From Octopus bimaculoides (lineage: Eukaryota), in NCBI RefSeq assembly GCF_001194135.2, contig NC_068988.1, positions 96,284,458 to 96,323,538 of the forward strand: a DNA stretch of 39,081 nucleotides, in the 5' to 3' direction. The notes under the pieces were generated by a model. That model was not told the origin of the DNA and made no database searches. It worked only from the letters and a program-made list of their open reading frames with translations. Within the stretch, counting starts at the first letter, position 1; each line of letters starts with the position of its first letter. Made by a program: the position numbers and the translations under genes. Of the stretch, positions 1 to 39,081 are shown piece after piece.

Positions 1-430
1 GAAATGACTTGAACAAATTTAAAAGAAAAATGTTTTTTTTCCTAAAAATTATGGAAATATTTCTTTCTTTTTTATTTGTGTGTATGGAATAAAGAAAAAT
101 AAATATTTTTCTTCAAAAATGACCTCCTCAGTCATCTTGGCATGTCTGAGGTTTATGTAATATTTTGTTTTGACGAATCTGCTATTTGTTCTAATTTAAC
201 CACTTCAATAATCTGTAATAAAATACAAAAAAAAAAAAAAATGGGCAATATGTTAAAATGACAAAGACAAACAAAATTCTGTTTTCATTTTTTCTTTTAT
301 TTTTCAATTTGGAAATATTGAGCATCTTCTTGGCACATATAATTTTGGTTGAGTGAATAACTGTTCTTTTCAGTTGGATGTTTCCTTCCATTGAACAAAA
401 GACAAGCACATACACACACACAAATAGGAA

Positions 431-505
431 TTTCTGCCTACCAAATTCAATCACAAGGCTTCAGTCAGCCTAAGGCTATACCAGAAGACACTTGTCCAAG
501 GTCTA
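431..505 (-). mobile_element. Fragment of the tRNA/CORE-type SINE head (family B)
   Basis: ccaaattcaatcacaaggcttcagtcagcctaaggctataccagaagacacttgtccaagg matches the copy at 32905-32970. Confidence 0.65.
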
Positions 506-958
506 CTCAGCCATACTGTGTGGCACTTTGAGCAATCGCTGTATGGTATTTAATTGTTGCTGCTCAGTCCAGCCCTCTTCTCCATAGCTCTGTCACATTT
601 TAGGAATGGTCAAATTCATTCCAGAGTTTTCCACTAATAATTCTGGTCTCTAGAATATTCACCAAAGAGAGACGAAAAGCAAAAATCAATTTTGATTGTG
701 CTTGAATATAAAGATAAAGATAGGACATGACTAAAATATTTACAGGCAGTCTTTAATGTGCCATTCCCTCATTTCACTGCCCGTAAAGGCTAGAATAATA
801 AACCAAATGAAATGCTGGCATGTTTTGAAGTCATTTCACTGATGGAGGCACCGTAGATTTCAGTTTTGACTTCTCATAACTTTATTAATTACAACAGTTT
901 TGAGCTTTCTTGTTTCAAAATTTGTTATTTAGCAGCTATTTGGACAGGGACACATTTG

Positions 959-1130
959 AACGGAAATATTCTCATGTAGTAAAGATTGTTTGCCAACATA
1001 ACATGGCAGTCCTGGTTTAGGACGAATGTTGCTGTAATTTAGCCCCAGGAGACATCGTCTCCAGCTGGCTATACAACACGATCTGTGTCCTTATATTTTT
1101 GAACAAGGGAATCTAGCACCCCAACCCCTC
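959..1130. mobile_element. Interspersed repeat (family C; SINE or LINE-tail type)
   Basis: aacatggcagtcctggtttaggacgaatgttgctgtaatttagccccagg...ctggctatacaacacgatctgtgtccttatatttt resembles a common octopus repeat as I recall it. A more decayed relative may lie at about 8790-8970. Confidence 0.45.
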
Positions 1131-3950
1131 AGCTCAAAGCAATATCTGTATCGCGAAAGTAGAAATATTCTTGTTAATAATTAAGAGAACATTAGAAAGT
1201 TAAAGCTTCTTTTGCAAGATATTCCATTGTTACTGTTGTTATGTTTGTCATTGGATGGGGTGGTCAGGTCCTTTTTTCTTTCTTGTCAGATGCTCTGCCC
1301 GATATGCCAACCTTTTTTATTTACCTCTTACAACATTCTGGGTGTATCTTTTTACAAATCAAGTTATTAAGCAATTTGTCCCCTGCCTATCTTTTGCATC
1401 ACACCTACACACCGTGATGCTGAAAACAAGTTTGGTAACACAGAAATCAGGTTTTGGTGAGGACAGTGTATAGCCAACTGAACTATAGTAATCCATGGCA
1501 CCAATGGAATGGGAAACCAAGCTGACATCAGTTAGAACACAATCTATTTTAAGACTTGTTATAAGTATGTTATTATAGCTTTTAATGAAGAAGAGTAGCA
1601 TCATTGATCCCTTTTCAGGGCTCTGGAGAGTTCTGGGGTGAAAATCACGATTTTTAGTTTGACCTCAGGCTAATTCAACAGTGTGCACTCAATTTCTGGC
1701 AATGATATTTGAAGGTCAAGGATTGGTGTTAAATCTGGGAGAAGGGTTAAGTGTCCCATCCAAGAACATATAAGAGTCCGTTTGAAGGATTTCTGCTCTG
1801 TCTCTGGAAATTTCATTTGAAATCAAGTTGATCTTAAAGCACTTCATTGAACTCCATCGGGAATTGGTAAGGAAGTCGGGCTACTCAACAGAATCATTTC
1901 AAAACTTATTTCATCAATTGATCTAAGACTTTGAACTGTTACGGTACAGTGTGCAAAACTTCTTAACACTCGCCATTTTGTTTCAGTGCATCAGGTTTTA
2001 ACTTTAGTCAAGGCTTCAAACTAAAAGTCAAAAGAAATAGATAAAAAAAGCAACAAATAAATAAAAACAGTCAACTGTTTTTAGTATCGGTGGTGTGGTT
2101 GGATTTGAAATGAACCCCCAATGTAAATGAATTTGCTGCCAGTTTTGTGGGTTATGTCCCTTCATATGAAATACTTTCAGAGTTGTTACCCTTACACTCA
2201 CCAATTATTCTCTTATTACCCATAACCGCTCGCTTCCTATTCTTATTTTGTTATTACTTTTGGACTCGTCTACTATTCCTATACAAATATACACATCCAG
2301 TACTGCAGATGTTTGAATTATAAATGAGACAATTTCTTGGGGGTTTATAAGTCATTTCGTATATTGCTCTTGTATCAGAAGAATTTGGGAAAGAACGAGA
2401 CAATTAGACAGAAAAACTGTGGAGAGTAAAGCGAAGATACCTGTATCCCAGTCTATAAGAATTGGTCAGTAATTAATCTGACCAAAGCTTGTGAAATGTT
2501 ATTGGCCAGGTTGGAAATGGCGAAATATTTTGATACCTGATAATATAAACTATTAGAAATAAATATAAAATTGACTACAGCAATGATAATGAAATTTTAC
2601 CAGCTACAAATATTCTGCAGCAGCAGAAAAAAAAAAGATTGCAAATCTTTAATTCGTATCTGAGTTAAGACAATACGCGCTCCAATTTTGAATCAACAAA
2701 ATTCATTTTACGTGAACTTTAAATTTCCGAAAATTAAAAGAAATTCATTTAATCACATGTATATAAAGTAGAGACAATACGAAATAAAACTTCATTATCA
2801 ACTGTACTATATCGATTACTCTAAACATTCACTTATTTATATTTATTTGTATTTACTTAAAAATAACTGAAACTATAACGAAATAAAGATCTAGTTTAAA
2901 CAGTTTATTATTACAATATTTATAAACAACCATGTTGATATAAATTGCTTCTGCACAGGGGAATTCAATATTTTAAAAATCCGTTCTGGATAAGGTTTTA
3001 AGGATGGGGGCAGTCGACCTTCAACCAAACCAAGAAAAGTGTTTCCATTGCTTTTTTCAACCTGTTGTCAGTCTCAACTCCTGTGATGAGGACAGGATTT
3101 GAAATGAAAACACGTTGAACCGGAAGAGCTACAGTAAATCATCCCGTTTAGAATCGCTCAAACAATTCAGATGGTCAACTGCTCGGAGAGGAATTGTTAT
3201 TTATGGATCCCGAAAGAATGAAAAAGGGGTTTATTAATTCGCCCTTAAGACCTTAATACTTGTATAATAACGAAGACTTATGAGTAAAGAACAGAAATTC
3301 ATGAAAGAAATAAGGAGAAAACGGATTTTGAAATTAAAAAAAATCGTTTATTCTATAATACAAAATTTATGACAAATTAAATGTAAAAAAGTGTTAGTTG
3401 TAAATCTGAATGGTTAAAAATAAATGTAATCTCTCTCGTTAATTACAAATATAGAAAAAAAAATTACAAAAAAAAAAACAGGAGTAAAAAGAAATAGAAT
3501 TATGATATGAACGAGTTAATGCTTTGTTTTTCGGAGACAAAGCAGAAGATTTACATGGAAATAATTAACGAATTAAGAGTCGTGTAAAAATATATGAAAT
3601 GTAATAGAAATGAATGAAACGTCGATGGAGGTGATATAGTGTTTGTATGTAGACGAATGTCAGTGTAGAACATTCAGAATTAAAGAGAAATGTTTCCATG
3701 TTCAACTGTGTAAAGTTAATATGAATAAAATACATGTGAACTGTTGCAATAAAGTACAGTGAGAAATTGATGTCTATTTACATATTATATACATTAAAAC
3801 ACACCTGAATGTAGCAGGTCGTGTTACTTATGCACAGCCATAGAGAGTAAGTTAAATTCTTACTTTATTATGTCGGAAACAGTGTATGCTTCGTTCACTA
3901 TTAACATTTGTTATGTTTTCTGTGTAATTTACGTAGAGTGTAGAAATATG

Positions 3951-4877
3951 TTAATCAGTTTTCACCGCGTTCTCCGTGTTACTTGGCGACACAGATCTGT
4001 TTAAAAAGGGAAACTGTTTCTTGAACTGAGTGTCTGTGTTGTGAAGTATCTCAAGGAAATCAACCGCTAATTTATCCAATAATTGTTCATTGAGAGAAGT
4101 GTCCATATAAAAATGCCATAGATTTTGTTCGGAAGACAACGGAATCTTCCAGTTACCCCATTCAATAAACAAGTGTATACATATAGATGCGATAGTTTTT
4201 GCAGTATATTTGAGAGAGAACTTCGTTAAAATCAGACAGCATGTAGCAAACTGGTTAATTATTTTCATTAATTTATCTTCGAGTTTGATTATGTTACATA
4301 CTTTGATAATATGAAATTGGGGTAGAGTAATTTGAAAATCGAAGTTTAAACAAACTAAAAGGGCTTCTTCATAAAGTAAAAAGTCATTGGCTATCCGATT
4401 AATGGTAGTTTTGTTTTTTTCTAAATGTAGATATTGTTTGAAATATGTTTGACTTTCAACAATCATTTGCTCAACTTCAAGCAATTTATCATCGAATTTA
4501 GCAGCCAAAAACAAACACACGGGCCCCATGAGTTTATAGCTAAACACTTGGAATGAGTTATACATATAGAATCGGTGCATATAAATTACGGCAGTGTTTA
4601 GTATATATTCACTTAACATCAATCGTCGGTTAATGTATAACATAAACATACCTGTTTTCTGACGATAAAGTAATTCGTTTTCATACGTAAAGTTATCAGG
4701 TTGATATCTTCGGTTGAAAATCTCAACAATTTGTTCTTCGCTGAAAATCCAGTCTGCTTTTCGTGGTGCTTTTCCATTGGAGCTTTCAGGTGATTCATTC
4801 ATCGAAGTTTCATGATTTTGTTGATTATCATGAATTTCCACCTGTAATGAATTCTCAATATTCGCCATTTGATCCAT
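3951..4877 (-). CDS. Cyclin T-like protein, intronless, two cyclin folds only (308 aa from ATG 4877, or 305 aa from ATG 4868)
   Basis: The translation aligns by eye with the cyclin T core. WIFSEEQI matches WYFTREQL; ELLYRQK matches ELSYRQQ; NTAVIYMHRFYM matches NTAIVYMHRFYM; LFLAAKFDD matches LFLAAKVEE; YEEALLVCLNFDFQITLP matches LESIILQTLGFELTIDHP; KFSLKY matches TFSLQY; WGNWKIPLS matches WSNWEIPVS; LLDKLAVDFLEIL matches LLDELTHEFLQIL. There are no stops or frameshifts. The ORF-track start at 5168 is a TTG, and the first in-frame ATG is at 4877. No symbol is given because this looks like a divergent paralogue. Confidence 0.92.
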   Translation of the reverse strand: MDQMANIENSLQVEIHDNQQNHETSMNESPESSNGKAPRKADWIFSEEQIVEIFNRRYQPDNFTYENELLYRQKTGMFMLYINRRLMLSEYILNTAVIYMHRFYMYNSFQVFSYKLMGPVCLFLAAKFDDKLLEVEQMIVESQTYFKQYLHLEKNKTTINRIANDFLLYEEALLVCLNFDFQITLPQFHIIKVCNIIKLEDKLMKIINQFATCCLILTKFSLKYTAKTIASICIHLFIEWGNWKIPLSSEQNLWHFYMDTSLNEQLLDKLAVDFLEILHNTDTQFKKQFPFLNRSVSPSNTENAVKTD

Positions 4878-5011
4878 TTTAAAATAAATTTCGTTTTTTA
4901 ACTCTTTTTCGGTTAATCGATAAAGTTTCAGCTGTATGATGTCTGAAATCTGTATTTTCTTCGATATGTCCGTTGGAAAAATTACTTTCGCGGTCAGTAG
5001 GTGTTGCCGAA

Positions 5012-5100
5012 GCGGAAGTAGCGGGAGGAAAAACTTCACTGTCCCCTCTTTCTTATATATACCCAACAGGTGTGCCCGGACAAAAGGGATGAGCGGAAGT
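5012..5100 (-). promoter_or_regulatory. Candidate proximal promoter of the cyclin T-like gene: TATA box plus two ETS-like sites
   Basis: Minus-strand TATATAAG at 5052-5059, with a pyrimidine-rich TTTTTCCTCCC about 26-30 nt downstream (around 5033-5023). GCGGAAGT occurs at 5012-5019 and 5093-5100. The site lies in a local CpG-richer island about 150-180 nt upstream of the ATG. Confidence 0.5.
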
Positions 5101-5162
5101 TGATCCCGGGAATGTAGCCTAATTAATGATGCATGATAAACGCCGATGGAGTGTAAACTCAC

Positions 5163-5230
5163 CTTCAAATTAAATAGTCTTTTAATTTAATTCATAGTAG
5201 ATAGAAATTTATAAATTGCATTCACCACAT
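5163..5230 (-). other. Candidate 68-nt non-coding (5'UTR) exon
   Basis: Minus-strand acceptor ctgttctgcttttactaatatag| and donor AAG|GTGAGT (intron starts at 5162). All three frames contain stops. A further donor, GCT|GTGAGT, lies at 5573/5572. Confidence 0.4.
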
Positions 5231-5859
5231 CTATATTAGTAAAAGCAGAACAGATTTATAAAATATTTAAAAATTACACTTTCATTATTTTTGTTAACAG
5301 GTATATTAAACATATTTCTGAATGTTGTCAATTAACTGCTAAAGTTTTTTATTTAAATGTTTAAGATGACTCTGTTATGCATAATATATGGGGATTTGCT
5401 ATTTAAGTATAAAAATAAAAATACCTTAAGATATATCTGCTTTGTAATTTGCTTTATACAAACACAAACACATATCGTTGAAATCTGTTTACTTTTCCAG
5501 CATAAATAAACAACAATAAAAAAGATGTTTATGTAAACGACGTAACACACAAATACACAGAGAAAGACTCACAGCTACGCATGTGATGAATCGCTTTTAA
5601 AGAAAACCACTTTTATTACGAAAAATAACCAGGAGAACTTATAAAAATGCATCTTTTCTGTGTGGTTCGCAGTTATTGATATTTTTAAATTGTCTGAAAA
5701 TTTTCAAATTTGGTTTATTAATGAAATTTCTCAAACTGAATTTGGTGTTGTTATTCAATTGTTTCAGAAAAATGTTATAGAGGCTTAAAGTTTGATTATA
5801 TTCATCCAATAATGAAGTAGGACTTGAAAAGCCGGCATTTTCTGCGTGATAGCTGTGTA

Positions 5860-6168
5860 TAGCAACATGACAACGTTAGAGAAAACATTACGACGACGTC
5901 GACAGAAGTTTTAATAAGTTTTACTTTTTAAGATAATATCTACAGATTTTTGAAATACCGTCTCCCTACATGTTATTAATAAATTTTAATGAATAAAATT
6001 ATGCGAAAAGTTGTAAGAGGCATGTAAAGAATATCAAAAGACAAAATCGTGAGTGAGGTAGAGACAGGACAACAACTGACGTGTAAAGTAGACGTGCTTG
6101 GAAAGCAGACCATACCTTGATTTGTTACTATGGAAACTGGCACCGATATGTCTGTGGTTTTCGATTGG
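5860..6168. promoter_or_regulatory. Motif cluster: RFX X-box, RFX half-sites, CRE-like site, CCAAT
   Basis: GTTACTATGGAAAC at 6124-6137 fits the X-box consensus GTHNYY-AT-RRNAAC exactly. TAGCAAC and TGACAAC lie at 5860-5874, TGACGT at 6077-6082 and ATTGG at 6164-6168. Confidence 0.35.
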
Positions 6169-7119
6169 CTAAAATTACTCAAAATTTACAAATTTTAAAT
6201 ACTATTAACATTATATTTATTTTTTAATGGTAAAAAGCAATTTCATTTCTATAATTAGCACAGAAAACATACATCAATACACAGAATTTGAAATGAAATT
6301 GACGAAAATTAAACGAAATGAAAAGTGTGAGTGAAAAGATCCATAAAAAGTAGGTTGCGAATGGAAACTGTATTATCGAATGTGTTGTTGCGAAGCGTCA
6401 GGATTCTCTGATGTAGTTGTTGAATGGCCAGAGGCTTTCCACCTATGACAACCTAGCAGAATGCAGAGGGGAGTGGACTATACGACATCTCGTTTTATTT
6501 GTAAGACGGGAGGCTTTGAGCTGAGGGATGATTGGCTATTGTCTTTTTAGATGACAATCGAAATTTAGACGAAATATTGTGTGATGTCTGGTGTCGGACT
6601 GGTCTTGTTTGGTTTTCTATTTCTTATTTGTAGAAAACAGCACAGATTTGAATAAGGTTCATGTGTTTCTCTAAATTTCAAACCAATCGAGGGCGATTGT
6701 CTTGTGATGCCCACGAACGGCTGTTATTGTATTCTGTTGCTCTAATTAATATTAATAATAATTTCTAGCACGGCTGAACATTTTTGTTAAAGCAACCCTA
6801 GCGTTTATGCTTCTCAGCATTACAAGGATGAACGGCAAATATGGGCCTTGCCGCATTTGAACGCAGAACCTATCTATTTGCCAGCGTCCATTTCGCTTGA
6901 TACTCTTTCGATTGTTGAATTGGAATAGAAAGCCCGGAAGAGCTCTTACGAAAGTTTGTGTCTTATGGACAGCAAGGATTGTCAGGTGGGTTCTAAGCAC
7001 TTGAAAGACTGGTGAAAACTTGTGGATACCTAAGGTTAGAAGTAGTAACCCGCTAGCCACATAATTCCTGCCAGGAATATGATTGAACCTGAGCCAAATC
7101 AAAATAATAATTACAATAA

Positions 7120-7326
7120 TAATCCCTTCCTTAATAGGCAAAAGGCCAGAAATGTTTGGGGAGGGGTGCGGCCGTCGATTACATCGACCCACGTGTGTAA
7201 CTGGTACTTATTTCATCGAGTCCGAAACGATGAAAGGCAAAGCCGACCTAGGCAGAATTTGAGCTGAGAAAGTAGCTGCAGACGAAATACCGCTAAGCAT
7301 TTAGTCCGGCATACTAAAGATTCTGT
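7120..7326 (-). mobile_element. SINE family A copy
   Basis: Matches the 9127-9344 copy along its length (aactggtactta, gatgaaaggcaaag, gcagacgaaataccgctaagcattt). Confidence 0.85.
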
Positions 7327-7330
7327 ACTA

Positions 7331-7360
<30 letters not shown>

Positions 7361-7361
<1 letters not shown>

Positions 7362-7500
7362 GGAAGCATCGTTAGCACGTCGGACAAAATGCTGAATGGC
7401 CTTTGTTCCGGCACATTATCTTCTCAGCTTAATTTCTCGTCGGGTCAACTTTGCTTTCTACCATTTTGAGATCAATAAAATACCAGTGAATTGCTTTCCA
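7361..7500 (+). mobile_element. SINE family A copy, degenerate
   Basis: gcatcgttagcacgtcggacaaaatgct...ggtcaactttgctttc...aataaaataccagt is collinear with the 28851-29066 copy. Confidence 0.7.
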
Positions 7501-8330
7501 GTGATGTAGCCGCTTTGTCCCGTCTCCTCAAACTCGCTGCTGGCCCTGAGACCTGCCACGAAACGGTGACTCGTTCAAGGGAAATGTTGTGATCTTATTT
7601 GCCAAGGCGAACGACTTGATGGGTTCTAGGTCTGAATCAGAAACTATAAATTACATTTAGTACATCTTTCTATCCTCATCTGCTTTCAAACTCACCAACT
7701 CTCGTTACTTTTAGTATTGATAATATGTAGCTTTTAGTATGTTTTCATTGTAAACACTCGTCATGTTGTGAAGAAATTTGGAAAAAATGTATTATGTTTA
7801 TGTAATCTTGAAGCATGAAATTTAAAATGGAATTCAGTGATAATTGAAATTATCCAGAAAATTTACACTACTTAAAGTTATCCTCTATTTGCGACACACA
7901 CCCACACACAAACAGAGGCACACGATTCATTTCTGTGAATTTACGCGCGTGCGTAAGAGACAGGTAGCGGTGCAAGGGAAATAACTCATGGAGATAGTGA
8001 TATATCGTTCATAGGTTACCTGCCATTGTTGTTCATTTGGTCGTGTTTTATTTACCTTATTATAATAAAGAAATTAAATCAAAGGTTTCAAAACATACTT
8101 TAGATATGTAGATTTTCTTTAAAAATGTGTTTTTTTGGAATAAAGAAATCGCGTCATGTAATTCCACACCATTTTACGCTAATCTATAAAATGCTTATTT
8201 GTGTCCGATGCAGTATTGTTTAGAGTGATCTGGTTTGATGTTTAAAGGTATGTGTGTGTGTGTGTGTGTATGCATGTGGGTATGTATGTATGTATGTATG
8301 TATGTATGTGTGTCTGTGTGTGTGGTCTTG

Positions 8331-8620
8331 TGGTAGCGGTAGGCCTGTTAGACATGTGACAAGGTGGTGAAGCATGATCTTCGAGCTTTGAGCCTCACAC
8401 AAACAATGACTAGCGACCGAGAACTTTGGCGATATGCTGAGTTTGAGAAGACCCATTAAGCCAAGTGGAATCGTAGTCAGGACTGATGCTGGTGTCACAC
8501 GAGTGGCACGTAAAGAGCACCTTTGAAGCGTTGGGCCTCATAAAGGCAAAGTGGCTGAGTACTATTCGAGTTTTGTGCCTCAGGGAGGCAAAGTGGCTGA
8601 GTTCCTTTCGAGTGTTGGGC
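8331..8620 (+). mobile_element. 3' end of an RTE-type LINE (ORF C-terminus plus 3'UTR)
   Basis: 8352-8459 translates TCDKVVKHDLRALSLTQTMTSDRELWRYAEFEKTH*, preceded across a frameshift by GRP. This matches the typical RTE terminus GRPxKTWxxVVKxDL...DRxxWR. The 3'UTR carries a 42-bp tandem unit. Confidence 0.7.
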
Positions 8621-8729
8621 AAATAACTGGGGTCCGGAACTCTCGTGGGAAAAAAATTCGCTACCCGCAGATACACACATACACACATACGCACAGAAAC
8701 GCACCGCCCGTACAGAAACGCACAATAAA

Positions 8730-8732
8730 CAC

Positions 8733-8773
<41 letters not shown>

Positions 8774-8775
8774 GT
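8730..8775. repeat. (TAT)n microsatellite
   Basis: Direct reading. Confidence 0.95.
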
Positions 8776-9126
8776 TGTTGGTTTATATCTTTTATGCTGT
8801 TTGGTGTTTCTCTCCTCGAATACTTATATTCGAAGGCAATCTATCCGTGAACTTCCTTATATTTTCCCTCGTGGAGATCCAACACGTCCGTTTCTATTAT
8901 TAGAGGCCGTGTTTTGAGAGGGATTTGGATGCTAGTTTAAGGGATCCAGCTACTTAAAATCCCTGTCGTTGGCATCGTCTTTCGTTCCGTTTATTAACCA
9001 ATATACTGACAAATGTTCCCAGCTTTTCATAATTTCTGTAGTTTTGATAAGAGGCTTCTTAGTAAAATGTGTTCAAATAAACTCTTAACAGAAACACCCA
9101 AAATATTACAATACAGGTTTGAAAAT

Positions 9127-9344
9127 GCCTTTTTCTACTCTAGGTACAAGGCCCGAAATTTTTAGGGAGGGGGGCAGACGATCAGATCGACCCCAGTACG
9201 CAACTGGTACTTAATTCATCGACTCCGAAAGGATGAAAGGCAAAGTCGACCTCGGCGGAATTTGAACTCAGAATGTAAAGACAGACGAAATATTGCTAAG
9301 CATTTCGCTCGGCATTCTAACGATTCTGTCAGCTCGCTTCCTTG
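9127..9344 (-). mobile_element. Full-length SINE family A with a 13-bp target-site duplication
   Basis: CAGGTTTGAAAAT at 9114-9126 and 9345-9357. A B-box-like GAGTTCAAATTCC is present on the minus strand. Confidence 0.92.
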
Positions 9345-10199
9345 CAGGTTTGAAAATACTGAAATTGTAAATTATTTGTAGTAAATTGATAAGTAAAAAC
9401 AGGAAAATAAAAGACGAGAGAGAGTGTGAGAGAGAAAGAGAAAGGGGGAGAGAGAGAAAGAAAGAAAAAAAATTATAGTTCAAGGGAAAAAACTCTTGCA
9501 ACAAAAAGTATAATTATGTAGTCGTTTACCAAGGGAATTAATCACCTATTGTGAAACGTCGATTTCGATTGCTACTCGATTGTCGGCTGAAATAATTATT
9601 AAATCGGGAACAAGGAAGCCGTTATGCGGCTCTTCCTCTGCTCGAAATAACAGTCAAAATACGGTAATTGAAAGCCCCTCCCCTTTCTACATATACATCA
9701 ACAGAGTAATGTACATGAAGAATCTACCCGAACAAACTTCAAATGAAAAATACACACTTGTTGCTCTGTCGGAACTCTATTATGTTCTCTTCGATACAAT
9801 TGTAGAAATGAAACAATTTGAAAGGAAAGAAAATCCAAGCTTAAAATTTAACCGTGGGAAAAAAAATTTGTTGGAAGTTTTAAAGATAACATCGTTTTAT
9901 TTAATATTAAATATATATATATATAGAAAATGAGCGGCAGGGAAGAAGAAGAAGAAGAAGAAGAGCAGCAGCAACAGTAAGAACAACATTAATGACAACA
10001 ACAAATTTCATTCAAACTGAAGTAATTCTCTTGCTAGAGAAAAAAAACAGTGAAATGGTAGCTTCCAAAAAAAAGCCTTCTAAATTAGAACTGGAAGCTG
10101 GAAATGAAAAATAAGCGGGAAACTATCTTATGTCCATTAAATCAGAACTCACTCACGAGACTATAAATGTATTGATATTTTGAGAAAAACATTGGTAAC

Positions 10200-10760
10200 T
10201 TAACTCAAGGTGCTGGAAGAATTATCTCGCAGTTTATCGAGGTTATCAGGTGAAAGACGATCAATAAATTCAGAAAACATCAGAAATGGTTGAAAGATCG
10301 ACTAGGAAAGTAGTTTTGGAGACTCAAAAATTAAAACCTTAAATTCCAAGGAGTAACAGCGACAGTAGTTAATAATCTGCAGATTATCAACGAAAAACTC
10401 TGAATCGATTGTTGGAGATCGGAAATCAGTTTATCGTAGCTTTAACAAAAATAACAGAATATAAGTTAAAAACATCGCAACAAGAGAACAAAGCTGAAAG
10501 ACACTGGGGATGAATATGAGAAAAGGAATGATAAATTCAAAGAAGAAGATGAATGGATGAGTTAAAACAGGAAGACTTCAAGCATGTTGAATGAATTATT
10601 TTACGAAAGGAACAGTGAAGCGAAATGAACATAAAACTGAAGAGTTACTCAACACATTTTAGCAGCACACAGGTTTACTTTAGAGGAAGAAGGGTGACAG
10701 TGACTTCGAAGCTTCGGCCTACTACAAAAAGTACTGAATAACTCTTCAGTTCAATGTAAA
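10200..10760 (+). mobile_element. Heavily decayed R4/Dong-like non-LTR retrotransposon fragment (pre-RT region)
   Basis: Broken translation LNRLLEIGNQ/VYRSF...ERHWG*I*EKE...EEDEWM (core 10380-10565) resembles the QNRLF..NQK.FYR.L...FW..IW......AEW segment of R4-type ORFs. The boundaries are approximate. Confidence 0.4.
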
Positions 10761-10920
10761 ATTGCTTTTATTATGAACTCGACATTAAAACAAACATTTA
10801 TATAAAATGGTGGATCGCGAAGAAAGGATGTTGTTGACGTTGTAAGAATTTAAGGAACTTTCGGAAGAAGGTGGAATAGTTCTTATTTCGTTTGTTTCTA
10901 AATGGATAAGGAACTTCGAA

Positions 10921-10994
10921 GGATTGCTTTGGTAGAATGGCAGAACACCTGTTCATGTCTACAGCAGATGTGGGTTCCAGTCCCATCAGCAACC
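10921..10994 (+). pseudogene. Degenerate tRNA-like element (tRNA pseudogene or isolated SINE head)
   Basis: A-box TGGTAGAATGG, B-box GGTTCCAGTCC, T-stem GTGGG/CCCAT with a 7-nt loop, anticodon-like stem CTGT/ACAG with an abnormal 8-nt loop, and acceptor-like pairing TTGCT/AGCAA. The anticodon cannot be assigned. Confidence 0.6.
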
Positions 10995-12476
10995 TTCGAC
11001 TCTTTCTTTCCAAAAAAGGTTTCTTAACCCAATTTTTACATGCCATTATAACTTTACGTGTGCTTCGAGATAAAATATTCCAAAAAAAGAAGTATTTCAC
11101 GTTCTCTCGAAAGTTTATAGAATTCTTATGACATCAAAAATATTAAAAAATATGTGTGTGTGTGTTTCCATAAGACCGATGTTTAACAATGAACCGTATC
11201 GCATTAAGTTGATACATAATCGTTTTGCCTCTTCAGATAATATTTCCAAATACGCCGATGCCACAAATTCTTTTCGATGACATAAAATAGACCATTTTAG
11301 GAATAAAAGTCCTTCCAATACAAACACACAGCGCCGGGTGCTTTTAACTTTCATTTTACACTAATGTTTATTATCCAGGCAGTGCCTCTCTCTCTCTCTC
11401 TCTTTCTCATTCTCTCTCTCTCCCCCTCTCTCTCGTTCTTCCCCTCCATTCCCTCTCTAGCTTCGTTCAATCGTTCACCCTCCTCCTCTTTGTGTTGCAT
11501 TAGAGTTAAAGAATGTACCAACGGTTAGAGAAACCAACGTCTCCTCAACTTCTCATTCATTAATTCCCCAATTAATATTTTGATTTTCGTCCAAGTATTT
11601 ATCTTTTTCTTCTTATTATTCTATGTCATATTTCTGCTCTCTTTCTTGTAAAAACCTTTTACAATTGTTTTCAAAGTCAACGCTATTCCCTTTAGGTTTC
11701 ATTTCTAATTAACTAGTGACACGCTTACATGATTCATCTTATTCCCTAAACCCCAAACGAACGTTTAAAAAGAAAATTATTCTTATTCATTGTCGCTTTT
11801 ATATGCGTTCCTCCAGCGTCGATGTGTTTATATCCGTTCTGTGTGTTGCGAAGTAGCAGACGGTATTGGTTCCGCGTACCCGTATTAGAACATAATTTAT
11901 GTTTGGTTTTGAACTGTGGAGAATTACTTCTAAATCACAACTTAGCTCAAACAACAACAAATGTATTCTTGCACTTGTTTCCCATTTTCACGGTGACCAT
12001 TCTAAGTAAATATCATTAGAAAAATAGATAAATAATGTTTTACATATTTTAATACAAGGCTACATGTTTGCTGGGTGGAGTGAGGAGCAACGAAGGGAAC
12101 AGTCGCTTATGTTACTGTCCTGGCCCCTTAACACATCTAGCAGAAACCTACAATGTATCGAGCAACGCAGAAAGATGAAATACATAGTTAGATTCTTGTA
12201 ATTTCATCTTAAAGAAACTAAAAGAACGGAATTAAATATTGTAAGGCATTTAGTACGGCGCTTTAATGCCGTACTAACAACATCATCCATGGTGCTTAGG
12301 TCCAGGTCAGCACTGGTAGTGTAGGCTGTTATTAAAGGTGTTCCAGCCTGTGACCGTCTCCACCCGTTTTTAAAACGGCTGCACGATATAATCTGAGGAA
12401 TATTTGACTATAATTTCTAGTAGGAAACTATGTAATGACCATTATTTATGCCTTCTATTTTTTCTTTGTTTTTTTT

Positions 12477-12504
12477 CTGATGAAGAACTAGCGTCCGAAA
12501 CGTC
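12477..12504 (+). ncRNA. Minimal hammerhead ribozyme core, probably the relic of a Penelope-like element end
   Basis: The sequence reads CTGATGA-A-GAAC(TAGC)GTCC-GAAA-CGTC. The catalytic core is complete, stem II has one mismatch, stem III is the palindrome ACGT and the cleavage triplet is GTC. Confidence 0.55.
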
Positions 12505-12889
12505 AATACTCTCTCACTTCTTTTTAAACTAGTGTAACCTTTGTTTAAAATTGTCCGTCCCATATTTTTTCTTTGCTCTTTGCTCAACATACACACAGAG
12601 ATACACATGCACACATCACAGGCACACACACATGTAGGCAGGAACGTATGTATATATGTATTTGAATATATATATTTGTACAAGAGTAAGCAATTTACAT
12701 CGACACAGGACTATTATTCATTCTCCGATGCAAACAGAATGAAGCTGTGTTGTGCGTGCAACTGTAGTGAAACAGTGGAGAAAGCGCAGTCACAACAAAA
12801 GTGAATCAGTCTGTTGTTTAATAATGCTTCATTCGGTCAAAGGTCATACAATAAATTAGTGAACATTTGCCTGTGTAGAGTCATTTTCG

Positions 12890-13480
12890 CATGTCATTAG
12901 CATTGATTATACAAAGAAGCTGCTTCTATGGACAGTGGCAGAATGTCGTGATGTGTATGGTGATGATCTTGATGATGATGGTGATGATGATGTTTACTGT
13001 TTGGCATGGAGGTGGAGGTGGAGTAGTAGAGGTGTTGGTGGTAGGTGGTGTTGGCGGCGTGTGCTACATAGAAAAGGGATTTGTGTGGAGCCGGTAGTGG
13101 TGGCGGTGGCTGTGGCATTGACTACAATGACTGTAATGTGTGATGATGATGATGATGATGATGCTGTTTGACATAGAAGTGGTGCTGGTGGTGGTGGTTA
13201 CAATAGTAGCGATTTCAGTATTAGTAGTAGTAGTGGTGGTGGTGATGGTGGTGGTGATTGCACCTTGTCTCTCATAGTATTGCTTGCATGGTAGTGAGGT
13301 TGTGTTGATGGTCGTGGTGGTGGTCATGGTAAGTAATAATGGCGGGGAGGTTATGATTGTGTTGCAGTAGTGTGGTAGTATTGGTGGTAGCGGTGGTGAT
13401 ACAATAAGTTTATATGGACGAAAACAAACCAACACTGGTTGTCAGGCGATGAGGTGGTGGTGATGGTGGTGGTGGTGGAA
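12890..13480. repeat. Compound imperfect trinucleotide low-complexity tract (GAT/GGT/AGT)
   Basis: Direct reading. This tract produces the His-, Thr- and Asp-rich ORFs in the ORF track. Confidence 0.9.
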
Positions 13481-13505
13481 CGAACACGAAGACACACATT
13501 TATAT

Positions 13506-13643
13506 ACGATAGGCTTTTACACAGTTTCTGTCAATTAAATTCTCTCACAAAGCAGGAGGTACTCACCCAAGATATCGCGCATTGGAATTGAACCCGGAAT
13601 CACGTGGTTCCAAAGCAAGCTTCTAAATCACCTAGTCATGCCT
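13506..13643 (-). mobile_element. SINE family B head, degenerate
   Basis: Collinear with 32880-33038 (ttgaacccggaatcacgtggtt...agcaagctt). Confidence 0.7.
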
Positions 13644-14862
13644 ATGCCTATAAATATACACACACACGTACACACGCACGCGCGCGCGCGCGTTTGTGTG
13701 TGCCAGCACACATATTTTGTTTCACTGACAACAGCAAAAGAAACTAACGGAAGTTCGAAAAAAAAAAAAAAAAAAGGAAAATAAAGACCAGAATTGCTGT
13801 TGCGATTGAGAACAAAAGCCGCCTGCTGTGAGTTGGCGAAATGGTAGAAGAACTTGTGAGACTATATCTGATTGTTGAGAATTTCACCTCGTCCGCCTAC
13901 ATTCGGATTTAGCTACTTCCGTGCTTCACTCGGCATTCATTCTCTCCAGTGACTGTAACATCAGCAATATAAGTAATTCAATTTATTTGATATCGACTTT
14001 AACAAAAATCTGCCTTGTGTTGAAATAAATAAATAAATAAATATAAGAATAAAAAGACTCTAAACCACAGAAGAAGTAAGCGGTACCAAAGGCATGAAAA
14101 GTGATACAAGACATCTCATTCATCTAAGCAAATGCAACTTTTTTTTTCCTGTATTAGAGAACGTACAACAAAGATGTGTTATTTAATGCATAACTTCCTT
14201 CATAGATATTAGTTTAAGAATATAGAAAGAAATTGCCGTTGCAGCCCCTTTGAAAATTAGAGGTTTTACCAATTTCTCAGTGATTTATTATTCCGGTTTA
14301 AAGCTATTTAAAATTTGGTGTTGACGGTTATTCGCTTCTGAAAGACCGAAAATGACTGGATGTGTTAAAAGAATCTGATAAGAGAAAAAAAAAATGTTGC
14401 AGTTTGTCATTTAAAAACATTTTTCTTTTAAATAGGAAAAAAATCTCTTGTTTACAGACTTTTTAATTTATAACAGAATCCTGCTGTAAACAAACAAATA
14501 AACAAAATCTTGCAAAGAAATTCTTTTCGTAATATTTGAGGCAATTGCAGCATTATATTTCTAAGAGCGCTGAAGCAAAGAACTGGTAATAAGTTGCTAA
14601 GCCGACAATAGATGTATCAGTAATAAAGTAGAATGTGAAGGTTTTGCAGCTGCGAATTTTGTGTCAAGGCTTGAACTAGATTTCAAGAAGTTTAAAAGAA
14701 ATGGTAGCAAGATGGAATTAGCAAAAATCAAATATTTATAGCTAACAGGGACAGAATTTTAGAGTCATTGGAAATAAATGTAAGTACACACACACACACA
14801 CAATACACTTTAATTGAAATAAAGTTTCCCCAAAATTAAACATATCTAATATAATAAATGTG

Positions 14863-15016
14863 AATATCAGTACGTAACTGGTACTAATTTTATCGACCTT
14901 GAAAAGATGAAAGGCAAAGTCGACCTCGGCAGAATTTGAACTCAGAACCTAACGGCAGACGAAATACCGCTAAGCATTTCGCCCAGGTGCTAACGATTCT
15001 GTCTGCTCGCTACCTT
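14863..15016 (-). mobile_element. SINE family A copy lacking its 3' end, within a 16-bp direct repeat
   Basis: The body matches 9190-9344. TAATATAATAAATGTG occurs at 14847-14862 and 15034-15049. Confidence 0.85.
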
Positions 15017-15079
15017 AATATAATATAATAATATAATATAATAAATGTGGTTGTTTTCGGTGATTTTTTTTACGTGACT

Positions 15080-15178
15080 TTTTGCGATGAATACGATCAT
15101 CATTGGGATACGACTCTGGAGGAAGCAATTGCAACAAATTCTCCAAAACAAGTCAGAGATCTGCTTCACATATAATTA
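15080..15178 (+). mobile_element. Helitron RepHel coding remnant
   Basis: Translates FCDEYDHHWDTTLEEAIATNSPKQVRDLLHI*L, matching the Helitron segment LLEDDxHWxxTLEEAxxxxSPxQIRxLFAILL that lies between the Rep and helicase domains. A weaker possible continuation lies near 15510-15650. Confidence 0.65.
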
Positions 15179-16204
15179 AACTCCAAAATAATTACAAAAT
15201 TCGTCTATCAAAGCAGAAAAACTCTCTCTCCCAAACCTTTCTCTCTACGCATATCATATAAACACATGCTTCTCCTAATCTCCTCTATTTCCCTATTCCA
15301 CACAACCACTTCCCCTGTCTATCCATACCGCATCTAATTCTCATTCACATTGCTTCACCAGCCAAAAGCACTTCTGTTTATGAATTTTCTCCTTTCTTGA
15401 AAAAGAAAGTAGCTATCAAGCCGCAATTAAAATTCAGTCCTATTGAAATTTTATAGCAAAATAATTTTGACTGTGTGTGACGAGCAAAAATCTCGTCAAT
15501 CCAATCCACAACGAGATCCTACAAGAGAGAACTGACCGAATGTGCAATAAAATTCATTTCGAAGTTTTGACGCCTGTGTCCAAAGCTTTCTCATCAATTC
15601 ACATATAATGTACATAAGACTTAGAATTTCAAACTATTTAATATTCTCCTATTTCTAAAAACATTTCGTTTGTTTTACATTACAATTTCTTTTTGTGAAA
15701 TACCAACCGGAAATACATGCCAGTTTGTCGAGATTGTATTAACAAACCAACAGGAGGAAAATTAGAATTAAAGATGGAAATAACACTAACGAAAAAATAA
15801 AATAAAATAAAATATATTGTACGATACAACACTGGAGAAAACTGTTGGCATTTTCTTCCTTCTTGGCTGGTGTTGAGGGAGTAAAAGGAGATTCAATGGC
15901 AACAATTTTAAATAACAAATAAACATAATTAAACAAAAAATGGTGTAATTAGCGAAATGTGAAATATGAAGCTAAAAGTGACAAAGGTTTCTTATATACG
16001 AACACAACTATGTATATTCATTTAAAATATCTCTTCTATTACTGAATTCCATTTCGTTGATAAATAAACACTTAAAGACTGTAACAAACATTTAGCATAA
16101 AGTAAAACTAACAGTCAAAAGGCTGAGACGGATCTTCTCCTTCGTCAAAATTATGATTCTATTCCTTGCTTGAGGCACGAGTTTTCAATTCAGTGGCTTT
16201 TAAA

Positions 16205-16270
16205 TCGTGGAATTCCGTCGGTTACGACGACGAGGGTTCCAGTTGATCCGATCAATGGAACAACCTGATC
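16205..16270 (-). mobile_element. Tail fragment of SINE family D
   Basis: tccgtcggttacgacgacgagggttccagttgatccgatcaatggaacaacctg matches 36200-36255. Confidence 0.75.
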
Positions 16271-16532
16271 GCAGATCGTCCCGATATGATTCGAGTACAC
16301 AGTGCAGAAGAGCTGCAAAATAGAGCGAAATATCAATATCCACCGTTCTCGATCACTTACGTTACACTTGGTTTATGATATTCGGCGTCTTAAAGGGACA
16401 TTTTCTTTGATGCTATTCTGTAGGTAAGGAGGGAAGCAGCGTGTAAGCAAAACACACTCAATAAGCGAGTGTGGTATCGATAATGTTTGCATTAGTAGAG
16501 CTGCTTATAATAAATTATATATATATATATAT

Positions 16533-16921
16533 NNNNNNNNNNNNNNNNNNNNNNNNNNNNNNNNNNNNNNNNNNNNNNNNNNNNNNNNNNNNNNNNNNNN
16601 NNNNNNNNNNNNNNNNNNNNNNNNNNNNNNNNNNNNNNNNNNNNNNNNNNNNNNNNNNNNNNNNNNNNNNNNNNNNNNNNNNNNNNNNNNNNNNNNNNNN
16701 NNNNNNNNNNNNNNNNNNNNNNNNNNNNNNNNNNNNNNNNNNNNNNNNNNNNNNNNNNNNNNNNNNNNNNNNNNNNNNNNNNNNNNNNNNNNNNNNNNNN
16801 NNNNNNNNNNNNNNNNNNNNNNNNNNNNNNNNNNNNNNNNNNNNNNNNNNNNNNNNNNNNNNNNNNNNNNNNNNNNNNNNNNNNNNNNNNNNNNNNNNNN
16901 NNNNNNNNNNNNNNNNNNNNN
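16533..16921. other. Assembly gap (others at 18167-18176, 23178-23238, 29733-30383, 32421-32811, 35864-36160 and 38390-38519)
   Basis: Runs of N; six of the seven abut microsatellite on at least one side. Confidence 0.99.
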
Positions 16922-16968
<47 letters not shown>

Positions 16969-17202
16969 ATATGTACATGTACATTTATAGACATACATAT
17001 TATATATATCTTTATGTATGTATATACTTACACACACACACACACACACACATTTATTATATACACACGTATGTATATAACTGCCGCCGCCGATTATGCA
17101 AGGCAGCAAGAAGTCATGGTCGTTGCCGTTGTGTTTGTTGTAATTGTTTCCTATGTTTGTGATGATGATGATGATACAGACGTAGTGATGAAGACGGTAT
17201 GT

Positions 17203-17236
<34 letters not shown>

Positions 17237-17534
17237 GTAATCAGCCAAATCAAAGATTTCAATCGCCTGTGATCATGGAGGGTGAACGATAATGAGCTGC
17301 GACAGATTGACATCGTCCTAGTATTGTCACTGAGTTTTTGTCAGCTGACAAAATGATTTCTTTCTCAGACCTGACCTTTCCTGACCTCATAATACTTGGG
17401 GGTTGTGGCGGCATGGAACTGACTGGGCCACAGGGGACACACAGACTTTTACACGGAGACGGTAAAAGGAAACAACAAGAATAACAAAAGCGAGTTGGAA
17501 TGAAGTGTACAAGTGGTGGAAAGGGCGGAAACGG

Positions 17535-17830
17535 TATTAGATTCTTTTCCCTTCCCCCCGTTTTTCTTCTTTACTTCTTCTTCCTTATTTTCTTTCGTCG
17601 TTTCTTTCTTCTTTCCATTCTCTTTCTTTCTCGTTTACCTTTTTCTTCCCTTCTTTCTTTCTCATTCGTTCCTTCTCGTCTTCGTTCCTCCTCCATTTCT
17701 TCAGTCTCCTTTTCTAATGTTTCCCTCTCTCTCAATTTCCTTTTGCTTCATTCTTTATTTCTTTCTTCATTTTTTTGTTTCGTTCTTTATTTCTTTCCGA
17801 TCTCTTTTTCTTTCTTCAATTCAATCCTTT
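17535..17830. repeat. CT/T-rich polypyrimidine low-complexity tract
   Basis: Direct reading. Confidence 0.85.
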
Positions 17831-18122
17831 ATTGAAATTGAAGAAATTGGAAATTGGCTTATTAGTCTGAGTATAAACTGACCGAAATAGGATAAAAATA
17901 AAGGCAGAACGCATTCTTCTATCATCATTTTGTATAAAATAGATATCATAAATGGAATTGAGTTTTTGGATTGGAATTAAGAAGAGAAAAAGGTGGGAGA
18001 TTCTTTGAGACCTGGAGGGCGGCGGTTCTATGCCACACAGACGTAAAAATGGATAACAAGGAACAAATATTTCTTATTCCAGCGGATGTTGTAGTACCTC
18101 CAGGGACACATAATTCAGGAGA

Positions 18123-18166
<44 letters not shown>

Positions 18167-18176
18167 NNNNNNNNNN

Positions 18177-18211
<35 letters not shown>

Positions 18212-18575
18212 TGTGGACGGAAGAAAGAGAGAGAGAAAGAGAGGGCGGGGAGACAATAACAGTTGGTAACTATCGACATCAAAGATGGAACCAAGAAGAA
18301 TTTAGCCTGGAAAACACCGAAATACTTGGAAGATGTGGTCAGAGGTTATTCTGCCCATTCCCTTTCCAAGAAGATGAAACACAGTTTAAACATTCGTTCA
18401 ACTGGAGAAATGCAGACGATACTTTACACACATACCCACTCACACACACACATACATTCAATCACACAAACACACACACAGTTATGTATTTATATATGTA
18501 TACAAGAAATTATTGGTTGTTGTAGTTTTAGCTTTGTGACATTTCAGCTGTTAACTAAAATATAAGACATACATT

Positions 18576-18701
18576 CGCGCGCGCGCGCACACACACACAC
18601 GCACACACACACACACGCACACAAACACAAACATACAGACATGCATGTATATATATATATATATATATATGTATACAAGATGTTAGTTATAGTATTTTTA
18701 A

Positions 18702-18795
<94 letters not shown>

Positions 18796-18800
18796 CACAC
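18576..18800. repeat. Compound (CG)n-(CA)n-(TA)n-(CA)n microsatellite
   Basis: Direct reading. Confidence 0.95.
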
Positions 18801-19410
18801 ATAAATGTGTATGTGTATTTGTATTTACGCACATTCCCATTTTGTCTTTGCACTTATGCTTATGAATGTTGACTTCATGTTCTTTTTACAATCCTGACAC
18901 AAACACAACGGCACATGTGCCACCACACACACATACATAAGCGCGCGCGCACACACACACATACACACCTACACATACTCCCATAAATATATGATCTGGA
19001 AAATGTACATTGAGACATTTATAGCCTAACGAAGTGTCTTGAACAAATTACCATCAGAGCGTATAAATATCGTTTTAGAATTGAGGAGTCTAAGTTCACT
19101 TTGTACTCATGTGTCGAATAATTTCTCTCCCTTGGGCTCGAGTTAAGAAAACGTTACAAAAGAACATAGTCCATTAGATTTTTACCTTCAAACACTACAA
19201 TTCAAATTAATCCCAAATGGATTAAGAGTTAATACGCACACACGCAAACACACACACACACGCACACACACACACATCTAAGATGGAATCTGAACTGTTT
19301 TGCAACAAGTCATGCATGAATGTAACCTAACAAATATGCTTGTTATGCAACATAGATTCAATAATATTGCGCGCGCAAACATACGTACATACATACATAC
19401 ATACACACAT

Positions 19411-19445
<35 letters not shown>

Positions 19446-19493
19446 TACATACATATATACATACACATGCATACATACATACATACAAGTTAA

Positions 19494-19800
19494 AACACAA
19501 CTGGCCAGATATTGTTGTTTGGGACCACAAAGGAAAATATATGTTCTTTTGTGGAAGGCAGCTGCTCTCTGGACACGAAGATTAGAAAAATAGAAGAGAA
19601 AGAGGACATCCATGGACCACTGAGAAAGAGTTTGAAAGTCCAGTAACCAAGATACACTTTCAGATTCATACCTATTATTATTGAAGCAATAGGATACTTA
19701 CCGACCAGTCTGGAGCAAACTGTGGCTGAACTTGGGATCGTGAGGAGAGAATGTAAATCTTTAATTCATACACTCACAAATGATCACCATATCTAGGACC
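19494..19800 (+). mobile_element. C-terminal restriction-like endonuclease region of an R4/Dong-type non-LTR retrotransposon, decayed
   Basis: Translates HNWPDIVVWDHKGK/VEGSCSLDTKIRKIEEKEDIHGPLRKSLKVQ*PRYTFRFIPIIIEAIGYLPTSLEQ. This matches the RLE pattern RPD...(D/E)VSCPxD...EKxxKY...PIxIGALG, with one frameshift and one stop. Confidence 0.8.
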
Positions 19801-19873
<73 letters not shown>

Positions 19874-21114
19874 ACATAAATGCATGATCTTACAATTTCT
19901 TTTATGCACAACGTAAATTTTCCCCAAATATTTTTCTCTCCTTTTTGTTTGCACAGACATTTACGTTTGATGTAACAAATAATGTTGAAATTCCAAGTGA
20001 TTCATTGCCGAGATTGAAATAAAAAAGGCGTTTTAAATGTTTTGTGTTGTTCGGGTTTCAAAATAGCAAAGGTTTTCATCTAAAACCTTATTATTTTAAC
20101 ATTGATATTGCATAGTATGTGATGGAATAACACTGATACTATATTAATAAAGATATCAGAAGCAGTGACTGGTAAACTGCAACGAAATTTAGAAATGTTA
20201 TTAAAATAAATGAACCTCGTTCATTGTTTCACACACACACACACACACACACACATTTGTCTGCGTGCGTATATAGTTTTATGGTTTTCGTATTGGAAAA
20301 GGTATCAAAACTATCAAGTGTTTTCTACTAAATGACACTGAAGTGATTGCAAACAATTATTTGGAAAACTTTTACTTCTGAGAGTCTTGAGAATGATTGT
20401 ATCACTCAACAACTTCTTCATAGAAGCTCTTATCTTGATGTTTCTCTAAGACAAACATCTTTCATTTAAAAAGAAAAAGAAAAAAATCGAATAAATTAAG
20501 GAATAAAAAAATAAGAGGATAAAGTAATTTAACGCATGTAGGATAACGATTAGGAAAAAAGAAAAATTTGCCTGGATTTAAGGTTTTCTTTTTGTTTAAA
20601 AATTAGCAACAAAATGAAAATGTATGAGAACGTTTGTCCAACGTTGTGTTTCATCACACGAGAACAACGTCTGACGATGAATGTATTTCTATTCGCCTGA
20701 CTTGACATTAAATACACGGAAAATAAACGTGATATAGCATGTAACAACATCTTGAGTAAATAAAGAAGTTCTTTTTTTATATTGTAGAGCAGAAATCAGA
20801 ATGCACAATGAGACAGAGAGAATGAAAACCTTGTAACATTTCTGCTTTTCACAAGTCCTTCTTTATTGATGCAGGTGAAGTGAAAAAGTTGATTCATCTC
20901 GCCATTGAATTTGCTCCTACAATTCGACAGCATTCACTAAAACTAGTTTCTTATAAGATGTAAGATACAATTATTTATATTTCTGTGGAATTCATTTTGT
21001 TTAAAAGCGCAAGAAACTTCGGTCAGTAAAAATATATCCAGTTTCAATTCGAACTATTCACAATTTAGGGTGGATAAAAACTTATCCGTATTCCAGACTT
21101 ACCTGAAACGAGTG

Positions 21115-22080
21115 TAAACGCAGACGAAATGCTGCTAAGCATTTTCCCCCGGTGTGCTGACGATTCTCTCTGCTAGCGTTCTTTTAATATTGGTTCAGGG
21201 GAGGGGCTAAGTCTATTTTATCGACCCGAAAGGATAAAAATGTAAAGTGGGCATCGGCGGAATTTGAACAGACGAAATACTGCTAAGCAATTTTCGCCGG
21301 CGTGCTAACCATTCTGCCTACTCACCGCCTTCAAAACGTGCAACGAATATTGAAAATTAGTGTAATTAAATAATTGTTTTTAACGTAGGCACAAGGTCAG
21401 AAACGGAAAGGGATTAGTCGAATGGGATTCGTCGAAAGGGATTAGTCGATTAAATCTACGAAATACTTTACTAATACTTTATCGATATCAAAAGAATGAT
21501 GGGCAAAATTGACCTCGGTTAGATTTGAACTCAGAACATAAAGATCCATAACAAATGCCACAAGACATTTTTACGACGCGTTAACAATTCTCATAATCCA
21601 TCGCCCTTAGTGTAACAGAATAATAAAGGCTTTTTTCGTCTGCCGCTACGTTCAGAGTTCAAATTCCGCCGAGGTCGACTTTGCCTTTCATCCTTTCGGA
21701 GTCGATAAATTAAGTACCAGTTGCGTGCTGGGGATCGAGCTAATCAACTGGACTCTTCCCCCAAAATTTCGGGCATTGTGCCTAGAAAAGAAAAAAAATA
21801 ATAATAAAGGCTTTTAATTTAGGGCAAAAGGTCAGTAGTTTTGAGGCAAGGAGGTTAATCGATTACATTGTCCTCAGTACATGACTGGTACTTTATTTTT
21901 ATCCACGTCGATAAGTCGAAAAATTCTTTGAGGAATTTGTTCAGGATTGTCCATACTATGAGTCCTAATCTCGCCGAGTTTAACTTTGTCTTTACTCTTT
22001 TCAAGATCGTTAAAGTACCAGTCACGTACCAGTACTAACCTCTTTCCCTTAAAATTGCTGTCCTTGTGCCTAAATCAGGG
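21115..22080. mobile_element. Nest of about six family A SINE copies in mixed orientation
   Basis: Approximate copies: 21115-21180(-), 21200-21335(-), 21385-21608(-), 21635-21800(+), 21820-21910(-) and 21955-22080(+). The 21635-21800 copy is 5'-truncated and flanked by ATAATAAAGGCTTTT at 21620-21634 and 21801-21815. Confidence 0.85.
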
Positions 22081-22619
22081 GCCATTAGAAAGGACAGAGA
22101 CAAGGCGGAAGCTGTAGAAAAAAATAACAGAAAATACCTTGCGATCTTTAGCTGCGTTCCTTTAAATTCTGAGTCCAACTTTTGTCGAGGGGAAGATTGT
22201 TTTTCATTTGTCGAGATGCGATAAAACAAAATATCTGGTACTGAGTCATGGTCAACGTAATTGAGTTGTCAAACCTCTTCTAGAAATGCGCCGCCATGTT
22301 AGAAGTTTATTTTAGTTTTACATTGGAACGGCTTTTTCCCCCCTCAATTACTCGAATCTTTCATCCGAGCACGTATTTTGGTGTAACAGACAGAAGGAGC
22401 ACATTTTCACTTTTCAACATGACTAATCACTTATAGGAGCAAACGAACTTATCTCTTTTCTTATTAAAAGATTTTTATCACAGCCAGAACACAAATACCT
22501 GTTTTATCTCTGACTTTCGTTTGTTTTCCCTTCGTAATTGATACACACACACACACACACACACACGCACTCACGCGTTCACATCTACACACACATGTTC
22601 ACTTTTCTGTCTACTTTTT

Positions 22620-22885
22620 TAGACAAAAGGCCCGAAAGACGACAATGGGGATTAATCGATCACATCAACCCCAATAGTTGACTGGTACTTTATTCATTTT
22701 TATACTTTAATTAAAACAGCTTCGATTGCTGTGAGATTTGAACTCAGAGCATAAGCAGGACAAATAAAACCAGGATTTTTGCCTAACTCCCACAATTCTA
22801 CCAATCAACTGCCTTTGTTTCTTTACTGCTTACAAGGGGCTAAACACAGAGGGGACAAACAAGGACAGACAAACGGATTAAGTAA
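22620..22885 (-). mobile_element. Degenerate family A SINE plus an alternative SINE tail fragment
   Basis: ttaatcgatcacatcaacccc...actggtact...gagatttgaactcagagc at 22620-22815, followed by caaggggctaaacacagaggggacaaacaaggacagacaaacggattaagt at 22830-22885. Confidence 0.65.
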
Positions 22886-23238
22886 ATAATAAAAATGTTG
22901 TCTTCGTTGCTGTTTGTATTGTTCCTACACCAGAATTGATACTTCCAGCGCCGTTCTTCTTTACGTTTTCCCCTCGCATAAATTGTAAATATTACTCTTT
23001 AAGCTTCTATGTCTAATTTGTTTTTTCATTGGTTGTAGTTTTTGAGACAATATTTTTTTGTTGCTTATTTGGCTCTATGAACTATAATTTTCGAAAGCAT
23101 AATTAAAAAAATATCTTTCAGAAAATATCACACACACATGTATAATATTATGCTATATATGTATCATATTTCATTTANNNNNNNNNNNNNNNNNNNNNNN
23201 NNNNNNNNNNNNNNNNNNNNNNNNNNNNNNNNNNNNNN

Positions 23239-23270
<32 letters not shown>

Positions 23271-24232
23271 ATATAATATATGATATAATGTATATATGTG
23301 TATGTACTTATGCATGTATGTATATATATAATGTGAAAAATGTGTGCAGAAAGGGACGAAACCAGATATGTGTTAGGAAAATAAACAAAGCATAACTTGA
23401 GAAGGAAAGAAGAAAGTCGAGAAAAAGTCTTTCGGCGAGAGTTTAGAGAGAAATGAGGGAAAAACAATAACAATTAGAGGTAAAATAGACAAAAATGCAG
23501 TATATACAAAAAACAAATGCTAAACAAAAGAAAACTGATCCTTTCTCAGACGTCAAAAACATTTCGAACCCTAACTGACGTGACCCAAAAATGTTTTGCG
23601 GTGTTTAGTAGCTAAGACTAGAGGCTACAAGGGATAAGTATTATAGAAAAAGACGTAGACAGGAAACAAATAAAATATGCAAATAGTGTTTAGAGTGAAA
23701 AGCGACAAACAAGAGACGTGAATAGCCTTACGATTTAGACGAGACAAAAGTGTGGAAAACTTATCGCTGAGAAAAATATGGAGAATGTCTTTTGGTTGGT
23801 AGCGCAAAGAGGTGGGGATGAGGGGAATAAAACTGGAGAGTAAGACAGTAGAAGGAGAAAGACCAGATTGTGGAATCAAACAGGAAGTGGAGCGAGAGAG
23901 TGAAAGTGAGAGAGAGAGATGAACTATTTTGTGGGAAGACACATCAGAATTGACGGTCAGAAGTGGAGAGGGAAAGAGAGAGAGAGAGGGAGAGAGAGAG
24001 AGAGAGGGGAGGGAGAAAATACGGTTATAGAAAGCAAAACAAATGTTGTGAACAAAAAATACATGCACGTGCGATAACGAATAAATAATGCGAAAAATGT
24101 GTGCGAAAGGAAGGAAAAGACGAAAGCAGATATGAACTGGTAAAGTAAACAAACATAACTTAGATTTATAGCCCTACGAAAGACAATATATTCCAAGTTA
24201 TGCTTTCTAAAAGTGCAATATGATTGACTAAC

Positions 24233-24360
24233 CCATATAAAACAAAAAACATCCCTGCACTCATTGTATATAGGTATTAACATTTGAGATGAAGGATTAT
24301 TCAAATATTTTTGTGTTAGATGTTTGTCCAGATGAAATTTTTGAGATGGATTTAAAGACG
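24233..24360 (-). CDS. Candidate coding exon (128 nt, phase 1 to phase 0) of an unidentified gene
   Basis: Acceptor gtcttctttttgattgcctctgtag| and donor TGG|GTTAGT. The frame is open: SLNPSQKFHLDKHLTQKYLNNPSSQMLIPIYNECRDVFCFIW. It is phase-compatible with the donor at 24672. Confidence 0.4.
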
Positions 24361-24671
24361 CTACAGAGGCAATCAAAAAGAAGACTCACGGTTGAAAATA
24401 GGATCCAACATATTTAAACATGAAAATGGACGAAAGTAAACGGTAGACAAGATCGAATCTAGAAGAGGAAATGACAGACCAGAGCATATTTAGAAAATTG
24501 ATGGTAAGATTGTGTCTGCAGACACACGCTGACACGTCAGCAGGCAAACAGACAAACGAAAATATTCATGCAGATTCTTGTGTGTATGGTTTGAGGATAC
24601 CCCCCACCGTCTCTCTCCATCTCTTTCACCAGTTTCGAAGGCCCTGTGAAGGGCCATTGATTCTGCCTTAC

Positions 24672-24771
24672 CTTTTGAATAAAAGATAAAAGAATGAAGT
24701 GTCTTTCGAACTATTTCCACCTCCTCATCAATTAGCGTAGAATTCTTTTCTCCATTTATTTCTTTCACTAT
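24672..24771 (-). CDS. Candidate coding exon of the same unidentified gene (upstream boundary uncertain; frame open up to 24858)
   Basis: Strong donor AAG|GTAAGG, phase 1. Frame IVKEINGEKNSTLIDEEVEIVRKTLHSFIFYSK. A 311-nt intron separates it from the next candidate. Confidence 0.35.
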
Positions 24772-26139
24772 CTTGAAGAGGATGTATAACCGGTCTTTCG
24801 AATGACTTCGTGGCTTAAGTTGTCTCGGGACAGAGATGGGGTGTCTGCTCGACTTCCTTTAGCGTACAATTTATTTATTTTTTTTTAGAAGGGGAGGGGT
24901 CTTTTCTTTCTTTTACTCTTTTCACTGACTGGTGAAAATGAAAGGCAGAAAAAGTGATTGTCTATCCTTTAATGAACAGTAACTGGAATAATCTGAAGTC
25001 TTGAAGAATTGTTTGGATTCGCTTGTTTTTGTAGATCCTCCTCTACTACCATTTGTTGTTTCTTTGGCGCTCTCCTCGTGATCGTACATTGCTACATGGT
25101 AACGACGAATCATTGCCAATATCCTTCCTGGTTTTGCATCATTCCATGTATTGTGGTATTATTGAATAGGCAGTTGTGTGTCACACTAGCTTGGCTTGCT
25201 TTCTCACCCAGCCTGGAATATTGTTTAAAAAGCTCTTTCCTAATCGATGGATGAAATATTCTCATCGGTCAGGGATACCTCCAGTCGGTGCCATGAGAGG
25301 TAAGGAAAACTCCCGTCCTTCTGGTGAGTCAAAGATATGTAATCTTATTCCTTGTTTGCTGTTTACAAAATATATTAGAAAAGGTGACGTTTTCCTTAAT
25401 TGTGCATCTCCATCTTATAGGTGTTTTCTCATGCATATATAGCGTCTCTTTGTTGCTAGCAACAGTAAAGAATAAAACCGCGAAATACGAAGTAAAACGT
25501 TCAACTGTGCAGATGGAGGGCAGATTTTCTTTTGAACATACATTATTAGAAATTATAGCTTTTCCAAAATAACATAGATTAGGTTTTAATAATCTCTTAC
25601 CGTGCAGCACAGGCTTTTCTGTGTTAGTGGTGCAAAAAAAATATATGCTGAAACATATTGATAGCATGTGTGTATTGCTGGCTTTCCATTGAGATACACG
25701 CTTTCCGAGTTACACTCTCTTTTAACATTCCTGTGCAAAAATTCATATATAAGCGACAAGTGTTACGATCCACTTAAGTATTGCACTTCAATACAATTAA
25801 AATAGAAAATATACCCCAAAACCGATCTCTCAACAACAGCGATTTTTTCCATGATCTGTGCAGACATATGGATGACCAGAAAAGTCAGCTGCAGCACCAA
25901 TTGCTCTGTCTTTTAAGACTGTCATAAATATATTAAGTGGCGAATAGCCTTCAACAGATTCTGTCAAGCGTTCACACTGCCTTGGATTCAGTTTCGTGTA
26001 CAGTGCACATTCTCTTTTGAAAAGAATGGTAAATTTAAAGAACAGGAAGAAAGATATTTATGACCTATTACACGCGCGCACACATGTATATATATGTATA
26101 CACACGCACATATCCTATACATATATGCACATGTATGTA

Positions 26140-26199
26140 TATATCAATACATACGCACGCACGCGCGCGTGCACACACACACACACACACACACACACT

Positions 26200-26272
<73 letters not shown>
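26140..26272. repeat. (CA)n microsatellite with CG/TA lead-in
   Basis: Direct reading. Confidence 0.95.
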
Positions 26273-26274
<2 letters not shown>

Positions 26275-28850
26275 ATGTAAATGACAGAAAGAGGAAAAGA
26301 CAGAAGTGGGAAAGAGATTAAAATTGAAAACTGAAAGAAAATGCTGAAACATTTATATCAAGAAACAAGTGTTCTGTTAACAACACTAAGTGTTGTCTTA
26401 CAGCATTCTGAGAGTCTGCAGACATGATTCTAAGATAGCATTTAAGGAAGGTTTTATAATCGGTAAAACAAATGACATTGTTGCATCTTACATGGAAAGG
26501 AATTTTGCACAGTCGGCTGAAACCATTATACTGTGTGGTGAATATTGTTCCCTGTCATCTCGAGATTTCTTTAAACCCGATTACATTACTGGTGTATAGA
26601 CTGTATAAAATGAAATTAAATTTCTAATAACCTATGCCTGCAGTTTAGTTAAGTTTTATACTTCGTTCATATCGCAATATCCTCGTGGAAAAAAATACAA
26701 ATTCTGGTCATAGTCAATTAGAAGTCTGACTTGAAATGGACTTCGTTATTAAGTTGGCTTTTAAGTTCGTTTTTCGTGATCGTTGTACTGTGTGTATTTA
26801 AAAGCATTTCACTTCACTTTTATTCGCAGTAAGAAAAGAATAAACTTTATATTTTTCCAAACCTATTTTTAACATTCACAGCTATGAACCTAATCTAAAG
26901 AAATTAGTTTAAGGAAAAGTGAATAACCAAACAGCCATCGAGAATAAATGGTCGCATTGCAAAACTCCTAACAAACGAGGCATAACAGAAAATGGCTTTC
27001 AGTTTCTTTTCTTTTAGAAACGTTTGTTTTTGACTCCACAAATTTATTTGTTCGAAGTTTTCAGCGTTTTTACTGCACCATAGTTCTTCATGATTTCTGC
27101 TTCACTCTAACTCGATAGAATTTCTATTTTCGTGTTAGGATAAAGTTCCTTTACTATAATTAATCGTTACTCTAAAATGATTAATTAATGTTCTTTTTCC
27201 TGCATTTTATCAGCTCTTTTTTTTTAAAAAATCCATAAAAGTTTTCAGTTTCACTCCAAAATGTCTTAGTTTCAACTTAAAAACAATTACTTTTCCAATA
27301 AAGTCGTCTGATATTGATCCTTGTCCTCAATAACATAAGTTTCCTGTGTTTCCCCCCGCCCCATAATATCTTGCATTAGAACGGTGTTTCTATTGCAATA
27401 TTTTCATTTCTACAGCTCTGTCCTTCTCAAAACTTTCAGAGTCCCCCACAACGACATCGTTTATCAGGTTTTTTACTCATTATTGCAGCAGTCTTTATTT
27501 CCATTTTAGTTTTTCAACTTTTCTCTTCATCTTTCAACTGATTATGCTCATAGAGTTTTATGTTCAGAATTATTGACAAGTGGACTCTCAGCCATAGGTC
27601 GAGATAGAATTTTAGAAAATTAACCTGATATCGACAGCTTCAAGTGATTTCCCCTATCAAACCGGAAGCTATTAGTGGTCTGTTTATTTTGCTCATTTCT
27701 CTGCATCAGTGGCTTTGTTTGTGAGTTTCAACGATATTTTTGGCCATAACTAGGAAGTGCTGAAATCTTACCTCATTCAATTAGATCACTTTACAGAGAT
27801 AAACGATTCTGACTAAAAAAAAACAACAAAAAAAAACAAGACAAAGATCAAAATTATGATACGAATCTGATATATTGTAGATATTGACATGAAATGTTTA
27901 ATACATTCAGAGAAATAACATCTCCAAAACCATCAACAGCAAAACATCTTAGAAAGGTTTCTTCTTGTTTGTCGTTTTTCTCTTCTTCACAAGCAGAATC
28001 GCTCTTGATTACTTAACCCCAACCACATCAGCACTGAGATGTCATAATGGCTGAATGAGGAGCGGAAGAAGATGAATGTTTTGCCGGAAGTAGATACTTA
28101 TTTTGAAAATGTCACTGAGTGGCTCAACTTCATTTTGTTTCTTGATAAAGAAAATAAGACGAACTTGATCGAGACTTCAGTTTTTTTTTTAACTGCCTAA
28201 ATTAAAGAATTCTAAATAGAGAGAAAGAAAAAAACATACACAATTTCATGTGAAGTGGTTTACGGAAGTGACCACTGCTATAATCAGGAGAAGAACATAA
28301 AACTAGGCGTATTAAAAATATGAAACATAGAATGAGTCAGCGGCTAGGGTTTAAACTGGTGTTGATACTTGTTGGTAGTTTTTTAAAAACTTTTATTTGT
28401 CTTGTTTTTTTTTGTGGTATTATTTTCTCTTGACATATTTGTTCACCAGAAATAATATAATCTCTGTAACATAACTGAAGTGCACAACCACTCGCACGCC
28501 CCTCTGCGAATAAATCTCTCTCTCGTTCTATATATAGGTAACTGCATATGCACCATATAGGCACATGTCTGTATGTCGATATGCATATGTATATAAACAC
28601 ATATATACATTTATATATATGCATATGTACACATATGTATGTATATGTGTGTGTATATGAGTATGTGTGTGTGTGTGTGGGGGGTGGGTGGGTAAGTGAA
28701 ATTGAAGGTTTGAAAAAAAACGATATTTTACAGCTTGCTCATAGTGTATGGGTTCAAATCATCTGCAGGCTCTGAGATGTGTTTCAGTAGAAAACAGTTT
28801 CTTTTTCCGTTGCCTCAGTCCACTCATCTGTCAATAGTACGTATTATATT

Positions 28851-29066
28851 CAAGGCGGCGAGCTGGCAGAAACATTAGCACGGCAGACGAAATACTTAGT
28901 GGTATTTCGTCTATCTTTACGTTCTGAGTTCAAGTTCCGCCGAGGTCGACATTGCTTTTCATCCTTTCCGGGTCGATAAATTAAGTACCAGTTGCGTACT
29001 GAGGTTGATGTAATCGACTGGCCCCTCCCCCCAAATTTCGGGCCTTGTGCCTAGAGTAGAAAAGAA
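28851..29066 (+). mobile_element. Full-length SINE family A with a 13-bp target-site duplication (one mismatch)
   Basis: A-box-like TGGCAGAAAC, B-box-like GAGTTCAAGTTCC and an A-rich end. TACGTATTATATT lies at 28838-28850 and TACGTATTAAATT at 29067-29079. Confidence 0.92.
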
Positions 29067-29252
29067 TACGTATTAAATTTTTCTGGGGGGAAAAAGTCAA
29101 TAACTCTGATCATCTAAGGTATCTTTGTTGAATCTGAAATATTTACTCGACATCCGCTCTAAAATTAAATTATTCCCTTCCGGTTCCAATTCACAGTTTG
29201 TAGAAGTAGGCCATACAAAGACTGTGGGTATAGCACGTAGCTTGTATGTGGT

Positions 29253-29625
29253 ACTTGTTTCAGTCATTAGACTGCCACCATGCTGGGGCACCGGACGAAT
29301 CAACCTGACGACTTGTTTTTTTTGAAGCCTTGCACTTATTCTGTCGGGCTCTTTGCCGAAACACTAAGTTACTGGGACATAAACACACCAACACCGGTTG
29401 TCAAACTGTGGTGGGAGACAAACAGACACAACACACACACATGTACACACGCATTCATACAGACATGCACACACACATACGACGGGCTTCTTTCAGTTTC
29501 CACTCATAAGGCTTTAACCGGCCTGAGGCTAAAGTAAAAGACGGTTTGCCAAAGTTCCACGCAGTGAGACTGAACCCCAAATCATACGGTTTGGAAGCGA
29601 ACTTCTTACCACACAGCCACGCCTT
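29253..29625 (-). mobile_element. Full-length bipartite SINE: tRNA/CORE-like head (B), internal TG microsatellite, tail (E)
   Basis: On the minus strand, A-box TGGCTGTGTGG and B-box GGTTCAGTCTC, then a conserved body, (TG)n, and a tail ending ...atgactgaaacaagt. Confidence 0.85.
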
Positions 29626-29631
29626 AAACAA

Positions 29632-30391
29632 ATGTCTGTCTTTCTGTCCGTCTGTCCGTCCGTCCGTCCGTCCGTCCGTCTGTCCATCTGTCTGCCTGTC
29701 TGTCTGTCCGTCCGTCCGTCCGTCCGTCCGTCNNNNNNNNNNNNNNNNNNNNNNNNNNNNNNNNNNNNNNNNNNNNNNNNNNNNNNNNNNNNNNNNNNNN
29801 NNNNNNNNNNNNNNNNNNNNNNNNNNNNNNNNNNNNNNNNNNNNNNNNNNNNNNNNNNNNNNNNNNNNNNNNNNNNNNNNNNNNNNNNNNNNNNNNNNNN
29901 NNNNNNNNNNNNNNNNNNNNNNNNNNNNNNNNNNNNNNNNNNNNNNNNNNNNNNNNNNNNNNNNNNNNNNNNNNNNNNNNNNNNNNNNNNNNNNNNNNNN
30001 NNNNNNNNNNNNNNNNNNNNNNNNNNNNNNNNNNNNNNNNNNNNNNNNNNNNNNNNNNNNNNNNNNNNNNNNNNNNNNNNNNNNNNNNNNNNNNNNNNNN
30101 NNNNNNNNNNNNNNNNNNNNNNNNNNNNNNNNNNNNNNNNNNNNNNNNNNNNNNNNNNNNNNNNNNNNNNNNNNNNNNNNNNNNNNNNNNNNNNNNNNNN
30201 NNNNNNNNNNNNNNNNNNNNNNNNNNNNNNNNNNNNNNNNNNNNNNNNNNNNNNNNNNNNNNNNNNNNNNNNNNNNNNNNNNNNNNNNNNNNNNNNNNNN
30301 NNNNNNNNNNNNNNNNNNNNNNNNNNNNNNNNNNNNNNNNNNNNNNNNNNNNNNNNNNNNNNNNNNNNNNNNNNNNNNNNNNNGTCCGTCC

Positions 30392-30458
<67 letters not shown>

Positions 30459-30472
30459 CGTCCGTCCGTCCG
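29632..30472. repeat. (GTCC)n/(GTCT)n tetranucleotide array interrupted by an assembly gap (N 29733-30383)
   Basis: Direct reading. Confidence 0.95.
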
Positions 30473-30691
30473 ATGCGCGCAGAGTAACAAAACCATTCTG
30501 CATGCAATATTCCTGTACCGGAGATTTACTGATCCATGGAGATATATCAAACAATTGCTACACCGTGAAGGACGGATACGGCTATCAGCTAGACGCATTT
30601 TTAAGATCATCTAGTCAACTTCCTTTGGATGAGAAGGGTAGACAATCTGTTGGTTATAGGAAAAAAGGTTGTGTGGTGGACGCGATTGAAA

Positions 30692-30822
30692 GAGCTGTTT
30701 CAGTCATTTGACTGCGGCCATGTTGGAGCACTGCCTTTAGTCACTGACCCCAGGACTTATTCTTTGTAAGCCTAGTACTTATTCTATCGCCCTCTTTTGC
30801 CGAACCGCTAAGCTACAGGGAC
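30692..30822 (-). mobile_element. Isolated tail (E) of the bipartite SINE
   Basis: tttcagtcatttgactgcggccatgttggagcac...cttttgccgaaccgctaag matches 29255-29375 and 32200-32270. Confidence 0.8.
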
Positions 30823-30867
<45 letters not shown>

Positions 30868-30934
30868 AGAATATATATATATATATATATTTATGGAGAG
30901 AGAGAAGGGGAGAGGGTGGTGTCAAAGTAAGTAC

Positions 30935-31187
30935 TGTCTCGAGTGCCAGGACTTTTAGAGCCGGTTACTCGGTTTCCCCTGGCAAATAAATGATCGAAAT
31001 CACAATATTCTTGCTGAACGGGGCACCAATCTGTTGCAGGGTGACCTATTTACAGCTGAGTAGACTGGGGTAACATGAATTGAAGTGTTTTGCTAAAGAA
31101 CAGAACGCACAGCTTGGTCCAAGACTCGAAACCACGATCTGGTGATCGTAAACGCAGCATCCCAGATACTAGGCCACGCGTCCTCGA
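30935..31187 (-). mobile_element. tRNA-headed SINE, family D variant
   Basis: The minus strand reads gaggacgcgtggcctagtatctgg...ggtttcgagtc (A/B boxes) followed by gcgttctgttctttagcaaaacacttc, collinear with the 36195-36520 copy. Confidence 0.7.
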
Positions 31188-32190
31188 CGCTGATAAAGGT
31201 AGAGAAAATTAAGATCTTAGAAAATGGTAACTGTAGAAGCGCAGAGAAAATGCTTTATTCTAAACTATCGTTGTTGTTTGCGATAGATATATCAGACGGA
31301 GCTGTTTAAGGCTCCCTTCGGAATATCCATAAACAATGGTCTGCCAGTACAACATTTGGCAGTTTGACATGACAAATGTTAACTTTCGGCTCACATGAAA
31401 GTCGCACTTAAAAAAAATTGGAAGACCAAACGCGAAGAATAACAAAACAACATCTTTTATTGAGTTAAGTTTGTAAAACATAACTAGTTGGAAAGTTACT
31501 TGATAGCTTCATTCATCTGATGTCTTTCTTCTTTATACTCTAAAAGCTCTACTAAAGTCGGTTTAAAACCTACCGCAATCAATATTTACCGGGAATTGTT
31601 TTAGCATCTCAATTTCAGTCAGTTTATAAAAGATTTAAAAAAACTGACACCGATTTCAAATTTAATTTATAGTATTCGGTTGGTTTTTTTCTTTCAGGAG
31701 CAACATCATTCCGGCAATGTATCTACCCGAATTACCTGAATTCTTTCTATGTTTCTTCTACCCAAACTTTCTATAGGTGTAGATTTTAGAGGCTCTCTTG
31801 CTTCACATTTCCTAAATAAAAGCAACGAAAACACCTCGGTGTAAATACAAAGTTTACTACGTTAAAAATTAGGTCTCAGCAGCTCAGAATAAGCAAAACG
31901 TTGGACGGAAGTTATTGCAGATTTTTGCAAGAATGCAATTAAGCTTTTGCTAGCAGCTTTCTCAGAGCTTATTGAAGTAAAAGCTTGGAATGGTAAAGAA
32001 AGCAACCGTCTCAAGTATTTTCACTTGTCACAGGGAAACAACGTATCCTGGCGAGTAATAACAGCAACTTTGAAACCTCTCCACACAGTGAAGGCGAGAT
32101 ATTCAACTTGTATCATAATGATGTTCTACGAGAAAACCTCTGCATTCTCATTTGACATACCATGAATAGCAGTCAAATCTCTCTCGAATA

Positions 32191-32370
32191 AATCGACCGC
32201 AGGACTTATTCATTGTAAGCCAAGTACTTATTCTATCGCTGTCTTTTGCCGAACCGTTAGGTTACGGGGACATAAACACATCAACATCGGTTGTCACGCG
32301 ATGATGGTGGGCGGGACAAACCCAGACACACAAACATATACATGCATACATACATCCATGCATACATACA

Positions 32371-32420
<50 letters not shown>

Positions 32421-33038
32421 NNNNNNNNNNNNNNNNNNNNNNNNNNNNNNNNNNNNNNNNNNNNNNNNNNNNNNNNNNNNNNNNNNNNNNNNNNNNNNNN
32501 NNNNNNNNNNNNNNNNNNNNNNNNNNNNNNNNNNNNNNNNNNNNNNNNNNNNNNNNNNNNNNNNNNNNNNNNNNNNNNNNNNNNNNNNNNNNNNNNNNNN
32601 NNNNNNNNNNNNNNNNNNNNNNNNNNNNNNNNNNNNNNNNNNNNNNNNNNNNNNNNNNNNNNNNNNNNNNNNNNNNNNNNNNNNNNNNNNNNNNNNNNNN
32701 NNNNNNNNNNNNNNNNNNNNNNNNNNNNNNNNNNNNNNNNNNNNNNNNNNNNNNNNNNNNNNNNNNNNNNNNNNNNNNNNNNNNNNNNNNNNNNNNNNNN
32801 NNNNNNNNNNNTATATATATAAAGGAGACCACTAGGTGGACTATTAATGTGCTAGAAGGAGATCACACACATATATATATACGACAGGCCTCTTTCAGTT
32901 TCCGTCTACCAAATCCACTCACAAGGCTTTGGTCGGCCGAGGCTATAGTAGAAGACACTTGCTCATGATGGCACGCGGTGGGATTGAACCCAGGACCATG
33001 TGGTTTGTAAGCAAGTTACTTACCTCATAACCACTCCT
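32191..33038 (-). mobile_element. Bipartite SINE (B+E) whose internal microsatellite contains the assembly gap at 32421-32811
   Basis: The head at 32880-33038 and the tail at 32191-32330 have the same order and orientation as the 29253-29625 copy. Confidence 0.8.
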
Positions 33039-33099
33039 GATATATATGATAAAAATGATGGGATGGTTACGGTTGGAACGTCTTTGATCACACTGGAAC

Positions 33100-33990
33100 A
33101 CAAAATTGACAAATAACTAACGAGGATAACGCCAACAACAAGTACAACAATAACAAAAATAGAAGAAAAATACGGGGTGTAGAACAAAGACAACCTATTT
33201 TGCCATTGGTGTGAGCAATAAAAGTGAGGCAGGAGGAAGATAATACTGATACTGGATATAGATTACAAATTCTAAAAGGTTTAGCGATATCAGAGGAATA
33301 AAGAAGAGATATTGAGGAAATTTATTATATTAGAGGAGAAAAAACAGAAAAAAGGCAACGAGAACAAAATCCTGATATCCTAAAAAAAAAAAAAAGCTAA
33401 GAGAAAAGAAGATCTGTGACATGAATGAACTGCTTGTTCTAAGCCCGGAAGTGCACTGGTCATGGAAATATTAAGTGTTGAATTTGAAACTTGAACAAAA
33501 ACAACTGAAGTATAGTGAAAGATGAGACCAGAAGGACAAGCAGAAGACATAAAAAAAGAAACTTGTGACTTGGTTTCCCTAATTACACGAAAGAATATGA
33601 AAAACCGAAATTCATGAAGTATTAAAAACATAAACTGCGTCAAAATGAAAAGGCATAAAGACTATAAAAGAGTAAATAAAACAAGGAATCAAGGTAAATA
33701 GAAGGAAAAGAAAGTTGATGTCTGCAGCTGATAAAGCAGTATAAACAGAATAGAATGTTTATGAATAAGGAAATAAAATTCTATCAGGGACCGAAATGTG
33801 CTGAAGAACAACAAAATGGAAAGTGCCATATGTGAGTGAGAATGAAAACAACATTTGTCAGGCATTTGGAATAGAAAAACTGAAACATGAAAAAGGATCC
33901 AAACTGGATACAACAGTTGTGGATATAATCTTATAAAGCAAAATGTGAAAACGCTTAGATATTTATGAAAATATAAAATAACGAGGAAAT
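33100..33990 (+). mobile_element. Decayed R4/Dong-like non-LTR retrotransposon fragment (pre-RT region)
   Basis: The sense strand is A-rich. QYKQNRMFMNKEIKFYQG (from 33737) and SGIWNRKTET (near 33860) resemble YRQNRLFxNNQKxFYR and FWSGIW. The boundaries are approximate. Confidence 0.5.
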
Positions 33991-34064
33991 TAATGAAAAT
34001 ACCAAATTGGTCAGCTACGATTTTCTGGTTGGCACATGTCATAAATATGCGCTTTACTGGAAAA

Positions 34065-34810
34065 TACGAAGGCAATCCCAGAAGTTAGGCCTCCAAAGAG
34101 CCGGGGAGACAGGGAAACTGTGCATGCGGCTATTGGCAACACTGTTGTGTTTGTTGTGCATGCGCCTGCGCCTGCCCCTGGGCGCGCCTCGCTACCACGC
34201 TCAATCTTGCCTTGGCAGTCGTATCTGATGGAGCTCCCGATTGACGCTACCACCAAGTGTGAGGTTCGCGCAGTTATTCGGGTTTTTAATAACCGATTGA
34301 AATTCATCGCCAATTAACGGAAGTGTGTGCCGAGTCGTGCATGGATGTCAAAAACGTCCGCAAGTAGTGTAAGAAGTTTGTAGCTGGTCGTACTGAAATA
34401 TCATGATAAAGAAAGAAGCGGGCGACCATCAATTTCCGACGAGACAGTCGCGAAGGTTGAGCAAATCCTGCGTGAAAATCGGCGGATCACTCTGGATGAT
34501 CTCCGCATTTTGGTTCCTGAAATTTCTCGAAGCACCATTCATAAGGTTTTGAGCGAAAAGTTGCAATATCGGAAGGTGTGCACAATTGGGTCCCACGAAT
34601 GCTCACAGAAGACCATAAATGGCAATCCACCCTATAGCCCGGACTTGACACCCAGTGACAACCACCTGTTCCCTAAGTTGAAAGAACATTTGGCCGGAAC
34701 GCGCTTCAGCAACGACGACGAGCTAAAAGATGAGGTTCAACATGGCGGTGAGCTGGTATGATATGGGAATACAAAAGCAGCCCCAGCGCTTACAAAAATT
34801 ATCGACCGAA
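34065..34810 (+). mobile_element. Mariner (Tc1/mariner) transposon, internally deleted and lacking its right TIR
   Basis: TA plus TIR-like CGAAGGCAATCCCAGAAGTT at 34065. The transposase relic from ATG 34228 reads MELPIDATTKCEVRAVIR...HDKERSGRPSISDE...ENRRIT...LQYRKVCT/WVPRMLTEDHK, joined directly to PPYSPDLTPSDNHLFPKLKEHLAGTRFSNDDELK, then WYDMGIQK. Several frameshifts are present. Confidence 0.93.
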
Positions 34811-34859
34811 ATAATAATAATGATAATAATAATAATGATAACAATAATAATAATAATGA

Positions 34860-34902
<43 letters not shown>
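34811..34902. repeat. (ATA)n-(CTA)n microsatellite replacing the mariner 3' end
   Basis: Direct reading. Confidence 0.9.
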
Positions 34903-34903
<1 letters not shown>

Positions 34904-35324
34904 ATTTCTAATATATGCACGAGATTAAACACTTTGTGGGAGAAAGGGTTGAGTCGATTTAAATCTATTGCAATATTTAATTAGCATTTTATTTATGATT
35001 TCTGAGAGACGAATATGAAGTCATTTTCAGCGAGTTTTGAACTTACACCTAAACGATACAGAGCAAGTGCCGCCAGAGACTTTGTCCATAGCTCCAACGA
35101 CAACATTCTTCGCCATCTCTGCTTGTGACCGAATGCACCCTAGCATGAGACAGCTGCCTCCATTGTATGAATGTACGTTAGTGGACATACTTCATACTAG
35201 TTTCATCAGCAATGCTCTTCCATGGTGGCTAAGGATATGTTGGAAGATGGCATTAATTCTGGAGTTTTCCTTCTAGATTGACTGATTCCACAGCAGCTAA
35301 GCAGCTTTATCTACCCTACAAAAA

Positions 35325-35475
35325 TCTATTTCACCCATTGATGGGATCCCGACAGGTACAACCGTTCCAGACCTGGAAGCAATGGTAATTAAAGGGTGAC
35401 TCCGCGCCCTCCTCGCAAGTTCAGGACTCTCCAACTGGAGCCTCGCTACTGGATGCAGTTTAATGTCAGACCATT
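35325..35475. mobile_element. Interspersed repeat fragment (family F)
   Basis: atttcacccattgatgggatcccgacaggtacaacc...actggagcctcgctactggatgcagtttaatgtca resembles a common octopus repeat recalled from memory. There is no second copy in the window. Confidence 0.45.
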
Positions 35476-36160
35476 TTGTAGTTGAAAAATGTATAGTTAA
35501 TTACATTGACGCGAATATTTCATCGATTGTTAAAGAATGTAAAAGAACGATGCCGATGCGATTTGAAACAGAGCAAAGTTAGTTAATGTAACCTTGTACC
35601 ACTTCTGTCATCTCACCACCATTAGATTACCAAATTCAAATACGTACTCATCAAGAATCAGCCTAATAAGAAACCTTTCCACTTCGCAAATATATAATCA
35701 GCCGGAAACCAAATGTTGTTGAACATAAATCCTTAATTTCTGTGACAGATATTATTTTCTATTTAGCCATTGGTAATATGGCAGATCCTACTAAAATGTA
35801 ATATTAGTGTTTATTAGTTTATTTAGCACAAATTAACTAAAAGAATATATATATATATATATANNNNNNNNNNNNNNNNNNNNNNNNNNNNNNNNNNNNN
35901 NNNNNNNNNNNNNNNNNNNNNNNNNNNNNNNNNNNNNNNNNNNNNNNNNNNNNNNNNNNNNNNNNNNNNNNNNNNNNNNNNNNNNNNNNNNNNNNNNNNN
36001 NNNNNNNNNNNNNNNNNNNNNNNNNNNNNNNNNNNNNNNNNNNNNNNNNNNNNNNNNNNNNNNNNNNNNNNNNNNNNNNNNNNNNNNNNNNNNNNNNNNN
36101 NNNNNNNNNNNNNNNNNNNNNNNNNNNNNNNNNNNNNNNNNNNNNNNNNNNNNNNNNNNN

Positions 36161-36194
<34 letters not shown>

Positions 36195-36520
36195 CCGGCA
36201 CTCTATCGGTTGCGACAACGATTGTTCCAGCTGATCCAACCGACAGAACAGCCCGGTCGCGAAATTAACGTGAAAGTGGCTGAGTACCCCACAAACACCT
36301 GTACCCTCAACGTAGTTCTCAGGGAGATTCAGCATGCCACAGAATGTGACTAGGAGCTGGTCCTTTTGAGTTACTCTTACTGCTCATTTTGTGACATCTG
36401 AGTAGTCTGGAACAGCGTGAGATAAAGTATTTTGCCCAAGGATACAACGCGCCGCCGGGAATCGAACTCAAAATGTTTCGATCGTGAGCCGAATACTCCT
36501 ACCACTAGTCCACGTGCCTT
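36195..36520 (-). mobile_element. Full-length tRNA-headed CORE-like SINE (family D)
   Basis: On the minus strand, the tRNA head GGCACGTGGACTAGTGG...GAGTTCGATTCCC is followed by GTATCCTTGGGCAAAATACTTT, resembling the CORE motif GTGACCTTGGGCAAGTCACTT. Confidence 0.85.
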
Positions 36521-36642
<122 letters not shown>

Positions 36643-39081
36643 GCGAACATGTCTATTGATAACCATGTTAAACTTAGAATATGGTTTTAAGTAGTCTTGG
36701 CTCCAGATAATAATCAACCGAGGCCGTTATATGGCACCGTCAAAGACCAATCTTTTGATTATAACTATTAAAAGAAGCCTACACATTGTCCACGGTGCTT
36801 CGTTGACGATAATAATTCATATTTTATTGGTAAATATCGGAAAGGTTCATGAAATAAATGAAATTGTATATACAAGAATATTAAGGTTTGTTTGTTTTCG
36901 TTTAATTTCGTCTAAATATGTGCTGAATATATCATAAAGTTACGAACTGTGAAAACAAGGAATCTTGTTCGTGAATATTACCGTTGATAATGTGTGTATG
37001 TGTGTGTGTGTGTGTCAAGTGTAAATGTATCTTGGCTGCACTTTTATTGCATGAGTTATCTTTCTCCCTGGAGAGGACAAAGATTTCTCTCAGTAATCAT
37101 TCCGAAAAAGGTATGATACCAGCTCAACCGTGGCATATCTCGAGGATATGGAATCAGAATATTCATCATGGAAATCGAATGTTAGCGACGTTGGAGGCAC
37201 CGCTGAGATCTCATATCCCAATGGCTTTTCTTCATAAATTTAGTGTAGTTCTCATATCTGATTTATAAAACACACACACACACACACGTATCTATCTATC
37301 TATTTATCTGTCTGTCTGTCTGTATACACGTTTACACGGGCTTCTGTGTGTGTGTGTGTGTGTGTGTTCGATAAAGAAAAAAACATACCCGATTAAAAAT
37401 TCAAAAACATCATTTAATTTCTATAATTTAATTACTGTAATTATGAAATTTAATTTATGACATTGGATGAATTATTCTGTGTCTCCTTTTATTAGTTATT
37501 TTCATTTTTGCTACGTGACCTCAATTTTATCCCTCCATTTCGATTTTTGTTTAGTTTTATGAATAAACTTCTTTTTCTCGGAGGATTTTTTTACTTTGTT
37601 TATTTTTGTAATTAGACGGTGCAAGATCTTAATCAATTTTAGACTTGATGGCTCCCACTAAAGGAAGTAAACTTTTATTACATTCGAAGAAGGAAATGAT
37701 ATTCTCACTTCCAATGAAAGCCATAACCTCAGAAGTCTCAAAGAGAAGCCGAAGAAAAAATGATTAAATATTTCCTTAAGCACCAATATATAAAGGAGTT
37801 CAAAATCAAGAAAAGGGATTAGCAACTAGTAAAAAGTCTCTTAGTTTGAAAAGTAAGAGAAAGCTAATAAGAAATAGTATTCATTGAAAGGAAACCATGT
37901 CTTTATTGACGAGTTTCACTAAAAAACACAGAAGAAATCTAAGTCGACGTTTCTTTTAATGTACCCAAAATATGCAATAGAGTCCTATCTATTGAAGGAA
38001 AAAAAAATACCATTGACAGAAACAATTTCTGTAACAAGAAATTACCTTCAATTTCTCTGCAAACGTTTAACTTGCCGAATTATTGATTGCTTATCTCAGA
38101 TGGTCATTATTGATGCCTAAGATGAATTCAACAGACGGACCCCCCCCCCACACCAAAAACGAAAAGGGACAGTAGTGTAATTGAATAATTGTGCCGGTAT
38201 GCGTGGACCATTTGTTCTATGCAGTGAAATGCCACTGCACAATATCACAAAAAAGATATTTTGCGAAATTATTTTTCCTTCATATAACAGTTTATTTAGT
38301 CAACCTTTGTTAGTATACGAGATTTCTTTAAAATTACAGAAATTCTTTCCTTCATCGACCTGAGAATTTGTTTTGACGTGAAAAATCTCNNNNNNNNNNN
38401 NNNNNNNNNNNNNNNNNNNNNNNNNNNNNNNNNNNNNNNNNNNNNNNNNNNNNNNNNNNNNNNNNNNNNNNNNNNNNNNNNNNNNNNNNNNNNNNNNNNN
38501 NNNNNNNNNNNNNNNNNNNTTGATAAAAGACAAAAACAAGACAAGAATGAACTCCCAAGAAATATGCTGGTATTTCAATTTTGTCTTGATCGGTGTGTAC
38601 ATGTATTTGTGCGCTCGTGTGTATGTGTGTGTGTGTGTGTATTTTTCTTTATTTTCTTAGGCATTGCCAATTATGTTTTCAACTCGATAAACAAATCCAG
38701 ATTTCTTCACTTGACGTGGGAAAACATATCACCTCTGAAAGAAAAACGTTTTTTTCGGGTTGGATTCTTAAAGTAAAGGTTAACTTAGAACTTTTTTTCT
38801 AGAACAAAATGAAGGAATTAGAATAAGAAAAAAAAAATACCCCATCTCCCCCAACACCAAAAAAAACAACCTCTAACGTTTAAAGAGGATGAAATTGGTC
38901 GTCGATGTTTCTACCATTCATCTGGAATGAGTAAAATGAAAGAAAAAACTTCATGACAGGAAAAAAGAGATAAGGAACATCTTCATCAGTCAGTATCTAC
39001 TCCAGAGTTTCACAAACTATATATACACACACATATATATATGTTATATATATATATGTTATATATATATATATATATATA

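What the first reader, a model, noticed from the sequence alone, without database searches (positions are those of the whole stretch)
3951..4877. Intact, intronless, core-only cyclin T paralogue: a possible lineage-specific P-TEFb subunit
Seen: a clean 308-codon ORF with both cyclin folds that stops about 30 aa after the second fold. It keeps the two cyclin-box residues that contact the CDK (K in FLAAK; E in LLYEEALL). It is strongly diverged elsewhere (KVEE to KFDD, QQAAN to QKTGM). Known: metazoan cyclin T genes are normally multi-intron and carry a long C-terminal tail, including the His-rich region implicated in Pol II CTD engagement. Inference: this is a retrogene or duplicate under selection that could form a tail-less CDK9 complex, or act as a competitor. 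No poly(A) remnant or target-site duplication is visible, so it is not a recent insertion.
Basis: partly seen in the sequence, partly recalled or inferred. Interest (0 to 1): 0.72.

Follow-up and report, generated by a model that had tools for sequence, protein, structure and literature searches.

The report
Octopod tail-less cyclin T retrogene
This is an intact, intronless, tail-less copy of the transcription-elongation cyclin T that octopuses and the paper nautilus have kept as a fast-evolving gene since before they diverged; what it does is untested.

Summary
Window 3951-4877, minus strand, is a 308-codon ORF in Octopus bimaculoides. It has both cyclin folds and matches human cyclin T1 (E 3e-44) far better than cyclin K (5e-14).

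It is a real, old gene. Single-exon orthologues exist in O. sinensis (89% identity, syntenic), in a third Octopus-like species (80%) and in Argonauta hians (257 aa, 33%). Octopus and Argonauta share derived motifs and group at 99.5% bootstrap. Within Octopus, dN/dS is 0.4-0.67, every CDS indel is in frame, and the CDS is better conserved than its flanks.

Canonical cyclin T genes in abalone and a probable spider have introns at matching positions inside the box. The intronless state therefore points to retroposition.

The protein is only 28-35% identical to any canonical cyclin T box, whereas canonical boxes are 66-78% identical to the abalone box. Lys93 and Glu137 and the cyclin-T-specific AFF4-docking loop are kept. 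The main CDK9-docking helix, the HEXIM1 contact Tyr175 and Thr143/Thr149 are changed.

My best guess is a P-TEFb/SEC modulator, either a scaffold competitor or a HEXIM-blind CDK9 partner.

Two gaps remain: I could not retrieve a canonical cephalopod cyclin T, and expression is unproven.

The parts
3951..4877 (-). Complete CDS of the core-only cyclin T paralogue. It has 308 codons plus a TAA stop at 3951-3953 and is a single exon.
   Evidence: The orthologous single-exon CDSs are L002 10001-10918 (O. sinensis) and L005 10001-10774 (Argonauta hians).
4866..4868 (-). Probable conserved start codon (Met4, MAN...). The upstream ATG at 4875-4877 is ATA in O. sinensis.
   Evidence: three-species DNA alignment
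4758..4877 (-). N-terminal extension, aa 1-40. It is predicted disordered, evolves fast and is absent from the Argonauta orthologue.
   Evidence: pLDDT is below 50 for aa 1-39. dN/dS is 1.2-2.4 on small counts, and the in-frame indels lie here. The Argonauta protein has only five residues before the conserved RW.
4341..4673 (-). First cyclin fold (Pfam Cyclin_N, aa 69-179). It holds the retained Lys93 and Glu137 equivalents and the strongly diverged H3-H4 CDK9-docking segment.
4047..4325 (-). Second cyclin fold (Pfam CycT2-like_C, aa 185-277). It includes the retained cyclin-T-specific W-x-N-W-x-(I/V)-P-x-S ... W..Y loop, which is the AFF4 docking surface of human CycT1.
   Evidence: PMC3589825
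3954..4046 (-). Short C-terminal end, aa 278-308. It carries the K-(K/E)-(Q/E)-F-P-(F/I)-L motif shared only with the Argonauta orthologue. No TRM, coiled coil, His-rich region or PEST tail follows.
   Evidence: pLDDT is below 50 for aa 299-308.
5050..5064 (-). TATA-box-like element GGGTATATA(T/A)AAGA, about 180 nt upstream of the ATG. It is conserved in all three Octopus-type sequences and is a candidate core promoter.
   Evidence: alignment and sequence. Function is inferred, not shown.
5013..5100 (+). Two CGGAAGT (ETS-core-like) motifs, at 5013-5019 and 5094-5100, flanking the TATA element. They lie inside blocks conserved among the Octopus sequences.
   Evidence: This is motif resemblance only.
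3864..3869 (-). AATAAA polyadenylation-signal-like hexamer 81 nt after the stop. It reads AGTAAA in O. sinensis.

Best explanation
Identity (about 0.85 confidence, or 0.9 if a canonical cyclin T locus exists in octopods). The ORF is a processed retrocopy of cyclin T that became a real gene in an ancestor of Octopus and Argonauta. It has been kept as a coding gene ever since. It encodes only the two cyclin folds and evolves unusually fast.

Mechanism (inferred, about 0.35). The protein modulates the P-TEFb / super-elongation-complex network through its second cyclin fold.
- It keeps the cyclin-T-specific loop and aromatic pocket that dock the AFF4-type scaffold in human CycT1.
- It has lost the tail that engages Pol II.
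- It has lost the Tyr175 contact for HEXIM.
- It has lost the Thr143/Thr149 assembly sites.
- It has lost conservation of the main CDK9-docking helix.

It would therefore most likely occupy scaffold or partner sites as a tail-less, HEXIM/7SK-blind cyclin T with weakened or re-tuned CDK9 binding. In effect it would be a natural counterpart of the engineered dominant-negative CycT1(1-280)-V107E.

What is shown: the fold, the family, ORF conservation, purifying selection, the intronless structure and the residue pattern. What is inferred: every binding property, expression, and the existence of the parental gene.
For: Family and fold:
- Pfam finds Cyclin_N and CycT2-like_C.
- CycT1 scores 154.8 bits against 55.7 for cyclin K.
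- The AF2 model and Foldseek top hits are CycT1/T2, TM 0.86-0.91.
- In an NJ tree, T plus paralogues separate from cyclin-K-like sequences at 100% bootstrap.

Real gene:
- Orthologues are P0002 (O. sinensis, 305 aa, 89%, with the same TM9SF/EMP70 neighbour about 9 kb downstream), P0003 (298 aa, 80%) and P0046 (Argonauta hians, 257 aa).
- NG86 dN/dS is 0.53-0.67 overall and 0.39-0.50 in the core.
- One-sided Fisher tests of dS over dN give p from 0.0006 to 0.04 for the three core comparisons and 0.007 to 0.08 for the whole CDS.
- CDS identity is 94% and 90%, against 85% and 80-81% in the flanks.
- All three CDS indels are multiples of three, while flank indels are mostly not.
- Simulated neutral ORF survival is 7%, 1.3% and 0.2% for 56, 92 and 130 substitutions, and 0 for 300 or more.

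Orthology with Argonauta:
- Shared derived LPQSH (canonical HPHTH), Y-E-E (canonical N-E-N), WGNW and the FP insertion in the C-terminal K.FP.L motif. No other short or divergent cyclin T shows these.
- Bootstrap support is 99.5%.

Retroposition: Haliotis CCNT spans 17 kb. Its exon ends fall at aa 47, 75, about 138, 159, 173 and 247, and the whole tail is in the last exon. A probable spider gene shares boundaries at 49/50, 76/77, 140 and 161. All three octopod CDSs are single exons.

Mechanism:
- Octopus-Argonauta identity peaks at human positions 195-214 (0.60, mean BLOSUM 4.4) and is 0.00 across 95-124.
- W207, N209, W210, W221 and Y224 are identical, and L163, V164 and R165 are kept or conservatively replaced.
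- W207, W210 and the IP.S loop are absent from cyclin-K-like proteins of the same fold.
- Changed positions are Y175 to N/K, Q97 to K/V, V107 to E in Octopus, T143 to C/S, T149 to Q/R/H/G, and K168-D169 to D-K (G-K in O. sinensis) in Octopus and E-E in Argonauta.
- In human CycT1, Q97K, V107E, Y175S/E, K168E and T143A/T149A have the cited effects (PMC4226998; PMC8648303). The AFF4 contacts come from PMC3589825.
Against: - No canonical cephalopod cyclin T was retrieved. 'Paralogue' therefore rests on rate arguments, not on seeing the parent.
- There is no expression evidence. The exact proteins are on record only on genome contigs, and the third-species contig is colinear with genomic DNA upstream of the TATA element, so it is probably DNA.
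- Lys93, Glu137, Phe146, Phe75, Ala91 and Ala92 are retained in all copies. Octopus also keeps acidic residues at 95, 96 and 102. CDK9 binding may therefore be intact in Octopus.
- Retention at AFF4-contact positions (5 of 10 identical plus 3 conservative) is not statistically distinguishable from retention at CDK9-contact positions (about 9 of 24 plus 3).
- Trp and Tyr residues are slow-evolving in general.
- Human CycT1 not bound to CDK9 is rapidly degraded (PMC8648303), which argues against a free-standing decoy.
- The tree places the clade at the base of the cyclin T group rather than inside molluscs. This is probably long-branch attraction, so the tree itself does not date the duplication.
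Confidence: 0.4

Rival explanations
1. It is an alternative activating subunit of CDK9. It would bind CDK9 through the retained Lys/Glu pair and form a tail-less P-TEFb. That complex would escape HEXIM/7SK sequestration because Tyr175 is lost. It would act in a restricted tissue such as germline, which is typical of fast-evolving retrogenes.
For: - K93, E137, F146, F75, A91, A92 and R68 are retained in all four octopod sequences.
- Octopus keeps acidic residues at 95, 96 and 102.
- The two-fold core is predicted with high confidence and superposes on CDK9-bound CycT1.
- From my own knowledge: human CycT1 1-280 is sufficient to bind CDK9.
Against: - Docking helix 94-113 is the least conserved segment between the Octopus and Argonauta copies (0.00 identity across 95-124), yet it is among the most conserved in canonical cyclin T.
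- Octopus naturally carries Q97K and V107E. It also has non-conservative changes at Q56, C111, K168, D169 and P249. Each of these positions weakens CDK9 binding when mutated in human CycT1.
- T143 and T149, needed for P-TEFb assembly in human cells, are changed.
Confidence: 0.3
2. It is the only cyclin T of octopods. On this reading the retrogene replaced the multi-exon parent, and this protein is the essential P-TEFb cyclin.
For: I could not find any canonical cephalopod cyclin T. It was absent among the named representatives of the 150 best hits of the exhaustive search. It was also absent from the 120 best hits of a lophotrochozoan full-length profile. Retrogene replacement is a documented process (PMC5803294).
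Against: - Absence here is weak evidence. Only 120-150 hits are listed per search. Unnamed cluster representatives can hide named members, as P0032 hides Argopecten. The word-index search also filters by target length.
- An essential sole cyclin T would be under strong constraint. This gene has dN/dS about 0.5 and is only 33% identical between Octopus and Argonauta. Canonical boxes are 66-78% identical to the abalone box across bilaterian phyla.
Confidence: 0.07
3. It has acquired a partner or role outside P-TEFb, such as another transcriptional CDK or a non-kinase partner. Or it is a conserved but functionally marginal gene drifting under weak constraint.
For: - It evolves very fast. About half of the columns that are 95% or more conserved in canonical cyclin T are changed.
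- There are shared, paralogue-specific conserved changes at the fold junction and CDK-facing segment: LPQSH, Y-E-E, Q50R and Q56E.
- There is no expression evidence.
Against: - ORF retention between Octopus and Argonauta cannot be neutral.
- The best-conserved surface is a cyclin-T-specific one.
- No similarity to other cyclin families exceeds that to T.
Confidence: 0.2
4. It is a processed pseudogene whose open frame is fortuitous.
For: It is intronless, and there is no direct expression evidence.
Against: - The ORF is intact in four genomes.
- All CDS indels are in frame.
- dN/dS is significantly below 1 in the core.
- The CDS is more conserved than its flanks.
- Simulated neutral ORF survival is 0.2-7% within Octopus and 0 at deeper divergence.
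Confidence: 0.03

Closest known systems
Canonical metazoan cyclin T (human CCNT1/CCNT2 and the lophotrochozoan orthologues, e.g. Haliotis XP_067687687.1)
   Same: It has the same two-fold cyclin box and gives the best sequence and structure match. The Lys93/Glu137 pair, Phe146, Arg68 and the W207/N209/W210/W221/Y224 AFF4 pocket are retained.
   Different: - It is only 28-35% identical, whereas canonical boxes are 66-78% identical to the abalone box.
- It has no C-terminal tail, whereas canonical proteins are 600-1500 aa.
- It is intronless, whereas canonical genes have at least six introns.
- The VEEQPRKLEHVI helix, Tyr175, Thr143 and Thr149 are not conserved.
Engineered human CycT1(1-280)-V107E dominant negative (Kuzmina et al. 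2014, PMC4226998)
   Same: It is a box-only cyclin T. Octopus naturally has Glu at the position aligned to Val107. The AFF4-docking residues are retained while the Hexim1 and CDK9 determinants are altered.
   Different: It is a natural gene with dozens of further substitutions. Argonauta has Ile at position 107. No binding data exist, so compensation by neighbouring changes (K106V) cannot be excluded.
Cyclin K (partner of CDK12/13)
   Same: It has the same double cyclin fold and also matches the Pfam CycT2-like_C domain.
   Different: Similarity is much weaker: 55.7 against 154.8 bits, and TM 0.77-0.85 against 0.86-0.91. Cyclin-K-like proteins lack W207, W210 and the IP.S loop that the octopod protein keeps. 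The two groups separate at 100% bootstrap.
Functional retrogenes derived from multi-exon housekeeping genes (e.g. the amphioxus SYCP1 retrogene, PMC5803294)
   Same: It is a single-exon coding copy of a gene whose relatives have conserved introns, it is kept under selection, and its insertion hallmarks have eroded.
   Different: The parent locus has not been seen here. The copy is truncated to the core domain and is far more diverged than typical retrogenes.
P0137, a 272-aa core-only, single-ORF cyclin T-like protein on a 465-kb contig of ENA metagenome assembly ERZ21867824
   Same: It is short, has no tail and is a single ORF. It is a divergent member of the cyclin T family (T2 4e-41) and groups with the octopod clade at 96% NJ bootstrap.
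   Different: It lacks the octopod synapomorphies LPQSH and the FP insertion, and it also lacks W210 and Y224. Its host organism is unknown, and it shares no DNA similarity with the octopod loci. The grouping may be long-branch attraction.

Membership tests
Cyclin T family (P-TEFb cyclins) | Two tandem cyclin folds of the transcriptional-cyclin type | tested here: met
   Pfam finds Cyclin_N and CycT2-like_C. The AF2 model has pLDDT 82.8. Foldseek gives TM 0.86-0.91 to CycT1/T2.
Cyclin T family (P-TEFb cyclins) | Closer to cyclin T than to cyclins K, L, C or H | tested here: met
   T1 scores 154.8 bits, T2 134.4, K 55.7, C about 23 and L1 20.9. The Argonauta orthologue shows the same order. NJ bootstrap support is 100%.
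Cyclin T family (P-TEFb cyclins) | Conserved CDK9-docking surface: Lys93, Glu137 and the H3-H4 segment LAAKVEEQPRKLEHVI | tested here: inconclusive
   K93, E137, F146, A91 and A92 are kept. Positions 94-113 are replaced, and Q97K and V107E are present in Octopus. Binding itself cannot be tested here.
Cyclin T family (P-TEFb cyclins) | HEXIM1/7SK control through Tyr175 and Asn60 (invariant in the 58 canonical boxes) and Leu133 (93%) | tested here: not met
   Y175 is N in Octopus and K in Argonauta. N60 is kept in Octopus but is H in Argonauta. L133 is F in Octopus (PMC4226998).
Cyclin T family (P-TEFb cyclins) | Long C-terminal regulatory tail (TRM, coiled coil, His-rich region, PEST) | tested here: not met
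   The protein ends 31 aa after the second fold. A stop at the equivalent place is conserved in all four species.
Cyclin T family (P-TEFb cyclins) | AFF4/SEC docking pocket on the second fold (L163-V164-R165, W207, N209-E211, W210, W221, Y224) | tested here: met
   Five of ten positions are identical and three are conservative, in both Octopus and Argonauta. The loop is absent from cyclin-K-like proteins. This is at the sequence level only.
Cyclin T family (P-TEFb cyclins) | Forms an active kinase complex with CDK9 | not testable with these tools
   This needs co-IP, a kinase assay or multimer modelling with octopus CDK9.
Retrogene (functional processed retrocopy) | Coding region without introns, where relatives have conserved introns | tested here: met
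   The CDS is a single exon in O. bimaculoides, O. sinensis and A. hians. The Haliotis and probable-spider genes have shared intron positions inside the box.
Retrogene (functional processed retrocopy) | Poly(A) tract remnant and target-site duplication | tested here: not met
   There is no A-run of six or more within 890 nt of the stop. Only chance-level direct repeats are found. This is expected for an insertion older than the Octopus-Argonauta split.
Retrogene (functional processed retrocopy) | A multi-exon parent gene elsewhere in the same genome | tested here: inconclusive
   No cephalopod canonical cyclin T appeared among the listed hits. The tools cannot search the octopus genome directly.
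Retrogene (functional processed retrocopy) | Maintained by selection and expressed | tested here: inconclusive
   Selection is met: dN/dS is 0.39-0.67, indels are in frame and the ORF is kept in four species. Expression has not been demonstrated.

The most novel reading that the evidence does not exclude
Octopods carry a natural dominant-negative or HEXIM-blind cyclin T. It would be a tail-less cyclin box that keeps the SEC-scaffold docking site but has shed HEXIM/7SK control and canonical CDK9 docking. That would give this lineage its own brake on, or bypass of, Pol II pause release. Its very high rate of evolution would reflect an ongoing conflict or a germline-specific role.
Probability: 0.25. 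Interest if true: 0.7.

Novelty: new variant of a known kind. Interest (0 to 1): 0.5.

Why it matters
P-TEFb and cyclin T form one of the most conserved regulatory modules of animal transcription. In the sample used here, 58 canonical cyclin boxes from many bilaterian phyla are 66-78% identical to the abalone box.

This gene is a naturally occurring cyclin T reduced to its box. It has been kept since before Octopus and Argonauta diverged, yet it is only about 33% identical to the canonical protein. It is therefore a ready-made evolutionary dissection of which cyclin T surfaces can be separated. The AFF4-type docking loop is kept. The HEXIM contact, the assembly phospho-sites and the main CDK9-docking helix are let go.

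If it proves to be a scaffold competitor or a 7SK/HEXIM-insensitive partner, it would be a lineage-specific layer of elongation control in cephalopods. It would also be a natural analogue of engineered CycT1 dominant negatives.

If it is simply a tissue-restricted duplicate, it is an ordinary, if unusually fast-evolving, retrogene. It is already machine-annotated as 'cyclin-T1-like' in O. sinensis. I found no paper that mentions it.

Tried and rejected
1. Finding the canonical octopus cyclin T.
- The word-index search with the window protein and with the Haliotis box returned only targets up to about 1.75 times the query length.
- A full-length lophotrochozoan profile (A1) listed 120 hits, none from a cephalopod.
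- Cluster look-ups on 30 representatives found only Argonauta P0046.
- P0029, P0335, P0336 and P0337 form an unnamed mollusc-like group.
- A test for group-specific residues shared with the paralogue gave no signal: 2-3 of 24, no better than the control groups.
- P0037 sits on a compact, intronless 4.4-kb contig next to KANSL2, so it is not a cephalopod.
- P0096 is a multi-intron gene in GCA_026930045.1, probably a spider.
- P0100 is not on record.

2. Synteny with Argonauta. tblastx within 10 kb either side found only the cyclin gene and a short repeat.

3. Host of P0137. There was no DNA similarity to octopod loci, no Pfam domain in neighbouring ORFs and no paper for ERZ21867824.

4. Poly(A) and target-site duplication. 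None found.

5. Other content of the window. There was no Pfam hit in eight other ORFs, no Rfam family and no tRNA. The bacterial promoter and terminator scan is irrelevant here.

6. Literature. No paper links octopus or cephalopods with cyclin T or P-TEFb, and none mentions SRR11869394.

7. Rejected readings.
- The 405-aa extended ORF is rejected because the upstream frame is not conserved.
- Chance ORF or processed pseudogene is rejected.
- Cyclin K, L or C membership is rejected.
Full report
**What is in the sequence.** Window 3951-4877 on the minus strand is an uninterrupted ORF of 308 codons ending in TAA. Pfam places Cyclin_N at aa 69-179 (E 3.8e-11) and CycT2-like_C at aa 185-277 (E 3.4e-38). 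The protein therefore stops 31 residues after the second fold.

- Against solved structures the best matches are human cyclin T1 (3.4e-44, 154.8 bits) and T2 (5.5e-38). Cyclin K follows at 5e-14, then cyclins C and L1.
- An AlphaFold2 model (pLDDT 82.8, pTM 0.81; disordered only at aa 1-39 and 299-308) superposes on CDK9-bound CycT1 and on CycT2. TM is 0.86-0.91 and rmsd 2.0-2.3 A for nearly all chains. Cyclin K comes next.
- The window is Octopus bimaculoides chromosome CM046608.1 at about 96.28 Mb.

**It is a gene, not a chance ORF or a dead retrocopy.** The protein database holds a syntenic O. sinensis orthologue. It is machine-named 'cyclin-T1-like', has 305 aa and is 89% identical. The same TM9SF/EMP70 gene lies about 9 kb downstream in both species. 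There is also a third orthologue of 298 aa (80% identity) on a Logan contig from SRR11869394.

- Nei-Gojobori dN/dS is 0.53-0.67 for the whole CDS and 0.39-0.50 for the cyclin core. The disordered N-terminus is at or above 1, on small counts.
- The excess of synonymous change is significant in the core (one-sided Fisher p from 0.0006 to 0.04). It is weaker for the whole CDS (p from 0.007 to 0.08).
- The CDS is 94% and 90% identical between species, against 85% and 80-81% for its flanks.
- The three CDS indels are 3, 15 and 3 nt, while flank indels are mostly not multiples of three.
- Neutral simulations keep the ORF open in 7%, 1.3% and 0.2% of trials for 56, 92 and 130 substitutions, and never for 300 or more.

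**It is much older than the genus.** The exhaustive representative search found only one close cluster. Every canonical cyclin T box came out at 28-35% identity. One of the remaining hits, P0046, is a 257-aa hypothetical protein of Argonauta hians, encoded by a single exon.

P0046 is only 33% identical to the Octopus protein and 31% to canonical boxes. It shares derived states with Octopus at positions that are nearly invariant in canonical cyclin T:
- LPQSH for HPHTH
- Y-E-E for N-E-N
- WGNW
- a two-residue FP insertion in a C-terminal K-x-x-F-P-x-L motif
- truncation at the same place

None of 25 other short or divergent cyclin T proteins shows these states. Octopus plus Argonauta group at 99.5% NJ bootstrap. 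The gene therefore predates the split of Octopodoidea and Argonautoidea. From my own knowledge that split is of the order of 100 million years or more. An ORF cannot stay open that long without selection.

**Origin.** The canonical cyclin T gene of Haliotis spans 17 kb. Its exon ends fall at aa 47, 75, about 138, 159, 173 and 247, and the whole tail lies in the last exon. A gene in assembly GCA_026930045.1, probably a spider, spans 47.6 kb and shares boundaries at 49/50, 76/77, 140 and 161. These introns are therefore ancestral.

The simultaneous absence of all of them from the three octopod CDSs is the signature of retroposition. No poly(A) remnant or target-site duplication remains, as expected at this age.

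Similarity runs a few residues past the last canonical exon junction (KKQFPFL against KRKILTW). This suggests a normally spliced template whose tail was lost later. That step is inference.

**How diverged it is.** Fifty-eight canonical boxes from many bilaterian phyla are 66-78% identical to the Haliotis box. The octopod proteins retain the canonical residue at only 48% (Octopus) and 43% (Argonauta) of the 79 columns that are 95% or more conserved.

In the tree the clade sits at the base of the cyclin T group next to another long branch, not inside molluscs. I read this as long-branch attraction.

**Which surfaces are kept.** I mapped published human CycT1 data onto the alignment. CDK9 contacts in 6Z45 come from PMC11130503. 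Mutant phenotypes come from PMC4226998. The Thr143/Thr149 results come from PMC8648303. AFF4 contacts come from PMC3589825.

Retained in all octopod copies: K93, E137, F146, F75, A91, A92 and R68.

Changed:
- E95-E96 to D-D in Octopus and C-F in Argonauta.
- Q97 to K in Octopus. This is the human Q97K mutation, which weakens CDK9 and Hexim1 binding.
- V107 to E in Octopus. This is the human V107E mutation, which abolishes CDK9 and Hexim1 binding but keeps AFF4 binding.
- C111, K168-D169 and P249.
- T143 to C or S.
- T149 to Q, R, H or G.
- Y175, which is invariant in canonical proteins, to N or K. Human Y175S/E loses Hexim1 only.

The AFF4 pocket is largely preserved in both lineages. W207, N209, W210, W221 and Y224 are identical. 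L163, V164 and R165 are kept or conservatively replaced. E211 and E246 are changed.

A sliding comparison of the Octopus and Argonauta proteins peaks at human positions 195-214 (identity 0.60). It falls to 0.00 across 95-124, which includes the most conserved segment of canonical cyclin T. W207, W210 and the I-P-x-S loop are absent from cyclin-K-like proteins with the same fold. They are therefore not needed for folding.

**Interpretation.** The shown facts fit an octopod-specific cyclin T retrogene under purifying but relaxed or diversifying selection.

For mechanism I commit, at about 0.35, to a modulator that works through the second-fold docking surface. It would have no tail, be blind to HEXIM/7SK and have weakened or re-tuned CDK9 binding. 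That makes it a natural analogue of CycT1(1-280)-V107E.

The retained Lys/Glu pair and the acidic residues kept in Octopus favour it. The counts at AFF4 and CDK9 contact positions do not differ significantly. Free CycT1 is unstable in human cells. I therefore do not regard the choice as settled.

**Limits.**
- I could not retrieve a canonical cephalopod cyclin T. The tools list only the best 120-150 hits, hide named members behind unnamed representatives and cannot search the octopus genome. 'Paralogue' is therefore inferred. The inference rests on an essential sole cyclin T being unlikely to evolve at dN/dS about 0.5 and 33% identity between two octopod families.
- Expression is unproven. The exact proteins are recorded only on genome contigs. 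The SRR11869394 contig is colinear with genomic DNA for 600 nt upstream, past the conserved TATA element, so it is probably genomic.
- No paper in the library mentions this gene.

**Verdict.** The gene is machine-annotated but uncharacterised. The functional reading remains a hypothesis, and the sequence pattern sharpens it. Interest is moderate. It is a new variant of a well-known family, and it could become a useful natural experiment on P-TEFb surfaces if its partners are determined.

Noticed in passing
window 5050-5064 and 5013-5100 (minus-strand gene orientation): A TATA-like element GGGTATATA(T/A)AAGA lies about 180 nt upstream of the ATG. Two CGGAAGT (ETS-core-like) motifs lie next to it. 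All sit in blocks conserved among the three Octopus-type sequences. No similar promoter is recognisable upstream of the Argonauta orthologue.
   Followed up: partly
window about 5160-5168 and about 4940-4946 (minus strand): A consensus splice-donor-like AAG|GTGAGT is conserved in three species, and a TTTCAG acceptor-like site lies about 70 nt before the ATG. Together they could mark a 5'-UTR intron that would contain the TATA element. This conflicts with the TATA-promoter reading and cannot be resolved without RNA data.
   Followed up: no
window 4878-5168: The reading frame stays open 291 nt upstream of the ATG in O. bimaculoides. The open stretch is 309, 180, 9 and 9 nt in O. bimaculoides, O. 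sinensis, the third species and Argonauta. The 405-aa 'ORF' listed with a TTG start is therefore an artefact of the bacterial ORF definition.
   Followed up: yes
L007 10001-10819 (ENA metagenome assembly ERZ21867824, contig ctg122904l, 465 kb): This is a second kind of core-only, single-ORF cyclin T-like protein (P0137, 272 aa). It groups with the octopod clade at 96% NJ bootstrap but lacks the octopod synapomorphies. The contig looks eukaryotic (37% GC, no Pfam domains nearby), and its host is unknown.
   Followed up: partly
window 32882-32988; L005 6416-6489, 9212-9279, 12319-12426: A short interspersed repeat of about 75-110 nt is shared between O. bimaculoides and three places in the Argonauta locus, at 79-92% identity. 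It suggests an old octopod repeat family.
   Followed up: no
L002 (O. sinensis) 317-4199 and 15671-20223, compared with L003 15920-19994: In O. sinensis a segment of about 3.5-4 kb is present on both sides of the cyclin gene, in direct orientation and about 15 kb apart, at 80-87% identity to the single O. bimaculoides copy. The region more than about 4.8 kb upstream of the gene (window beyond about 9700) has no counterpart in the O. sinensis locus.
   Followed up: no
window 16471-17313, 29455-30711, 32281-32968: These stretches are open in several frames on both strands. Two coincide with low-complexity or microsatellite DNA: GTCC/GTCT arrays at 29633-30470 and an AT run at 32374-32420. They are spurious ORFs. 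The cyclin gene is the only recognisable coding feature in the 39 kb.
   Followed up: yes
L006 (Logan ERR6338309 contig, 4378 bp): This is a canonical-type, 720-aa cyclin T (P0037) encoded without introns, only about 100 nt from a divergently oriented KANSL2-like gene. It shows that intronless full-length cyclin T genes exist in some compact genomes. The organism is unknown.
   Followed up: no
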